Below are positions 1-64,000 of a DNA stretch of 64,000 bases, one piece after another. The DNA is taken from the NCBI GenBank assembly GCA_963666285.1, contig OY762711.1. The stretch is one strand, 5' to 3'. The first letter of the stretch is position 1, and the number at the start of each line of letters is the position of its first letter. The notes beneath the pieces were generated by a model. That model made no database searches. It saw only the letters and a program-made list of their open reading frames with translations, and was not told the origin of the DNA. Made by a program: the position numbers and the translations under genes. The DNA is from Sedimentisphaerales bacterium (lineage in GTDB: Bacteria > Planctomycetota > Phycisphaerae > Sedimentisphaerales > SM23-30).

Positions 1-113
1 AAAAAGCCTATACCGGTTTCAAGCTCATATCTGCCGCTGCCGTCAAGGTTCAGCTCCAGCCATATCTGCGTTTCTGTTGTATTTCGTTCAATTGTAACAG
101 TTCTTGATGACAT
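1..113 (-). CDS. hisB: Imidazoleglycerol-phosphate dehydratase, N-terminal part (runs off window)
   Basis: Manual translation from ATG at 113: [37 protein letters not shown], the typical IGPD N-terminus (R-x-T-x-ET-x-I...LDGSG...TGIGF). Confidence 0.9.
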
Positions 114-140
114 AATAAATACTAACCCAAGTATCGAATA

Positions 141-1490
141 TTACTCTATAACTTCATATTCTTCATTAATTTTGATCAAAGTATACATCATACCTGCATC
201 AACATCTTTTTTCTTACCGGTACGCTGCTCCGGGAATAGCTGGTTTCCATCCAGGATCATCAGGTATTCAACATCAAGCAAATCCTTTAGTACCTGGCCT
301 TTTTCAATATCAAAAACAGCTTCAGAAATAACCTTTGGCTCCTGCAAATCGCTGTTTTGTTTAAGTATCATTTTGAATGGATCACCGGCAGCCGGAGGTT
401 CAGGCATACCTTCCGGTACTGTATAAAGAGGCTCGATAGAAGTCTTAACGTTCAGGATATTATCTCCTTCAGTGAAATTGTCAGGGACATATATCATTCT
501 CATTGCTTTTGCATTCAACATAGCATCTGGAATTTCCTGGTAAGCATCCCAACCGCTTGGCAGCACTTGGCCACCTTCACAAGCTTTGATAAAAGGACGC
601 TCTATGATATTCCTGACACTTTCTTCGCCGATAAGATAACTTACACGACTATTGTCATCAACAGTAACATGAAGTTCTTCCAGCAATTTATCATGATCCA
701 GAAGTTCATGAATAGTACCGTCTTTTCCAACTTTAACAGTTACTGATTTACCGGCAACACCAGGTTCACCTTTCCAGGTAGAAGTGGTTTTTTCCGGGGT
801 ACTAATATAACTGTTTTCCTTGGTCTTCTTTTGAACATTACTTGCAAGTGTCAGTTTAACTTCATCAAAAGTAAGTTTTATTGTTGCGGTTCCCTGGCCG
901 TCAACATCCTGGACTTCACGCGAAATTATGTATTCCAACTCTGTTGTCCTGCGACCGGTCTCTGACGGTTCCTTACCCTGCATTTCGACCCAAACACGAT
1001 TTAAAGTATTCTTACTATACCGGATTTTATCTTTTTCACCGGCGGTATATTTTGTGCAGATGATAGCTACAGGATCCTCTATAATGACTTCAGGCTCAGA
1101 AACTGTTCCTTCTTCGGCCTGAGCAGACAACTTAGTCATACGGTCAAGGGCAGCTTTACGAACGATCTTATCGTCATGCTCAATAGCAATATTTTTCAGT
1201 TCTGCAATGTCAGTTATGTTCTGAATCCTTTCGACCTCAGTCGAAAATTTAGATATCTGATCCAGAGCCGCCTGTCGAACCTCACTATCTGCGTGGTCAA
1301 GAGCTATATTTTCAAGCATAGCAATATCTGTCATACCCTGGACATCTTCTACTGTCACCTGGGCTATTTCGACAGCCGCAGAATCTGTTTCAGATACAGT
1401 TGCATCGGGTGTATCTTGAGGCTGGCTACAGCCAGAAATAAACATAAATGCTGTGAAAGCAATAACTAACAAAAAAACCACTTTTTTCAT
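141..1490 (-). CDS. Hypothetical lipoprotein with two tandem HEAT-like repeats and a beta-rich C-terminal domain
   Basis: 449-aa ORF; signal peptide with lipobox ISGC; repeat DIAxLxNIAxxHxDxxVRxAALD; C-terminal part resembles the neighbouring gene. Confidence 0.75.
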   Translation of the reverse strand: MKKVVFLLVIAFTAFMFISGCSQPQDTPDATVSETDSAAVEIAQVTVEDVQGMTDIAMLENIALDHADSEVRQAALDQISKFSTEVERIQNITDIAELKNIAIEHDDKIVRKAALDRMTKLSAQAEEGTVSEPEVIIEDPVAIICTKYTAGEKDKIRYSKNTLNRVWVEMQGKEPSETGRRTTELEYIISREVQDVDGQGTATIKLTFDEVKLTLASNVQKKTKENSYISTPEKTTSTWKGEPGVAGKSVTVKVGKDGTIHELLDHDKLLEELHVTVDDNSRVSYLIGEESVRNIIERPFIKACEGGQVLPSGWDAYQEIPDAMLNAKAMRMIYVPDNFTEGDNILNVKTSIEPLYTVPEGMPEPPAAGDPFKMILKQNSDLQEPKVISEAVFDIEKGQVLKDLLDVEYLMILDGNQLFPEQRTGKKKDVDAGMMYTLIKINEEYEVIE

Positions 1491-1644
1491 TACAAACTCC
1501 TGTTTCAGTGACTCTTCTCTTAAAACAAAAAATTGATACTAGTTTAAATTATCCAGATTAACATCCGGACAACATTAATATATGCTAATTGATTATAATT
1601 TACAACAAATAATTACTCGTAAACCGCTCTTGCTGCACGGGTTG

Positions 1645-2643
1645 TCAGTTACCCGGCAATTGATCGATTTTTTTATCTACCATATAAAACATGCGAACTT
1701 TGCGCTTCTGGTTCTTTCCAGAAGATTTTTTCAACCTGTCCGGCAATACTTCAACGACAGTCCTGTCAAACTGCTTTACAAAATCCCCTTCTTTGGTATA
1801 AGCTATACAGCCCTGACCAAAAACAGAAACCGCAGAATGAGTGCTTGTCTTGTACTTATCATCAATATCAGTTGGAGGCTCCTGATCATTATCCAGCTGG
1901 CCCGGTAGTCCCTCGCACTTTATGTCGTAATATACCTTTTGGGCCTCCTGCGGCCAATCGGCAGTGTCTTTTTCAAGTTCTCCGGCTTCCCTGACAAATC
2001 TCTGACCCTCAAAAGTAGGAATACTAGGAACAGTAACCATATTGCTCCCTATCAATGAGCCAACCGAAAGATTCTTGCTTTCAACTCCGTTATAAAAGCC
2101 GGGAGATACATATTCCTTGAGCCTGTCTTCCTGCAAAACCATAATCGCCTGGTTTTCCGCATTCAGTTTATCGTTTGCCTGGCCTTTCATATACTTTTTA
2201 ATTTCAGGGTCTATGTCTTTCAACTCTATAACACGACCATTTTTATCAACTACTGCTGAGTAACTTTTGCCTGCAAGCTTTTCAAAAGCCTGGACAAACT
2301 TATCCTGCATTTCCTTACGTTTGCTTTCCTTTGTATTTACCTTGGTATCTGTACTACTGTATTCGAAAACATAACCAAGGGTAGAGAGTTTTGCATCCAG
2401 TTTATCAATAGTGGCTACAACAGTAGCATTACCATTACTGTCAACATCGGTTACATCAAATGAAATTTCCATCGTCGTGGTTTTATCATCTGCATTATTA
2501 AAAATTGACATACTCAACTTACTGCTGATCTCTACTTTTCGAGAAAAGCTGTCACCTTTTTTGAGGGTAAGTTTGTCACAGCCAGACAAAGCCAGACACA
2601 TTATGAAAACCATAACAATTTTCAACCAAAAACTATTTTTCAT
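1645..2643 (-). CDS. Hypothetical lipoprotein, probable distant paralog of 141..1490
   Basis: Likely start ATG 2643 (MKNSFW) after a GGAG RBS; lipobox LSGC; shares DVDxxGxATxxxTxD and AGKSxxxxVxKxGxxxEL segments with the adjacent lipoprotein. Confidence 0.7.
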   Translation of the reverse strand: MKNSFWLKIVMVFIMCLALSGCDKLTLKKGDSFSRKVEISSKLSMSIFNNADDKTTTMEISFDVTDVDSNGNATVVATIDKLDAKLSTLGYVFEYSSTDTKVNTKESKRKEMQDKFVQAFEKLAGKSYSAVVDKNGRVIELKDIDPEIKKYMKGQANDKLNAENQAIMVLQEDRLKEYVSPGFYNGVESKNLSVGSLIGSNMVTVPSIPTFEGQRFVREAGELEKDTADWPQEAQKVYYDIKCEGLPGQLDNDQEPPTDIDDKYKTSTHSAVSVFGQGCIAYTKEGDFVKQFDRTVVEVLPDRLKKSSGKNQKRKVRMFYMVDKKIDQLPGN

Positions 2644-2793
2644 ATTCAGCTCCATAAATAAAACGGAAAATCTTAATATCTGTCGGAATATATTTACTAC
2701 AGGAAATAAGACACCGAAGTTCGTACCCAAATATTAATTAATGAAATAATACATCTCTACTTTCATAACAGCTGATAACAGCTGAGCTTGCCA

Positions 2794-4857
2794 CTAAATA
2801 AACTCTAACAGTCGACAGCCGCGACTTGCCAGAACTTTTTTCACCGCAGCCTCTTTTCTCCTGGCATTACCGGTCATAAAATCAACGATAGCAATATCTT
2901 TGAATTTACTTAGCAGTAAAGTTATGGGACCATCTTCTGCTCTGGCCTCAAAACCTTTGATACCGCCGGCAAATAATTCCGGTTTATATACCAGAATCCA
3001 GTCAAAATAACTGCCAGATAATATGTCGGCATTTCTGGAACTATTGTTTATTTCATTATTTATATCAGGCTTAGATTTTTTGACGCCACAAGGGATAAAT
3101 CTCAGATTCTCCAGATTAGTAGAAGAAGAATACATATAGAAGTCCTTGCTATTTTCCAGGCAATACCAGAAACCTGACTCCTGCGAGGCATATTCCTGGT
3201 TCTGGTTAAATATGGATTCTGTAGATTCACTGTTAAAGTCTGTAAAGATCTTTTCCAGCATGCCGTCCTCCGAAGCAGACGCCAGCAACACATTTTGCCC
3301 TTTCAAGGAAAGCGATATTGCCAGGTTTACGACATATCTGGGTGAGGCCTTTGACTTGTCCAGCGATGATATGAGAACTCCGGTTTCTTTCCTATGAGGC
3401 TTCTTCAGCAACTGATGAACCAGCCTGTCATAACTTTCTACCCACCAGGGTTCAAAATCATGCAAATTCCCGGCTGGTGTCGGCTTTGGCTTTTCAATTT
3501 TATACGTCTCGGCATTATCGGACACTCCGACAGAAGTATCAGCCCGCTCATGTTCGAGAGGCACGTTAGTATCCGCCAGTTTCATCGAATCAGAAAAACT
3601 TTCATTTGCTATTACATTAGGACAGCTGATATCCACTCTGCACAATGACTCTATCTTGCAATAGATTGTCATACCTATAAACCAGCCTAATATTATCGAA
3701 AGCGAGATCGTCAGTATCTGGAGAAAACTGTAGGTCTTATATGTCTTGATCTCTCGTGCCGGCTTTTCGAAACTGAATTTACTAAAGTAAGCAGATGCTT
3801 CCTCCAGATTCCCTTGCTCGGCAATTTCATCTGTGCTGCCAGAAATATTCAGCGGCTGACTAACAAATCCCTGGACAAAAGTGATATCATCTTTCAGCTG
3901 ATCGATAGATTTTTTCATCAGTTGCATTTTATAGCGAACTGACTCGCATTTTTCTTTCTCGTCGATTAGTTCCCGGCTCGGATTATTAACCGCTAACACA
4001 ACCTCAGAAAAATTACTATCTTCTGACAGCTTCTTTTCAAATTCATTTATGTCTGCAATGATTTTCTGCCTTTTAGCGAAAACCCTGTTTTTATCTACAT
4101 CTATAGAATCAAGGTCAGAAGAAGAATTACAACGGGCAGCACGAAAATCCAGCTCCTTCTGTTCCTGGTCCAACTGTTTAAGCTGTGTCCTTAGATTATC
4201 AATACCTTTACTCAGTTCATTATTACTGTCGCCTTGATTTCTATTTGTTTCTGCATTATTGTCCTTATCCGGAGTGGTCATCAAATCAAGAATTTTCTGT
4301 TCATGCTGATCAAACTGAACCTTGAGCATATTATACTCATGTTCCATCTCTTTCAGTTTCTCGGTATTCTTCTTTATCCACAATTTTATCTTATAATCGC
4401 TGCCGCCTACCTCCAAAAGATTTTCAGCAGGGTCAACTTCCGATAGGTGACAACAGTTGATAAAATTACTAAACTTCTCTGTATAGTCAAGATTGTTATC
4501 TTCATTGCTGCCATTCTGTTTTATATCCGGAAATACAGCATACACCACAAGAGTATTGGTCGTAATATCGTAATCAGCTTTTAATCGGGGAGCTATATTT
4601 TCACGAAACCTGGAATATGCAATATTCTTAAACTTAATAAATTTTAATTCCAGGAAATTCCTTTTCTGCCAGCTTAGCACAAAATCGTCATCAACAGTAT
4701 ATACAAACTCCTGGCTGTACACCCTGTCAGAAGGTAGATAGTTATCAGCGGCAAACCAGACAGCTGTACCGGTTATAGCCGAAAAGACAATTCCCAATAA
4801 TACCCTGGCTAATAGTCCAGGTCTGAAAAGCACATTGTCATTATCTCTGCCTGCCAT
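2794..4857 (-). CDS. Membrane protein with two TM helices, long coiled coil and degenerate P-loop-like C-terminus (Wzc/GumC-like architecture)
   Basis: 687-aa ORF; TM-coiled coil-TM layout; C-terminal 'VLISS...VVNLAISLSLKGQNVLL' resembles CpsD/Wzc kinase domains but lacks the Walker A GK[ST]. Confidence 0.5.
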   Translation of the reverse strand: MAGRDNDNVLFRPGLLARVLLGIVFSAITGTAVWFAADNYLPSDRVYSQEFVYTVDDDFVLSWQKRNFLELKFIKFKNIAYSRFRENIAPRLKADYDITTNTLVVYAVFPDIKQNGSNEDNNLDYTEKFSNFINCCHLSEVDPAENLLEVGGSDYKIKLWIKKNTEKLKEMEHEYNMLKVQFDQHEQKILDLMTTPDKDNNAETNRNQGDSNNELSKGIDNLRTQLKQLDQEQKELDFRAARCNSSSDLDSIDVDKNRVFAKRQKIIADINEFEKKLSEDSNFSEVVLAVNNPSRELIDEKEKCESVRYKMQLMKKSIDQLKDDITFVQGFVSQPLNISGSTDEIAEQGNLEEASAYFSKFSFEKPAREIKTYKTYSFLQILTISLSIILGWFIGMTIYCKIESLCRVDISCPNVIANESFSDSMKLADTNVPLEHERADTSVGVSDNAETYKIEKPKPTPAGNLHDFEPWWVESYDRLVHQLLKKPHRKETGVLISSLDKSKASPRYVVNLAISLSLKGQNVLLASASEDGMLEKIFTDFNSESTESIFNQNQEYASQESGFWYCLENSKDFYMYSSSTNLENLRFIPCGVKKSKPDINNEINNSSRNADILSGSYFDWILVYKPELFAGGIKGFEARAEDGPITLLLSKFKDIAIVDFMTGNARRKEAAVKKVLASRGCRLLEFI

Positions 4858-5204
4858 AGTTTGTAAATTATTCTCTCTTATATACCTCTAGTGCCACGAA
4901 TGTCTCTTTCGCAAACAAGCTCAATATATACATTATACATAAATATCACGGAAGAGACGACAAAATGCCTGCTAGAAAAATATATAATACCATATCGGGG
5001 GCACAAAGTCCATATTCCGTCCAATAATCATGGAAACCTGCTATCTGAACCGCTTAATAGCCTTGCGGTAACTATCTAAAACAAAACCACTTACGATTTA
5101 CAACGCTTATATTCGCCAATCAAATATTAAATACGGTTCCGATTATGCCGATTATGTTACTAAATAATACGATTGTAACAACTAACTTTTAGAAGGAGTA
5201 TTAT

Positions 5205-5390
5205 ATGTCTATCAACTTTGACCCGGAATACATCAGGAAGCTAATTATGGAAGCCAACCAGCTGCTTACAGATGACAACATTGACAAAGAATCTCGTTCT
5301 GCACTGCAAAAATGTCTGTTTTCGATCCAGGCCAACGAAAAGACATTCTCCGTCTGCGGCCCTGGCGATGATGAAATCGATAAAGAATAA
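5205..5390 (+). CDS. Small hypothetical protein (61 aa)
   Basis: Strong RBS AGAAGGAG upstream and an intrinsic terminator downstream. Confidence 0.6.
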   Translation: MSINFDPEYIRKLIMEANQLLTDDNIDKESRSALQKCLFSIQANEKTFSVCGPGDDEIDKE

Positions 5391-5430
5391 CACTCCACCA
5401 GTTACCTGTTGATATAATAAAAAATAACAA

Positions 5431-5467
5431 GGCCCCATAACTAAATAATATGGGGTTTCTTCTTTTT
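5431..5467 (+). terminator. Rho-independent terminator
   Basis: CCCCATA...TATGGGG stem followed by a T-rich tract. Confidence 0.6.
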
Positions 5468-5589
5468 AAACCATGCTTGAAAATATATAACCATTGTAAT
5501 CATTATCTTTGCTGTATATTAACATCGTTTTTTTGTGCTGTAGCTCAAATTCACTAGCACATGCAGTTTTTATTTATTATATTTCCTGC

Positions 5590-6483
5590 ATGAATACATT
5601 TAAAACAAAAATTATCACTACACTTGCTGCGATAGCATTAACATCAGCTACTTGTTTAAGTTCTCTAATCGAAAATGTTAATTCAACCGGATTTGCTGTT
5701 TATTCAGGCCAAAAACTCTCTACCGGCACCAATGTATCAGTAGATGGAAACACCGGATCAGGTGGCAGCACATGGCTGGCTAATAATACCAATATTGACG
5801 GCAGTGTTTATTCCGGTACCGGATTTTCAACAGGAAGCAATGTTAACATAACAGGATCTGTAACATACGGAAACAGTTTCTGGATGGGCAATAACAGCAG
5901 TGTTGGCGGTGACACACTTCAAGGCAGTTATAATATTGATTCAATCGATATCCCTTCAATTTCGTCCGGCAATGAAAGCTTGTGGTACAAAAAAGATTCG
6001 ACCATAGACCTGGACCCCGGCAGCTACGGCTCGCTTAGTATTTCCAAAGGCAGTAAAGTTTATCTTTCAAGCGGCACATATGACTTCAAAAGTGTATGGT
6101 TTGATAAAGATATAGAAATTGTCCTGAATACCAGCGAGGGTGATATCATTATTAACTCTGCTGGATCCTTCTCAACCGGACAAAATGTTACAATATCAGG
6201 AGATAGCATAAATTCAACTTACATTGTTTCCGGCAGCAGACTGTCACTCGGCAACAATAACAATATAGCCGCGTCACTAATCAGCAGTGCTGGTATTTCT
6301 ATCGATAACGGTTCGATAATTGATGGAATTGTTTATGCCAACCAGGAAGTCTGGCTTTCGAACAATGTCTCTGTTACCGGCTTCACTAATTTATCAAGAG
6401 TTCCTGTACCGGAACCGGCAACCGCACTATTACTGCTTTCTGCATTTCCTTTTGTCCTGAAAAAGACAAGAAATAATAAATAA
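5590..6483 (+). CDS. PEP-CTERM sorting domain protein, Gly/Ser/Asn-rich predicted beta-solenoid
   Basis: Start likely ATG 5590 (signal peptide MNTFKTKIITTLAAIAL); C-terminus VPEPATALLLLSAFPFVLKKTR is a canonical PEP-CTERM. Confidence 0.85.
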   Translation: MNTFKTKIITTLAAIALTSATCLSSLIENVNSTGFAVYSGQKLSTGTNVSVDGNTGSGGSTWLANNTNIDGSVYSGTGFSTGSNVNITGSVTYGNSFWMGNNSSVGGDTLQGSYNIDSIDIPSISSGNESLWYKKDSTIDLDPGSYGSLSISKGSKVYLSSGTYDFKSVWFDKDIEIVLNTSEGDIIINSAGSFSTGQNVTISGDSINSTYIVSGSRLSLGNNNNIAASLISSAGISIDNGSIIDGIVYANQEVWLSNNVSVTGFTNLSRVPVPEPATALLLLSAFPFVLKKTRNNK

Positions 6484-6514
6484 CCAATCTGTCTAAAATA
6501 GCTGACATGACCTC

Positions 6515-6550
6515 AGGGGCAGGATTATACGATCCTGCCCTCTTTCGTTT
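6515..6550 (+). terminator. Rho-independent terminator of the PEP-CTERM gene
   Basis: GGGCAGGAT-tatacg-ATCCTGCCC then a T-rich tail. Confidence 0.65.
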
Positions 6551-6614
6551 ATAGGGTACTTCTAGAAATTGCTTTTGTTGCGAAATAAAGGATCGATTAA
6601 AGAAACAAATGCGC

Positions 6615-6653
6615 AAAAAAAATGGCCGCCGTAAACTTTCGTTTTCGACGACC
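6615..6653 (-). terminator. Rho-independent terminator of the response regulator gene
   Basis: Minus strand GGTCGTCG...CGGCGGCC followed by A and T8. Confidence 0.65.
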
Positions 6654-6715
6654 CTGGAACTAATGGATCTCATATATCGCCTAGTGCCTCCTGGCAATAT
6701 AGAGCCGGGTGTTTT

Positions 6716-7312
6716 TTAATGAATAATAGATAGTGTTTCTTCTATACAATCGACCATGTCTTGCAGGTCGAATGGTCTGCAGAGATATGAATCAAATCCC
6801 TGCTGCATAAGGGCTCTTCCTTCCGCTTCAGTAAGAGTTGATGTGACAGCTACAATCCTGGTACCCTGCAACTCAGGGTTAGATCTGATAATATTGCACA
6901 CTTTACTTACATTTATATCATCCAGCATAAGGTCTATAAACAAAATATGCGGCCTGAACTGCTCGGCTATTATACCTGCATCGAAACCACATTCTGCGAC
7001 CTGTACATCAAAACGGTCTTCTTTATTTAACTCAGTAGCAATTACTTCACGCATTTCTTCTTTTGAGTCAACCAGCATAACTCGTGTTGTACCGGCATCC
7101 AGACCATTAAGCGGCATTCCATGTGCCTTCATAAATCTAATCAACTGGTCAAGAGGAATACGCCTGTCTTTGCTGCCCGGAATACGGTAGCCTTTCAGCT
7201 GGCCGGAATCGAACCATTTTGATACTGTTCTTGGGGCAACATTACAAATTTTGGCAACCTGACCGGTTGTTAATACATCTTTTTTATTGTCAACTGTATT
7301 TGGCTGTTTCAC
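6716..7312 (-). CDS. Response regulator with N-terminal excisionase-type (HTH_17) DNA-binding domain
   Basis: LTTGQVAKICNVAPRTVSKWFDSGQLKGYRIPGSKDRRIP followed by a receiver domain (ILFIDLML); the conserved KP is RP here. Confidence 0.85.
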   Translation of the reverse strand: MKQPNTVDNKKDVLTTGQVAKICNVAPRTVSKWFDSGQLKGYRIPGSKDRRIPLDQLIRFMKAHGMPLNGLDAGTTRVMLVDSKEEMREVIATELNKEDRFDVQVAECGFDAGIIAEQFRPHILFIDLMLDDINVSKVCNIIRSNPELQGTRIVAVTSTLTEAEGRALMQQGFDSYLCRPFDLQDMVDCIEETLSIIH

Positions 7313-7610
7313 TTTAACACCCTGTTCTAATTATCAAGGGGAGAAAGTCTTCTCCGTTCCACTAGCAAGCTCTCTCCGCGAACCACTATTCTATTGTTTA
7401 TTACCTCAGCTCCTCTTGCACCTTTTTCTTCGACAAATAGTACTCGTCAATTAACCGGCACTTCTGTTTTTATTAAAAAATTATGAAAATCCGTACTTTT
7501 TAGGTCTGAAAATTGAAAAAAGCTTATATTTGTTATTAGTTATAGGACCTTAACTGCTGTTTTTACCCTGTTTGCCGGATATTATTCATGCAATAATTTA
7601 GATATTTTTT

Positions 7611-7650
7611 AAAAAATAAAAACCTGTTTGCTATGAAACAAACAGGTTTA
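7611..7650 (-). terminator. Terminator downstream of purB
   Basis: AAACCTGTTTG...CAAACAGGTTT inverted repeat with a flanking A-tract on +. Confidence 0.65.
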
Positions 7651-7688
7651 ATGCTTATTACTGTAATTCTGGCATGCCCAAAATGGAC

Positions 7689-9128
7689 TTAAACTTTAAG
7701 CTCCATTTCAGCTGCCTTTGCATATTTGCGGTATGTCTTACGGAAAGGAACGATAATATCACGGATAAATGAATCTACCTGCTCCGGACTTCTGCCAATA
7801 TATCTTTCCGGTTTGAGCACATCATTAAGATTAACTTTATCAAACAAATTGTCATTTTTCAGGCGTTCGATAAGGTCATTCTTTCGGCCAAACATTTTTA
7901 CCTGTTCAGCTGCATCCATACTATGCTGCCTGATAGCTTCATGCAGCTCCTGGCGATTGCCTCCGGCCGCTACTGCTGCCATCAGGATATCCTCTGTCGC
8001 CATGAAAGGCAGTTCGGCATCAACCGCAGCGGCTACCACCTTTGGATAGACCACCATACCGTCAATAACGTTTGCCAGGATACCCAATATTGAATCTACC
8101 GCCAGAAATGCCTCTGGTATTGAAAGACGCTTATTGGCCGAGTCATCCAGGGTACGCTCAAACCACTGCTCAGCCGCTGTCATAGCCGGAGAGCTGGCAA
8201 GAGAAATGACATACCTGGAAAGCGAAGTAATTCGCTCACAACGCATAGGATTGCGTTTATATGCCATCGCAGAAGAGCCAATCTGTTTCTTTTCAAACGG
8301 TTCTTCGATCTGCTTGAGATTGGCCAGCAATCTCACATCATTGGCAAATTTATGAGCCGACTGGGCAATACTGGAAAGAGTTGACAAAATATTTGCATCT
8401 ATCTTACGGTTATATGTCTGGCCCGAAACCGGTGAGATACTGCTGAAGCCCATTTTTTTAGCTACCATTTTTTCCAAGCGAACAACCTTACTGTGGTTAC
8501 CGTCAAATAGTTTCAGAAAAGAAGCCTGGGTGCCTGTTGTACCTTTACAAGACCGGAAAACTATTGTCTCCAGGCGGTGCTGAACCTCTTCCATATCTGT
8601 AACAAAATCATAACACCAGAGGGTAGCACGCTTGCCAACCGTTGTTAGTTGGGCCGGCTGAAAATGGGTATAACCCAGGGTTGCCATCTTTTTATACTTC
8701 TTGGCAAATACCGCCATAAGGTCAACTACCTTGAATAACCTGGCACGAACAAGCTCCAGAGCTGTTTTCATCTGGATCAAGTCTGTATTGTCGCCAACAA
8801 AAGCACTGGTTGCCCCCAGGTGAATAATTGGAGCTGCCTTGGGTGCACAATCACCAAAAGTATGAACATGAGCCATTACATCATGACGAAATTTCTTTTC
8901 ATATGCAGCTGCTTTTTTATAATCAATATTTTTCAGATTATCATTCATTTCCTTGAGCTGGGCCTTGGTTATCGGCAGCCCAAGTTCAGATTGACTTTCA
9001 GCCAAAGCCAGCCAGAGCCTGCGCCATGTGCCAAACTTAAAATTAGGCGAGAAAATCTCAGACATCTCGGCAGAACAATAACGGCTTAATAGCGGGTTTT
9101 CATATTGATTGAAATCCTGTTTACTCAT
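7689..9128 (-). CDS. purB: Adenylosuccinate lyase
   Basis: Fumarate-lyase signature GSSAMAYKRNPMRCE; RHDVMAH and THFQPAQLTT motifs. Confidence 0.97.
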   Translation of the reverse strand: MSKQDFNQYENPLLSRYCSAEMSEIFSPNFKFGTWRRLWLALAESQSELGLPITKAQLKEMNDNLKNIDYKKAAAYEKKFRHDVMAHVHTFGDCAPKAAPIIHLGATSAFVGDNTDLIQMKTALELVRARLFKVVDLMAVFAKKYKKMATLGYTHFQPAQLTTVGKRATLWCYDFVTDMEEVQHRLETIVFRSCKGTTGTQASFLKLFDGNHSKVVRLEKMVAKKMGFSSISPVSGQTYNRKIDANILSTLSSIAQSAHKFANDVRLLANLKQIEEPFEKKQIGSSAMAYKRNPMRCERITSLSRYVISLASSPAMTAAEQWFERTLDDSANKRLSIPEAFLAVDSILGILANVIDGMVVYPKVVAAAVDAELPFMATEDILMAAVAAGGNRQELHEAIRQHSMDAAEQVKMFGRKNDLIERLKNDNLFDKVNLNDVLKPERYIGRSPEQVDSFIRDIIVPFRKTYRKYAKAAEMELKV

Positions 9129-9167
9129 AATAAAACCTCAAAACTGTTTAGTTTCAAATTATCAATT

Positions 9168-9334
9168 AAATCAAAGTGACCGGTTTTACACTTTGCTTTA
9201 TTGTAACAGATTATAGTGCAATCTGTTACATTACTAAATTATATTTGGTTGCCGCCTGCCCTGAGTTCATCGATGGGCTGAGGCATTCCTTGCCTAATAC
9301 CTACTCTCAAACTGACCATAGGCCAGGTTGAGTA
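9168..9334. mobile_element. Copy A of the ~142-bp inverted-repeat (MITE-like) element, with a small nested palindromic insert at 9255-9277
   Basis: Aligns along its length with 33609-33721+35378-35406 and with 32827-33167 (TCAAAGTGACCG..TTTTACA...TGTAACA...TGTTACATTA...TGCCGC...CCTAATACC..CTCAAACTG...TTGAGTA). Confidence 0.75.
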
Positions 9335-9335
9335 A

Positions 9336-10136
9336 TTAAAATAATTTTAAGATATAAGGCATTGTAAAATAAATTATATCATAGCAGGCATGTGCTCCGA
9401 CAACTATACCATAGCCCCGGTAATGAAAAACAAGTGCAAAATAGATACCGGCTGCCATTCTAAAGAGAAAATCACCGGCATGTATCTCTTCCAGCCGGAT
9501 AAATCCGCCTGACATATCAATTCCATAATAATGATGAGCTGCGAACAAAAAGGCGGATATCATTGTTGCCAACAAAACCGAAACGGTTGTATCAAATCTT
9601 AATATATCATCCAAAAGCAGTAAAAGCAGGCCAAGTATTATTAGCCGAAAAACTAGCTCTTCGTAAATACCTGCCCCGACCCCGGTTACTAACTTTGCAT
9701 AATAACTGCTGCCTGTATCAATCTCTGAAAATGATGTACCATTCATTATAAAACAAATAACAAACAAGGGTACGGTTAGTATAAACGATTCAAATCCCAT
9801 CCAAAACAGCCATGATAACCTTACTTTCCAGGGAAAATTACTGAAGATATGCATGCACAACATGGTAATTACTACCATCGCACCGGGAAAGGCCCATACT
9901 AACTTTCCGCCGACACCAAGTACCCTGGCAATACCGATTATCCAGGTAAATGATGTTATTCGTTCTGGTGCATTTGCAATCTGCTCGGCATCTACTATTA
10001 TTGTGCCGATCTCATACAATGCAATCAACGGCAGCAAAAAGCATAGCGAATATAGCGGCCTTCTGACAACAAAGAAATAGTTATTTTTGATAACAACTTC
10101 ATCTGTCAAATCACTTTTTTTTCGACGTGGTGACAT
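9336..10136 (-). CDS. CPBP family intramembrane glutamic endopeptidase (CAAX/Abi)
   Basis: EELVFR, FAAHH and HACYD motifs in a multi-TM protein. Confidence 0.9.
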   Translation of the reverse strand: MSPRRKKSDLTDEVVIKNNYFFVVRRPLYSLCFLLPLIALYEIGTIIVDAEQIANAPERITSFTWIIGIARVLGVGGKLVWAFPGAMVVITMLCMHIFSNFPWKVRLSWLFWMGFESFILTVPLFVICFIMNGTSFSEIDTGSSYYAKLVTGVGAGIYEELVFRLIILGLLLLLLDDILRFDTTVSVLLATMISAFLFAAHHYYGIDMSGGFIRLEEIHAGDFLFRMAAGIYFALVFHYRGYGIVVGAHACYDIIYFTMPYILKLF

Positions 10137-10212
10137 ATAAAAGTAATAATATACAAAATACTGTCAAAAAAGCAACTTACAAAGGTTGCAACAGTTAACC
10201 GTTAACATCTGT

Positions 10213-10258
10213 AAAAAAGAAAACCGGCTCTCTGCATATATGCCAGACAGCCGGTTTA
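10213..10258 (-). terminator. Terminator of the ribosomal protein cluster
   Basis: AAACCGGCT...AGCCGGTTT stem with a U-tract on the minus strand, just after rplQ. Confidence 0.75.
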
Positions 10259-10285
10259 AATTCCAATATAAAACCAAATATTTTA

Positions 10286-10861
10286 TTATTCGGCTTTTTC
10301 CTGCTCTTCTGCAGTATCTTCAGCCGGAGCATCTTCTACTGGTGCTTCGTCAGCTGGGGCTTCCTGCTCGGCAGGAGCCTCTTCAGCAGCTGGAGCGGCA
10401 TCTGATACTACAGGTGCTTCTTCTTTTGCTGGTTTAGACTTCTTAGCTTTAGGACCGGTATATTCACCGACCAACTGAAGCAGACATAGCTCACCATTGT
10501 CACCAATTCGCCGATATGGTAGCCTTACGATTCGGGTATAACCACCCGGACGTTCCTTCATTAGAGGGCCGATCTCAGCAAAAAGTTTGGCAATCACCGT
10601 TGTCTCTTTAACTACATCACCATCTTTTTCTACACAGATATTTCTATCCTGCAGTAAAGATATGGCACGACGTCTGGCATGCAGATCGCCTTTCTTGGCC
10701 AATGTGATAAGCTTTTCAGCAAAAGGACGAACAAATTTGGCTTTTTCGATAGTGGTCGAGATTGTACCGTGTTCAAAAAGGGAAGCTGCCAAATTCCGTC
10801 TCAAAGCGGTACGGTGTGCACTTGTACGATTTAAATGTTTACCTGCGCGTTGATGACGCAT
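10286..10861 (-). CDS. rplQ: 50S ribosomal protein bL17 with acidic Ala/Glu/Pro tail
   Basis: MRHQRAGKHLNRTSAHR...RPGGYTRI...RIGD. Confidence 0.98.
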   Translation of the reverse strand: MRHQRAGKHLNRTSAHRTALRRNLAASLFEHGTISTTIEKAKFVRPFAEKLITLAKKGDLHARRRAISLLQDRNICVEKDGDVVKETTVIAKLFAEIGPLMKERPGGYTRIVRLPYRRIGDNGELCLLQLVGEYTGPKAKKSKPAKEEAPVVSDAAPAAEEAPAEQEAPADEAPVEDAPAEDTAEEQEKAE

Positions 10862-10948
10862 CTAACTAACCTCATTATCTAAATTATATACTTGTTTACT
10901 CTATTACCACTTACTTAATGGTATTACATTTATTACATATCCGAAATA

Positions 10949-11971
10949 TTATTCCGGAGAAATATCATATCCTGCTACATCCAAGCCAAGGCTCAGTTCC
11001 AGCTCTTCCAGCTTACGTTTTACTTCACGTAAAGAGGTCTTGCCAAAGCTTCGCAATGCCAGCAACTGATTTTCATCCTGGCTGACTAGCTGCCCTACTG
11101 TTTCAAACTTACCCATTTCCAGGCAGTTCATAGCTCTTACTGAAAGATCAAGGGCATTTATCGGCATACGCAGTTTTCTGCTCAGCTCATCATTGGTTTC
11201 TACTGTTTCGATATCTGTATCAATATCATCATCAGTAATTTCGCCGCCTACGGCTCCTTTAACTCCAACTTCAGCATACTGAATGAACGGGCCAAGGTGC
11301 TTATGCAGAATCTTGGCTGATTCAACTAGTGCCATCTGAGGAGTCATGGTTCCATCTGTCCAGATCTCCATAACCAGGCGGTCGTAGTTGATTGCCTGAC
11401 CTACACGAGTCTCCTCGATACGATACCTTACTCGAGTTACAGGCGAGTAAATAGCATCGATTTCAATAACTTCCAGATCTTCTGGCCTGGATGGTTTATC
11501 CGCCGGTGAGATATAACCGCGACCACGCTCTACTGTCATTTCAAGGTCAAAATTTACCTCGTCAGTTAATGTCGCAATTTTATGGTCCGGGTCTATAATG
11601 GTTATAGATGCATCTGCTTCAATGTCACCGGCAGTTATATCACCGACTGTATTTTTCCGAATACGCATTGTCTTCGGCTCATCTGAATCCAGCAATATTA
11701 CCAATGTCTTGATATTCAAAATAATATCACAGGCATCTTCCAATACACCGTCCAGAGAAGCAAATTCATGGGTCGCACCTTTTAATTTGATGCTTGTAAC
11801 TGCACTACCTTCAAGTGAAGATAAAAGAATTCTTCTCAAGCTGTTTCCTAAAGTAGTTCCAAAACCACGTTCAAACGGTTCTATATAAAATACACCGTAC
11901 TTGTCTGTTGACCTTTCCAGGTCTAGTTCTACTTTTGTCGGCAGCTCTAATCCACGCCATCTTATACGCAT
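10949..11971 (-). CDS. rpoA: RNA polymerase alpha subunit
   Basis: EPFERGFGTTLGNSLRRILLSS; alpha-CTD LSVRAMNCL. Confidence 0.99.
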   Translation of the reverse strand: MRIRWRGLELPTKVELDLERSTDKYGVFYIEPFERGFGTTLGNSLRRILLSSLEGSAVTSIKLKGATHEFASLDGVLEDACDIILNIKTLVILLDSDEPKTMRIRKNTVGDITAGDIEADASITIIDPDHKIATLTDEVNFDLEMTVERGRGYISPADKPSRPEDLEVIEIDAIYSPVTRVRYRIEETRVGQAINYDRLVMEIWTDGTMTPQMALVESAKILHKHLGPFIQYAEVGVKGAVGGEITDDDIDTDIETVETNDELSRKLRMPINALDLSVRAMNCLEMGKFETVGQLVSQDENQLLALRSFGKTSLREVKRKLEELELSLGLDVAGYDISPE

Positions 11972-12151
11972 TATTCTGGCCTCCTGCTGTTAAACATTCA
12001 GTAATTTACCGGCAAACGGTATTGCTATCTGCCAGAGACAGCCTGCATGGTAAATCCTTTCTGTTAACTGCAATATGTATATCGTTACTGGAGCTATGCT
12101 CCATTATATCTGCCGTAATACCGTAAAAACTCGGCTGATATTACATTTTCA

Positions 12152-12787
12152 TTACTTAGAACAGAATTCAACAATCAGCTGTTCTTCGATTGGCAGCATA
12201 ACATGCTCTCTGCCTGGTAAGTTCACAACTATAGCTTCGGCTTTCGCTGCATCTATCTGCAGCCAGTCCTGACCGGGAAGGCCGGCACCTGATTCCAGGT
12301 GTGTCTTTACTATTGTCTGTGATTTATCTTTACTACGAACAGCAATCTTGTCGCCTGATTTCACCAGGTAGCTGGCAATATCTACTTTATGGCCGTTTAC
12401 ATAAATATGACCATGAGAGATCAACTGCCTGGCCTGCTTACGTGAGCCGCCTGAGAAGTTGAGCTTGTAGACTACATTATCAAGTCTTCTTTCCAGCAGG
12501 CATAACAAAGCTTCACCTGTATTACGCTTTTCTTTTTCTGCCATACTGAAATACTTACGAAACTGACTTTCCAGTACACCATAATAGCGTTTTACTTTTT
12601 GCTTCTCACGCAGACGAACACCATAGTCACTGCCCTTACCGCGACGCCATGAATGCATTCCCGGTACTTTGTTACGGCTCTGTGATTCTATCGCACATTT
12701 CGCACTGTCGCATCTACTACTCTTTAGATACAACTTTACGCCTTCTCGCCTACATTGACGACATGCTGGACCTGTGTTTCTTGCCAT
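12152..12787 (-). CDS. rpsD: 30S ribosomal protein uS4
   Basis: CRQCRREG...LREKQK...LERRLDNVVY. Confidence 0.99.
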   Translation of the reverse strand: MARNTGPACRQCRREGVKLYLKSSRCDSAKCAIESQSRNKVPGMHSWRRGKGSDYGVRLREKQKVKRYYGVLESQFRKYFSMAEKEKRNTGEALLCLLERRLDNVVYKLNFSGGSRKQARQLISHGHIYVNGHKVDIASYLVKSGDKIAVRSKDKSQTIVKTHLESGAGLPGQDWLQIDAAKAEAIVVNLPGREHVMLPIEEQLIVEFCSK

Positions 12788-12883
12788 TAGCTTTTTATCG
12801 CTCCTGTTTATACTAAACTAAAAATTTATTTATTCTTACAAAGCTGTAAGCCTGCACACATCTCGGTTCAAGATGAGCAATGC

Positions 12884-13276
12884 TTATACACGACGCCTCT
12901 TGCGAGGACGACAACCGTTATGAGGCAACGGAGTAACATCTTCTATTGATGTTATCTTCAGTCCTGCTGCCTGCAATGATGTTATTGCTGATTCGCGACC
13001 TGAGCCTGCGCCTTTAACCTGCACTTCAACTTCGGTCACGCCGAACTTCCTGGCAGTATTAGCACATTTCTCTGCTGCTCGCTGTGCGGCAAAAGGAGTA
13101 CTCTTACGAGATCCCTTAAAGCCGATTGTGCCGGCTGAATCTCTGCATAGAGTGTCACCGTTTACATCTGTTATTGTTACCAGCGTATTATTAAAGGTGG
13201 CTTTGATATGAGCAATACCTTTGCCAACGCCACGCCTTACATTTTTCTTCTTACCGGTTGTTCTTTTCTTAGCCAT
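12884..13276 (-). CDS. rpsK: 30S ribosomal protein uS11
   Basis: [26 protein letters not shown]. Confidence 0.99.
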
Positions 13277-13438
13277 ATATTTTTCCTGTTATTGTCAACA
13301 GCATTCTTAATTATGCTTCAAAACTTTATGCTATTTACATTCTAACGACTTACTTACTAACCCGGATGACTTTCTAAATCTCTCCTGGCTGCTGCTTCTG
13401 TCGTTAGATATCAACAACAAGCAAGTCCCAAAGGCTTA

Positions 13439-13807
13439 TTAGCCCTTCTTACCTGCTACTGTCTTACGTGGACCTTTACGAGTGCGTGCATTGCTCTGAG
13501 TGTTCTGACCACGTACCGGAAGACCACGACGATGACGCAGACCACGGTAACAGGCGATTTCTTTCAATCGGGTAACATTCTGAGCTAACTGACGACGCAA
13601 ATGACCTTCAACAATATAGTCACGGTCAATTATACCCGCTATACGAGTGATTTCTTCTTCATTAAGATCTCGCGCTTTCATGTTAGGATCAACATTAGCT
13701 TCTTCAATGATCTTCTTTGAAAAATGACGACCGATACCCTGGATATAGGTCATTGCAATCCACAACGGTTTGTTATTTGGTATGTCAACACCTGCGATAC
13801 GAGGCAT
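13439..13807 (-). CDS. rpsM: 30S ribosomal protein uS13
   Basis: RIAGVDIP...[15 protein letters not shown]. Confidence 0.99.
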
Positions 13808-13822
13808 ATTTCAAGTCTCCAG

Positions 13823-13942
13823 TTACTTACCTTGACGTTGTTTGTGACGAGGATTTGCTGAACAAATTACTCTGACAACGCCTTTACGTTTAACTATTTT
13901 ACAACTTTCACAAATTTTCTTTACTGAACTACGAACTTTCAT
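13823..13942 (-). CDS. rpmJ: 50S ribosomal protein bL36 (Zn-binding type); not in the ORF track
   Basis: Manual translation [39 protein letters not shown]. Confidence 0.98.
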
Positions 13943-14002
13943 TTTTATTCACCTCAAGCAAGGTTAATTTACATCAAACAGCGAAACTTATATTACTGTT
14001 AC

Positions 14003-14218
14003 TTACTTACGAAGTACAATTCTGCCCCGTTTCAAATCGTAAGGGCTTAATTCTACAGTAACTGTATCACCAGGAAGAATACGAATAAAATGCATTCTCA
14101 TCTTCCCTGATACATGCGCCAGGATCTCATGACCGTTTTCAAGCGATACTCGAAATACCGCATTCGGTAATGCTTCCAGCACAGTAGCTTCAACTTTAAT
14201 TGCGTCTTTTTTCGCCAT
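14003..14218 (-). CDS. infA: Translation initiation factor IF-1
   Basis: [10 protein letters not shown]...[15 protein letters not shown]. Confidence 0.99.
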
Positions 14219-14234
14219 ATAAATTCTATTTATC

Positions 14235-15011
14235 TTAATTTGCCAGTGTCAGTACTTCACATCCACTGTTAGTAATCGCTATCGTATGCTCAAAGTGCGC
14301 TGATGTTTTTCCATCGGCAGTGACAACTGTCCAGCCGTCATCTAAGGTTCTGCACTTCCAGGTACCTGCATTTACCATTGGCTCTATCGCAAGTACCATA
14401 CCTTTTCTCAATAGTAAGTCGTTTCTTAATAATGACTTATCTACAAAGTTAGGTATTTTCGGATCTTCGTGCATCTCTCGGCCAATGCCATGGCCGACAT
14501 AATCACGAACTACTCCGAATCCGGCATCCTCGGCATGCTTTTGCATCTTGCCGGCTATTTCGCTCCATAATACTCCTGGGCGACATTCTTTTACTGCTAT
14601 ATCCAAAACGCCGGAGGTTATTTCCAACAGCTTCGTTTTTTCTTCTGATACCTGGCCTACAGCTAATGTTACTGCTGCGTCACCACAATATCCTTTTAAT
14701 TTTGTTCCGCAGTCAATGCTTATTATATCGCCATCCTGCAAAACTCTTTCACCTGGTATGCCATGTACAACTTCTTCGTTGACACTGGCACAAATACTCG
14801 CCGGAAAATCCGGATATCCCGGACACGGCACACCTTTGAACAATGCTATTGCTCCGGATCGTTCGATTATTTCATCGCTGATCCGAGCCATCTCACCTGT
14901 TGTCAGGCCAGGTTTAACTATCTCTCGGAAATGAGCCAGAACTTCACCGACTATTCTGCCGGCATCTTTCATTTTGACTATTTCTCTATCAGTCTTAATT
15001 GCTATTGCCAT
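14235..15011 (-). CDS. map: Type I methionine aminopeptidase
   Basis: [34 protein letters not shown]. Confidence 0.98.
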
Positions 15012-15021
15012 TATTTAAGGC

Positions 15022-15675
15022 CTAGCCTTTTACTTCATCTAAAACTGCTTTCAAAGAAGCTGTTACTTCTTCAATCGCTACGTTTCCATTTACTGCTTTT
15101 ACATTACCCTGCTTGCTGTAGTATTCTACCAGCGGAGCTGTTTGAGCATGATAAGTATTAATTCTGTTCTGAACTGTCTCGGCTGTATCGTCTGCACGCT
15201 GTGTTAATTCACCACAGCCGTTATCACACTGATTCTCAACCTTAGGAGGTATATATTTAATGTGATAAGCTGCACCGCATTTCAAACAGCTGCGACGTCC
15301 GCAAACGCGTTCTTCCAGCAGACTGTCATCTACCTGCAGATTCAAAACTACATCTATTTTCTTACCGGCTGCTGTTAGTGCCTTATCCAGTTCTTCTGCC
15401 TGGCCGGTTGTACGAGGGAAACCGTCAAATACAAAACCACTTACATCACCGCAAGCATCAATTTCCTTCATCATCATAGCAACAATCAGATCATCAGGTA
15501 CCAATTGTCCGCTATCCATATACTTCTGAGCTTCATTACCCAAATCTGTGCCTTCTTTTCTTTCACGACGAAGGATATCGCCGCTTGAAAGATGTTTCAA
15601 ACCATAGTTTTCAACTATATATGCACACTGGGTACCTTTACCTGCTCCGGGAGGGCCTAAAAATACTACTATCAT
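15022..15675 (-). CDS. adk: Adenylate kinase
   Basis: GPPGAGKGTQ, DGFPRT, Zn-type LID domain. Confidence 0.98.
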   Translation of the reverse strand: MIVVFLGPPGAGKGTQCAYIVENYGLKHLSSGDILRRERKEGTDLGNEAQKYMDSGQLVPDDLIVAMMMKEIDACGDVSGFVFDGFPRTTGQAEELDKALTAAGKKIDVVLNLQVDDSLLEERVCGRRSCLKCGAAYHIKYIPPKVENQCDNGCGELTQRADDTAETVQNRINTYHAQTAPLVEYYSKQGNVKAVNGNVAIEEVTASLKAVLDEVKG

Positions 15676-17018
15676 TATCTAGCTCCTTTAATTTTTCCGC
15701 TATCCATAAAGCCGGAATAATTTCTCATCATGAGATTAGTTTCTATTCGCTGTACCAGGTCAAGAGAAACAGATACAACGATCAGTAATCCAGTCCCCCC
15801 GAGGAAATTCGCTATCATAAAATTGACATCAAGGCCAACTATTATCAATGTCGGTACTACCGCAATCAGAGCCAAAAAGCCGGCACCTGCATATGTTATA
15901 CGAGTTACAACCTTTTCCAGGTATTCTGCGGTTCGACGTCCAGGTCTTAAACCTGGTATAAATGCTCCCTGATCTCTCAGGTTATTTGCTATCTCTTTAG
16001 GCTGGAACTGTACTGTTGTCCAGAAGAAAGCAAAGAAGAAAATCAACGCTATATAGCACATATTATATACAAACGCTCGCTGTGAAAAACAATTTTCCAG
16101 GGTACGCCAGATCTGTACATCAAAGGTCTTTGCCAGCTGGCTGAACAGTACTCTAGGCATCTGCATTAGTGTTACAGCAAAGATAATTGGGATTACACCA
16201 CCCTGGTTAACTCTCAAAGGCAGATACTGACGCTGGCCGCCATATACTTTTCTGCCGCGAGTCATTCTTGCCTGTTGAATCGGGATACGACGCTGCCCCT
16301 GAGTAATCAGGATAGAGCCCGCAATTACCGCGATAAAAGCTAGTACCAGTACTGGAATCTTTTCAGCACCAATTACTTTTTCATTTACATCTCTTACTAA
16401 CTGGCCGATTGCCCATGGGAATCTGGACAAAATACCTGCCATAATTATAAGACTTATTCCATTTCCTATTCCATATTCATCAATCTGTTCACCCAGCCAC
16501 ATCAAAAATACTGTTCCGGCTGTCATACCGGCGACACCCATGATTGTGAACATCATATTGTTTTCTAATGCTATTTCAGGATATACAAAGCCGCTTCTTT
16601 TTAGCCAGACCATAATAAATGATGCCTGAAGTACACAAAGACCTACTGCTGCATATCTTGTGTATTCCTGGATCTTTTTACGACCGGATGCACCTTCTTT
16701 AGCCAGTCTTTCCAGTGATGGAACTACTGTTGCCAACAGCTGAAAAATAATTGAAGCTGAAATATAAGGCATAATACCCAGACCAAACAATGAACTCTGG
16801 GTGAGCATACCACCTGTAAACATTGACAGGTAATTTGCCGCCTGCTGCAACGGGTTATCTCCACTATCGCCGCCAAATATCTTGGCCATAGCTTCCTGAT
16901 TTACTCCCGGCAGCGGGATATGAAAACCAACTCGATATATTGCCAGAAGCATTAGCGTAAAAAGTATCTTTTTACGCAATTCCGGGACTTTAAATATATT
17001 TACAAATGTAGAAATCAT
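15675..17018 (-). CDS. secY: Preprotein translocase SecY
   Basis: LGIMPYISASII, WLGEQIDEYGIGNGISL, IPGLRPG. Confidence 0.99.
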   Translation of the reverse strand: MISTFVNIFKVPELRKKILFTLMLLAIYRVGFHIPLPGVNQEAMAKIFGGDSGDNPLQQAANYLSMFTGGMLTQSSLFGLGIMPYISASIIFQLLATVVPSLERLAKEGASGRKKIQEYTRYAAVGLCVLQASFIMVWLKRSGFVYPEIALENNMMFTIMGVAGMTAGTVFLMWLGEQIDEYGIGNGISLIIMAGILSRFPWAIGQLVRDVNEKVIGAEKIPVLVLAFIAVIAGSILITQGQRRIPIQQARMTRGRKVYGGQRQYLPLRVNQGGVIPIIFAVTLMQMPRVLFSQLAKTFDVQIWRTLENCFSQRAFVYNMCYIALIFFFAFFWTTVQFQPKEIANNLRDQGAFIPGLRPGRRTAEYLEKVVTRITYAGAGFLALIAVVPTLIIVGLDVNFMIANFLGGTGLLIVVSVSLDLVQRIETNLMMRNYSGFMDSGKIKGAR

Positions 17019-17045
17019 TTCGCTCTATGCCTTCCATGTATCTTT

Positions 17046-17492
17046 CTACGATACCAGTTCCACCTTACCGCCAGCTCCGGCAATCTTCTGCTCTGCCGAA
17101 CGACTGAACTTATTTGCAACCACAGTCAATTTCCTTGTTAGTTCGCCACTTCCCAGTATTTTCACTGGCAAATCTGAACTGCGTATCAAACCGGCTTTTG
17201 AAAGTACTTCAGCATTAATTGTTGCACCTTCATCAAAACGATCTAACTGTGATATATTTACAATTGCATAACGTCTGGCAAAATTAGCATTATTAAATCC
17301 GCGTTTCGGTAAACGACGGAACAGAGGCATCTGTCCACCTTCGCTCACGATTGGCAGATTAGGACCAGCATTGGCCTTCTGTCCTTTGTGACCACGTCCG
17401 GCTGTCTTGCCCAGTCCGCTTCCCTGGCCTCGGCCAAGACGACGACGTGCTTTATGCTTTCCTACCAGCGATGTAATCTCATGATTCATCAT
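17046..17492 (-). CDS. rplO: 50S ribosomal protein uL15
   Basis: GRGQGSGLGKTAGRGHKGQ; EGGQMPLFRRLPKRGF. Confidence 0.99.
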   Translation of the reverse strand: MMNHEITSLVGKHKARRRLGRGQGSGLGKTAGRGHKGQKANAGPNLPIVSEGGQMPLFRRLPKRGFNNANFARRYAIVNISQLDRFDEGATINAEVLSKAGLIRSSDLPVKILGSGELTRKLTVVANKFSRSAEQKIAGAGGKVELVS

Positions 17493-17512
17493 GGCTTGTC
17501 TAATTCCTTAAT

Positions 17513-18016
17513 TTATGCAGATATTGTTACTCCGCGAAGCTTTTCAATGTCTTCACGGCTTTTTAACGACAACAAGGCATTCATGGTAGCCTTTACAACA
17601 TTCCTTGGATTTGTACTTCCGTAAATCTTACTCAGTACATCATGCACTCCGGCAAGCTCCAATACTGGACGAGCTGAACCGCCAGCAATAACACCGGTAC
17701 CTGGGTCTGCTGGGATCAGTACAATTTGGGTTGAGCCGAATCGTCCTGTTACCTGATGCGGAATTGTGTTTCCTTCCAGGTTAACTTTATTTAAGGACTT
17801 ACGACCTTCTTTTATTGCTTTTTCGACTGATGGCGGTACTTCATTTGCTTTTCCATAGCCAAATCCCACCTCGCCGTTACGATTGCCAACAACTACTAGT
17901 GCGGCAAAGCTGAAATTCCTTCCACCTTTTACCACCTTGGAACAGCGAAAAATCTTCACTACCTGTTCTTCAAGGCCTGAGCTGTTTTCTTCAATATTTC
18001 GTGCTGCCTGAGCCAC
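17513..18016 (-). CDS. rpsE: 30S ribosomal protein uS5
   Basis: KVVKGGRNFSFAALVVVG. Confidence 0.99.
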   Translation of the reverse strand: MAQAARNIEENSSGLEEQVVKIFRCSKVVKGGRNFSFAALVVVGNRNGEVGFGYGKANEVPPSVEKAIKEGRKSLNKVNLEGNTIPHQVTGRFGSTQIVLIPADPGTGVIAGGSARPVLELAGVHDVLSKIYGSTNPRNVVKATMNALLSLKSREDIEKLRGVTISA

Positions 18017-18046
18017 GTGCTATCTCCAAATATCTACAGGTTAAAA

Positions 18047-18412
18047 TTAAAATACCAAACCAGCTTCTCTTGCGGCATCTGCAAGAGCTTTTACTCGGCC
18101 ATGGTACTTATAACCGTTACGATCAAAACGTACTTGACGAATGCCTATTTCCTGTGCCTTACGGGCTAATGCTTCACCTATCTTGGCTGCCGCATCTTTG
18201 TTGCCCTTTGTCTTTGCGCCGTCTACGTCAACATTCATTGTTGATGCTGATACCAGTGTGCAACCGGCTTCATCATCAATTATCTGTGCGTACATATGAC
18301 GTAAAGAACGGAACACTGTCAAACGAGGATTTTGAGCATCACCGCTGATCTTTTTACGGACTCTCAACTTCCTGCGTTGCCATTTCTTATTCTTAAACTT
18401 AGTCTTATCCAT
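18047..18412 (-). CDS. rplR: 50S ribosomal protein uL18
   Basis: PRLTVFRS...[21 protein letters not shown]. Confidence 0.99.
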
Positions 18413-18463
18413 CGCTTTATTCCAGCTAACTTTGTTATATTTTCTAGCTTACTATGCTATTGT

Positions 18464-19033
18464 TTACTTACCAAACGCTTTACCAACCTTGCGGACAATA
18501 CGCTCACCTTTATAGCGAATGCCTTTACCCTGGTATGGCTCTGGCGGACGAACTTTCTTACACTTCGCGGCAAACTGGCCTACTGCCTGCTTATCTGGTC
18601 CGCTGATTGAAAATGCTGCTGGTGTATCATTACCACGAGCATTTGGAGTTGTTATTTCAACTGTTACTCCGGCAGGTACTTCCAGCTTAAATGGCTTGGC
18701 TGTACCAACTGTAAGTTCGATATCTTTTCCAGCCTGTTTGACGCCGTAACCGGTACCGTATACTTCCAGCTCTTTCTTATAACCTTTTGATACACCTTCT
18801 ATCATATTGGCAATCAAAGCCCTGGTTGTGCCATGAAGTGATCTGGACAGACGTTCATCATCTACTCTTGTTACCAGAATCTGTTTGCCTTCAGAATCAT
18901 ATTCAACTTTTACTTTTACATGAGCTTCCCAGGTCAAAGTTGCAGTTGATGAAGCTACCTTGATCAACTGACCTTTAACTTCTACTGTTACTCCTGCTGG
19001 TACTTCTATTGGTTGTTTTCCTATACGACTCAT
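18464..19033 (-). CDS. rplF: 50S ribosomal protein uL6
   Basis: Start MSRIGKQP at 19033; RPPEPYQGKGIRY. Confidence 0.98.
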   Translation of the reverse strand: MSRIGKQPIEVPAGVTVEVKGQLIKVASSTATLTWEAHVKVKVEYDSEGKQILVTRVDDERLSRSLHGTTRALIANMIEGVSKGYKKELEVYGTGYGVKQAGKDIELTVGTAKPFKLEVPAGVTVEITTPNARGNDTPAAFSISGPDKQAVGQFAAKCKKVRPPEPYQGKGIRYKGERIVRKVGKAFGK

Positions 19034-19072
19034 ATCTAAATATTCCAAATTAATCGTTTATTGTTTCGATTT

Positions 19073-19474
19073 TTAACATACTGTACATAGTAGTTCGCCG
19101 CCGACTTTTTCCTGTCGACATTGTGCATCGCTCATTACGCCTTTATTAGTGCTTACTATTCCTATTCCCAGACCGCCCATTACTTTAGGCATGTCTGCTA
19201 CTGAAAAGTAAACTCGGCATGATGGCTTGCTGATTCTTTTGATCTCGTTTATAACCTTTTCGCCCAGCACACCATATTTCAAGGTGATTCGCAGATCTGG
19301 CTGCTTGTTACTGGTTTCGATTATGTCAAAATCTTCGATATACCCCTGGTCTTTTAGCACTTTCGCAATACCCTGGCATACTTTTGATGACCTTACTGTC
19401 ACATTTGAATGCTCAATTCGTACTGCGTTGCGAATTCTTGTCAGCATATCTGATATTGGATCACAATGACTCAT
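19073..19474 (-). CDS. rpsH: 30S ribosomal protein uS8
   Basis: DPISDMLTRIRNA; STNKGVM. Confidence 0.99.
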   Translation of the reverse strand: MSHCDPISDMLTRIRNAVRIEHSNVTVRSSKVCQGIAKVLKDQGYIEDFDIIETSNKQPDLRITLKYGVLGEKVINEIKRISKPSCRVYFSVADMPKVMGGLGIGIVSTNKGVMSDAQCRQEKVGGELLCTVC

Positions 19475-19578
19475 ATTTATCTTACTCCAAAGTCAGGTCT
19501 ATTACCTTAATTCAAACCTTGTCATTATATTGATATCCGGCTTTTTCAGTTTACCGGCGATATTATCTCTCGTGGCTT

Positions 19579-19764
19579 TTACCAACTTGCCTTTTTAACA
19601 CCCGGTATCTTGCCTTCACTTGCAAGATTACGGAAACAGATTCGGCATATCTTGAACTTACGATATACTGCTCTTGGTCTGCCGCATAGCTGGCAGCGGG
19701 TGTAACTGCGAACCTTAAATTTAGGTGTTGCTTCAGCTTTATTTCTTAATGCCTTACTAGCCAT
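19579..19764 (-). CDS. rpsN: 30S ribosomal protein uS14 (Zn-binding type Z)
   Basis: RCQLCGRPR...ICRICFR...IPGVKKASW. Confidence 0.98.
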
Positions 19765-19825
19765 AAACGCCTCTATAAACTTTGTTTAATTTCTTTATCT
19801 TGTAAACCGCTATTTAGCTTCTACT

Positions 19826-20380
19826 TTACTGATTGTCATTCTTGCCCCGGAACGGCATTCCAAACAAACCAAGCATTTTTCGTGCTTCGTCATCTGTCTT
19901 TGCTGATGTTACCATGGCAATATTCATTCCCTGAACCTTTGTGATACTGTCTGGATCTACTTCAGGAAATACAGTCTGTTCTGTCAAACCCATACTGTAA
20001 TTACCGCGACCGTCAAAACCTTTTGGATTCAATCCACGGAAGTCACGTACACGAGGTATTGTCAGTGAAATCAATCTGTCCAAAAACTCGTACATCATTG
20101 GACCGCGTAATGTGACCTTACAGCCTACCGGCATGCCTTCACGAAGCTTAAAGTTAGATACGCTCTTTTTAGCAGGGCATACCTGGGGCTTCTGACCGGT
20201 GATTGTAGTCATATCCTTGACTGCTCCCTCGACAAGTTTCTTGTCACGAGAACCTTCACCAACACCCATTGATACTACTATCTTTTCCAGCTTAGGTATC
20301 ATCATTGGGTTTTTATAGTTATACTCTTCGCTTAGCTTTTTGCGAATTTCTGATTTATATAATGCTTCCAGTCGGGTCAT
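19826..20380 (-). CDS. rplE: 50S ribosomal protein uL5
   Basis: PRVRDFRG...FDGRGNY. Confidence 0.99.
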
Positions 20381-20396
20381 CTTAATTTAACCTTAT

Positions 20397-20708
20397 TTAA
20401 TCTATTTGGTTACCAGAAACTGATACTCTTACTTTTTTACCTTTTACAACTTTATAACCTACACGGGTTGGCTTACCGGCTTTTGTGTCGATTGGCATTA
20501 CCTTGCTTATATGGATTGCTTTCTCTACACGAAGTCTGCCGCCCTGTGGATTCATCTGGGTTGGCCTTACATGCTTGGTGACTACATTAACGCCCTGAAC
20601 TACTACTTGTTCTTTTTCTGCGTTAACACTTAGTACTTTTGCCCTGGTGCCTTTACTTTCACCTGACATTACCATTACTGTATCGCCTTTTTTGATACGC
20701 TGTGCCAT
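20397..20708 (-). CDS. rplX: 50S ribosomal protein uL24
   Basis: IKKGDTVMVMSG KOW motif; position in the spc operon. Confidence 0.98.
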   Translation of the reverse strand: MAQRIKKGDTVMVMSGESKGTRAKVLSVNAEKEQVVVQGVNVVTKHVRPTQMNPQGGRLRVEKAIHISKVMPIDTKAGKPTRVGYKVVKGKKVRVSVSGNQID

Positions 20709-20709
20709 A

Positions 20710-21096
20710 TCACACCACCTCCGATGCTAGTGAAATAATTTTCATGAAATTCTTTTCACGTAACTCACGTGCTACCGCACCAAAAATACGTGTTCCCATC
20801 GGGTTGCCATTATCATCTATAAGTATACCGGCATTACTATCAAATCTTACATAGCTGCCGTCCGGACGACGGACCGGGTACTTACTGCGAATGATTACGC
20901 AACGATATACTTTCTTCGGATCAAGATTAGATGTAGGCAATTGTTTCTTTATTGCTACCTTTATCACATCACCTATTGTCGCGGTTTTTCGTGTCTTCTT
21001 TCCGCGGGCAGTACTGCCGCCCAATACACGGATACACATTGCTTCGCGGGCACCTGTATTGTCGGCAATATCTATTATTGTTTCCTGCTGTATCAT
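20710..21096 (-). CDS. rplN: 50S ribosomal protein uL14
   Basis: ADNTGA...GTRIFGAVAREL. Confidence 0.99.
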   Translation of the reverse strand: MIQQETIIDIADNTGAREAMCIRVLGGSTARGKKTRKTATIGDVIKVAIKKQLPTSNLDPKKVYRCVIIRSKYPVRRPDGSYVRFDSNAGILIDDNGNPMGTRIFGAVARELREKNFMKIISLASEVV

Positions 21097-21137
21097 CAGT
21101 TAATTCCTGTATATTTATCGATACTGATTCCGGGTTA

Positions 21138-21407
21138 TTAACCTTCAATTACTCTTACGAGTCTCCAGAATTTCGTTTTACTCATCGGACGGCACTTGGC
21201 AATATCTACTGTATCGCCTGGCTTGGCTGTATTCAGCTCATCATGCACATGAGCAACTGTTGTTCTTTTTAATCTCTTGCCGTATTTTGGATGTTTCACC
21301 ATATAGTCCAAGAGAACCTTAACAGTTTTGTCGCCTGATTTGCTGCTCACTGTTCCGCGGTAAGTTTTAAGTTTTTTGCGTTCGTTTGTCGCCATTACTT
21401 TTTCCAT
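21138..21407 (-). CDS. rpsQ: 30S ribosomal protein uS17
   Basis: HPKYGK...HDE...CRPMSKTK. Confidence 0.98.
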   Translation of the reverse strand: MEKVMATNERKKLKTYRGTVSSKSGDKTVKVLLDYMVKHPKYGKRLKRTTVAHVHDELNTAKPGDTVDIAKCRPMSKTKFWRLVRVIEG

Positions 21408-21417
21408 TCAAAACTTG

Positions 21418-21621
21418 TTATGCTTGTTCAGCCGCTATTTCACGCTCACGTATAATAGTCTTTACTCTTGCTATGTCACGCTTTACTTGTTTGAATAAAG
21501 TTGTGTCTTCAACTTTTTCAGTTACTTTCTGACAACGCAGGTCAAATGCCTTACGCTTTAGAGATTCTAACTGATCTCCAAGCTCTTCGTTATTCATTCC
21601 ACGTATTTCATCAATCTTCAT
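21418..21621 (-). CDS. rpmC: 50S ribosomal protein uL29
   Basis: KRDIARVKT; operon position. Confidence 0.97.
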   Translation of the reverse strand: MKIDEIRGMNNEELGDQLESLKRKAFDLRCQKVTEKVEDTTLFKQVKRDIARVKTIIREREIAAEQA

Positions 21622-21679
21622 TGTATATATCTCTTATTTAATCGATTCTAATACTACTGTTCGCCTATCATCACTTTTC

Positions 21680-22096
21680 TTATATATGACGACGCTTTAC
21701 AAAACGACATTTTACAGGCATCTTATGTGCTACTCGAAGTAATGCCATCTTGGCTGCTTCTTCAGGAACTCCGCCGATTTCATACAGTACTGTTCCTGGT
21801 TTTACATGTGCTACCCATGCATCCGGTTCACCTTTTCCCTTACCCATACGAACTTCAAGCGGCTTCGCTGAAATTGAACGATGCGGGAATATTCGGATAT
21901 ATATCTTACCTTCTCGTCTCAAAAAGTGAGTAGCTGCAATACGGCCAGACTCGATTGTCTTAGCTGTTATACGGCCAGGGGCAAGACTCTGTAGTCCAAA
22001 TTCGCCATACGCGACATAATTTCCGCGTGTTGCGTTTCCTTTTATTTTGCCTCGCTGAAACTTACGATGCTTTACTCTTTTTGGCATCATTGCCAT
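21680..22096 (-). CDS. rplP: 50S ribosomal protein uL16
   Basis: PKRVKHRK...RMGKGKG. Confidence 0.99.
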   Translation of the reverse strand: MAMMPKRVKHRKFQRGKIKGNATRGNYVAYGEFGLQSLAPGRITAKTIESGRIAATHFLRREGKIYIRIFPHRSISAKPLEVRMGKGKGEPDAWVAHVKPGTVLYEIGGVPEEAAKMALLRVAHKMPVKCRFVKRRHI

Positions 22097-22167
22097 GGCT
22101 CATATCCTCGTTATATCAAAAAAGCGTTATCTTTATTATCAAAATTTAATAACTATATCTGTTCTTA

Positions 22168-22869
22168 CTAGTCTCTGTTGCGTCCGCCTCTGCCGCCTTT
22201 GCGTGGAGGCTGTTTTACCGGAACAATCTCTTCGCCGTATTTGCCCAGGTAAACCCAAACCTTAATACCTATGATACCATAAGTACAACGAGCCAGGCTC
22301 AACGCGTAATCTACATTTGCATCCAGAGTCTGTAGCGGAATTGAACCCAGGATCTGAGTTTCACTTCTTGCCAGTTCTGCTCCGCCCAAACGACCTGAAC
22401 AAATGATTTTAACTCCTTTGGCTCCTGATGCCATCGCTGTTTCACATGCCTGCTTCATTACACGGCGGAAAGCTGCTCGACGTTTCAACTGCTCGCCAAT
22501 ATTTTCTCCTATCAGCTGAGCATTCAATTCAGGATTCTTTATCTCTGATACATTTACTGTTACCTTACGGTTGATCAGATCTTCAAGTGCTTCGCGAAGT
22601 TTTTCTATTTCAGCACCCTTTGGGCCAATTACTATACCTGGACGCGATGTATGTAATGTTATACGAACATCATCACGGGTTCTTTCGATTTCTGTCCTGG
22701 CCAGGGCGCCGTAAGGCTGACGACGATTCAATCTATCATCTAGAAACTTACGAATCTTCTGGTCTTCTACGAGGCAAACGCCAAATGCCTGCTTTGGAGC
22801 AAACCAGCGACTCTGCCATCCTAGGGTTATGCCTGTTCTAAAACCAATTGGCGATACTTTTTGACCCAT
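22168..22869 (-). CDS. rpsC: 30S ribosomal protein uS3
   Basis: MGQKVSPIGFR; RPGIVIG; GRLGGAE. Confidence 0.99.
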   Translation of the reverse strand: MGQKVSPIGFRTGITLGWQSRWFAPKQAFGVCLVEDQKIRKFLDDRLNRRQPYGALARTEIERTRDDVRITLHTSRPGIVIGPKGAEIEKLREALEDLINRKVTVNVSEIKNPELNAQLIGENIGEQLKRRAAFRRVMKQACETAMASGAKGVKIICSGRLGGAELARSETQILGSIPLQTLDANVDYALSLARCTYGIIGIKVWVYLGKYGEEIVPVKQPPRKGGRGGRNRD

Positions 22870-22918
22870 TATTTTACCTCTATATATTTACTACGCTTTG
22901 CGGTATTTTTTATTTCTT

Positions 22919-23491
22919 CTAATCGTTTAAATCTACTGTTATATAAATATGACTTGCCAGTTTTGTAAATGGTACGGCACGACCTCTGTCCTTCGGACGC
23001 CAGCGTCTTGTTCCGCGACGTATGCCCGCCCCATCTACTCGTGACTCACTGATATACAGGTTTGTTATATCAACTTCCTGCTCGTCCGCATTTGCTATCG
23101 CACTCTTTAATACCTGGCTAACATAGTATGCTGCTCTCTTGTTGGTAAACTTCAGAATATCTAGTGCATCCTGAACATTGCGATCGCGAATCATATCAGC
23201 AACTAAACGTACCTTGCGTGGTGCCATCGGGCAGAACTTATGTGTAGCAGACCAGGTCTCTAATGCATCTTTGCCTACGCTTAATGCTGAGGCCAGCTTC
23301 TGAACTTCTTCTGCTTTTGGACGCGGACTATATAAACCGCGTTCCCAGTTCTTTACCTTACCAAGGCACTTCTTAAACTCTCTGGCTTTGAGCTCTGTAT
23401 TTACATTCCCCGGCATCAGTGCTCTTGCTAGAGCATCTATGGTCATTCCGGACTCTTCTCGACAGTATTGTAATTTTTCACCGTTTAGCAT
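22919..23491 (-). CDS. rplV: 50S ribosomal protein uL22 with N-terminal XRE-type HTH fusion
   Basis: Residues ~80-190 are uL22 (PRKVRLVADMIR...LKSAIANA...SHIYITV); residues 1-78 are HTH-like; sits between rpsS and rpsC. Confidence 0.95.
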   Translation of the reverse strand: MLNGEKLQYCREESGMTIDALARALMPGNVNTELKAREFKKCLGKVKNWERGLYSPRPKAEEVQKLASALSVGKDALETWSATHKFCPMAPRKVRLVADMIRDRNVQDALDILKFTNKRAAYYVSQVLKSAIANADEQEVDITNLYISESRVDGAGIRRGTRRWRPKDRGRAVPFTKLASHIYITVDLND

Positions 23492-23560
23492 CAGTGTTTT
23501 CCTAAATCCAGGTTAATAATATATATTACTAAATCCTAAATCATTTTTATATTCAAGCGG

Positions 23561-23833
23561 TTATTTTTTCTTCTTATCTGCTCCATGACCGCGATAGTTG
23601 CGTGTCGGAGAGAATTCACCTAGCTTATGACCTACCATATCTTCGGTCACATATACTTTATGGAACATTCTTCCATTATGAACCATAAAAGTATAACCTA
23701 CAAACTCCGGTACGATTGTACAACGACGTGCCCAGGTCTTTACCGGATCTTTTTTGTTGGTTTCTTCCAACTTCATAACCTTTTTGTACAACTTTTCATC
23801 TACAAAAGGGCCTTTTTTTAATGAACGTGGCAT
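23561..23833 (-). CDS. rpsS: 30S ribosomal protein uS19
   Basis: [23 protein letters not shown]. Confidence 0.99.
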
Positions 23834-23869
23834 AGCCTTTTCCTTTTAATTCCTTTTACGGTTTATCTT

Positions 23870-24721
23870 TTACAGTACCAACTGTCCGTAATGTTTACTC
23901 TTACGTCTACGGATAATATGTTTGTTACTTGCTTTTCGCTTAGCACGGGTCTTGCCGCCCTTAGCATAAAGACCTGTTGGTGAACACGGATGACGACCAC
24001 CATTTGATCGGCCTTCACCACCACCCATTGGATGGCTTACTGGGTTCTGTGCCTTACCGCGAACGTGTGGCCTGCGACCCATGTGGCGTTTACGACCGGC
24101 TTTTCCTATTCTCACCAGCTGGTGATCTGTATTTCCTATCTGACCGATTGTTGCTCGGCATGATGCATGAATCATTCGCATTTCACCGCTTGGCATGATC
24201 AGTGTGATATATTTTTCATCTTTACCGGCAATACGAGCTACTGATCCGGCTGACCGTACCAGTTTGCCGCCCTGCCCTGGATTCAGTTCAATATTATGAA
24301 CTTCCATACCATTCGGTATGTTTTTCAATGGCATGCAGTTTCCTACTTTTGGCTCTACCTTGTCGCCTGACTCGATTGTTTCGCCTACTGTCAGACCTAC
24401 CGGAGCAAGGATATAGCTCTTTTCGCCGTCTGAATATTGCACTAACGCTATATGACAGGTACGGTTTGGATCATATTCAATTCCAATTACTTCTGCTGCC
24501 ATATTATCTTTCAGACGCTTGAAATCTACCATACGGTAAATCTTACGGGCGCCACCACCACGGAAACGGACTGTTGTCTTTCCACTGTGGTTTCGGCCGC
24601 CATGCTTCTTTATACGCTTGACCAGTGTCTTTTCGGGTTTGGTCTTGGTAACTTCTGCGTAATCGTTTACTGAAGCATTTCTTCTACCGGCACTTGTCGG
24701 CTTGTAAACACGAATACCCAT
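23870..24721 (-). CDS. rplB: 50S ribosomal protein uL2
   Basis: [14 protein letters not shown]. Confidence 0.99.
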
Positions 24722-24835
24722 TTATTATCTTTCCTTAATTCTCTATGCCGTTTCAACCCATTAAGAAACAGCCGTTTATCTTTATGGCTTCGCTGTCGTT
24801 TCGACGGCTCAACCTGAGTTCACTACCTGACTTAA

Positions 24836-25114
24836 CTAGAACAAATCTATTCTGCTGTCTGCATCTAATACTACGACAGCTTTTTTCCAGTCGGCCTTGT
24901 GGCCCATTACCCATCCGCGACGGGCTGGCTTGCCCTTGCGTGTCATTGTTCTGACATCTATTACTTTTACACCGTAAATCTCTTCGATAGCCTGCTTGAT
25001 ATCAGTCTTATTGGCTTTCTTGTCTACTTCAAAAATGTAAGCATTCAAGAATGACTGCTGCATTGTACCTTTTTCTGTTATTAACGGTCTTTTTATTACT
25101 TGATACTTGTCCAC
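24836..25114 (-). CDS. rplW: 50S ribosomal protein uL23
   Basis: PLITEK...ANKTDIKQAIE...WKKAVV. Confidence 0.98.
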   Translation of the reverse strand: MDKYQVIKRPLITEKGTMQQSFLNAYIFEVDKKANKTDIKQAIEEIYGVKVIDVRTMTRKGKPARRGWVMGHKADWKKAVVVLDADSRIDLF

Positions 25115-25138
25115 TTAATTAACCTCAGTACAAGGATT

Positions 25139-25774
25139 TTAGTTTTCTGCTTTTACCTGCGGGTTTACCAGGCAATCAAGAGACTTCTTTGTCAAAAGAA
25201 GCTTACGTTTGTTAACGATATCGCCTGCATTTAACTGGTCAACTTCCATAACATCTACTTTATTGATATTACGTATTGACTTGTATACATTTACATCATA
25301 ATCGTCGATTGCTACCAAACAGCTGCGGTCGATCTTTAGATTTTTCAGAATCAATGCAAACTCTTTGGTCTTGGGTGCTGTAAATTCTATCTTGTCAATT
25401 ACCATCAGGTCTTCTGCCTTGATCTTTGCCAGAATTGCACTGTTACGTGCCAGGCGACGCTGTTTCTTTGGCATACGCTGTGAAAAATCGCGGGCATACT
25501 TGGCAAACGCTACACCGCCACCACGGCGAACACATGTGCGGTTGTTACCGACTCGAGCTCTACCTGTTCCTTTTTGGCGGTATAGTTTACGGGTTGAACC
25601 CGCTTTCATGCCACGGCTCTTATTCGCAGCTGTACCCTGACGCTTATTTGCATGGTACATAACTATGGCCTGCTTCAAAAGAGCATTACGAACTACTGTA
25701 CCTAATGCAGCCGGATCTATCTGAACTTTTTCTAGTTCCTGGCCTTCTTTATTATATACTGGTAACTCTATCAT
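25139..25774 (-). CDS. rplD: 50S ribosomal protein uL4
   Basis: RQGT...QKGTGRARVG...GGGVAF. Confidence 0.99.
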   Translation of the reverse strand: MIELPVYNKEGQELEKVQIDPAALGTVVRNALLKQAIVMYHANKRQGTAANKSRGMKAGSTRKLYRQKGTGRARVGNNRTCVRRGGGVAFAKYARDFSQRMPKKQRRLARNSAILAKIKAEDLMVIDKIEFTAPKTKEFALILKNLKIDRSCLVAIDDYDVNVYKSIRNINKVDVMEVDQLNAGDIVNKRKLLLTKKSLDCLVNPQVKAEN

Positions 25775-25795
25775 TTTTTCGCCTTACTATTCAGC

Positions 25796-26437
25796 CTAGT
25801 TCTTAAACTTAGCTTTCTTAACCATTACGTAACCGTTATTTGGGCCTGCTACAGCACCTTTAACAATTATCAGATTATTTTCTGTGTCTATTCCCATTAC
25901 TTTAAGATTCTTGGTGGTGCAACGCTCGTGACCCATATGACCGGCCATCTTTTTACCTTTTCGGATACCGCGACTGCAACCGGCACTTCCACTGTTTGAA
26001 CCGATACCACCTGGATGACGGTGCTTACGTTCACAACCATGTGTGGCGTCCATACCCTTAAAGTGATGACGTTTCATTACACCGGCGGTACCTTTTCCTT
26101 TGGTGGTGCCGATTACGTCAACGAAATTAATTTCTTCAAATATCTCTACTGTCAGCTGCTGACCTAACTCTACTTCTGCCGGACTATCAATACGATCTTC
26201 ACGTACAAAATATTTTGGAGCTGTTTCTGCTTTAGCTGCATGACCTACTGCAGGTTTCTTGCGACGGTTTTCTTTTACGTCGTTAAAACCTATCTGTACG
26301 GCATTATAACCATCTGACTCTTCTGTCTTGACCTGCATTACAGAACAAGGACCAGCCTGAATCAGGGTAACAGGTACTGACTTACCCCCTTCATCATACA
26401 TTCTGGTCATGCCGACTTTTTTTCCTAAAAGCATCAT
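25796..26437 (-). CDS. rplC: 50S ribosomal protein uL3
   Basis: GKKVGMT; DGYNAVQIG; KGKKMAGHMG. Confidence 0.99.
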   Translation of the reverse strand: MMLLGKKVGMTRMYDEGGKSVPVTLIQAGPCSVMQVKTEESDGYNAVQIGFNDVKENRRKKPAVGHAAKAETAPKYFVREDRIDSPAEVELGQQLTVEIFEEINFVDVIGTTKGKGTAGVMKRHHFKGMDATHGCERKHRHPGGIGSNSGSAGCSRGIRKGKKMAGHMGHERCTTKNLKVMGIDTENNLIIVKGAVAGPNNGYVMVKKAKFKN

Positions 26438-26539
26438 AGTTAATACTTCCTGTTATTTTCTAAAAATTTAACGTTCTGTTTATTTGCAAAGTTACGATCT
26501 GTTTAACGAGCAGTTGATCCTTTTCGACCAACTGAATTA

Positions 26540-26848
26540 TCACACACGTATCTTTACAAAAACACCCGCAGGTACAACAAGCCGATTCAAGGCTTCTACT
26601 GTATGCGGGTTGGCGTTGTAAATATCTATCAATCTCTTGTGGGTTCTCATTTCGAACTGTTCGCGAGATTTCTTGTCAATATGCGGCGAACGTAGCACGG
26701 TGTATCTTTCAATACGTGTAGGCAACGGTACTGGACCACTGACTTTTGCGTTGGTACGTAGTGCTTGCTCAACGATCTCTTTTGCCGAGGCATCCAGGGC
26801 TTTATGATCGTACGCTTCCATTCTGATTCTAATTTTTTCGGCTTCCAC
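26540..26848 (-). CDS. rpsJ: 30S ribosomal protein uS10
   Basis: GPVPLPT...[14 protein letters not shown]. Confidence 0.99.
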
Positions 26849-26929
26849 TAAGCCAACTCCGTCTTATTTTAATGGTTTATATTGTCTTAGCGCCTGCATA
26901 CACTGCAAGCATATTGCGATAGACCCGTA

Positions 26930-26958
26930 ATTGTAACGTTCTATGACAATTCTGTCAA
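26930..26958 (-). promoter_or_regulatory. Sigma70-type promoter P2 of the S10 operon
   Basis: Minus strand TTGACA-17 nt-TACAAT with an AT-rich upstream tract. Confidence 0.75.
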
Positions 26959-27154
26959 CTAAAACAAAAAACAAAAATAATTTATAATTAGCAACTTGAA
27001 GCTTACGCGGGGGAAATAGTGAAGGAATAAAGAGTTATGTACCGATAACTTTATCTGATAAAGTTCGTCCTCTCGGCACTCTCTTGTCTAACCTACACTT
27101 CACGCGAAAATCCTGTGTCCAGAATATCTCCGCTCGCTTCAGTTGAGACGGGAC

Positions 27155-27183
27155 ATTATATGTGCTTATTCTTGTACCGTCAA
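27155..27183 (-). promoter_or_regulatory. Sigma70-type promoter P1 upstream of the S10 operon
   Basis: Minus strand TTGACG-17 nt-TATAAT preceded by a T-rich UP-like element. Confidence 0.8.
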
Positions 27184-27245
27184 TAAAAAAATAAAAAAAA
27201 TGATCCCGAAAAGAATTATTCTGCTATATTGCCTTTAAAATAGTA

Positions 27246-27279
27246 AAGCAGACTGTAGTAAATACAGCCTGCTTTTTTT
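27246..27279. terminator. Terminator downstream of cheW (possibly bidirectional)
   Basis: AAAGCAG(A)CTGTA-gtaaa-TACAG(C)CTGCTTTTTTT. Confidence 0.6.
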
Positions 27280-27360
27280 GCAACTAATTAGAAATAAGAG
27301 AGTTAAAGTAAAATTACTTATTACGTCTCTTCCTGACCGTCCCGGCCCTTATCGGCTTTC

Positions 27361-27852
27361 TTAAAATCCGGATAACTGGGTACCTGCCAGTACCTGGTCG
27401 ATATCCAGCAATATCTTGACATTATCGCCTACTTTTCCCATCCCAAGAATATAATCTGTATTTACCTGGTTGCCAAACTCAGGTGATGGCTCTATCTGCT
27501 CTTCCTGGATATCCAGAACTTCAGATACATTATCCACAATTATACCAACCTGAACACTGCTTCCGTCGAGATCAACCTCAACTACTATAATACAGGTTTG
27601 TTCTGTTACCTCTTTTTCTTCCATACTGAAGCGACTGCGTAAATCTATTATTGGTATTACCTGGCCACGCAGATTGATCACACCTTTCACCTCTGACGGT
27701 GTCTGTGGGACACTTGTAATATCCTGATAACCGATTATTTCTTTTACTTTCAGTATTTCCAGCCCAAATTCTTCCTGGCCTAATGCAAAAGTTAAATATA
27801 AGCCAGATTTTGCTCGTGAGCCGCGACTTTCAATGTTTGTTGTTCCTGACAT
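27361..27852 (-). CDS. cheW: Chemotaxis adaptor CheW
   Basis: YLTFALGQEEFGLEILKVKEII; KGVINLRGQVIPIIDL; GIIVDNVSEV. Confidence 0.95.
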   Translation of the reverse strand: MSGTTNIESRGSRAKSGLYLTFALGQEEFGLEILKVKEIIGYQDITSVPQTPSEVKGVINLRGQVIPIIDLRSRFSMEEKEVTEQTCIIVVEVDLDGSSVQVGIIVDNVSEVLDIQEEQIEPSPEFGNQVNTDYILGMGKVGDNVKILLDIDQVLAGTQLSGF

Positions 27853-28103
27853 CTGACATATCTCCTGATTATATATATATTTATGTCAAATACATAGTTT
27901 GCTTTTCCCCGAAACATCCAATAGCTTCGGCACAATCCATATCGAGTCGTTTTTATCGCTGAATTATCTATTTTAATTCTTCACATAAATGACTATCTGA
28001 TAAATAACTGTTAAAAAATAACTTATACAAATTAAAAACATCTTAATTTTCAGGAGAATATACTTTATTATGTTATTATAGGACTACAAACTTTGGGCAA
28101 CTT

Positions 28104-28496
28104 ATGATTACTGAAAAAAAACAAGCTGAACTTGAAACCAGAATGGCTGATTGCGGCCTTTTGGAATCTGATATCGAAGAAACCTTTATTAAGGGTTCCG
28201 GACCGGGCGGACAAAAGGTCAACAAAACATCTTCATGCGTTCAACTTAAACATGGGCCTACCGGAATAATGGTTAAAATGCAGAAAGAAAGATCACTACA
28301 ACTTAACCGATTCTTCGCCCGGCGAAAACTTTGCGAACTCATCGAACAATCACAGGGAACAAAAACTCCGGAACAAGTCAAAGCCGAAAAGATCAGGAAA
28401 CAGAAACAACGCAGAAAGCGTAGATCCTCACCTAAACGCTCAGCTACTCCACCGGTTGCTTCAGAAAACTCAAATCCTACCAGCCAAGATAGCTAA
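28104..28496 (+). CDS. Codon-independent peptidyl-tRNA hydrolase / release-factor-like protein (ArfB-like)
   Basis: GSGPGGQKVNKTSS GGQ motif, no codon-recognition domains, basic C-terminal tail. Confidence 0.85.
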   Translation: MITEKKQAELETRMADCGLLESDIEETFIKGSGPGGQKVNKTSSCVQLKHGPTGIMVKMQKERSLQLNRFFARRKLCELIEQSQGTKTPEQVKAEKIRKQKQRRKRRSSPKRSATPPVASENSNPTSQDS

Positions 28497-30387
28497 CCCG
28501 GTTATCCACCAGCCCAACCCCGCCTTTATATATATCTGACTTGATTATGGTGGTAAACTTATAACCAAGATCATCCTGCAAATGCACCACATCGCCCAGA
28601 ATCTTTAATGTCTCCGCTCCATGGCTGCAATCCTGCAACGCCCTCTTTATCACTGGCTCTATCTTATATTCGCTGCCCATCTCAGCCAGAAACACCATCG
28701 CCCTTACCCTCGTCAACGGCGAACTATCGCCACTCATCTCTATCGCTTCTTTCTCAAATTCGATTGCGGTATTGCCAAATGCCGCACATACCGTCATAGA
28801 CCAGAAACGAGCTATCGGATCACTAGACTTTATCGCTGATATAATACCATTTCTAGCCTCTCCATATGGCTTCAGCATCAAATCTGCAATATCTACATAT
28901 CTCCTGATACGAGCTTTATTCTCCCTGCCATACTCCCCAGGATCTTTTATGCCGTTCTCCTTTAGAAATACTGATTCCGGTATTATCCCCAGGTCCGGCA
29001 TTGACACAACTCTATCATACAGCTTTTTCTGCATCTCACTGAGAACAGAGGCATATTCCGGTTTTTCTGCCAGATTATTTGTCTCAAAGGGGTCTTTCTC
29101 CAAATCATACAGCTCATGCCCACTCCTCGGCTCAAAAAATAATGCCTGCGCTGCTGTCAGATTACCGGCCTTAAACATATCACGCCACTGCACAAAAGAC
29201 TGGATTCCCATCCGATAATTATTCTGCAGCGAATACGGCACAAACGGCTCGTAGTTTCGCACATACTTATACTTGCCCTTGCGAAAACTGCGAACCAGCA
29301 GATACAGCTCATCAAATCGATCTGAACTGCACAACACCTCATCCCGAGCATTCAGATCGGCCGGTGAAATACCCTTACCCAGAAACGGTCGGCCGTCCAT
29401 CCCCGCTGGAATTTCAATTCCGGCCAGATTCAGGCTCGTTGCTCCAAAATCAACAAAGCTGACAAATCCGCTTATCTTGCCACCCTGCCCTTGTGGCGAC
29501 AGATGCTTAAATCTCTCCGGCACATGCACTACCAGCGGCACATGCAAACCGGTTTCTGTTATATATCCCTTACTGCCGGGCATCGTACCGCCGTTATCAC
29601 CAATAAAAAAGATAAAGGTATTGTCATACAGCCCGTCTTCCTTTATTGCTTTAACCATATCTCCCACCAGTCGGTCCAGATCTCTTATCCGGTCAAAATA
29701 GGTAGCATATGTTTTCCGAAACTGCCTGGTATCTGGATGCACAGGATACAGTTTTACTGAATCTAAGCTGGTCTGCGGTGAGGAAAGTTTGCCACGTACC
29801 TTTGACTCATGGCTAATTGTAAATGTACGAACATGAAAGAACGGCATATCAGGACTGGGCCTGTCCCGCCACGCATATACGCCGGCAGCGGCATTATCCC
29901 ACGCTCCTGCTCCGGTACAATTATAGTCTGTTTTGGTTGAGTTTGTTGTATAATAACCGGCATCACGCATATACTTCGGAAAACGCTCTAAACCATCCGG
30001 TAAATTGGCAAATTCTATCCTACGATGCCACTGCAAACCTGCCCTGCTGGGATAACAACTCGAAATCAGCGATGATCTCGCTGCTGAACATACCGCAACA
30101 TTACAGAAGGTATTTGAAAACATCAACCCATCTTTTGCCAGTGAATTAATGTTTGGTGTTTCTATTCCATAATCATTATCAAACAGCTTAAACCAATGCT
30201 TCGAACAGTCCTCACCCATAATCCATACAATATTCGGACGCTCGGCTTCTTGTTTAGAACCGCTCGCTCCATACTTCTCCATATCTGAACTATTAGAATA
30301 GTCGTTACCATATATTGGTGTTCCTGCCGTATTAAGCACCAATACAACCATTGCCATGAAACAAAAAACTGACTTTCTAATAAACAT
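28477..30387 (-). CDS. Secreted formylglycine-type sulfatase with C-terminal HEAT-like region
   Basis: RPNIVWIMGED; CSAARSSL (CxAxR variant); GDNG; ELYDLEKDPFETNNLA. Confidence 0.92.
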   Translation of the reverse strand: MFIRKSVFCFMAMVVLVLNTAGTPIYGNDYSNSSDMEKYGASGSKQEAERPNIVWIMGEDCSKHWFKLFDNDYGIETPNINSLAKDGLMFSNTFCNVAVCSAARSSLISSCYPSRAGLQWHRRIEFANLPDGLERFPKYMRDAGYYTTNSTKTDYNCTGAGAWDNAAAGVYAWRDRPSPDMPFFHVRTFTISHESKVRGKLSSPQTSLDSVKLYPVHPDTRQFRKTYATYFDRIRDLDRLVGDMVKAIKEDGLYDNTFIFFIGDNGGTMPGSKGYITETGLHVPLVVHVPERFKHLSPQGQGGKISGFVSFVDFGATSLNLAGIEIPAGMDGRPFLGKGISPADLNARDEVLCSSDRFDELYLLVRSFRKGKYKYVRNYEPFVPYSLQNNYRMGIQSFVQWRDMFKAGNLTAAQALFFEPRSGHELYDLEKDPFETNNLAEKPEYASVLSEMQKKLYDRVVSMPDLGIIPESVFLKENGIKDPGEYGRENKARIRRYVDIADLMLKPYGEARNGIISAIKSSDPIARFWSMTVCAAFGNTAIEFEKEAIEMSGDSSPLTRVRAMVFLAEMGSEYKIEPVIKRALQDCSHGAETLKILGDVVHLQDDLGYKFTTIIKSDIYKGGVGLVDNRVSYLGW

Positions 30388-30510
30388 AAAACACCTCGGG
30401 TAAACTTTTTCGACTACACTTCATTATCCGGTTTTTCTATATAGTATTTACGACCAGACAATCTTTCAGGGACTAAAATCGAAAAAAATGAAAATATAAC
30501 ATACTAAATC

Positions 30511-30524
30511 CAAAGTGACCGGAT
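30511..30524. repeat. Isolated left end of the ~142-bp element (degenerate copy D)
   Basis: CAAAGTGACCGG matches the element left end; the rest is not alignable by eye. Confidence 0.4.
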
Positions 30525-30682
30525 AAAATCTATGTGTATTGCTTAATAGGCTTTAAGGCAATCAATTACATAATAATCTAAAGGTGACATGATCTGTTGT
30601 GATGTAATTGCCGATAACGATTCCGGCGATATAAAAACCTGTAGTTAAGACACTTGTCAGCTCTCAACTCTCTGCAGAGTTC

Positions 30683-31870
30683 TTACAACTCTGCTATCGA
30701 CGATGTAATGGAACGCGTAATTATCGCTCCGGCTATAATACTTAACAATATACCTACTGCCGTAAATACCACCTGGAACTTTTTAGACATAGCAATTACT
30801 TCTCGTGATTTATCCCCCGTCATTACATATACTTCTCGGGATTTATCAACAGCTGCTAAAATCTTATTTTTACAGTTTACACTATCTTGTAATAAGGTTT
30901 CCTGTAATAACTTCACTTCGAGCTTGGCTCCTGCCAATTTTCGATAAGTTTCAAATAATCCGCCTTCTTGCACTATCAACTTCTCTAACTCGTCAAAATT
31001 CTCTTCTGTCTTACCAAAAACTGCTTTTGCATCTTCACTGTCTATCCGACGTCCCAGCCTTTTCTGACGGGATCTATACCACTTGACCCTTTTGGCAATA
31101 CCATTTTCGCACTCTGTCAGTTTTTCCTGGTTCAACTCTATTGTATATTCGCCAATTATTTCTTTTATCTCGATACAATAATGTATCAACTTGTCGGAAC
31201 TCTCTAAAAGTGGATATATCTCGTAAAAAGTAAGCTCGAGCATTTCTCCCATCTCTTCTGCTAAAGCATCGCCTGCTTGCATTTTTGTTTTAGACACTTC
31301 CTCCATCTCGTTCATTGATGCACGTGCCATATAGTTCAGCTCTGTCAAAAGATCAAGCTGGCTTTTAGATTTTTCTTCATATAAACTCAGTTTAACAGCA
31401 ACTTCTTGACCATAGATCAAACTCTGCAAATACAACTCGGTCATCACTTTGATCTCATTTACGTAACTTTTATAAACCTTTATCTCCTGTGCTATTTCCA
31501 GGTTTACCCCGCCGATCTCGCATAGCTTGCTTATTCTTACAGCACTTTCATCAAATTCCTTTGATAAAACCTCTAACTGGGTCTTATGTTTATCAATTAA
31601 CTCCGGATCTGTCTCACGCAGTATATCAAATGATAAATTATATGTCTGCTGTATATTTTCCGTTAACTTCACTGATTCATCTGCCAATGGAACTGCAACT
31701 CCGGCAAACAATTCGACAGTTGATTCTATTCGATTTAACCCACTCCAGCTTACAGCACCTAATGTTCCTATTACAACTGATAATATGAAAAAAGCTAATA
31801 TCAGCTTTTTTCTTATGGTTGCTATCGAATAATTGCTGCCGTCTTGTGATTTCATATCTGGCGTACGCAT
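30683..31870 (-). pseudogene. Truncated chemoreceptor/sensor: TM1, helical periplasmic domain, TM2, stop at the start of HAMP
   Basis: TIRKKLILAFFIL...; ends IITRSITSSIAEL*; no signalling domain follows. Confidence 0.6.
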
Positions 31871-31940
31871 TGAATATACCTCTTATATGATTATTTGCCA
31901 TGTGCTATCAAAACCAGTTCATAGCATTAAGGATCTTATA

Positions 31941-32726
31941 TTACTGTGCTTTCAATACTGCTCCACTCTTCGGCTTATAAACTTGCACGCGATTATTGCC
32001 TGTATCTGCTATATACAACCAACCTGTCGACTTATCAATGTATAAACCGTGTAGGTTGTCAAACTGACCTGGTTCTGAACCCTCGAAACCCCACATTGTT
32101 ATAAACTTTCCGGAACTGTCAAAAACCTGTATCCGGTCATTCCCTATTTCGGAGACAAATATATTGTCATTTTTATCTATCGCTATACCAGCTGGTGCCT
32201 TAAACTCGCCCGGATCGGAGCCAATATTGCCCCAATGCCTTAACAGCTTACCATCCGCTGAAAATACCTGAATACGATCATTCTTTAGGTCTGATACAAA
32301 TATCTCACCCTTACTATTGGCTTTGGCAGCTTCTGGGTTATTTACCTTGCCAGGTTTTGAACCTAAACGACTGAATAGGTATAGAAAGTTTCCTTCTAAA
32401 TCAAATACATTTATTCGATGATTACCGGCTTCCGGCATAAACAACTTACCTTCGTAGATGCTCATAAACTCTGATTTTATATTCTCCCCCGGAGCTTCAC
32501 CATAATCACTGAAGGTTTTTATCCATTCATAATTTTTATTATAAACCTTGACATAACCGGTATTATAATCTGCTACATAAATATCGCCTTTGGGGCTTAC
32601 TGCTATTCCTTCCGAACCAAACGTCATTAAATATTCATAATATGGATTATCCTCGGCTTTCACTATTCGCGGAACTATTACTGCCGCAAGAACCAATATT
32701 ACCAATAATTTCCTATTCATTTTCAC
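31941..32726 (-). CDS. Secreted NHL-repeat beta-propeller protein
   Basis: Repeated GSxPGxFxxPxGIAxD...IFVSDxxNDRIQVF; signal peptide; GTG start after an AGGAG RBS. Confidence 0.9.
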   Translation of the reverse strand: MKMNRKLLVILVLAAVIVPRIVKAEDNPYYEYLMTFGSEGIAVSPKGDIYVADYNTGYVKVYNKNYEWIKTFSDYGEAPGENIKSEFMSIYEGKLFMPEAGNHRINVFDLEGNFLYLFSRLGSKPGKVNNPEAAKANSKGEIFVSDLKNDRIQVFSADGKLLRHWGNIGSDPGEFKAPAGIAIDKNDNIFVSEIGNDRIQVFDSSGKFITMWGFEGSEPGQFDNLHGLYIDKSTGWLYIADTGNNRVQVYKPKSGAVLKAQ

Positions 32727-32826
32727 GTCTCCTGTATTACTGTAACAGTTTCTTAGCTGACTCTGATTTCCTCATAACCGCTGCCTTTTATATTCACAAA
32801 CTTGATATCTGACATAAATATATATT

Positions 32827-33167
32827 TAGTCAAAGTAACAGATTTTACAATGTGTTTTACCATAACACATTGTAAGAGAATTCTTTATATTGTAAATAAA
32901 ACTAGCCTGCCGCTTTGCGGCAATCCTTGCCTAATACCAAATACCTAACCACTAGAGCACTTTAATATTTTCTGTTCCGATTTATGCCTCTGTGAGGATG
33001 GGGCTGACAAAGAAGAAAACACAGTAATATTCATATATTGCGAGTATTTCTGATGTAGTCAGCCGAAACCGCAACAGGCAAAAAGCGAACACGCCACAAA
33101 GTGATACGAAGCATAAAAATTAAATTGCTCTAATACCTCTCAAACTGGCGATCGGTCTGTTTGAGTA
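32827..33167. mobile_element. Copy C of the ~142-bp element, interrupted by a 180-bp MITE
   Basis: Ends TAGTCAAAGTAACAGAT / ATCGGTCTGTTTGAGTA; internal TGCCGCTTTGCGGCA and CCTAATACC. Confidence 0.7.
32953..33132. mobile_element. 180-bp MITE with 14-bp terminal inverted repeats
   Basis: TAGAGCACTTTAAT ... ATTAAATTGCTCTA (13/14 match); internal GGCTGAC...GTCAGCC stem. Confidence 0.75.
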
Positions 33168-33721
33168 AATTTAGTCATTTTATGTTATCGTCAAATTGAA
33201 ATGAAACTGAAACAGAATCCACAATACCAAAATCACTTCATGCTAAATGCTGCAACTACATATTTAACCAACACTTATAAAGCTGTCAAAGTTATATTTT
33301 TTCCCTTTTAGATCATTTAGTCCAATAACCACAAATAGTATATCATTAAACCTTTCTGCTTCGCAAAATATCGGCATGAGAATTAATCTTCAATTCACTG
33401 AGCAATAATTAAGCGGCAGAATTTAAAACCATCTCGCACATCAACACAATATTCTATAAAATTCCCGACTCTATTAAACTTCCGACTTTTCCGCCGGTGA
33501 AAATACTCGGTATTAGCCGATTAACAAAGAATGCCGCAACGCGGAAACCATCCCCATGAAACGCGTTACATAACCCCTATAATTCTCCTTTTGGTTTAGA
33601 CATTACATTACTCAAAGTGACCGATTTTACACTTTTTATTGCTGTAACACAATTTAATGCAAATTGTTACATTAATGATTTAATTAGCTTGCCGCTTTAC
33701 GGCAAACATTCCCTAATACCT

Positions 33722-35368
33722 AACCCGGACAAGCCGGAACCAAACAGGTTTTTATAATTATATTTACGCTGCATAAGAATTCCACGATAATGTATCAGAA
33801 TTATTATGCAGAACTTTATTGAACGACATTTTAACAAAATTAAGGGAGTTACCTCCTGTTTTGACCGTGTCATATTTACTGGTACAATACCGGGAATATG
33901 TTTTGCCGATGGAATGACTGTGCATTTGCGTAAACACAACATTCGAATATTTGATTTCACTAAATGGGCTGAACCTTTGCGTGACCTCATTAATGAAAAC
34001 GCCAAAGTTGTTGCATCTGACAATGGTCTTGAGATAGAATTTATTCGTAAAAAGAATTTCCGCAAAGAGAAAGTTATTAAACAGATAATTGACCAAAGAG
34101 GTAATCACCCTGGGCTGGTACATATTTTCTCGGCTATGGAAACCTGCAGCAGCTATGAACCATGGCATAACAAACAAACCGGAAAAACTTATATTAGAGG
34201 TTCTCAGGGAAGGTGTTTGCATTATTATTTCTATTTTATTGATAAAGCATTGGGGCTCTGCTATTTGAGAGTACCAACCTGGGCTCCGTTCCGATTGCAA
34301 TTGTACTTTAACGGTCATAATCAACTGGCTGCTAAATTGAAAAGTAAAAATATCGATTACACCATGCTTGACAATGTTTTTATTGATATCGAAGATTTCG
34401 ACAAGGCCCAAAAGCTCAGTGACAGCCTTAGCGTCAACCAGCTTCATCGCATTATTGAAAAATATGCTACTACTTATTGTCCTGTAATTACAGAGCTTAA
34501 GGAAAATTTCCACTGGAGTATAATGCAGGCGGAATATGCTACAGACATTGTTTTCAAAAAACAATCTGACCTGACCTGTATATATGAGGAATTGACCAGA
34601 ACAGCTATTCATTCGGTTAAGGCTGATAATATCGCCACCTTCCTGGGAAGAAAGTTGTATACCAGCTATGAAGGTGAAATGGGCAATGACTTTAGCACCA
34701 GAATTGAAGGCACACGGATAAAACATCACATGGGGCCGGCTTCTGTCAAAATGTACGATAAGCATAAGCTTGTTCTGCGAATTGAGACAACAGTTAATGA
34801 TGTCAGCTTTTTCAAACACTACCGCAAGGTGGAACATCGCGACGGCACAACGAGCATGAAGCAGGCTCCGTTGCGTAAAAGTATTTATTCCTTTCCGGTT
34901 CTCACCGACCTGCTTGCCGCTTCTAATAGAAGATATATTGACTTTATCTCGGCTATTGATGACCCTACCTCTGCTAATAAGGATATTGATAAAATCTCCA
35001 GAGCTAAAAAGAAAAACGGTCGCAGTTTCAAAGGGTTTAATCTGTTCAACAAAGATGACCTTAAACTGATGCAAACTGTGTTGAGAGGAGAATTTAATAT
35101 CAATGGCTTTACCAGCAAACTTTTGAGAAAACACATGGGTAATAAAACCCCTAATCAGGTCTCCAGGATGCTCAAAAGACTCCGAATACATGGCCTGATT
35201 AAGAAAATCGGAAAAACGTACAAATACTATCTGACCAAAATGGGAAGAAGAGTTATTACCGCTGCTTTGAAAGCAAAGGAAATGCTCCTTATCCCTTTGC
35301 TCAGAGGTAATTTGAACTAATTGTAATAATTTCTTTGCCATTTTGCGCAAAATTTTATTGGTAAGATA
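33722..35368 (+). mobile_element. IS-like element without TIRs, flanked by the 9-bp direct repeat CTAATACCT
   Basis: CTAATACCT at 33713-33721 and 35369-35377; removing the insert restores the element seen at 9168-9334; subterminal CCGGACAAGCCGG and ATTTTGCGCAAAAT palindromes. Confidence 0.8.
33806..35320 (+). CDS. Putative transposase (504 aa, basic, KMYDK..RIET motif, C-terminal winged HTH)
   Basis: Only sense gene filling the inserted element; C-terminal VSRMLKRLRIHGLIKKIGKTYKYYLT is winged-HTH-like. Confidence 0.75.
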   Translation: MQNFIERHFNKIKGVTSCFDRVIFTGTIPGICFADGMTVHLRKHNIRIFDFTKWAEPLRDLINENAKVVASDNGLEIEFIRKKNFRKEKVIKQIIDQRGNHPGLVHIFSAMETCSSYEPWHNKQTGKTYIRGSQGRCLHYYFYFIDKALGLCYLRVPTWAPFRLQLYFNGHNQLAAKLKSKNIDYTMLDNVFIDIEDFDKAQKLSDSLSVNQLHRIIEKYATTYCPVITELKENFHWSIMQAEYATDIVFKKQSDLTCIYEELTRTAIHSVKADNIATFLGRKLYTSYEGEMGNDFSTRIEGTRIKHHMGPASVKMYDKHKLVLRIETTVNDVSFFKHYRKVEHRDGTTSMKQAPLRKSIYSFPVLTDLLAASNRRYIDFISAIDDPTSANKDIDKISRAKKKNGRSFKGFNLFNKDDLKLMQTVLRGEFNINGFTSKLLRKHMGNKTPNQVSRMLKRLRIHGLIKKIGKTYKYYLTKMGRRVITAALKAKEMLLIPLLRGNLN

Positions 35369-35408
35369 CTAATACCTCTCAAACTGGCCATCGGTCAGTT
35401 TGAGTACA

Positions 35409-35594
35409 TTACATTTTCTTATCCTGCTGTTCTTTCCAAACCTGCTGAGCTTCGCTGTACAACTCCAGCATATCAGCCTCAGAGCTGCCGAATTTCTCGC
35501 ACAGCTCTCCCAGCATATTATAATGCGAACCATTAAAGTAACGACTGTCACTCAACATCTGCACCAACTGCTCGATTATTCGCTTTTTGTCCAT
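35409..35594 (-). CDS. Small hypothetical protein (61 aa)
   Basis: GAGG RBS; lies co-directionally after the lipoprotein gene. Confidence 0.55.
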   Translation of the reverse strand: MDKKRIIEQLVQMLSDSRYFNGSHYNMLGELCEKFGSSEADMLELYSEAQQVWKEQQDKKM

Positions 35595-35643
35595 CGCTGC
35601 CTCTAACTATAATTACTGGCATAGATACACAAATTCAACCGAC

Positions 35644-37137
35644 TTAGTTCAGTTTTATAGTCTTCTTAACTTCCAGCTCACCGGACAGCGGACCGGTCTC
35701 CTGCGTCAAAGTTACTGTATATGTTCCGGCTTCTGGTCCTCGCCACGAGAACCCGCAAAGTCCGCTTCAACCATACTCCATATCTTGATCCACAAGGGAA
35801 TCACCCTTTGAATCTGTTATCACCAGGTGAGCACTCAGCCTTTCGTATCTGGCCTTGTTATTTTCGTCCAGGTACTTCTTCCTGAAACCGCTATACTTCT
35901 CTCCGCTGCTGCCGACAAAGCTTGCATCAATAATCAGGGTACTATCCTTACTAAACTCTGTTTTAGATTTTTTATCACCTTTCTCCGTCACCAGTATATC
36001 CGCTTTTATACCGCCAACCTCTATAACCGTAGGATTATCTTTTGCAATAGTTATAGTATCTGCATCACGGAAAGACGCCATAAACTCTTTCAATTCACTC
36101 TCTCCGTATGACATCGAACCATAAACTAAACGATAATCGCCAACCGGTATCGCTGACATTTCCTTGCCGATAATCATCGACAAAGTTGGGTCATTTTTAC
36201 CTTCGATCAATGTATATGTCAGATCACACAATATTGCATCTTTATCTTTCACTTTACAGGTGAAACTATTCACCGCACTCTTATCCTCTGCCAGGACGGC
36301 TTTCATTTCAATATCAGACACCCGATCCAGCCTGAACCTGTAATAGCTGTCATCAATCTTTAGTAGCGAACTCAACCGTGTCGCCGGCAGAAACGGCTTC
36401 TCTGCAATTCCTTCTTCTTCTACCAGCGTAAAATAACTCGAACCGTATACGGCATAACTCTGCTTATATACATTGAAAGGCACCATCATCTTATAAGACT
36501 TGCCTTTGAAAACCAGATCGCCTTCAAACTGACAAACTGACGAACACCGAACCTTGAATTGGCCATCTTTCATAAACGGACACACCAGCAGCTTCAGCGG
36601 TAACGTTTCTCCATATTCTCCAGTTATACGGAAATCAGGCGTGATAAAGCTGCCGTAGTCGCCAAAACGATTGGCAATATTTTCGTCCATCTCGAATCGT
36701 TCACCTTCATCCAGCTCGTTATCCCTGTCCAGATCAAGATACAAACCCAATACATCGGTATCTTTATATTCCAGCGCAGCATAGTTTTTTTTCCCCAGCA
36801 CCGTACTCGAAAATACAAAAAGGCTGTTATCACCGGCTTTCTCCTCGGCCGACTTTATAAATAATGTCTCGACCTTTTTTTCCGGCTCTTTTGACGAATA
36901 CCACCTAAACCTGCCGGGCCATTCATCTTCGTTACCGTTACAGCTGCGATATTCCAGCTTTACCGAGATCGGCTCACCCAGTTCCAACCCGCTCCAGTCC
37001 GGTTCCGGCCTTTTTTCCTGCTTGACGCTTTTGGACGGCTCTGACACCCCATTATCAGCATCTTTTTCGCATCCGGAGCATAATAATGCTCCCAGAACCA
37101 GCGGTATAATAATAACTTGCCAATATCTTTTTTTCAT
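35644..37137 (-). CDS. Lipoprotein; candidate selenoprotein (UGA at 35767-35769; 497 aa if recoded, 456 aa otherwise)
   Basis: Lipobox CSGC; frame continues past TGA as MEYG-U-SGLCGFSWRGPEAGTYTVTLTQETGPLSGELEVKKTIKLN to TAA at 35644. Confidence 0.7.
35735..35753 (-). promoter_or_regulatory. Candidate bacterial SECIS hairpin
   Basis: GGUUCUCG-UGG-CGAGGACC, an 8-bp stem starting 13 nt after the UGA, with G in the apical loop. Confidence 0.6.
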
Positions 37138-37280
37138 ATCTTAACCTTGCTCTTGTACTTATATCAATATCGTTGTCATTTTCAACTGATAAATTTATTC
37201 TACCCCAAAAATATCATTTGGCAAACATATTCTAACTCTATAGCAGTTTACTTACGCAGTTTTTAAGTTGCAATAACGAA

Positions 37281-37357
37281 GTGCCTCTGGTAAATCGCCT
37301 AAAAGGGACTTCCTACAACGCTTTTGGTAACCTGAAAATTCATTTCCAGAGGTGCCC
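37281..37357. repeat. Degenerate ~77-bp MITE-like inverted repeat
   Basis: GTGCCTCTGGTAAAT ... ATTTCCAGAGGTGCCC. Confidence 0.5.
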
Positions 37358-37548
37358 TATAGTTTCACATGTAATTTATTAAAAAAACAATACGGCGGCT
37401 CTCAAACTGTAAGCTATTGACATATAACACTTTATGTCTTGGCAAGTCTTTTTGATAGGTCAGTGTGAAATATTTTTTTATTTTTTAGGTCAAAAAACAA
37501 GTCTTTAATTGTTTTCATATATGTAGTCTAAAGCTAATTATATAAGAG

Positions 37549-38091
37549 ATGAATGTAAAACAGGACAATTTTGATAATAGCCCGGAAGAGAGGCATAAAA
37601 TCTTCTTCCAGTTATATGCCAACTATCAGAACCGATTGTTGGGCTATTTGTACATGATGCTTCACAATGAGAATGATGCTGAAGATATTCTTCAGGAAAC
37701 AGCTGCTACTCTATGGGAGCAATTTGACACTTTCGAGCCCGGGACAAACTTTTCTGCTTGGGCCACTCGGATCGCCCGTAACAAGGCACTCAACTTTTTA
37801 AAGAAAAATTCCCGGTCACGTGTTCACTTCGGCGACGATTTTTATGATAGAATCGCAGCTATCGAAGTTGAAAATGACCAGGCTCTTTCCGAGAGAAGTC
37901 AGGCTTTGAAAAAATGCCTGAAAAAACTCAGCAAAACCGATATGGAACTTTTATCTGTCAGGTATATCAAAGGATCACCTATGAAAACAATCGCCGAGAC
38001 ATTCGGCAGGTCAAAAACCGGCATATACCACTCTATGGCACGAATACACAATTTATTACACAGCTGCATTGAAAGAAGTCTACAGAGCTGA
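37549..38091 (+). CDS. ECF sigma-70 factor (Rhodopirellula/Verrucomicrobium type)
   Basis: DAEDILQE...GTNFSAWATRIARNK; region 4 CLKKLS...RY. Confidence 0.93.
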   Translation: MNVKQDNFDNSPEERHKIFFQLYANYQNRLLGYLYMMLHNENDAEDILQETAATLWEQFDTFEPGTNFSAWATRIARNKALNFLKKNSRSRVHFGDDFYDRIAAIEVENDQALSERSQALKKCLKKLSKTDMELLSVRYIKGSPMKTIAETFGRSKTGIYHSMARIHNLLHSCIERSLQS

Positions 38092-39835
38092 TCCCATTGC
38101 TCCAAAAATACACATGCTAAATGACAAAGATAAAAATGAATTAAGCCTGCTGATAATTGAGTTGCTTGACGGCACTATCAGCGATGAGCGATTATCAAAA
38201 CTTGATGATTGGCTCAGGCATTCTACTGCTGCTTTTGATTATTACTGCAGCTATACCCGCAACCTCATGGTATTAAAACATCAGCTGCAGCTTTCTGATA
38301 TCAGCGAAAATGGCTCTGTTGGTGAAAATATTCTCCAGTCGCTTGCCAGAAACGAACAGGACGCCCCGGAAATTATCTTAGAAAAAATCGATAATACTCC
38401 CATCCCCCAGGCAAAAGCTATAGACAATACCCAGACCTGTCCAAATAAGTTCTATCGTTTATACAGCAGGATTATTTCTATTGCTGCGGTATTGATGATT
38501 GTATTCATTGTTTACGCCAACTTGTTTCCGCCGCAGTATATCACGCCAATAGCCAAAGTCATAGACCAGGTAGATGCCCAGTGGTCACAGGATATAGAAC
38601 CTCTCAATAATGGTGACCGCATCTATACCAACCAGCCTACATATAAGCTAAAATCTGGTATTGTAAAGATATTGTACGACTACGGTGCCGAGGTTCTTAT
38701 CGAAGGCCCCGCTGAGTTTAAGCCGGTTGACGCTGAAAAGATGATACTCGATTCTGGACGTATTTATGTTAGTGTTCCACCTCACGCCGCCGGTTTTACC
38801 GCCGTTACACCCACAGGTACAATTATTGACCTGGGCACCGAATTCGGTGTCAGTGTTGCCTACGATGGCAGTACCGATGTTCACATGTTCAAAGGTAAAG
38901 CATCTGTCATCCCCGGCATGTCCGGCCAAAAAGAAAAAGGGCTGCTTATCACTGCCGGCCAGGCCAAAAATGTAGATCGTACAGGCGATGTAGCTGATAT
39001 ACAGGTAAATACCAACGAGTTTATCGATCCTGAATTATTTAGGGCCTTAAGCAAAGTAGATAAAAATTCACCATATTATCGCTGGCTGGTGTACAGTATA
39101 AATCTCAGACGTGACCCATCACTCGTAGCATATTATACCTTCGATAAAAATGATTCATATCCTGATATCCTTGAAAATAAAGCTTCTTTAACCGGCGGCA
39201 GAATAAACGGCAAACTTTATAGTGCCGCCGATGGTAAATTGCCAGCTTGGGTAGAGGGCAGATGGCCCCAGAAATCCGCTCTTAGCTTTAACCGTTCTGA
39301 GCATCAGGTAGTTACTGTCCCCGGTATTCCAGAGCTCTGTATCGATGGACCAATTACAATAGCAGCCTGGGTCAGATGTGACACACCTCAAGATGGCGGG
39401 CATATCGTCTCCTGTAGACAGAATATCGGCAACAAAACTGGTAATTTCCAGTTTGGTTTCAAATCACCTAAGGTGCAAGATTCTGCATGGCCCGGCAAAA
39501 TGCAACTGGGGCGAATGGAATGTTACGGTGCTACCGCTTCGGTAGGAGATAGAGTATATAGCAACCGAACATTTTTACCATCTTCTAATTGGCGTTTTAT
39601 AGCTGCTACTCACGACAATCATACTGCCAAATTTTACGTTGATGGCAAGATGATTGAATGTCTTGATTTTAATTATCATAAAGCATCTGTAGCTGCTGAT
39701 CTGGTAATTGGTGCTGATGATATTATGGGTGATCCATTACGCTTCACCGGTGAGATGGATGAATTGATGATATTCAATTCTGTAATTAACGAAAAAGAAA
39801 TAAGTGAAATTTACAAGGCCGGAAGGCCTTTTTAA
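38069..39835 (+). CDS. FecR-like anti-sigma factor with C-terminal LamG-like jellyroll domain (true start may be ATG 38114)
   Basis: Single TM; GFTAVTPTGTIIDLGTEFGV FecR motif; LVAYYTFD...FTGEMDELMIFN LamG motif. Confidence 0.88.
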   Translation: MKEVYRADPIAPKIHMLNDKDKNELSLLIIELLDGTISDERLSKLDDWLRHSTAAFDYYCSYTRNLMVLKHQLQLSDISENGSVGENILQSLARNEQDAPEIILEKIDNTPIPQAKAIDNTQTCPNKFYRLYSRIISIAAVLMIVFIVYANLFPPQYITPIAKVIDQVDAQWSQDIEPLNNGDRIYTNQPTYKLKSGIVKILYDYGAEVLIEGPAEFKPVDAEKMILDSGRIYVSVPPHAAGFTAVTPTGTIIDLGTEFGVSVAYDGSTDVHMFKGKASVIPGMSGQKEKGLLITAGQAKNVDRTGDVADIQVNTNEFIDPELFRALSKVDKNSPYYRWLVYSINLRRDPSLVAYYTFDKNDSYPDILENKASLTGGRINGKLYSAADGKLPAWVEGRWPQKSALSFNRSEHQVVTVPGIPELCIDGPITIAAWVRCDTPQDGGHIVSCRQNIGNKTGNFQFGFKSPKVQDSAWPGKMQLGRMECYGATASVGDRVYSNRTFLPSSNWRFIAATHDNHTAKFYVDGKMIECLDFNYHKASVAADLVIGADDIMGDPLRFTGEMDELMIFNSVINEKEISEIYKAGRPF

Positions 39836-40046
39836 CAGTTTTTCTGGTATCTATACCCTCTTAATAATAGTTTTAGTGGAATAAGTTTTATTTGGGAGGT
39901 GAAATCAAAAACGTTATAATAATATTGTTTCAATGGTTTTTATGGAATAAGTAATTTGCTGTCTTTCAGCAATAGTATAATAGTGTGAATAATGCTATTT
40001 AGAGGTCTAAATCTTTTTTAAGTAATTTCTTTTTTTGGAGGTTTAA

Positions 40047-42065
40047 TTGATGAAACAGTTATTTTTAGTTTTATTATGTGCTTTGGCTTCTCTGGTAAAT
40101 GCCGAGCTTATCGACAATTTTGATAGCTATTCTGCTGGCTCGGAGTTAAATGTTGCCTCTGAAGGTGCCTGGCTCAATAAGGGAGCTTCTTCTGATCAGA
40201 CTGTTCAGGATGATGGTACCGGCAATCTCTTTTACCGTGCCCATAGCAGCAGCGGCAGTTATACTCGCGGTGCAACTATAGATCTTGGTCAAAGTTACAT
40301 TCCAGATGGCACCTCAGCTGTCCTTAGTTTTAGGGTTATGGTTTTGCCAGGTGTCACCTTAGAAGATGTATCCTTTGGATTAACTGACTTGCCTGCCAGT
40401 GAGTCCTTTGATGATGATTGGGGTTCTTTCGGTCCGTATATTGCCTTCAAACAAGGTAATGTAAATGTCCGCATGGCAGATGGTACATTCGTTAGTACAT
40501 ACAATACTACACCGGGCATTTGGTACAATATTCGAATGGTTGTTGATAATGATCTGGATACTTACAGCGTCTTTCTGGATGGTTCAGAGCTAATTGCAGA
40601 TGCACCTTTCCGTAAAAATCCATCTGGTGATATTCTTTCTTTCAAAGTTTTATCTAATAGTAACACAAATACACAATATATTGGTGTCGATGATGTTACT
40701 ATCGGCGGTTATACAGCACATACTCCAACCCCAACAAATCTGCTGCCAGCTGTAGAGCTTGATACCCAGTTAAGCTGGATGGCCCCAGAAGTTCTGAATG
40801 CTACTGGCTACGATGTATATTTTGGCTCCGAACCAAATACCCTTAGCCCCAATTATGATATGGAAAAGATCATCGATAACCAGCTGGTTTTAACTGCTGA
40901 TCCTACTCTTCATTCTGCATTGTTAAGCCTGGATTACAGTACTACATATTACTGGCAGGTTGACGTATATGGTGCTGATACCGAAACTCCAGAATATCTC
41001 GGCGACCTATGGTCATTCACTACTGTCCGTGATGATACTGCTCCATCTGTTATCGATGTCAATAACTACCTTACCTGGATCGACAACCTGCCGCAAACAG
41101 TTAGCTTTGTCGTAGATGACAGAGAAGAGGGCGATGTTGTAGATCTATCCTGGACTATCCTGTCTGGCCCTGGCTATGCTGCCCCGGATGATATGCAGAT
41201 GATAGATCGTGCTGACTATATTACAAATATCCAGGGCGATCCAAATCTTCTCAGAGACTGGATCGGAACCGATTCTCGTGACGCTGATGAAGCTAATTCT
41301 GATGTCCTCACTCTTACCCTCAGCGGTCTGCCTTCTGGTACTTACAATTGGTTGTCATATCATTATGATGCCAATAACCAGGGCACATTCTTTGATGTAG
41401 TTGTTACCGACGCTTCTGGCACAGTAACTACTACCGGCGTTGCCCAGTCCAGCGGCCTTGCCGATCCAAACACATTTACAACTGATATCGTTTCTGATGG
41501 CTCTGATGTAACTCTTGCCTTTATCGGTAGTGATGAAGAGTTTGGCATGTTCGCTATGAACGGTTTCATACTGACAGGTGATGGCGATCCTCTTATGATC
41601 GACTTCAGCCAGAACAGGATCGAGCCGGAACTGCCTTATATCATGAACGGCTACCAGGGCTACCTCGCCGACCATGAAGTCGTCGAAACATTCACTACCC
41701 AGTCTTATTCAGCTTTCGGCACTACAGTATCAATTACTCCATCCTGGGACGCCCCTGGTGCCGTATTAGCATCTACCGGCGGCACATTGTTAGCTCCAAC
41801 TGCTACTCTTTCCGCTACTGACGCTCCTAAAGTAACTGGTATCTATACTATCCAGGCAACTGCCACCGATGGCATTGGCCAGCAAGGTTCAGCTACCTTA
41901 CAGGTCAGAGTTGGTGACGACGCTTGTGCGGCTGCCAAGATCAACGGCGGTACTGTTAACTACTTCGATATTGACAGCAACTGTGTCGTCAATCTTCTGG
42001 ATTTCGCTGCTTTCGCCGGCCAATGGCTCGAAGATATACAGCTAACAGAAACTGTTCTATACTAA
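40047..42065 (+). CDS. Secreted acidic multidomain protein with C-terminal dockerin/EF-hand-like motif
   Basis: Signal peptide; LSW..P...YDVYFG...TTYYWQVD...GDLWSFTT; C-terminal DIDSNCVVNLLDFAAFAGQWL. Confidence 0.8.
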   Translation: MMKQLFLVLLCALASLVNAELIDNFDSYSAGSELNVASEGAWLNKGASSDQTVQDDGTGNLFYRAHSSSGSYTRGATIDLGQSYIPDGTSAVLSFRVMVLPGVTLEDVSFGLTDLPASESFDDDWGSFGPYIAFKQGNVNVRMADGTFVSTYNTTPGIWYNIRMVVDNDLDTYSVFLDGSELIADAPFRKNPSGDILSFKVLSNSNTNTQYIGVDDVTIGGYTAHTPTPTNLLPAVELDTQLSWMAPEVLNATGYDVYFGSEPNTLSPNYDMEKIIDNQLVLTADPTLHSALLSLDYSTTYYWQVDVYGADTETPEYLGDLWSFTTVRDDTAPSVIDVNNYLTWIDNLPQTVSFVVDDREEGDVVDLSWTILSGPGYAAPDDMQMIDRADYITNIQGDPNLLRDWIGTDSRDADEANSDVLTLTLSGLPSGTYNWLSYHYDANNQGTFFDVVVTDASGTVTTTGVAQSSGLADPNTFTTDIVSDGSDVTLAFIGSDEEFGMFAMNGFILTGDGDPLMIDFSQNRIEPELPYIMNGYQGYLADHEVVETFTTQSYSAFGTTVSITPSWDAPGAVLASTGGTLLAPTATLSATDAPKVTGIYTIQATATDGIGQQGSATLQVRVGDDACAAAKINGGTVNYFDIDSNCVVNLLDFAAFAGQWLEDIQLTETVLY

Positions 42066-42091
42066 AAAATTATAGATTACTAATGTTGAAC

Positions 42092-42133
42092 ATACCCTGG
42101 CGGTTAGTCTATTTTCCGTCAGGGTATTTTTTT
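42092..42133 (+). terminator. Rho-independent terminator
   Basis: ATACCCTGGCGG...CCGTCAGGGTAT followed by a T-tract. Confidence 0.8.
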
Positions 42134-42199
42134 CACTTCTTTGGTAACAGGCATTTGTTATCATTTTATCGTGAAATTTCGTGAATCAGTGGTTCACTT

Positions 42200-43120
42200 T
42201 TAAGGCGTAGCCGATTTATAATTAGTCGCGCAGCGACACCTCTTACCTCTTCCCTTTTACCTCTTCCCCCTTCCCTCTCTCTTCTCACTTCTCACTCTTA
42301 CCATTCTTCAGGTGCCGCAATTTTGGCATGAACTTATCTTATGCGACAGCTTTAAAATTAGTTGTGAGCCGTTAGGCGAACACCTCAATTCTTCACTCTT
42401 AGTTCTTCGTTCTTCACTCAATTATCTGGTCCGCCCACAATCCAAAAATAACAACTTACGCCAAATTCCGCAAAATCCCCTGCCCGCCGCACAATTCCCC
42501 AAACCCGCCTCGCACTCATTCTTATATCCCCGCACCCTTCAATTCCATTCCGTTTTTTAACCCATCCTTCACCCAACTAATCTCACTTATAAATCAATTA
42601 GCCTCGCCGCTAGGCGATACCTTCACATCATTGGACTTGGCCAATGATGTGCCCCAGTGCGAAGCACGTATTTATCTTCCTCCTGTTCCACTGTCATCTG
42701 TTCTAATCTCTAACGACCTTCGGTCGTTCGCGTAGCACGTATTTCCTCTTCACTGGCCGCTCGTAGCTCGCTGCTATTTGCCTGTTCTACTATCATCTGT
42801 TCTAATTTTAAACAAACCGTGAGCCGCCAGGCGAACACCTTAATTTTTCACTTTTAATTATTCATTTTTCATTTAGCGTAGCTCGTCGCGTTCCCACGCC
42901 GCTCCCGTCCGTATACCGCCACACCCATTCAACGTTCCGCCGTATACTGTCCGCGGCCCGCAATTCGCCGCCGCTCAAATCCGTTTACCTTTTCACCGCC
43001 GTCCACCCGCCGCATTGCCCCGTATATATGCCGCACTCCCTCCGTCACCCATCAATTAGCCGCGAGCGATAGCGAGCAACCTTCCTTGGCACCTGAAACC
43101 AGATCTCTGGCACCTGATTT
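42200..43120 (+). repeat. Non-coding array of GNA/GNNA-loop mini-hairpins, 7-nt pyrimidine-rich tandem repeats and C-rich blocks
   Basis: GGCGTAGCC, GTCGCGCAGCGAC, GTGCGAAGCAC, GCCGTTAGGC, GCCGCCAGGC; heptamers such as CTCTTAC/CTCTTCC, TTCTTCA, TTTTTCA, TGGCACC. Confidence 0.8.
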
Positions 43121-43680
43121 TCTCGAAAAAATCACCGCGTTTTTACATCCACCAAATCGCGAAAATGTAAAATTTCCAACAATTATATCCCGCTTATCCC
43201 CAACGCCTTACAAACTTCCAAACCAACCATCCCACCTAAAAAATCAGCGCACTTTCGACATACCATCCAATAGTAGAGAGCTAATAAAAAATGAGAACCG
43301 ACAAAAATCAGCTCTCGATAAAACATAACAACGACGAAAACTTCGTCTTAAACATAAACAACGCTCAATAAAAACTTAATATCTGCAACTAATTCGGGCA
43401 ATTCGCCCGCCGTAATTGACATTTCTACCTTTTTGGCAAACCTAACCATACTTTTTTCACTTTCGGGGGCAATAACCACATGGTCGGCCCATACAATTGT
43501 TGCCTTACAGTGTAACCTGGCTCACATACCCTATGTACCAGACCAGTGAGTACATATCCGTTCTGGTTGGAAAATTGCTTTATTTTGCTAAGTTTTTTTC
43601 TTATACTCAGATATGGAAATATAAATTGTTTTTGCCGGGATTCTGGCAGTTCAGAAGAAACGCAACAGAAAGGTTACATA

Positions 43681-45576
43681 ATGGAAAAAATCGTCAAAAA
43701 ATATGCGTTAGCCCTTATTATTACAGTATTTACATTCACCTGCATTGCAAATGCAGAAGATGAAGCCAAATCTTCAGATATGAACCTGGTCGAAAAAGTC
43801 GTCGAAACGCTTTCAGACAGCGTCGATCAGAAACCGGAAGAAACTGTCGAGGAAGAAAAATATACCATCGCTGTTATCACAATGGCAGGCATATGTATTG
43901 ACCGCCCTGACGTTGAGATTATGTCACTGGCAGGCAGTAAAAGCTCTTTCGATATACTCACAATGGCAGAAAGATTCCGCAAAGCCAAAGACGACGAAAA
44001 AATCGATGCTGTTCTGCTTGATTTTAAAGGCCTGGGCATGAACCTCGGCCAGATCACCTACTTCCGCAAACTTATCAAGGAAATCCAGGACGCAGACAAG
44101 CCGGTTTACGCTTATTCCGAATACCTCAGCCAGAGCCAATATCTGCTGGCATCGGCATGTGACCAGGTAATTATTACTCATTCCGGCGAACTCGAGCTTT
44201 ACGGACTGGCAGGCGAAGCTCTTTACTTCAAAGGGGCTATGGATAAAATCGGGCTGGGTGCTGACATGATCAGCGTTGGCCGGTATAAATCTGCCGCAGA
44301 ACAGCTCACCCGCACCGGTCCGAGCAAAGCCGAAATGGAACAAACCGGCGAATTGATGGACTCTTTATTTAATATTATGTCAGGCATGATCAGCGAATCC
44401 AGAAACATGCCGGTTGAGAAAGTTACGGAACTGATAGACAGAGGACCATTCTCACCTAGGGAAGCAATCCAGGAAGATTTGATCGATAAGGTAATGTATC
44501 GAGACGAGTTCATTGCAGAACTTAGCGAAACCAACGGCAGAGTATCACTAAAACTTAACTACGGAGCAGCTCCGGTATATGCAAGTTACGGAGGCGGCGA
44601 TATTTTCTCTATTATGCAGGAAATATTAAAACCAGCCCCAACTTACGAAGAGAAAGGTGACTGTATCGCAGTTGTTTGTATCGATGGCGTTATCGCCTCC
44701 GGCGGCGGAGATTCTTACGATGGAACCGCAACCGGGTCGGAAACTATCCGTAATATTATGAAATACTGCCGTAATAATGAACATATCAAGGGAATTGTAG
44801 TTCGTATCGATTCCCCGGGCGGCAGTGCCATGGCCAGTGATATTATCTACCACTCTATCAAACGAACCGCAAAGGTTAAGCCGCTGGTTGTCAGTATGGG
44901 TTCAGTTGCCGCATCAGGCGGTTACTATACTGCATGCGGCAGCGAAACTATTTTTGCCGATGAATCTACTATTACTGGCTCTATCGGCGTAGTTGGCGGA
45001 AAAGTATATTACGGCGATCTGCTCGATAAAGTGGGGATAAGTCATCACAGCTGGCATCGAGGCCAGAACTCACGGATGCTAAGCTCACTAAAAGCTTTCA
45101 GCCCACTGGAGAAGCAGAAGATAACCAACCAGATGCTGGAAACATACAGTATATTCAAAGAAAGAATACTGGCAACCAGAGCCGGTAAAATTTCTTCTGA
45201 CCTGGAAAACCTGGCTCAAGGCAGGGTTTATACCGGTCAGCAGGCTCTTAAACTCGGGCTCATAGACAAAATCGGAAGCTTTGAAGATGCTATAAGCTAT
45301 ATCGCAAAAGAAATCAAAACCGAAGACTACGATCTTATCTGGCTGCCGAGACCGATGACTTTAATGGAAACACTGGATTCACTTCTAGCTGTCGCAGAAC
45401 CCGCCCAGAATGACCAGGCAAAGAGTAAAATACAAAACAACAAGATTATTGACCTGATCCAGAATAATCTGGGGCCATACGGTAAAGAAATTGCCAATAT
45501 CTACAAGATGATTAGCATAATGGACAGCGAGAAAGTATTGACTGTCATGCCTTACCAGCTTATATTGCAATATTAA
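43681..45576 (+). CDS. sppA: Signal peptide peptidase SppA (long two-domain form)
   Basis: Likely start ATG 43681; GRYKSA; RIDSPGGS; SMGSVAASGGYY; TITGSIGV. Confidence 0.93.
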   Translation: MEKIVKKYALALIITVFTFTCIANAEDEAKSSDMNLVEKVVETLSDSVDQKPEETVEEEKYTIAVITMAGICIDRPDVEIMSLAGSKSSFDILTMAERFRKAKDDEKIDAVLLDFKGLGMNLGQITYFRKLIKEIQDADKPVYAYSEYLSQSQYLLASACDQVIITHSGELELYGLAGEALYFKGAMDKIGLGADMISVGRYKSAAEQLTRTGPSKAEMEQTGELMDSLFNIMSGMISESRNMPVEKVTELIDRGPFSPREAIQEDLIDKVMYRDEFIAELSETNGRVSLKLNYGAAPVYASYGGGDIFSIMQEILKPAPTYEEKGDCIAVVCIDGVIASGGGDSYDGTATGSETIRNIMKYCRNNEHIKGIVVRIDSPGGSAMASDIIYHSIKRTAKVKPLVVSMGSVAASGGYYTACGSETIFADESTITGSIGVVGGKVYYGDLLDKVGISHHSWHRGQNSRMLSSLKAFSPLEKQKITNQMLETYSIFKERILATRAGKISSDLENLAQGRVYTGQQALKLGLIDKIGSFEDAISYIAKEIKTEDYDLIWLPRPMTLMETLDSLLAVAEPAQNDQAKSKIQNNKIIDLIQNNLGPYGKEIANIYKMISIMDSEKVLTVMPYQLILQY

Positions 45577-45650
45577 ACATAAGTGATAAGGATGCCTGTA
45601 ACGAAGCAATAACAATTATATTACAGCAATGAGCTAGACAAAGAATTTAT

Positions 45651-46028
45651 ATGCTAGAAAAGAGTATACACGCAATTGTCAACGAAGACGGCAGATTCCA
45701 CCTGCAGGCAGTACACTTCCTGCGTGAAGGACTGGACTATGCCATTAAAAAATATTACCCGGATTACAGCGGGACCGAGCCAACCCACGTAAGCGGCTAT
45801 CAGCTCTGTATCGGCCTGCGTGAACTTGCGATCAAACGCTGGGGATATATGGCCAGGTTCGTTTTGAACTACTGGAATATAATGACAACTCGTGATTTTG
45901 GCGAAATTGTCTATCTGCTTATCGCACATGAATATATGAGACAGAATGAAAGCGACACAATCGAAGATTTCGATGATGTTTATGATTTCACCGAAGCATT
46001 CGACGGCTCGTTTGATTATAAGAATTAG
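45651..46028 (+). CDS. Conserved PVC-group hypothetical protein (Minf_1886-like)
   Basis: HVSGYQLCIGLRELA..RWG..A..VL..W...TTRDFGEIVY. Confidence 0.75.
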   Translation: MLEKSIHAIVNEDGRFHLQAVHFLREGLDYAIKKYYPDYSGTEPTHVSGYQLCIGLRELAIKRWGYMARFVLNYWNIMTTRDFGEIVYLLIAHEYMRQNESDTIEDFDDVYDFTEAFDGSFDYKN

Positions 46029-46155
46029 TCTGTGATACTTTTTACAAAATGGGAATTTAAGTTCAGAAAGAGTTATATTGGCATTTACGAACCGTGAAAT
46101 CGGATTCGAGAATGCTGATAACCTCTCTTGCTATTAACTTCAAAATTGAAGATAT

Positions 46156-47229
46156 ATGTTTTTACCTTTACATGTTGATGTTCCTGAAGATCGCGCCCCT
46201 TGGGCCAACCGACTTATCTGCCTGGCAATAGTGGTCATTTATATATTAACATCAAAAGATTTCATGAGATGTGACTTTGACCGCTATGAAGAGTGGATGC
46301 TGCACGGTTGGAGATTGAAGGGATTCATTGGCCATATCTGGCTGCATGCAGATTTACTTCACCTGATAGGTAACTTGATTTTTCTATGGTTGTTCGGTAA
46401 TGCCGTATGTGCCAAAGTTGGTAATTTTAGATATCTGGTGTTTTATCTAACAGCCGGTTTTTTCTCGGGGCTTTTTAGCGCCATGCTGGTTGATATCCCA
46501 AGTCTGGGGGCCAGTGGAGCAATCAATGGTATAGTTGGCATGTACCTGGTATTTTTCCCGGCAAACGAAATTGAAGGATATTGGATGTACGGCGGCTACA
46601 TATTCGGCCATAGCGACGACGGAGACCGCTCAACAGTATCCGGTTATTTTATTATTCCGTTCTGGTTTGCACTTGACCTATTTGGCGTTTTTTTCAACCA
46701 TGGAAGCGGAATAGGGTATATCGCTCATGTTGCGGGATTTATAACTGGTTTTACAATTGCTATCCTTCTGCTTGTTACCAAAAATGTTAAAATGGAAAGT
46801 TGTGAAAGATCATTGCTGCACGTGATAAAGCACGGAAAAACTGATAGCGGTCAATTAGAGGTCAGCGAAGACCTGGAAAAAGTTCTTTTGAACCGTGGCG
46901 TTAGAGCTTCCAGCAAGGTAAAAGTAAAAGCAAGCAGCGATACTTCAGAACCGGCACAGATACATCAGCAGATAGTAAAAGGATACACAATTGAAGATGT
47001 ACCCGATACTCCATTTTATGCTATCGACCAGAACGATCCATCACGGGAATCGTGGGTATTTAATGTACCGGACCCAAAATTGACCAACGAAACACTGGTA
47101 CGTAACGGCTTGATCTACTTTAGCTGTGCCTGCGGAAAGCGGGTAAAGATGCCTATGAGCTATGCCGGTAAAAAAGGACGATGCCCGCATTGTAATAATG
47201 TAATACATATTCCTAAATTGAGTGTTTAG
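46156..47229 (+). CDS. Rhomboid intramembrane serine protease with C-terminal Zn ribbon (copy 1)
   Basis: HADLLHLIGN, GASGA, AHVAGF; CACG...CPHC. Confidence 0.92.
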   Translation: MFLPLHVDVPEDRAPWANRLICLAIVVIYILTSKDFMRCDFDRYEEWMLHGWRLKGFIGHIWLHADLLHLIGNLIFLWLFGNAVCAKVGNFRYLVFYLTAGFFSGLFSAMLVDIPSLGASGAINGIVGMYLVFFPANEIEGYWMYGGYIFGHSDDGDRSTVSGYFIIPFWFALDLFGVFFNHGSGIGYIAHVAGFITGFTIAILLLVTKNVKMESCERSLLHVIKHGKTDSGQLEVSEDLEKVLLNRGVRASSKVKVKASSDTSEPAQIHQQIVKGYTIEDVPDTPFYAIDQNDPSRESWVFNVPDPKLTNETLVRNGLIYFSCACGKRVKMPMSYAGKKGRCPHCNNVIHIPKLSV

Positions 47230-47302
47230 GAATTACTTGCGGTGGCACTTATGAAATTTTACTTGGATTATAAGCAAATATATTTAATTTAGAAGGGATT
47301 AA

Positions 47303-48420
47303 ATGTTTTTTCTATTATTACCATATGAAGTTGATACCGCTCAAGACCGCGACCCTTATTTAAACCGGGTTTTGATTGTAATTACCACTACAATGTTTTT
47401 TTGACAATTGGCTATTTAAATTTCTCAGTAGAACAGGCGGTAAATAGCGGACAAAAGTGGATACCTGATAATACATTTCCAGAAAACTTTGTAGCATACG
47501 GCTTCAGACCTTTGGGCCTTATAGGTTCTGCTCTGCTTCATGGCAGTTTCTACCACTTGCTCTGCAATATGATATTCCTATGGCTGTTTGGGAATGCAAT
47601 TTGTTCAAAAATTGGTAATGTGCTGTATATTCCGGTTTATCTATTATTATCTTTTGCCTCATCATATATTGCTTTAACCTTTGATAGCAGGCCCGGAATT
47701 GGGGCCAGCGGAGCAATAAATGGTTTAGTTGGAATGTATCTGGTGTTTTTCCCATTAAATGATATTAGTTGCCTATATTTTGCATATGGTAGATTTAGAA
47801 TCTTTTTTGGCACTTTCTATCTGTCAAGTTTCTGGATGATTCTCTATTAGCTCGCATTTGATATTATCGGGGTATGGCTGACACCTAACAACGGAATCGG
47901 ATACATGGCCCATATTGGAGGTTTTGTTTCGGGTATAGGGCTTGGATTGTTACTGCTGACAACAAAAATAGTTAAGCCTGAAAAATCAGAAAAGTCTTTA
48001 CTTCAGATATTAGATTTTAGAGAAAAACAAGAACCGAAACTTGAAATTAGTAGTGAACTCGCAGAAATGGTAAAAAACAAAGGGGTATGCTTAAAGAAAT
48101 ATGCTGTGCTTGACAATCATAACAGCAAAGGTAAAGAAAAAGAAATTTCACTATATAAACGAAACACCACTTCTAAAGATGATGATATTGACACAAAACC
48201 AGAAACTTTATTCACAATATTTAATATGAAAAACAATCCTGATGATTCAATAAATAATAAAACATTATCAAGAATCAAAAATATCAGGCTGAAGGAAAAA
48301 AATATATATTTCAGCTGTGAATGTGGTAAAAAAATAAAAATGCCGGTAAAATTTGCCGGTAAAAAAGGACGATGCCCGCAGTGTAATAATGTGATACATA
48401 TCCCTAAATTGAGTGTTTAG
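47303..48420 (+). pseudogene. Rhomboid protease copy 2, disrupted by a frameshift (T7 at 47396-47402) and an in-frame TAG (47848-47850)
   Basis: ATG 47303 gives MFFLLLPYEVDTAQDRDP, like the paralogs; needs one more T to join the 47401 frame; TAG sits where the paralogs have Trp; frame continues to 48420. Confidence 0.85.
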
Positions 48421-48582
48421 GTGGAGATAGAGATAAGGGGACGGAATAAGGTCGCCGTATTCTTATACTATGGGATTTTCAATAAAAAAGCTATTTTGTA
48501 ACTTTTCATGGTAAACAGTGTATAAATATATGTGATGTTAGACGGCCAATAATAAGTTCCAAATTAAAGAAGGGAAATAATT

Positions 48583-49602
48583 ATGTTTCTACCACTGCAT
48601 GTAGATGTGCCGGAGATAAGAAAACCTTGGGCAAACTGGATTTTTTGTGCAGCAATAGTAGTCATATTCTTCCTAACATGCAAAATTACCTACAATTTTG
48701 ATTTCTCGTTTATATTCGATCAAAAACGCTTTGGTCACCTTATGCTCCAAGAATGGAACGTCAAACAAATAATGGCAAGCATGTGGCTTCACGCAAGCCC
48801 CACACATCTAATCGGTAATCTACTGTTTCTTTGGCTGTTTGGCAATGCTGTCTGTACAAAAGTAGGAAATATCAAATATATTGTCATATATCTTGGCTGC
48901 GGGATAATTTCCGGCATGCTATGCTGTACAACATACAAATCACCATGCCTGGGGGCCAGCGCAGCAATTAACGGTATCATCGGTATGTATCTCGTATTTT
49001 ATCCAGTAAATGAAATAGAAGGCTATTGGCTGCTGGGATACTGGTACCATAGAAACGCCAGTACAAATACAGTTCCGGGATACTTTATCGTACCATTATG
49101 GTTCGCCTTTGACTTGTTTGGTGCAATCTTTTATCGTAATGCAGGCATTGGTTACCTGGCCCATATCGCAGGATTTCTAACTGGCTTATCAATCGCTCTA
49201 ATCTTGTTAGCGACCAGACTGGTAAAAATGGAACGCGATGAAATATCATTGCCCAAATTTTTGAGATATGGTGATTCAGGCAGCCCGCAAATAGAAGTCA
49301 ATGAAGATATAGAAAAATTATTATTAAACAGAGGCAGACGGTTACCAGGAAAATATGCAGTAACAAGTCAAAATACTCAAACTGTAAAATCTGAACAAAA
49401 AAGCCAAAAACATGTAAGAAAAGATCGCAACCCAGTAAGTCATAATGCTACTAAAAAAAATAAAAAAATTGTACAGGATGGACTTATACACTTAAAGTGC
49501 ATCTGCGGCAAACATGTAAAAATCTCAGTTGAAAACGAAGGAAAGAAATGCAGATGCCCACGGTGTAATATAACTATAAATGTACCTAGAATTTATCAAT
49601 AG
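48583..49602 (+). CDS. Rhomboid protease with C-terminal Zn ribbon (copy 3)
   Basis: HASPTHLIGN, GASAA, AHIAGF; CICG...CPRC. Confidence 0.9.
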   Translation: MFLPLHVDVPEIRKPWANWIFCAAIVVIFFLTCKITYNFDFSFIFDQKRFGHLMLQEWNVKQIMASMWLHASPTHLIGNLLFLWLFGNAVCTKVGNIKYIVIYLGCGIISGMLCCTTYKSPCLGASAAINGIIGMYLVFYPVNEIEGYWLLGYWYHRNASTNTVPGYFIVPLWFAFDLFGAIFYRNAGIGYLAHIAGFLTGLSIALILLATRLVKMERDEISLPKFLRYGDSGSPQIEVNEDIEKLLLNRGRRLPGKYAVTSQNTQTVKSEQKSQKHVRKDRNPVSHNATKKNKKIVQDGLIHLKCICGKHVKISVENEGKKCRCPRCNITINVPRIYQ

Positions 49603-49642
49603 GTGTCATGTCCGATGCAATTTTCTTGTAACAATCTGCCAA

Positions 49643-50416
49643 TCAATACCTGACCCATCGAAGAGTGAGGCCGTTGGCCGGAGCGCGATTGCCGGAGGCA
49701 GCGCGTTCTTTGGCAGCAAGAATACCGGGAATACAATCAACCGGCTTTTTACCGCGACCGATATCTATCAGCAGCCCTACCATATTGCGGACCATATTGT
49801 GCAGAAAGCCTGTACCTTCGACATCGAAATAGATCATATGGTGCTTGCGCCAGACATCACAGCGAAGAACGGTGCGTACCGTATTTTTCTTATCACAGAT
49901 AGAATTTGCCAGAGATCGGAAATCATGCTCTCCAACGAGGTATTCGGAGGCCTGCTGCATAAGCTCGACATCACAATCAGCCGGCATATAATAAGCAAAA
50001 CGATCACAGCCGGGAGTTCTCAACCGCTGATTATAAACTGTATAGCGATATAATTTGCTACGGGCAGAACTATTGGAATCGAAATCGTCACTAACCTGCT
50101 CTGAAGAAAGCACACGGATAAACTGCCCATCCGGCAACTGGTTCAGTTCCGCATTTATCACTATCCCATGACGTTGCGGCGGGATAATGCTGTCAGTAAA
50201 ATAATTCACAACCTGGGCATCGGCATGGACACCGGCATCGGTACGACCGGAAGCCCGCAAATCGACATTATGCCTGACAATCTTTTCGACAATCCCTTCC
50301 AGAACACCCTGGATAGTAGGTAAATCCGGGCGATTGGCCTGAGTCTGCCAGCCATGATAATCAGTGCCATCATAGCTAACGACAAGTTTAATATTTTTTG
50401 ATTCGGTTTCTGTCAC
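49643..50416 (-). CDS. truA: tRNA pseudouridine(38-40) synthase
   Basis: YDGTDYHGWQ; SGRTDAGVHA; FLHNMVR; APANGL. Confidence 0.97.
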   Translation of the reverse strand: MTETESKNIKLVVSYDGTDYHGWQTQANRPDLPTIQGVLEGIVEKIVRHNVDLRASGRTDAGVHADAQVVNYFTDSIIPPQRHGIVINAELNQLPDGQFIRVLSSEQVSDDFDSNSSARSKLYRYTVYNQRLRTPGCDRFAYYMPADCDVELMQQASEYLVGEHDFRSLANSICDKKNTVRTVLRCDVWRKHHMIYFDVEGTGFLHNMVRNMVGLLIDIGRGKKPVDCIPGILAAKERAASGNRAPANGLTLRWVRY

Positions 50417-50432
50417 ACTAATATTATAAATT

Positions 50433-50461
50433 AAAAAAGCCGGGCTAACAATACCCGGCTT
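50433..50461 (-). terminator. Terminator after the NYN gene
   Basis: AAGCCGGG...CCCGGCTT with a U6 tail on the minus strand. Confidence 0.7.
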
Positions 50462-50477
50462 ATATCAATATTTTCTT

Positions 50478-51164
50478 CTATTTATGATTTGTAACTGATG
50501 CTTCCTGTTCAGTTGGCTGGTCTTTCCATTTATCCGGTTTGTGGATAATGCGTCCATCTGCCAATTCGACCACTTCAGGTAATTGACTGGAGGCTAGATG
50601 CTTTTCTGTCATCTTCATATAGAAATCTGCCTCCTGTTTGAGATATTTGGAACCACGGGCAATAGGTATAATAACCCCAATTGTCTTTTCCGGGAATGAT
50701 TCCTTAACCGCATGCATTGCCGGAATAAGGTCACTGTCACCGGTAATTATCATTGCGGTATCATATTTATCCTGAACAGCATTGCGGAACAGCTCGATTG
50801 CTATATTAACATCAGTCTGTTTTTCTTCCCAGGTCTCATAGACCTCATGACACATGCGGCAGTACCTGTTCTTCTTTTTATATACGCCCTGTACAATCTC
50901 AACATCATTGCCGCGGTTGGCATTGACCAGCTTTCTTTGACGGATAAGCTTATCGGTACTGTACGGTATATAAGCAGTGAAAAACTGAATGGAAGTTATT
51001 TCATCTTTCTTTTTTATATAACACTGGCAAAGCTTGCGATAATCAAGCCATTTGTACTTACGGTATTTTTTGACCCGTAAGGCATGGTACATATTAAAAC
51101 TGTCGATAAAAAACGCTATTCGTCGACCGGGCCGGCCGTCAACCTTACTCTCTTTTGACATCAT
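50478..51164 (-). CDS. NYN domain (LabA/DUF88 PIN-like) putative ribonuclease
   Basis: FFIDSFNMYH; EEKQTDVNIA; IITGDSDLIP. Confidence 0.92.
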   Translation of the reverse strand: MMSKESKVDGRPGRRIAFFIDSFNMYHALRVKKYRKYKWLDYRKLCQCYIKKKDEITSIQFFTAYIPYSTDKLIRQRKLVNANRGNDVEIVQGVYKKKNRYCRMCHEVYETWEEKQTDVNIAIELFRNAVQDKYDTAMIITGDSDLIPAMHAVKESFPEKTIGVIIPIARGSKYLKQEADFYMKMTEKHLASSQLPEVVELADGRIIHKPDKWKDQPTEQEASVTNHK

Positions 51165-51639
51165 GCGTTCCTTTTATTGCCGTAGTCGGAAATACAACTC
51201 GTTTACCTCGCAACGATAGCATGCAGAACCAGTTTTTATTACGTTACCAGCACGATAGCCAACCTGGTCCGGCAAATTCAAATGTATCGAGTACAGTAAC
51301 CTACTCACGGCGAGTCATGCGAACATGACTACTTGTTTATTTGTCCGGGCCTGCTCTCCGGTCAGCCCGGCAAAGTCTTTAGACATTTATAAACTTTATA
51401 CATGATATTATCCGATCGCCTTTAAAGTAAAAATAATGCCATTAACACTTATTCCCACGCTCGAACAAAATAATATCAATTATAAAGGTTATAAAATGCT
51501 TCCTCGCTATTATTATCGGTCCATAAATCCAGGACCCTTTAATCGTTATTTTAGTAACAGTAAATGAAATACTATACTATAGTACGGTTTCGCACTATTG
51601 ACTGTTCAACGTTATACGCAAAGGCCGGAAGAGGGCCAA

Positions 51640-51717
51640 TTAAGTGAAAAACGAATAGTGAAAAATGAAAAATTAAGGTGTTCGACTATCGTCTCACGTT
51701 TTGTTTAATATTAAAGC
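51640..51717 (-). repeat. Third, inverted copy of the hairpin + heptamer unit found at 42349-42421 and 42806-42876
   Basis: Reverse complement AAACAAAACGTGAGACGATAGTCGAACACCTTAATTTTTCATTTTTCACTATTCGTTTTTCAC. Confidence 0.8.
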
Positions 51718-51913
51718 GTTGCAGAAAGGCCCTTTATAGGCGATTTTTACAACTTAAAAACTGCGAAAGTAAACCTAATATATAGTACATATTTATATTA
51801 TGAGGTTAAAAAGCTATTCAGACAAATAATTAACAGTCATTGTCGAAATATCTCTAAAAAATGTTGAAAAAGAGGTCACATTTAGAAAATGGTACTACCA
51901 CAGAGATTGGGAT

Positions 51914-51998
51914 AAAAAAAATCCCCAATCCACCGGGATCTGGGGGGCCAGGGTATATTGCATACCCATGGGGATGAATTTGATCGATTGTTTTTAGG
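51914..51998 (-). ncRNA. Candidate small structured RNA or attenuator
   Basis: GC-rich island with two hairpins and a U8 tail directly downstream of a consensus promoter. Confidence 0.45.
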
Positions 51999-52004
51999 TA
52001 ATTA

Positions 52005-52033
52005 ATTGTAACACTGATAATCGTCATTTTCAA
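52005..52033 (-). promoter_or_regulatory. Sigma70-type promoter
   Basis: Minus strand TTGAAA-17 nt-TACAAT. Confidence 0.55.
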
Positions 52034-52334
52034 GTATTCTCTTAAAAAAAATGGCCTTTTTCACACTAAACAACCAATTTCTGAGTTGTAAATACCGGTA
52101 TTTATGAAAGTAACACTAACTGGTTTACTGCAAAATATTGGTCAATAATTATAAATTTTTTAGAGAACATATTATTTCAAATGGGCAATATATACAAAAA
52201 ATACCTAAAATATCGATAGTACTTACAAATTCTTATTGGCAAAGAACCAACTTACTACAATTTAAGTATAGATATTATTGGTTTGAAGCAGTAGATAATG
52301 TACAAAAAGAAAAGTTAATATCTGGAGATACCAA

Positions 52335-53729
52335 ATGAGAAAAATAGTATTGCTCGTAATTATATCAACATTTTCAACTTTTGTAATGGGCCAGCAAAAC
52401 TATAGCAGAAAAACCCCTGTTGTTGAAGCATTTGACCTGAATAAAGATGCAGTAGTCAATATTGCCAGTAAACAACATGTCCGGGTTCGAGATAGATTCT
52501 GGGGTGATTTCCCATTTGGTGAAAGAAAAGTAGAAATTCCATCTCTGGGCTCCGGTTTTATCATCGATCACCGTGGTTATATTATCACAAACGCCCATGT
52601 CGTTGAAGATGCCGATGACATTACTATCATAATGGCAGACAGGGTAAGCAAATACCAGGCTAGAAAAGTTGCAGTTGACCGTGTAGTCGATCTGGCAGTT
52701 CTAAAGATAGATGTCGATAAAGTATTGCCAACAGTAACTTTAGGAAGATCGTCCGACCTGATGATAGGTGAAACAATCCTGGCAATTGGTAACCCGTTCG
52801 GCTACAACCACACTCTAACAGACGGTATTGTCAGTGCTATCCATGAAGATTTGGTAATGGATGACGGCAGGACGGTAAATATGATCCAAATATCCGCCCC
52901 GATTAACCCCGGTAACAGCGGCGGCCCTTTGATAAACATAAATGGTGAATTAGTTGGTATTAATACGGCAATTCGAGAATCAGCTGAAGGAATCGGCTTT
53001 GCTATTCCAATAGATGTATTGCGAGATAAATTACCGGATATGATTAATGTTGAAAAGCTCCGCAGAATGGATTTTGGCTTACAAGTTCAAGATTATTGTC
53101 TGAACCATAAACCAGATGAACGAGCCAAAGTAAACGGCCTGGAAGTCTTGCAGGTAAGACCTGGTAGCTATGCCGCGAGTCTTGGCTTAAAAAAAGGTGA
53201 TGTCATCACCAGCATTAATAATAAACCAGCAGACTGTGCCGTAAGCTTTTATTTTGACATATTAGAATCGCAATATGGTGAAAGTCTCGATTTCCAGGTA
53301 AAACAGGCTAAATCAGACTCACTAAAGGATATTGCAATGACAATTCAGGAGCGCCCCAAACCAGATGCATCAGTTCTGGCTGAGGCATTATTCGGGCTGA
53401 GGGTTAAACCACTCACAGAAAAGATGGCCGGCCAATACGGCATATATGGCGAACTGGGACAGCCGGTGGTTGTTAGCGTGGAAAGAAACTCCCCTGCTGA
53501 TATCGCCGGAATTGAGCCAAAAGATATCATCATTGGTATTGATAATGACGGCATCCGAAGTATTGACGAACTGGCTAATAAGATAGAACTTATGCCTAAT
53601 GATGCTATGACGAAAGTAACAATTAACAGAACATCAAAGAGCGGCTGGAATACTATAATTAAGAGATATCAAACAACTCTTAAGACTAAGAGCAAAGAAG
53701 GTATTTCTGGTAAAAAATATGATTTATAA
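52335..53729 (+). CDS. htrA: HtrA/DegP-family serine protease with two PDZ domains
   Basis: GSGFII, TNAHV, DLAVLK, INPGNSGGPL. Confidence 0.93.
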   Translation: MRKIVLLVIISTFSTFVMGQQNYSRKTPVVEAFDLNKDAVVNIASKQHVRVRDRFWGDFPFGERKVEIPSLGSGFIIDHRGYIITNAHVVEDADDITIIMADRVSKYQARKVAVDRVVDLAVLKIDVDKVLPTVTLGRSSDLMIGETILAIGNPFGYNHTLTDGIVSAIHEDLVMDDGRTVNMIQISAPINPGNSGGPLININGELVGINTAIRESAEGIGFAIPIDVLRDKLPDMINVEKLRRMDFGLQVQDYCLNHKPDERAKVNGLEVLQVRPGSYAASLGLKKGDVITSINNKPADCAVSFYFDILESQYGESLDFQVKQAKSDSLKDIAMTIQERPKPDASVLAEALFGLRVKPLTEKMAGQYGIYGELGQPVVVSVERNSPADIAGIEPKDIIIGIDNDGIRSIDELANKIELMPNDAMTKVTINRTSKSGWNTIIKRYQTTLKTKSKEGISGKKYDL

Positions 53730-53751
53730 TAATATTGGATATTTTTAATAA

Positions 53752-54273
53752 ATGAAAACACTATTAGAAAAAATGCAGTTTAAATACTGCCCGAAATGTT
53801 CCAGCGGAAATCTGTCAGTTCGCCACGGAAAAGCGGTATATTGTGCAGATTGTGATTATTTATACTTTCACAATAACGCCGCAGCAGTATCAGTCATAAT
53901 TGAACACGCCGGCAAAATAATATTAGTAAAACGAGGGCGTGAACCTAAAAAAGGAATGCTTGACCTACCGGGAGGCTTTGTCGACCCAGGTGAATCATTT
54001 GAACAATGCGCTCATCGCGAGATCAGTGAAGAACTTGGTATAAACATAGAAAATCTTAAATACTATGATTCTGCGGCAAACAGCTATATTTACCGCGGAG
54101 TGGAATATACAACAACTGATTGTGTAATGACATGCTCTACACCTAATTTTGACCAAATTGCACCAAATGATGATGTGAGTGATTATGTTTTATTAGCTAA
54201 AAATGAAATCAATATTGACGATATTGCCTTTGTATCTACTAAAGAAATACTGAAAAAATACATATTGGAATAA
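53752..54273 (+). CDS. NUDIX hydrolase with N-terminal Zn ribbon
   Basis: CPKC..CADC; GGFVDPGESFEQCAHREISEELG Nudix box. Confidence 0.93.
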   Translation: MKTLLEKMQFKYCPKCSSGNLSVRHGKAVYCADCDYLYFHNNAAAVSVIIEHAGKIILVKRGREPKKGMLDLPGGFVDPGESFEQCAHREISEELGINIENLKYYDSAANSYIYRGVEYTTTDCVMTCSTPNFDQIAPNDDVSDYVLLAKNEINIDDIAFVSTKEILKKYILE

Positions 54274-54309
54274 TCTTTCACCCCTTGAATATTATTCAGT
54301 TCAACAATT

Positions 54310-56244
54310 TTACGGATTGACAATAGCTTCCAGCTCTTCCCATCGTGCATATGCTTCAGCAAGCTGAGTATCAAGCTGAGTTACTTTATCCGAAGCCTGG
54401 GTAATAAGGGCATGATCCTGTTTGTAAAATTCCGGATCAGCCATCCGGTCATGAATAGATTGAATTTCTTCTTCCAGTTTTTCGATTTTGGCCGGAAGTT
54501 CCTGAAGCTCTTTATTTTCTTTGAAAGTAAGTTTTCTTGGCTGAGCCCCTTTTATTTGCTCTTTGCGAGCCAGCCGATCAGCTTTTTTCTGTTCTTTCTC
54601 GGCCTTTTTATCCAGATCAACAGCAATTTTCTTTTCTGCAGCGTCAGACTGAATTAACCAGTCATCATACCCACCGCCATATTCCTTTACCAGACCATTA
54701 CCTTCGATGGCAATCGTACTGGTGACAACATTATTCAGGAAATCCCGGTCATGGCTAACCATAAGAACCGTTCCATCATAATCAATTAAGAGCTCTTCAA
54801 GTAATTCAAGAGTTTCCAGGTCAAGATCATTAGTTGGCTCATCGAGTACAAGCACATTTGAAGGTTTAGCAAACAACTTGGCGAGCAGAAGTCGATTTCG
54901 TTCTCCACCGGATAAATTTGCAACAGCATTACGAGCCTGTTTAGGAGTAAACAGGAAATCCTGCAAATAACCAAGCACATGCCGGGGCTTATTATTTATG
55001 ACCATCGTATCCCCGGTAGGAGATAAGTTATATTGGACAGTCTGCTCCAAATCAAGAGTAGAATGCAGCTGGTCAAAATAGGCGACTTCCAGATTTGTGC
55101 CATGACGCACGTGTCCCGGAGAGGGTTTGAGCTCTTTCAACATAAGTTTGATTAGAGTGGACTTACCGGAACCGTTAGGTCCAATAATACCAATCCTGTC
55201 ACCCCTGAGAATAAGAGTGGAAAATTCCCTAACAATAGGGTCAACCTTATCGGTATTATAGCTAAAAGTGATATCTTTTACTTCGATAACTTTTCTGCCT
55301 GACGCAGGGCCAGACTGAAGATCAATTTTTGCCTTGCCGGTAACTTCCTTACGCTGCTTTCTTTCGTCCCGCATATCCAAAAGCCTTCGAACGCGGCCTT
55401 CGTTGCGTTTTCGTCTCTCTTTGACCCCCTGCCTTATCCACACTTCCTCTTCGGCCAGTTTCTTATCAAATAGTTCGTTTCTTCGTGCCTCTTCAGTAAG
55501 CAGGTTTTCTTTTCGCTCGAGATATTTTTCGTAATCACAATCAAAGCTGAGCACCCTGGTACGATCAATATCGATAATGCGGGTGGCCATATTCTTTAGA
55601 AAAGCGCGATCATGAGTGACAAAAACAAGGGTACCATCAAATTTGAGCAGGAAATTCTCAAGCCATAAAATCGCTTCGATATCAAGATGGTTGGTAGGCT
55701 CGTCCAGAAGTAAAATATCCGGTTCAGAGACAATGCCGCGAGCGAGCAAAACCCGTCGTTTCATTCCGGCAGAAAGAGAAGCAAAATTAGCATCCGGGTC
55801 AAGAGCCATCCTGGTTATAATTGCTTCAGCCTGCTGATTAGCCTGCCAGGCTTCAGCGGCATCCATTTCAGCCTGCAGCTTATCCAGTCTTTCGGCATAT
55901 TCCATATCACCGGTTTCAGCGAGCAAATGAGAAGCATGGTGATAATCGGCAATAAGAGAACTTACATTACCCAGGCCTCCGGCAACAACAGAAAAGACGT
56001 CATCATTGCTGCCCGTTGGCACCTGCTGCTCAAGATAAGCAGTCTTAAGCCCCTGCCTCCTGCTAACTTCACCAGAATCCGGATTAAGTTCGCCTGTAAT
56101 AAGCTTCATCAAAGTAGATTTGCCGGCACCATTTCTACCTAGCAGGCAGATTCTCTCACCAGGCTGAACAGAAAGTTCAACGTTTTCAAGAACAGGCGGT
56201 CCGCCATATGACAGGGTAACATTTTTAAGATTTATCAAAGCCAT
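54310..56244 (-). CDS. uup: ABC-F family ATPase Uup
   Basis: Two ABC domains without TMs; EEVWIRQGVKERRKRNEGRVR linker; C-terminal coiled coil. Confidence 0.93.
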   Translation of the reverse strand: MALINLKNVTLSYGGPPVLENVELSVQPGERICLLGRNGAGKSTLMKLITGELNPDSGEVSRRQGLKTAYLEQQVPTGSNDDVFSVVAGGLGNVSSLIADYHHASHLLAETGDMEYAERLDKLQAEMDAAEAWQANQQAEAIITRMALDPDANFASLSAGMKRRVLLARGIVSEPDILLLDEPTNHLDIEAILWLENFLLKFDGTLVFVTHDRAFLKNMATRIIDIDRTRVLSFDCDYEKYLERKENLLTEEARRNELFDKKLAEEEVWIRQGVKERRKRNEGRVRRLLDMRDERKQRKEVTGKAKIDLQSGPASGRKVIEVKDITFSYNTDKVDPIVREFSTLILRGDRIGIIGPNGSGKSTLIKLMLKELKPSPGHVRHGTNLEVAYFDQLHSTLDLEQTVQYNLSPTGDTMVINNKPRHVLGYLQDFLFTPKQARNAVANLSGGERNRLLLAKLFAKPSNVLVLDEPTNDLDLETLELLEELLIDYDGTVLMVSHDRDFLNNVVTSTIAIEGNGLVKEYGGGYDDWLIQSDAAEKKIAVDLDKKAEKEQKKADRLARKEQIKGAQPRKLTFKENKELQELPAKIEKLEEEIQSIHDRMADPEFYKQDHALITQASDKVTQLDTQLAEAYARWEELEAIVNP

Positions 56245-56255
56245 AAAATTACAAT

Positions 56256-56915
56256 TTATCCCTTAAGACCTTTAATAGCCTCTACCGGGTCAGAACTGCC
56301 AAAAACAGCGTTACCGGCAACAATTGTATCAGCCCCGGCAGCAATAATCTGCGGAGCGGTTGTCCCAGGGTAAATACCGCCATCAACTTCTAATCGCTGG
56401 TCCGATCTAAGCATAGCTTTTAATTCCCTGCAACGATCCAGGCTTTCGGGTATAAATGACTGGCCGCCAAAGCCAGGCTCCACCGTCATAAGAAGTACCA
56501 TATCAACATCCGCAATAACAGGTTTGAGCGAAGCAACCGGGGTACCGGGTTTAATAGAAATACCAACAGCAGCTCCAAGCCCTCGAATATGCTGAATGAC
56601 CTTGGCAGAATCATCAACAGCTTCGAGGTGGAAAGTTATTCCATCAGCACCAGCTTTAACATACTCAGTGGAGTACTTAACCGGGTCTGAAATCATCAGG
56701 TGGACATCGAAGAATAAATCACTATGAGGTCGAATCGCTTTTACAACTAAAGGACCGATAGTAATATTTGGGACAAAGTGGCCGTCCATAACGTCTACAT
56801 GCAGCATTTTAACTTCAGGTTCAACCCTGGCAATATCGGCAGCAAGTGAACTGAAATCTGCGCTGAGAATAGATGGAGCTATTTCTATGGTTCCTGTCGG
56901 CGGTAGTTTTTTCAT
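56256..56915 (-). CDS. rpe: Ribulose-phosphate 3-epimerase
   Basis: IAPSILSADF; HVDVMDGHFVPN; PGFGGQ; EVDGG. Confidence 0.98.
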   Translation of the reverse strand: MKKLPPTGTIEIAPSILSADFSSLAADIARVEPEVKMLHVDVMDGHFVPNITIGPLVVKAIRPHSDLFFDVHLMISDPVKYSTEYVKAGADGITFHLEAVDDSAKVIQHIRGLGAAVGISIKPGTPVASLKPVIADVDMVLLMTVEPGFGGQSFIPESLDRCRELKAMLRSDQRLEVDGGIYPGTTAPQIIAAGADTIVAGNAVFGSSDPVEAIKGLKG

Positions 56916-56961
56916 TATGCTTTTCCCTTAAAACTTATAATTACGTTATTCACAAATTATA

Positions 56962-57633
56962 TCAGGAACTGTAATCATATAATTTTTTCTTATATTTTTT
57001 CCTGAGCTCATTCTGCATATCACATATTTCAGAATAGACTCTCTGCAATAATTCATTTTTATCCATAGATTTCACCTCATCAGCAGAAATAACTTTGCCA
57101 TATTGAATCCTAACAGAAGCCGGACGCGGCAACTTATTGTGCCTTGGCCAGGCTTCGAATGTGCCATCAATTACAGCAGGTACAATGGAAGCTTTTGCCT
57201 TTCGGGCAATAAGGACAAAACCATTTTTAAACTCTTTAACCTTCCCAGAATCACTTCTTGTTCCCTCAGGAAACATCATAACAGCCCGCTGCTGCTTGAG
57301 CCTGTCAACAATATCCCGAATAGCAGATAAATCAGCTGAATCACGCTTTACAGGAAAAGCATTTAGTTCACTGATTATACTGCCAAAACGCCCCTTAAAA
57401 AGTGAATCACGAGCCATAAAGCTCAATTCACGATCCATTCCAATAGCACATACAATCGGGTCAAGATAACTCTGGTGGTTACAAGCTATAAGAACCGGCC
57501 CCTCAACAGGTATATTTTCTTTGCCAAACGACCGAAATCGAAAAAGAATCGAAAAAATCAGGTGAAATGTACCCCTGACTCTGCGATAAAACGGCTTGAT
57601 TTTAGGATATTGCTTATTTGCTGTCATTTTCAA
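56962..57633 (-). CDS. plsC: 1-acyl-sn-glycerol-3-phosphate acyltransferase
   Basis: NHQSYLD; FPEGTRS. Confidence 0.92.
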   Translation of the reverse strand: MKMTANKQYPKIKPFYRRVRGTFHLIFSILFRFRSFGKENIPVEGPVLIACNHQSYLDPIVCAIGMDRELSFMARDSLFKGRFGSIISELNAFPVKRDSADLSAIRDIVDRLKQQRAVMMFPEGTRSDSGKVKEFKNGFVLIARKAKASIVPAVIDGTFEAWPRHNKLPRPASVRIQYGKVISADEVKSMDKNELLQRVYSEICDMQNELRKKYKKKLYDYSS

Positions 57634-57738
57634 TCATTTCCTTTATAAGGGGGTGAATTATACAGGAAAATGACAATATTTTCAAGAACAAGAATTTGAG
57701 CAGAATTGGATCTCAACAAAGGAAAAATACCAGGAAAA

Positions 57739-59745
57739 TTATCTTAGAGGGGTGACAGATAACTGGTCGTCAGAGATTCGCAAAGAAACATGAGATAAGC
57801 GGTCAGTAATACATTCTTTTACATCACCGATTGAAAAACAAACCATAGGAACAATGTGATTTTCAATATTTATTCTTACTGACTGCATGTCCGATGCAAA
57901 AGCCTTTTGCTGAGCAATCATACATTGTTCTTCATATTGAGCAGCCTTTGAAAGAATTTCTTTAACACGGACAAGCTTGGAAGATATTTCATCCTTACGA
58001 TATTCAGGCATCGCTTTCAGCTTTTCGGCAATATCCGGATCCGCCAAATTCAGCCCAATTGTTTTCTGTATTTTTGCCGCTTCAGTATTGAAAGCAGAAA
58101 TGGCTGTTTTACACAACTTAAGTTTCTCATAAATCTGCGTATCTACCCCGCACATAATATTAGTTGGTTCAGATACACTTCCAACAGAATGGAGATAGAT
58201 ACTTCCCAAGACACTGAGGTTGCCTCCTATTATCGCCCCTCTTTCTTTTCCTGAAACTCCTCGCCCTTCAACATATAAGCTTCCGCGACAAGTTATTTCC
58301 GATTCCATTATATAACGCACAACAGAAAGATTTCCCAAAACCCTGAGCGTAGCAGCCTGAACATATCCTATTTCGGCATCCCCAGATACCAGGATTTCAC
58401 TTTTATGGCCGAATACTCCTTTATAAACTATCAAGTCACGGCACCTGACCTTTGCACCAGCTTCAATACTACCTTCCACAATAAGTGTCTTTTCACATTC
58501 AACCGAATAGCCACTAAGGATGTTACCTTTAATAATAACTGATTCCGGCCCTTTTTCGATTTTCCCGGTTTCCGGACCGACATTGCCGGATATAATAATT
58601 GAATCAGAAACACTTATTTTGTTATCACCGTAAATAAGACATCCATTATCAGTTGCAATCAAAACCTGCTTTTCGCCTAAATCCTGAGAAAATATTCTCT
58701 CCCCAACTTGAACATGAAGCAGCTCAGAATTTCCAGGCTCAATTACCTGCCCTGTCACATCTTTGCCGGGAACCCCAGGTGAAGCCTTAAATACTTCTGC
58801 GATTCCCTGATCCTGCTTCACCATACAGTAAGAAGTAAAATCAGCATAGTTTACCCGATCTTCGCTGTCATCTTCAGGTTTATTATCCAGCTGGACAAAT
58901 AAATTCACCCTACAGGGAGAAGCTTCAATTGCCGGGCGACCTTTGGCAACAGTAAGAAACACAGGGTTACGACCTGAAACCGAGTAGAAATAACTGACTT
59001 TGTCTTTCAGGTCTGTTAATTCCAGACACCTCTGCTCTGCAATAGTCTCCCTGGTAAATTGTTCAGTAACAGCATCAACAATTGTCCCGATATCCTGGTC
59101 TTCATTAGCAGGTAACAGGTTAAGAACAACTTTCATTTTATCTTCTGCAATTTTCAACGGCGGAATTATATGCAACTGATCCTTGGGACAAACAGCAACA
59201 TAGCCCGTCTTTTCAGCAATAAACTTATATCCATCTTTCGTTTTATCAAACTTTGTATTGGCACCAGCCTTCAAATCAAAAGGAACCGGTTTCATACTGA
59301 TTTTGCGATTATATATATCATTCGAATCGGCAAGATCGACAGATAATATATCACTCCCCTCGGTAACAAAAGCTGCTGTAATACCGGTTACTGACACAGC
59401 TCCAGCATCATTTAAAGCCCAGTAAGTATTTCTTGCATTGTTAATAAAATCAACCAGCTGCTGTGAAGTCGGCTTATCATTGAAACTCAACTTAATATCA
59501 TGAGACAACCTGGCACTGGCAACAACAACACCCTGCACCGGATGACCTGATTCCAAAGCCTGACTTAAAGCAGTAGCTATAGCATCAGTATGCACGTGCC
59601 TGACAACATTATGTTCCGCCAAAAAAGCTAAATAATAATCAAGCGACAACTCAATACCATAAGTATCAAATGCCGGAAAGTAATCGATTACGGCTTCAGA
59701 ACCGTCAGGATTGCATTTAATTTTAATATCTGCAAGAGATGTCAT
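57739..59745 (-). CDS. FapA/DUF342 family protein
   Basis: PGVPGKDVTG; GNVGPETGKI; beta-solenoid with GAIIGG; C-terminal coiled coil. Confidence 0.8.
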   Translation of the reverse strand: MTSLADIKIKCNPDGSEAVIDYFPAFDTYGIELSLDYYLAFLAEHNVVRHVHTDAIATALSQALESGHPVQGVVVASARLSHDIKLSFNDKPTSQQLVDFINNARNTYWALNDAGAVSVTGITAAFVTEGSDILSVDLADSNDIYNRKISMKPVPFDLKAGANTKFDKTKDGYKFIAEKTGYVAVCPKDQLHIIPPLKIAEDKMKVVLNLLPANEDQDIGTIVDAVTEQFTRETIAEQRCLELTDLKDKVSYFYSVSGRNPVFLTVAKGRPAIEASPCRVNLFVQLDNKPEDDSEDRVNYADFTSYCMVKQDQGIAEVFKASPGVPGKDVTGQVIEPGNSELLHVQVGERIFSQDLGEKQVLIATDNGCLIYGDNKISVSDSIIISGNVGPETGKIEKGPESVIIKGNILSGYSVECEKTLIVEGSIEAGAKVRCRDLIVYKGVFGHKSEILVSGDAEIGYVQAATLRVLGNLSVVRYIMESEITCRGSLYVEGRGVSGKERGAIIGGNLSVLGSIYLHSVGSVSEPTNIMCGVDTQIYEKLKLCKTAISAFNTEAAKIQKTIGLNLADPDIAEKLKAMPEYRKDEISSKLVRVKEILSKAAQYEEQCMIAQQKAFASDMQSVRINIENHIVPMVCFSIGDVKECITDRLSHVSLRISDDQLSVTPLR

Positions 59746-60659
59746 TCCAAACCTTTAATCAATTTGTCGATATTATTAAGCATTTGCGGAGTCTGGATTT
59801 TCATTGTATGGTGCGTTAAAGCAATTGTTATCAATGCCAGATACGACTCATATTCGCTGCTTACATCATCATAAGAGACACCATAATTTTTTATTACAAT
59901 TCCACCGTATACAATACCGTCATTTATTACAGGTGCAATAATTAACTGATCATCAACATACACTTCTGTCCTCTTCAAAGCTTCCCTGACCTGAATCATA
60001 ACACCATTATCAGATATCATCTCATGATGATCTTTGAAATATCCTACATTGTCAATATTGGAAAAGACACTCACACTTTCGGCATTAAACAGATCAGAAA
60101 AATATGGAATAATTGCCTTGCAGAACAAATCAAGATCAGAGCCATTAAGCAACATTCTCATCATTACAAGTTCACTTTGAATATGAGCAGTACGCTTACC
60201 AACCTGTTCTTCGAGTGTCTCTGCCCATTGAACGAGTTCTTTGTTTTTTATTTCTAACTCTTGCGTCAGTTTTCGTTTTTCTGACTGAGAGTTATAATAA
60301 TCAATTGCATTTCCAATGGTAATCCTGATATCTTCAGGCTGCCATGGTTTGATCATATATCTCCAGATATGACCCCTGTTAACAGCATCAATGACCATTT
60401 CAATATCTGTATAAGCAGACAATACCATCTTAATTGAATAAGGTGATATCGCATTTGCCCTGCAAATCAATTCGATGCCATCCATCCCCGGCATATTCAC
60501 ATCAGTAATTATCAAACACACATGATGCTCCTGGAGAAGCTCAAGTGCCTGAGAAGCATTTTCAGCAGTAACTACTTCATAAGGAGCATTTCTCAAACAT
60601 CTCTTAAGTGAGTTCAATACCCCGATTTCATCATCAACAATTAGTATTTTCCGTTTCAT
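59742..60659 (-). CDS. Response regulator (receiver, coiled coil, GAF-like region)
   Basis: ILIVDDE, ITDVNMPGMDG, KPW. Confidence 0.9.
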   Translation of the reverse strand: MKRKILIVDDEIGVLNSLKRCLRNAPYEVVTAENASQALELLQEHHVCLIITDVNMPGMDGIELICRANAISPYSIKMVLSAYTDIEMVIDAVNRGHIWRYMIKPWQPEDIRITIGNAIDYYNSQSEKRKLTQELEIKNKELVQWAETLEEQVGKRTAHIQSELVMMRMLLNGSDLDLFCKAIIPYFSDLFNAESVSVFSNIDNVGYFKDHHEMISDNGVMIQVREALKRTEVYVDDQLIIAPVINDGIVYGGIVIKNYGVSYDDVSSEYESYLALITIALTHHTMKIQTPQMLNNIDKLIKGLE

Positions 60660-60668
60660 TTTTTCCTC

Positions 60669-61481
60669 TTAAACATCGGTTTTAGAGATTATTATTAATA
60701 AACCCTCTATTTTGGTATTAAATAAAGGTATAAATTCAAAGACATAATTAATACCAGATAAATCAAATTCGCGACATATCCTGAGTTTCAGATCAATGGC
60801 CTTTTTAGCTACATCCCAAATTCCATAATCGATAAGAGTATTGAGAGGAATATTAGGATAAAATGCGGCGAATTCCGGTATTGAAGTACGTGCATGTTCG
60901 TTACATAACAAAATTTCTCCCACACAATTAATACCGACAATAGAAACAGGCAGATATTCCAGAACCTGCTGAGAAAATTGCAGGACAGTATCAATTTTAT
61001 CGATAGCGATTTCAAGTTCATTTTTTTGCTGTTTCAATTTAATATTCTGGCTATGAACAGAACCTGCCAGTGAATGATTCTCACATAAGACATCATAATG
61101 TTTCAGGCACTGATCAACCGCAATCAACAGATCTTCATTTTCCCAAGGCTTAGGTATAAAACGATAGACTTCACCTTCATTGATTGCATCGACAACAGCT
61201 GCGATACTGGTATACCCCGACATAACCGCACGAACTATATCAGGATAAAGATGCTTAATCTTTTTTAATAACTCCGTACCGCTCATATCCGGCATTCTCT
61301 GGTCTGAAATAACCACATGCACTTTATCACTCTTAAGTATTTCAATCGCTTCAGCCGCACTATCAGCTAAAAGTACAAAGTAATTTTCTTTCCTGAGAGT
61401 CCTTTTTACCAGATTCAAAATAGACTTTTCATCATCAACAAAAAGTACTTTTCTTTTTTCACTTGATCCTGTATTCATCAT
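60669..61481 (-). CDS. Response regulator (receiver plus PAS-like region)
   Basis: VLFVDDE, ISDQRMPDMSG, KPW. Confidence 0.9.
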   Translation of the reverse strand: MMNTGSSEKRKVLFVDDEKSILNLVKRTLRKENYFVLLADSAAEAIEILKSDKVHVVISDQRMPDMSGTELLKKIKHLYPDIVRAVMSGYTSIAAVVDAINEGEVYRFIPKPWENEDLLIAVDQCLKHYDVLCENHSLAGSVHSQNIKLKQQKNELEIAIDKIDTVLQFSQQVLEYLPVSIVGINCVGEILLCNEHARTSIPEFAAFYPNIPLNTLIDYGIWDVAKKAIDLKLRICREFDLSGINYVFEFIPLFNTKIEGLLIIISKTDV

Positions 61482-61489
61482 GTTAGTGA

Positions 61490-63064
61490 CTATGATAAAG
61501 CAATATCGTCTTGTTCATTACTTAAATAAATATTCCTTGTACTGGCAGATATAACCGGAAGAATTACTGTGAAGGTAGAGCCTTTACCAACTTCGCTGTC
61601 AACAACAATATTACCTTCATGTTTTTTAATAATTCCATGTGTAACACTCAAACCAAGCCCTGTACCCTTGCCAAGCGGCTTGGTAGTATAAAACGGGTCA
61701 AATATCTGCTTGATATTTTCAGACGCTATCCCGCATCCGGTGTCAGATATACTGGCATAAACAAATTCGCCATCATGCCAGACCTTTATACTTATTTCGC
61801 CCTCGTCTCTAATAGCCTGTGCTGCATTAGAGATAAGATTCATAAAAACCTGATTGATCTCACCTGGATGACATATTATCGAAGGAACCTGCTGACTATA
61901 ATCTTCAATTACCTTGCATTTATATTTAAGCTCATTGTTCAATATTTTCAAAGTACTCTTAATACCATCAACCAGATTATATTTAACCATTTCCCTGGCA
62001 TCCGGCCGGGCAAATGATTTAAGATTAGAAACAATCTCGGTCACACGTTCGGTTCCATCAAGACATTCATCAATCAGTCTTCCAATATCTTTAACAATAA
62101 ATTTGAAATCTTCCCGCTCATCAATGGACTTAATCTGCTCTACCATCTTAACAATATCATCAGAGCCTGCATCTTCCATTGCCTGGGCGATACAAACAAT
62201 ATCCTGAAATATCCTGACATAATCCTGCATAGTAATAATATTAGCACCAATATACCCAACCGGGTTGTTGATCTCGTGTGCAACTCCAGCAGATAGTTCA
62301 CCCAAAGATTCCAGTTTTTGCCTCTGGTACAACTGGGCTTCAAGTTCCTTGTCTTTCTGGGCTGCGGTAAGTTCATCAAATACAGCATTTACAGGTTTAA
62401 TAATAGCCATATTTACAATAAAGGCAGTCGTAACCAGAACAACCAGAATAACAAAACCGGAAAAAACCATTGTGGCATAATTATAATTTCTAGTATCAGT
62501 ATTTATCTGATCAATCTCATCGTGCAAATTTGCCTCCATATCACGAGACATCTTAGTAAAGATATTCAGTAAATTATCTTTTCTTTTTGTGAGTTCAGGT
62601 GTAATTTTTTCAGCTTTTTCAAGCTGTTCAGGATTTTTTTCATCCATCATTCCGTAGACATAGTCTGCGGCTATCGAAAATTCGAGAAAACTATTTAGCA
62701 GATTTGAGATTTCACCTCTTTTGCTTTCACTTACATCAGAATTTGATAAAATAACCTTCAATGCCTGTTCAACTTTTTTTTGCTCATCCCATGCTTTTTC
62801 CAAAAGGTTCCATTCCCCTGTCATAACGGCATCTTCATAAAGACGTAATTGAGACTTAAAACTTTCAAGAGCGAGGCTACCGTTTTGAGCAGCGGGAAAA
62901 ACACTATGAGAAATATTATCCAACCTTCTGATATTATTTCTATCCAGCAGATATCCAACAAGGCCATTGATAACTATACTTATAAGTAAGATACCAACAA
63001 CAAGCCATATTTTCCATTTTATATCTGATTTCATTAACAATACCTGAAGTACAAGTATTAACAA
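61490..63064 (-). CDS. Membrane sensor histidine kinase (NtrB-like)
   Basis: Two TMs; AGVAHEINNP; N, G1, F and G2 boxes. Confidence 0.93.
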   Translation of the reverse strand: MLILVLQVLLMKSDIKWKIWLVVGILLISIVINGLVGYLLDRNNIRRLDNISHSVFPAAQNGSLALESFKSQLRLYEDAVMTGEWNLLEKAWDEQKKVEQALKVILSNSDVSESKRGEISNLLNSFLEFSIAADYVYGMMDEKNPEQLEKAEKITPELTKRKDNLLNIFTKMSRDMEANLHDEIDQINTDTRNYNYATMVFSGFVILVVLVTTAFIVNMAIIKPVNAVFDELTAAQKDKELEAQLYQRQKLESLGELSAGVAHEINNPVGYIGANIITMQDYVRIFQDIVCIAQAMEDAGSDDIVKMVEQIKSIDEREDFKFIVKDIGRLIDECLDGTERVTEIVSNLKSFARPDAREMVKYNLVDGIKSTLKILNNELKYKCKVIEDYSQQVPSIICHPGEINQVFMNLISNAAQAIRDEGEISIKVWHDGEFVYASISDTGCGIASENIKQIFDPFYTTKPLGKGTGLGLSVTHGIIKKHEGNIVVDSEVGKGSTFTVILPVISASTRNIYLSNEQDDIALS

Positions 63065-63081
63065 TTACACAATTACTAAAC

Positions 63082-64000
63082 TCATTTAAATAAATTACTA
63101 AATTCAGGAATTACCGGCAGGGAAATAGTAAATACCGTTCCCTCACCGGGGACACTTTCAAAATCTATTTTCCCGCTATGTTTATCAATTATCCCATGAG
63201 ACACACTCAGACCAAGTCCAGTACCTTTGCCAACCGGCTTTGTGGAGAAAAACGGATCAAAAACATAGTCAACATTTTCTGAAGGAATACCACAACCATT
63301 ATCTCTGATTTCAATAATAACACTATCATTTTGAGCTCTGGTTTTGATTTCTATAACCCCGTCAGTATCAATTGCCTGAACGGCATTATTGATAATATTG
63401 ATAAAAACCTGATTTAACTCACCGGGATAACATTCTATCTCAGGAACCTCACCATAATCTTCAATTACTCTGCATTTATACTTAAGCTCATTCTGCATCA
63501 CCTTTAGAGTTGATTTCATTCCATCATTAACATTATAACGAACTTTTTCCTTCAGGTCCGGCCTGGCAAATGATTTTAGATTTGACACAATATCTGATAC
63601 CCGGGCGGCTCCGTCGATGTTTTCTTCCAATAGGATATTTAAGTCAGAAATAACATCATTTATACTTTCCCTGCTATCCAGTTCTCGATACTGTTCTCTA
63701 AGTTTTTCAATGTCAGTTCCTGTATTATTGCAGATTTCAGATGAAATATCAGCCAACCTCCTGAGAACCTCGACATACTCTTTCATTATTTTCATGTTGC
63801 CGTAAATAAATCCAATTGGATTATTTATTTCATGGGCTATGCCGGCAGCAAGCTCACCTATTGCTTCCAGTTTCTGGGCATGATATATCTGGGCTTCCAT
63901 GGCTTCCTGACTGGATACATTCTGCCACAATATGACGGCAATTCGTAAATTGACAATATCTAGATGAGCCGGCCATACTTTGATTTGTATAATACCATCT
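63082..64000 (-). CDS. Histidine kinase, C-terminal part (starts beyond window)
   Basis: AGIAHEINNP; DNGCGI; GKGTGLGL; frame is open to the window edge. Confidence 0.92.
   Translation of the reverse strand, partial: DGIIQIKVWPAHLDIVNLRIAVILWQNVSSQEAMEAQIYHAQKLEAIGELAAGIAHEINNPIGFIYGNMKIMKEYVEVLRRLADISSEICNNTGTDIEKLREQYRELDSRESINDVISDLNILLEENIDGAARVSDIVSNLKSFARPDLKEKVRYNVNDGMKSTLKVMQNELKYKCRVIEDYGEVPEIECYPGELNQVFINIINNAVQAIDTDGVIEIKTRAQNDSVIIEIRDNGCGIPSENVDYVFDPFFSTKPVGKGTGLGLSVSHGIIDKHSGKIDFESVPGEGTVFTISLPVIPEFSNLFK

Follow-up and report, generated by a model that had tools for sequence, protein, structure and literature searches.

In the S10 operon of a Sedimentisphaerales bacterium, the gene in the position of rplV encodes a protein in which ribosomal protein uL22 is preceded by what resembles the DNA-binding domain of an XRE/Cro-type regulator. 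This raises the question of whether the fusion is genuine and, if so, what an HTH (helix-turn-helix) domain of regulator type would be doing on the ribosome. A first-pass annotation of the window (the whole stretch of DNA that was analysed, 64,000 nucleotides) had proposed a uL22–HTH fusion of 190 residues with an XRE pattern in its first 78 or so, and both proposals are borne out by matches to the Ribosomal_L22 and HTH_3 profiles, by modelling and by structural searches. All ribosomes contain uL22, and where the protein is extended the addition is usually a short tail; in this case an entire domain of regulator type has become fixed across one order and a second, separate branch, at what would be the surface where nascent-chain enzymes dock. 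The fusion would thus be an instance, in bacteria, of the core ribosome having taken up a DNA-binding fold. The features of the gene and its immediate surroundings are as follows.

22919..23491, minus strand: rplV, encoding the HTH–uL22 fusion of 190 residues (open reading frame, translation, profile matches)
23261..23491, minus strand: XRE/Cro-type five-helix domain, residues 1-77 (profile, model, structural search)
23369..23416, minus strand: region of the 14-residue insertion between helices 2 and 3, approximately residues 26-41, which lengthens helix 3 (model, spacing)
23345..23350, minus strand: N48-W49, where conservation within the domain peaks (65 of 66 and 66 of 66 orthologues)
22922..23260, minus strand: uL22 core, residues 78-190 (fold superposition)
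23012..23020, minus strand: three-residue insertion in the uL22 tunnel hairpin, approximately residues 158-160 (sequence comparison)
23561..23833, minus strand: rpsS (uS19), the upstream neighbour of rplV (translation)
22168..22869, minus strand: rpsC (uS3), the downstream neighbour of rplV (translation)
23500..23503, minus strand: AGGA, a Shine-Dalgarno-like word 8 nt ahead of the rplV ATG (sequence)

The two neighbours, which we take to be rpsS and rpsC from the usual gene order and from their sequences, enclose no open reading frame of at least 55 residues other than rplV, in agreement with the annotation. Translation would begin at the ATG, and a Shine-Dalgarno-like word precedes 43 of 56 genes from the order and all 10 from the second branch. 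The annotation was also correct in finding no ATG at the usual uL22 start, the codons for residues 78-80 not being of start type. A conserved internal start can be rejected, as a start-type codon lies within three codons of W80 in only 22 of 66 orthologous genes and the window has none. A profile of the uL22 core finds a single match in the six-frame translation of the genome, and the fused rplV is therefore its only uL22 gene. Codon adaptation is not discriminating (0.61 for the HTH domain, 0.61-0.78 for ribosomal genes and 0.50-0.76 for other genes). Assembly artefact and chance read-through are ruled out by 66 in-frame orthologues and by a scan of GTDB contigs, in which domain and core share one open reading frame in 80 of the best 80 loci listed. 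A contig of run X1 is identical across 22979-27400 and is possibly the source sample itself. Short database matches to the domain are fragments of the fusion; PF27520 is listed for one fragment, P0271. The fusion is real and conserved, and it is apparently undescribed: no published account of it or of the S10 leader considered below was found in literature searches whose coverage excludes most subscription papers, and the available portions of PMC13338714 and PMC7797042 do not mention the fusion.

The uL22 core shares its fold, operon position and single copy with ordinary bacterial uL22 (PF00237, TIGR01044). The Pfam family Ribosomal_L22 (PF00237) covers residues 82-186 with 98.5 bits (cut-off 28), TIGR01044 scores 93.1 bits (cut-off 73.65) on the rplV product, and the core model superposes on an ordinary uL22 with Z 19.1 and an rmsd of 1.8 Å over 109 aligned residues. 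Residue 78 of the fusion falls on residue 1 of ordinary uL22, so that in the model, which has a pLDDT of 91.7 and a pTM of 0.82 for all 190 residues, the HTH domain is joined to the core with no linker. What ordinary uL22 lacks is the 77-residue folded front domain and the three-residue insertion in the tunnel hairpin. The latter is specific to the order (56 of 56 sequences versus none of 10 from the second branch) and could alter tunnel geometry or macrolide sensitivity. PRK12279 (NF008917), a fusion of L22 to an unknown domain, likewise combines uL22 with an extra domain, but there the extra part is C-terminal; the window protein matches NF008917 in its uL22 part alone (model positions 11-107 of 311, 48.6 bits, cut-off 526). 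In family f12 (L075-L079, L091), uL22 has basic C-terminal tails of 25-55 residues in place of the HTH domain.

A model of residues 1-79, a check that the annotation had suggested, gives an HTH fold of five helices with a pLDDT of 90.7. In a wide structural search (VIA) its best match is C.Csp231I (Z 10.1, rmsd 1.4 Å, 66 aligned), followed by BswR, SinR, C.AhdI, ImmR, P22 c2 and CapH; by title, the 44 best rows are XRE/lambda-repressor-like HTH proteins with the exception of rank 38, a mitoribosome chain without a name. Foldseek returns XRE-type domains exclusively, but none at E up to 0.001, and a search of the ESM Atlas yielded no usable match for the domain. Since middling Z values are common among helical models in VIA, two independent checks matter. 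One is the HTH_3 match of an insertion-free orthologue from genome G020, which scores 40.2 bits over positions 4-55 of 55. The other is the covariation of R11 and E50, which rank second among the covarying pairs of 258 sequences and are presumably the buried Arg (helix 1)–Glu (helix 3) pair of XRE/Cro HTH domains. For the window protein, HTH_3 scores 24.6-25 bits (cut-off 23) on the N-terminal part alone, a partial match over positions 27-51 of 55, and the profile matches 20 of 26 orthologues at E up to 0.01. The insertion of about 14 residues that the annotation had placed in the turn is reflected in the spacing from L21 to N48, which is 27 residues in the window protein versus 13 in the G020 orthologue. 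Across the 66 orthologues the turn between helices 2 and 3 holds 0-15 extra residues, seven in 49 of them. As a separate observation, chain Lj of PDB 9g6k, from the large subunit of the Toxoplasma mitoribosome, matches the domain model with Z 7.3 and an rmsd of 3.3 Å; no account of this chain was found in the literature search.

The domain thus has in common with XRE/Cro regulators (C.Csp231I, BswR, SinR, ImmR, CapH) the five-helix fold (Z 9-10), the HTH_3 match and the covarying R11-E50 pair, but differs from them in being fused to a ribosomal protein, in its turn insertion, in the variability of its base-reading positions and in that no operator was found for it. Besides N48 and W49, the 66 orthologues mostly keep G52, P56, D62 and the core leucines. 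R11 and E50 occur together in the window protein and in 18 of the 66, always both or neither, and are lost in the other 48; they are kept in 18 of 24 members of the window's own family. Base-reading positions, placed by the numbering of the 434 repressor, vary among orthologues with the sole exception of N48, which occupies a base-contacting position of XRE repressors. None of the 66 has Gln at the start of helix 2, one has Gln five residues before N48, a position otherwise mixed, and helix 3 starts with V, L, R, T, S, K or A followed by S or A. In XRE relatives that stand alone, TQ and polar residues are for the most part retained at the base-reading positions, and some of these proteins also have turn insertions. 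DNA binding by the domain is therefore possible, given N48 at a base-contacting position and the stand-alone XRE proteins with turn insertions. The net charge is positive in 57 of the 66 domains and neutral or acidic in nine. Among the best 80 second-branch loci listed it is positive in all 80, and hardly any variation is seen in the loop that follows helix 3 (G in 71, D in 70, H in 70, P in 80, R in 69, C in 71 and K or R in 76).

The survey of relatives that the annotation had also suggested found the fusion to be general in two groups. The first is the order itself, named Sedimentisphaerales from the source labels, of which cultured members exist; the second, comprising families f19 and f27, belongs to the Phycisphaerales according to record titles. 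Among 40 relatives from eight families of the order, 39 match, with open frames of 182-211 residues, the sole miss being a genome that is 70% complete. A profile of the domain alone matched 63 of 301 genomes of the class: the window's own genome and 45 of 46 others in the order (the missing one has no uL22 match either), 13 of 13 in f19, 3 of 3 in f27 and 1 of 238 in the 17 other families. The exception, G323, has an ordinary uL22 and, on a 3.4-kb contig (L071, G323:C360:1-3000), an order-type HTH–uL22 copy, which is probably a mis-binned contig. Among the non-carriers in those 17 families, G301 is marked as unpublished, and nothing concluded here depends on it alone. The domain was in frame with uL22 in all 10 of the 16 f19 and f27 genomes that were read, and it was found neither in 20 non-carriers chosen for long open frames nor in the second G323 copy. 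In a sample of the phylum 14 of 301 genomes matched, all of them from the order or f19. Of the best 80 GTDB loci listed, 59 are assigned to Phycisphaerales, and the best 120 database matches bear the source names Sedimentisphaerales, Phycisphaerae or Planctomycetota. Each genome has one domain match, always in the rplV frame where read. Stand-alone copies of the domain were not found in the 301 class genomes, save for one weak match (E 7e-5), and a stand-alone partner gene is absent from the non-carriers searched with a profile of both branches.

Two carrier branches which do not form one clade nevertheless share a domain of one origin. In a tree of concatenated uL2 (C-terminal half), uS19, uL22 core and uS3, computed on 39 of 54 rows after near-duplicates and long outgroups (15) were omitted, the order is one supported clade, and f19 and f27 fall in another together with the non-carriers f15, f21 and f26. 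A constraint that unites the 17 carriers fails the AU test (p 5.9e-73, three changes). A domain profile built from the second branch alone gives 57 order-type domains 21-72 bits and 38 unrelated XRE-like proteins at most 30, with one exception at 62 bits that is a truncated fusion; these scores point to a single origin of the domains in both branches. The second branch, furthermore, keeps a non-order uL22 core, without the three-residue hairpin insertion. Taken together, a single domain origin, separate branches and a non-order core imply either that the domain is ancestral and was cleanly lost several times, or that its coding segment alone, part of an essential ribosomal gene, was transferred. 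A domain tree of 72 columns is indifferent between nesting and sisterhood of the branches (AU p 0.45). The donors were probably small XRE proteins encoded on their own, whose starts are similar and whose turns contain short insertions. The ratio dN/dS of 0.03-0.24 for the domain and 0-0.09 for the core, from 10 pairs above 84% identity of which three share genomes, indicates that the domain is under purifying selection. It evolves faster than the core, with mean identities of 39-47% versus 62-77% over the 66 orthologues.

What, then, does the domain do? The reading that we consider likeliest, with an even chance of being right, is that it forms a permanent rRNA-binding appendage on the ribosome surface at the tunnel exit. 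A small stand-alone XRE regulator gene would have joined the 5' end of rplV in a single fusion event. With the fused protein as the only uL22 and no conserved internal start, every large subunit would carry the domain. Judging from other ribosomes, it should continue the first uL22 strand onto the solvent side, at the tunnel-exit rim and close to 23S helices H24, H25 and H47. There it would no longer read a DNA operator but may hold the rRNA backbone by the last part of helix 3 and the basic loop that follows, acting as a lineage-specific surface clamp comparable to the shorter extensions that uL22 has at its N-terminus in Porphyromonas and Deinococcus. It may also narrow the groove where peptide deformylase and methionine aminopeptidase (MetAP) dock.

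Three sets of published observations make an rRNA-binding clamp at the exit rim the simplest reading. According to PMC12123416, uL22 has its N-terminus on the surface of the large subunit, close to the tunnel exit, and in P. gingivalis an N-terminal uL22 helix of 17 residues on the 50S surface is inserted between H25 and H47. The extended uL22 proteins of Porphyromonas gingivalis, Deinococcus radiodurans and Flavobacterium likewise place extra N-terminal residues on the 50S surface (the same paper), although these are tails of approximately 17-20 residues and not a globular, regulator-derived domain; the Deinococcus and P. gingivalis extensions align, as ranges only, into model residues 38-77. 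Secondly, deformylase and MetAP anchor at L22/L32, with a deformylase helix between H24 and H47 (bioRxiv 10.1101/312850). Thirdly, EDF1, whose HTH is of XRE type, is able to bind rRNA, its HTH being lodged at the channel through which mRNA enters, between 18S helices h16 and h33 (PMC7486125).

The annotation had drawn an analogy with MBF1/EDF1, which holds for the fold and not for the position. Both are Cro/C1-type HTH domains, that of EDF1 contacting rRNA (PMC7486125), and EDF1 chains match the domain with Z 6.9-7.2, below the bacterial XRE proteins. MBF1/EDF1, however, is a separate, conditionally recruited small-subunit factor of archaea and eukaryotes with an N-terminal domain of its own, whereas here the HTH begins at residue 1, is fused to uL22 and is preceded by no MBF1 or zinc-ribbon domain; the uL22 tether would put it on the large subunit, unlike EDF1. 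Since the EDF1 site is at mRNA entry and the uL22 N-terminus is near the tunnel exit, the proposed collision sensing and coupling are unsupported. As to the suggestion of a ribosome-tethered nucleic-acid-binding module, the fold, the fusion and its conservation stand, whilst its function as a module is best regarded as the likeliest reading. Among 31 23S rRNA sequences no carrier-linked change rises above controls: three columns separate 16 carriers from 15 non-carriers, as against 5-21 in four control groupings, and the length of H25 varies alike in both. Replacement of a lost ribosomal protein can be rejected, as bL17 and bL32 are present in 4 of 4 carriers tested and bL20 and bL21 in 3 of 3. 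Covariation between the HTH domain and the core is weak.

A weaker and unlikely alternative to the rRNA appendage is that surplus free uL22 would bind through its HTH domain to the S10 promoter DNA, or to RNA made from it, and shut the operon. The region concerned contains the following features.

26540..26848, minus strand: rpsJ (uS10), the first gene of the operon (open reading frame, translation)
27155..27183, minus strand: upstream promoter P1, sigma-70-like, with 11 of 12 consensus matches (same position in 30 of 30 order loci)
27082..27148, minus strand: structured RNA motif immediately following P1, in which two stems flank a conserved internal loop (alignment, model)
26930..26958, minus strand: promoter P2, sigma-70-like, lying downstream of the RNA motif and ahead of rpsJ (P2-like sites occur in 16 of 30 order loci)

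The fold gives autoregulation some appeal, the closest solved structures being repressors and controller proteins, as do the near-invariance of N48 and the retention of R11-E50 in the window's own family. So does the RNA motif, which is present in 29 of 30 order loci (28 aligned, L099 by model; L103 is degenerate), 214-492 nt upstream of rpsJ (loci L095-L124, L262, L263). It has invariant GCGAGC, GCG and GT blocks and 89% of cells paired, and 11 of the 13 pairs have changed on both sides, more than in shuffled or slid controls, for a structure that was derived from the very sequences scored. Rfam contains no match to it, three 23S loci give at best E 0.28, and it is not 6S RNA, the 6S match lying elsewhere in the genome. 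A search with the RNA model hits 19 of 20 order genomes and 1 of 123 other genomes, weakly and on a different contig. It finds nothing in 15 non-carrier S10 regions, nor in 7 f19 genomes and 77 second-branch loci (74 plus 3 from f27), all of which carry the domain, although a diverged leader in the second branch could escape the model. The RNA motif thus tracks the order and not the domain.

Autoregulation is accordingly possible for the order, but leaves the second branch unexplained. The motif could be bound by any protein of the operon, the usual S10 regulator being uL4, and P2 would bypass it in the 16 loci that have such a site. For regulation at the DNA level, as the annotation had suggested, there is no support: the base-reading positions vary and no common palindrome surrounds the S10 promoter. 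One is present in 4 of 64 second-branch loci versus 3-5 in shuffles, and the excess in the order (9-11 of 30) stems from AT-rich codons at the end of fusA. Independently of the fusion, the RNA motif is a candidate for a new S10 leader family or a small RNA.

A combined reading is rather improbable. Here the ribosome-bound domain would guard the deformylase/MetAP groove, free surplus would bind the RNA after P1 or promoter DNA, and the module would have moved between orders by recombination into the resident rplV. If true, it would link assembly to operon expression in one polypeptide.

More doubtful still is a protein-docking platform, by which the domain would recruit or exclude nascent-chain factors, or join two ribosomes, through contacts with protein instead of RNA. 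The deformylase/MetAP anchor does adjoin the place where the uL22 N-terminus emerges (bioRxiv 10.1101/312850; PMC12123416). However, deformylase, present in 4 of 4 carriers tested, shows no visible carrier-specific change, its C-termini resembling each other in carriers and the one non-carrier read, trigger factor is present (3 of 3), and the conserved surface is basic, a better fit to nucleic acid.

We give little credence to an entrenched passenger, a domain without activity of its own that is kept as translation start and for packing against the uL22 core. Its faster evolution, its absence from 237 of 238 other genomes of the class, most of which lives without it, and the lack of an rRNA signature would all be expected of a passenger, but the near-invariant surface loop in the best 80 second-branch loci listed and the retained basic charge would not; nor has any genome read lost the domain, even though a start-type codon is available close to the former start in 22 of 66 genes. 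A non-specific DNA tether holding ribosomes at the nucleoid or at transcribed genes is the least probable, for although the HTH fold, basic charge and retained backbone-contact elements suit non-specific DNA as well as RNA, the fold is the sole observation in its favour and the exit face of the ribosome points away from the mRNA channel.

Several further observations concern the operon and its proteins. In two Phycisphaerales-side loci, L234 and L235, one from a carrier and one from a non-carrier, bL17 has an internal insertion of approximately 35-50 residues and a long acidic tail. In the window rpmD (uL30) is missing between rpsE and rplO (17046-17513), and PF00327 (uL30) matched none of five class genomes searched, carriers and non-carriers alike. 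Upstream of rpsJ in the window (region 26849-27852) lies a gene that its sequence suggests is cheW-like, whereas the end of fusA lies upstream of the S10 locus in 20 of 29 other order loci. A second conserved paired block lies between the RNA motif and rpsJ in 11 of 30 order loci (L095-L124), the window not among them, with 5 of 6 loci in f6, 3 of 3 in f2 and 3 of 4 in f7. In G262 a gene for SRP RNA (L100 1016-1113, minus strand) stands head to head with the operon, just upstream of the S10 promoter.

Follow-up and report, generated by a model that had tools for sequence, protein, structure and literature searches.

Whether a TGA codon close to the end of a gene terminates translation or is read as selenocysteine (Sec) is the question raised by a locus of a Sedimentisphaerales bacterium (phylum Planctomycetota; assembly GCA_963666285.1, contig OY762711.1), of which a stretch of 64,000 nucleotides, referred to here as the window, was analysed. 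The open reading frame called with translation table 11 (35767-37137(-)) closes with ...DQDMEYG-TGA, and the database copy of the protein comprises 456 aa, shorter than the reading of 497 codons presented in the following. The apparent stop codon near the gene end almost certainly encodes selenocysteine. It is the hallmark of a large bacterial family of predicted exported selenoproteins, whose members are shortened by gene callers.

Reading frame and in-frame UGA

Translated through the UGA, the predicted complete selenoprotein gene spans 35644..37137 on the minus strand and consists of 497 codons followed by a TAA stop. A first-pass annotation of the window had reported that the called ORF ends at ...DQDMEYG-TGA and that the frame remains open for another 40 codons. 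Both statements hold, as the TGA is located at 35769-35767 and exactly 40 codons (SGLCGFSWRGPEAGTYTVTLTQETGPLSGELEVKKTIKLN) lead from there to the TAA at 35646-35644, giving 497 aa in total; the ATG of the next gene is found at 35594. The UGA thus read as selenocysteine is codon 457 (35767..35769(-)), and the TGA column is shared with paralogs and relatives in 148/148 aligned sites. The U-x-x-x-C motif recognized earlier is likewise present and is made up of U457 and C461. The codon of the putative partner, Cys461 (35755..35757(-)), is an invariant TGY in columns 13-15 of the alignment (A3), which the search pattern demanded for most of the rows; the residue is also retained in the paralogs of the same genome, which were found by tblastn with no requirement for Cys.

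In isolation, an in-frame stop with another 40 codons still to follow resembles a nonsense mutation, and the locus might be taken for a pseudogene that arose in this way. Nevertheless, six paralogs have TGA at the identical column, as do 148 aligned sites belonging to many lineages, and neither a second stop nor a frameshift occurs anywhere in the window gene, so that we give decay of the gene next to no weight.

Conservation beyond the UGA and distribution of the family

A word-indexed search with the whole protein returned solely its own truncated copy, and the relatives described here came from an exhaustive search of representative sequences. The source genome contains six paralogs, all of which (6/6) carry TGA at the same column within the motif [YF]-G-U-x-[GD]-x-C-x-x-x-W-R. 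They are 25-33% identical, and the frame downstream of the TGA is conserved as protein. That homologs would not simply stop at the UGA, as the earlier reading of the locus implied, is borne out by the own genome and 40 relatives, in which 16/16 matches, spread over 8 of the 41 genomes, span exactly one TGA and are conserved beyond it. With a strict DNA pattern, at least 135 loci were detected in species-representative genomes, whose titles mostly name Planctomycetota or Verrucomicrobiota, and of the 139 sites that the pattern matched in public genomes, 136 were judged family-like and in frame beyond the TGA. The TGA form occurred in 10 of the 401 genomes of a phylum sample (23 sites), the reversed-pattern control giving 0. 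Homologs share identities of 20-41%, i.e., they are not assembly copies of one sequence. Judged by these alignments, the window gene is a member of a large family with a predicted Sec-bearing domain, which is distributed over Planctomycetota, Verrucomicrobiota and a few other phyla.

The most direct alternative takes the TGA as a true stop, which would leave a 456-residue lipoprotein followed by an untranslated stretch or by a separate small gene. Current annotation agrees with this, since 70 of 100 representative database homologs terminate in [YF]G, exactly at the Sec site, as do 7/8 small homologs, and since a downstream fragment of 41 aa (P0099) was called as a protein in its own right; besides, TGA serves as an ordinary stop for 4 of the 23 long ORFs within the window. 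However, conservation of the downstream frame as protein extends from the distant paralogs to more than 130 loci, in which this frame has no start codon of its own, and 51 of the 74 complete ORFs have tails of similar length, 37-51 residues, behind the TGA. Under a true stop, the product would moreover be left as a broken beta-sandwich, as the tail contributes three strands to the structural model described below. We consider termination at this codon very improbable.

SECIS-like hairpin

A SECIS-like hairpin was located by RNA folding at 35735..35753(-), with its 5' arm at 35753-35746, a UGG loop at 35745-35743 and its 3' arm at 35742-35735. This is the 8-bp hairpin with G in the loop, beginning 13 nt 3' of the UGA, that had been proposed at the outset (35753-35735). 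Its sequence, GGUUCUCG-UGG-CGAGGACC, forms eight pairs including one G.U; the 3-nt loop is the UGG codon of the conserved Trp465, and the arms are formed by the codons flanking it. The additional lower pairing suggested at the same time is part of the minimum-free-energy structure (-17.8 kcal/mol for the window gene), in which a possible lower stem CGG.CUUU / AGAAGCCG (35727..35764(-)) is formed in the window and in the closest paralog. The columns flanking the hairpin are variable across the family, and conservation of the lower stem is consequently unsupported by the alignment.

Taken alone, the hairpin of the window is modest (z = -2.1), with 6 of 200 shuffled sequences folding equally well. 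It is because of the comparative evidence, and not of any single fold, that it exceeds chance by far. Across 148 homologous sites, most of them selected with a search pattern in which the loop and two 3'-arm bases are preset, pairing is formed in 87.8% of cells, compared with 23-54% when the partners are slid against each other. Changes on both sides of a pair were counted in 99 cells versus 26 +/- 10 in shuffles, 0/500 of which reach the observed value; as this covariation was measured inside a coding sequence, co-variation of amino acids could contribute to it. Two-sided changes occur in five of the eight pairs, and the complementary codons flanking the loop are UAC/GUA (65), CUC/GAG (26), UAC/GUG (19) and CAC/GUG (14). 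Opposite the Tyr codon UAC, the third position of the Val codon is only A or G, so that a synonymous site is constrained here. Just 62 of the 148 sequences form the outermost pair (columns 17-35), and 36 have lost the pair that closes the loop. As far as the aligned codons tell, the pairing of the hairpin is retained through compensatory codon changes. An Rfam scan of the SECIS region matched no family and returned chance-level rows only (E 4-7). A small hairpin with a G-containing triloop was also found in the Sec-containing selD of the same genome, where its spacing from the UGA is almost identical.

Selenocysteine machinery and the residue at the Sec position

The presence of Sec machinery, which the first-pass annotation had listed for checking, was confirmed, as selA, selB, two copies of selD and tRNA-SeC are all encoded in the genome. 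One of the two selD copies carries an in-frame TGA itself. Likewise, selA was found in 10/10 of the other motif-bearing genomes tested, and a small membrane-anchored subfamily of the proteins considered here adjoins selA, selB or selD in 15 of 75 loci.

These observations bear on the explanation that the UGA is read through as an amino acid other than Sec, be it by near-cognate decoding as Trp or Cys, by a suppressor tRNA or by a variant genetic code. Single homologs with Trp and with Arg at this position, each codon being one base away from TGA, fit such a reading, and no homolog with Cys was found which would point to selenol or thiol chemistry. The sequenced machinery argues to the contrary: selA and selB of the source genome are free of internal TGA, and TGA ends other ORFs. 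The genetic code is therefore standard, because housekeeping genes lack internal TGA and TGA stops translation elsewhere. Moreover, the site is always accompanied by a hairpin at SECIS spacing, and both the occurrence of selA in all of the tested genomes and the adjacency of the subfamily to sel genes weigh against non-Sec decoding, which is, in our estimation, a very remote explanation.

A Cys-for-Sec homolog is required as a criterion by most prediction pipelines; this requirement is customary and not mechanistic. Cys occupies the Sec position in 0/14 read-through homologs, and the rare sense-codon homologs carry G, A, K, R or W. The TGY (Cys) form of the pattern was absent from the phylum sample (0/401 genomes), and in metagenomes, among the matches listed, 0/118 sites of the Cys form were family-like. 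The check for Cys homologs had been set beforehand, and its outcome, none being found, is neutral; the remaining checks that could have refuted the first-pass reading all spoke for it. Going by their sequences, the sense-codon homologs look like cases of secondary loss within a family that overwhelmingly features TGA.

Predicted export and modelled structure of the Sec-bearing domain

The N-terminus of the window protein, MKKRYWQVIIIPLVLGALLCSGC, was read by eye as a signal sequence (residues 1-23, 37069..37137(-)) that may contain a lipobox (...LLCSGC). The bacterial lipobox at the end of the signal peptide follows the consensus [LVI][ASTVI][GAS]C. In comparison with this consensus, ...GALLCSGC carries Gly at position -1 and Ser at -2, whereas -3 is occupied by Cys, and with this atypical C-S-G-C lipobox the label of a lipoprotein is one given by eye. 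Several homologs exhibit classical lipoboxes, again by eye (AAGC, MVGC, ASGC). In the structural model, residues 1-32 have low pLDDT, with a helix at 7-17, and a hydrophobic N-terminal segment is present in 61 of the 74 complete ORFs of the family. From these features, family members are predicted to be exported or membrane-anchored.

An AlphaFold2 model of the 497-aa form reached a mean pLDDT of 91.4 and a pTM of 0.85, with values of 93-98 in the blocks following the UGA. Superposition of the model by VIA-align indicates a C-terminal Ig-like or macroglobulin-type (MG) beta-sandwich (residues 376-497, 35647..36012(-)), which carries both U457 and C461. The best match was an S-layer domain (7ptp_A; Z 10.9, rmsd 2.4, 96 aligned residues), followed among others by 2p9r_B (Z 9.5, rmsd 2.2, 94 aligned), the matches spanning model residues 376-497. 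Strands 463-466, 471-480 and 487-496 follow the UGA and form the final three strands of the domain, which is modelled with high confidence, in line with the earlier view of the 40 codons as closing strands of an Ig-like fold. Queried with the complete model, Foldseek produced weak matches to multi-domain structures, e.g., to integrin legs, with TM-scores of at most 0.16 and a single one of 0.21 among the matches listed, and for a small paralog no match at E <= 0.001. A natural homolog with Gly at the Sec position (P0103) matched only unnamed clusters in the ESM Atlas, with scores of at most 0.82.

Relation to known selenoproteins and folds

The suggestion that the protein belongs to no classical selenoprotein family is supported by the domain libraries and by the tabulated part of a recent catalogue. 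No model of Pfam or NCBIfam release 20 covers the Sec domain of the window protein or of 13 further family members (14 proteins in all), and only unrelated accessory domains were recognized in large members, namely F5/8 type C, Laminin_G_3 and a T2SS-G-like tail. An inventory from 2026 lists 119 prokaryotic selenoprotein families or subfamilies in its Table 1, in which neither a U-x-x-x-C nor a G-U-G-G-x-C motif appears (PMC13188914). As described there, a thioredoxin-like fold with a UxxC or CxxU motif is shared by most entries of the catalogue, and many are known from sequence alone (PMC13188914). As far as this table and the two libraries extend, we could not find the family in them. The window protein resembles the catalogued families, in the form in which they are tabulated, in being a selenoprotein by prediction and in having Gly residues next to its Sec; the difference lies in its Sec domain, an all-beta Ig-like sandwich with a Sec-Cys spacer of three residues, unlike the UxxC and CxxU arrangements of the thioredoxin fold. 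A literature search on selenoproteins in Planctomycetes, Phycisphaerae, Sedimentisphaer* and Kiritimatiell* yielded nothing on the window family.

With regard to fold, the Sec domain has its counterparts in MG, Ig-like and FN3 sandwiches, on which it and its relatives superpose with Z of 7.2 to 10.9 over 78-101 residues, a range that is common among beta-sandwiches. MG2 of human alpha-2-macroglobulin (2p9r_B) shares the fold class of the window protein, and MG1 of a bacterial alpha-2-macroglobulin (4zjh_A) aligns with the small paralog over 78 residues (Z 7.2, rmsd 2.3). In contrast to this likeness in fold, sequence identity to such domains is 5-18%, and no Pfam match backs homology. To our knowledge, no MG, Ig-like or FN3 domain has been known to carry Sec.

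The discovery of bacterial selenoproteins leans heavily on pairs of Sec and Cys homologs, and the authors of deep-Sep note in the relevant part of their paper that families lacking Cys homologs may be missed by their method (PMC12013277). The window family is of the kind that such pipelines would miss, because no Cys counterpart was found. It is large nonetheless, as is evident from the number of loci, the six copies in one genome and the share of homologs cut at the Sec site. If the assignment is confirmed, the annotation of truncated "hypothetical proteins" could be put right in hundreds of cases across Planctomycetota and Verrucomicrobiota, Sec would be known from an exported Ig-like fold unrelated to thioredoxin as well, and a compact natural SECIS with a Trp codon as its loop would become available.

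Proposed mechanism and possible function

We regard it as very probable that the one gene gives rise to a 497-residue exported, probably lipid-anchored, all-beta protein in which UGA 457 is decoded as selenocysteine. In E. coli fdhF, recoding of the UGA depends on SelB and is mediated by a SECIS hairpin inside the ORF. The window gene resembles fdhF in its in-frame UGA and in the stem-loop just downstream within the coding sequence, with G in the apical loop, and its genome likewise encodes selA, selB, selD and tRNA-Sec. It differs in that its product is unrelated to formate dehydrogenase and that the hairpin of the family is short, with 7-8 bp and a 3-nt loop formed by the conserved Trp codon. 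By analogy with fdhF, SelB with Sec-tRNA(Sec) would bind the hairpin on the translating mRNA and insert Sec, and the 497-residue product would subsequently leave the cytoplasm and be attached to the envelope. Sec457 and Cys461, located on an exposed turn between strands, might constitute a reactive selenol/thiol pair; at a guess, this pair could form a reversible selenenylsulfide or provide a site for chalcogens or soft metals.

The position of the small subfamily next to sel genes hints that the module may take part in handling selenium at the envelope. A more far-reaching version, which we put forward as a rather unlikely one, would see the Sec-bearing Ig-like module as an extracytoplasmic selenium-handling device that has no Cys equivalent, the small sel-linked form feeding Sec synthesis and larger forms reusing the chemistry at the surface. 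According to this proposal, the Gly-flanked Sec on its exposed turn, with a Cys four residues further on, would capture or carry selenium or another chalcogen covalently, comparable to SoxY and sulfur. The small membrane-anchored form, encoded together with selA, selB, selD, an ABC importer and tRNA-Sec, would supply selenium for Sec synthesis, and the same chemistry would be put to use at the cell surface by larger lipoproteins and multi-pass membrane proteins, among them the product of the window gene. If confirmed, the subfamily of the sel clusters would offer a testable handle on selenium acquisition and traffic in these bacteria.

The sulfur carrier SoxY has an Ig-like fold and bears its carrier Cys in a Gly-rich GGCGG peptide. 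The window protein, with its Y-G-U-G-G motif, would share with SoxY an extracytoplasmic Ig-like domain with a reactive chalcogen residue between glycines. Its motif is situated on an internal turn, whereas that of SoxY is at the C-terminus; no SoxY match of Pfam was obtained for the window protein or its family, and no sox genes were seen nearby. Among the weak Foldseek matches of the small paralog, a SoxZ-type structure (1v8h_A) was found at E 0.017.

Reading Frame and Predicted Fold of the Probably Recoded Gene

The gene at 35644-37137 (minus strand) of the window is very probably a real selenoprotein gene, and it belongs to a large, predicted exported, Ig-like and apparently Sec-only family which is absent from the catalogues searched. 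Recoding would follow the mechanism already known from bacteria. New are the protein family, its fold context, the absence of Cys forms and a subfamily residing in a sel gene cluster. The first-pass annotation described a table-11 ORF ending in ...DQDMEYG-TGA, which was found at 35767-37137 on the minus strand. If this TGA is read as a residue (U457), the frame continues for exactly the 40 codons proposed up to a TAA at 35646-35644, resulting in 497 residues. These codons had been taken for the closing strands of an Ig-like fold, and the AlphaFold2 model of the 497-residue form (61-row alignment; mean pLDDT 91.4, pTM 0.85) agrees with this by featuring strands 463-466, 471-480, and 487-496 downstream of the UGA, with pLDDT values of 93-98 in the post-UGA blocks. 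In a structural search against representatives, complete sandwiches of the Ig-like, FN3 or macroglobulin type were aligned with model residues 376-497, e.g., 7ptp_A (Z 10.9, rmsd 2.4, 96 aligned), 2p9r_B (Z 9.5, rmsd 2.2, 94 aligned), and 4u48_A (Z 9.5), whereby such scores for a predicted model set the fold class, neither function nor family. Judged by the modeled strands together with the whole-sandwich matches, the tail would be an integral part of the last domain, amounting to a third of it. DSSP places U457 of the model in the turn 456-459 and C461 immediately ahead of strand 463-466. Likewise, in the model of a 178-residue paralog encoded next to selA (pLDDT 88.6), the same sandwich comes after an N-terminal membrane helix, with the E. 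coli alpha-2-macroglobulin MG1 domain as best match (Z 7.2, rmsd 2.3, 78 aligned).

Conservation of the Predicted Sec Column

A tblastn search of the own genome with the read-through protein hit four additional sites, and another one came from a motif scan, giving a total of six members. All of them feature TGA in the same column and sequence conserved on both flanks. On contig C1, these are the window gene at 4259769(-) with MEYG-U-SGLCGFSWRGP, a full-length, 33% identical paralog at 498566(-) with LEYG-U-GGLCGFSWREP, and paralogs at 5361320(+) with MPFG-U-GGTCGYAWRIP, at 1429006(+) with FDYG-U-GDLCEYSWRVP, at 4441377(-), upstream of selA, with FTFG-U-GGTCRSSWRAP, and at 4460979(-) with LEYG-U-GGTCSLSWREP. 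Including 40 relatives, matches occurred in 8 of 41 genomes, each of the 16 containing exactly one TGA. The tBLASTn check recommended earlier thus revealed homologs with TGA at the site and conservation beyond it. An exhaustive search of 1.84 billion representatives yielded 100 homologs, 70 of which have YG or FG as their C-terminal end, i.e., the gene callers' stop at TGA.

The first-pass annotation had proposed a search for homologs with either Cys or TGA at this position, of which the TGA kind was found and the Cys kind was not. Among 13 aligned database homologs (12 spanning the column and P0099, a 41-residue fragment starting after it), the Sec column is either gapped or occupied by Gly, Ala, Lys, Arg or Trp, and never by Cys. 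With a profile built from 17 small members of the family, 8 database proteins were retrieved, of which seven stop at [YF]G and one, P0103, has Gly at the Sec column. A variant of the strict nucleotide pattern given below, in which TGY replaces the TGA, was found in none of the 401 genomes of a phylum sample. In metagenome contigs it matched at least 118 stretches, none of those listed being family-like on translation; most of the listed stretches have stops nearby, their hairpin pairing is mostly ≤4/7, and the [STAE]-W-R-x-P signature occurs in only one of them, with unrelated flanks. As no Cys form appeared in the genome sample, the metagenome matches listed or the homologs, the usual Sec/Cys criterion finds no counterpart in this family. 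The missing Cys forms are treated here as a family property rather than as evidence against recoding, and they are still the main formal gap. By the account of its authors, deep-Sep may overlook selenoproteins that have no Cys homologs (PMC12013277). One database homolog, P0010 (919 aa), consists of two tandem copies of the entire lipoprotein architecture, of which the first has lost both Sec and Cys (…ESWNVEEFSWK…) and the second terminates at …DLEYG, presumably at a Sec TGA.

The Hairpin as a Conserved RNA Element

The hairpin reported 13 nt past the UGA is present, with the 5' arm at 35753-35746, the UGG loop at 35745-35743, and the 3' arm at 35742-35735, and the suggested lower stem was recovered in the minimum-free-energy fold. 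The SECIS region of the window gene folds with -17.8 kcal/mol (z = -2.1), a stability equaled by 6 of 200 shuffles, and no Rfam family matched it. Since this fold is unremarkable alone, the case rests on comparison. For this, 148 distinct 51-nt segments from the TGA onward were aligned without gaps. The own genome and its relatives contributed 14 of them, and a pattern scan the other 134, once duplicates, three chance sites and segments truncated at a contig end had been removed from it. Helix columns 17-24 x 28-35 feature standard pairs in 87.8% of cells, compared with 23-54% if the partners are slid by 1-3 columns. Five of the eight pairs show changes on both sides, and double-change cells amount to 99 versus 26 ± 10 in shuffles (0/500 reaching 99), whereby the loop and two 3'-arm bases are preset by the search pattern in most rows and the sequences are mutually related. 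Pair 19-33 occurs as U-A (73), C-G (44), and U-G (24), pair 20-32 as A-U (101) and U-A (30), and pair 22-30 as U-A (125), U-G (12), and A-U (8). Only 62 of the 148 segments form the outermost pair and 112 the loop-closing one, hence the conserved core comprises 6-7 bp. Moreover, the codons at Trp-2 and Trp+2 covary as reverse complements (UAC/GUA 65, CUC/GAG 26, UAC/GUG 19, CAC/GUG 14). The Val codon facing Tyr UAC ends in A or G only, and the Glu codon facing Leu-CUC is GAG in every case, which points to a constraint on synonymous positions beyond what protein selection alone imposes. Judged from these alignments, the hairpin can be regarded as a conserved RNA structure.

Selenocysteine Machinery and Linkage to sel Genes

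The own genome (6.35 Mb, four contigs; window at C1:4224001-4288000) contains all of the machinery whose presence was to be checked, namely selA (471 bits vs. PF03841), selB (336 bits, exceeding the TIGR00475 cut-off), two selD, one of them with an in-frame TGA, and one tRNA-SeC (anticodon tca). TGA is otherwise a stop in this genome. It terminates four of the 23 long window ORFs, and selA and selB are free of internal TGA. Additionally, selA scored above the curated cut-off in all ten other motif-bearing genomes tested, i.e., nine from the phylum sample and genome G015, and in five of these it lies on the same contig within ~3.5 kb of a motif site. The Sec-containing selD at C1:1953363-1954280(+) (...PCAG-U-VGK...) possesses a small hairpin with a G-containing CGU triloop, whose distance from the UGA nearly equals that of the hairpin described here.

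The 178-aa paralog (C1:4441252-4441785, minus strand) is located ~27 nt upstream of selA, which is followed by selB. Divergent from these genes, an ABC transporter with NMT1-like binding protein, permease and ATPase is encoded, and beyond it selD fused to a carboxymuconolactone-decarboxylase (CMD, AhpD-like) domain, tRNA-SeC and a phage-type integrase. The region C1:4436001-4452000 looks like a selenium-utilisation cluster; an ECF sigma gene lies directly downstream of selB. Among the pattern matches listed, selA, selB or selD occurred in the 2.5-kb flanks of 15 of 75 loci of ≥3 kb, these 15 being on 14 distinct contigs (L035, L041, L042, L052, L059, L062, L065, L070, L073, L074, L076, L083, L095/L096, and L104). 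These loci belong to different lineages, with the neighborhood kept and gene orientation variable, and the sel-adjacent member is always small or of the related 'GG-x-C-[RS]-x-[ST]-W-[RS]-V/A-P' type (15 loci). The linkage is a feature of the subfamily and not of the window gene, which is 180 kb away from the cluster.

Novelty, Distribution and Architectures

The statement that the protein represents no classical selenoprotein family held: no Pfam or NCBIfam model covered the Sec domain in 14 family proteins tested, and neither U-x-x-x-C nor G-U-G-G-x-C occurs among the 119 prokaryotic selenoprotein families in Table 1 of a 2026 review (PMC13188914). The nearest motif listed there is GUxG of 'Hypothetical protein DG' (NF049953), whose model has no match here. 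Full-text searches combining selenoprotein or selenocysteine with Planctomycetes, Phycisphaerae and the stems Sedimentisphaer- and Kiritimatiell- returned nothing on the family; a Cell Reports groundwater study, which the review cites, may add families.

The strict back-translated pattern TWY GGN TGA GGN GGN NNN TGY N9 TGG MG matched at least 135 stretches in one-genome-per-species contigs, compared with ~17 chance matches expected by the author's own estimate from its information content. Parsing of the listed stretches gave 139 distinct sites, 136 of which continue in frame with family-like sequence. Loci L048, L061, and L086, with unrelated sequence and short open frames (7-68 codons upstream, 12-22 downstream), were set aside as chance matches. 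The pattern undercounts, as it misses the window gene (AGC after TGA) and one other paralog. Most of the 80 record titles listed are Planctomycetota (including Sedimentisphaerales, Phycisphaerae, Pirellulales, and Planctomycetia) or Verrucomicrobiota (including Kiritimatiellia and Limisphaerales), with one record each titled Hydrogenedentota, Riflebacteria, BRC1, Acidobacteriota, and Actinomycetes. Across the evenly drawn 401-genome sample of the phylum, the TGA pattern was found at 23 sites in 10 genomes, the reversed-pattern control giving 0.

The pattern matches listed include 74 complete ORFs, of which 61 feature a hydrophobic N-terminal segment and 51 end 37-51 residues past Sec; 18 extend for ≥200 residues, 15 of these with membrane-like segments. 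Some family members are single-domain proteins of 140-220 residues, and some large ones have added F5/8 type C and Laminin_G_3 domains. In one sub-architecture, present, e.g., at L027, L037, L046, L091, and L093, the protein extends ~270-320 residues past the Sec domain into a multi-pass membrane region, for which Pfam and NCBIfam gave no match.

Divergently from the window gene, an ECF sigma-70 factor (37549-38091, plus strand) and a FecR-like/Laminin_G_3 anti-sigma-like gene (38069-39835, plus strand) are transcribed, and due to this arrangement they may regulate the selenoprotein gene. A sulfatase (28477-30387, minus strand), an NHL-repeat propeller protein (31941-32726, minus strand) and an S49 signal-peptide peptidase (43546-45576, plus strand) are ordinary envelope and polysaccharide-degradation content. 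Besides, ORFs of 528 aa (33764-35350, minus strand) and 504 aa (33806-35320, plus strand), neither with a Pfam match, overlap almost completely on opposite strands.
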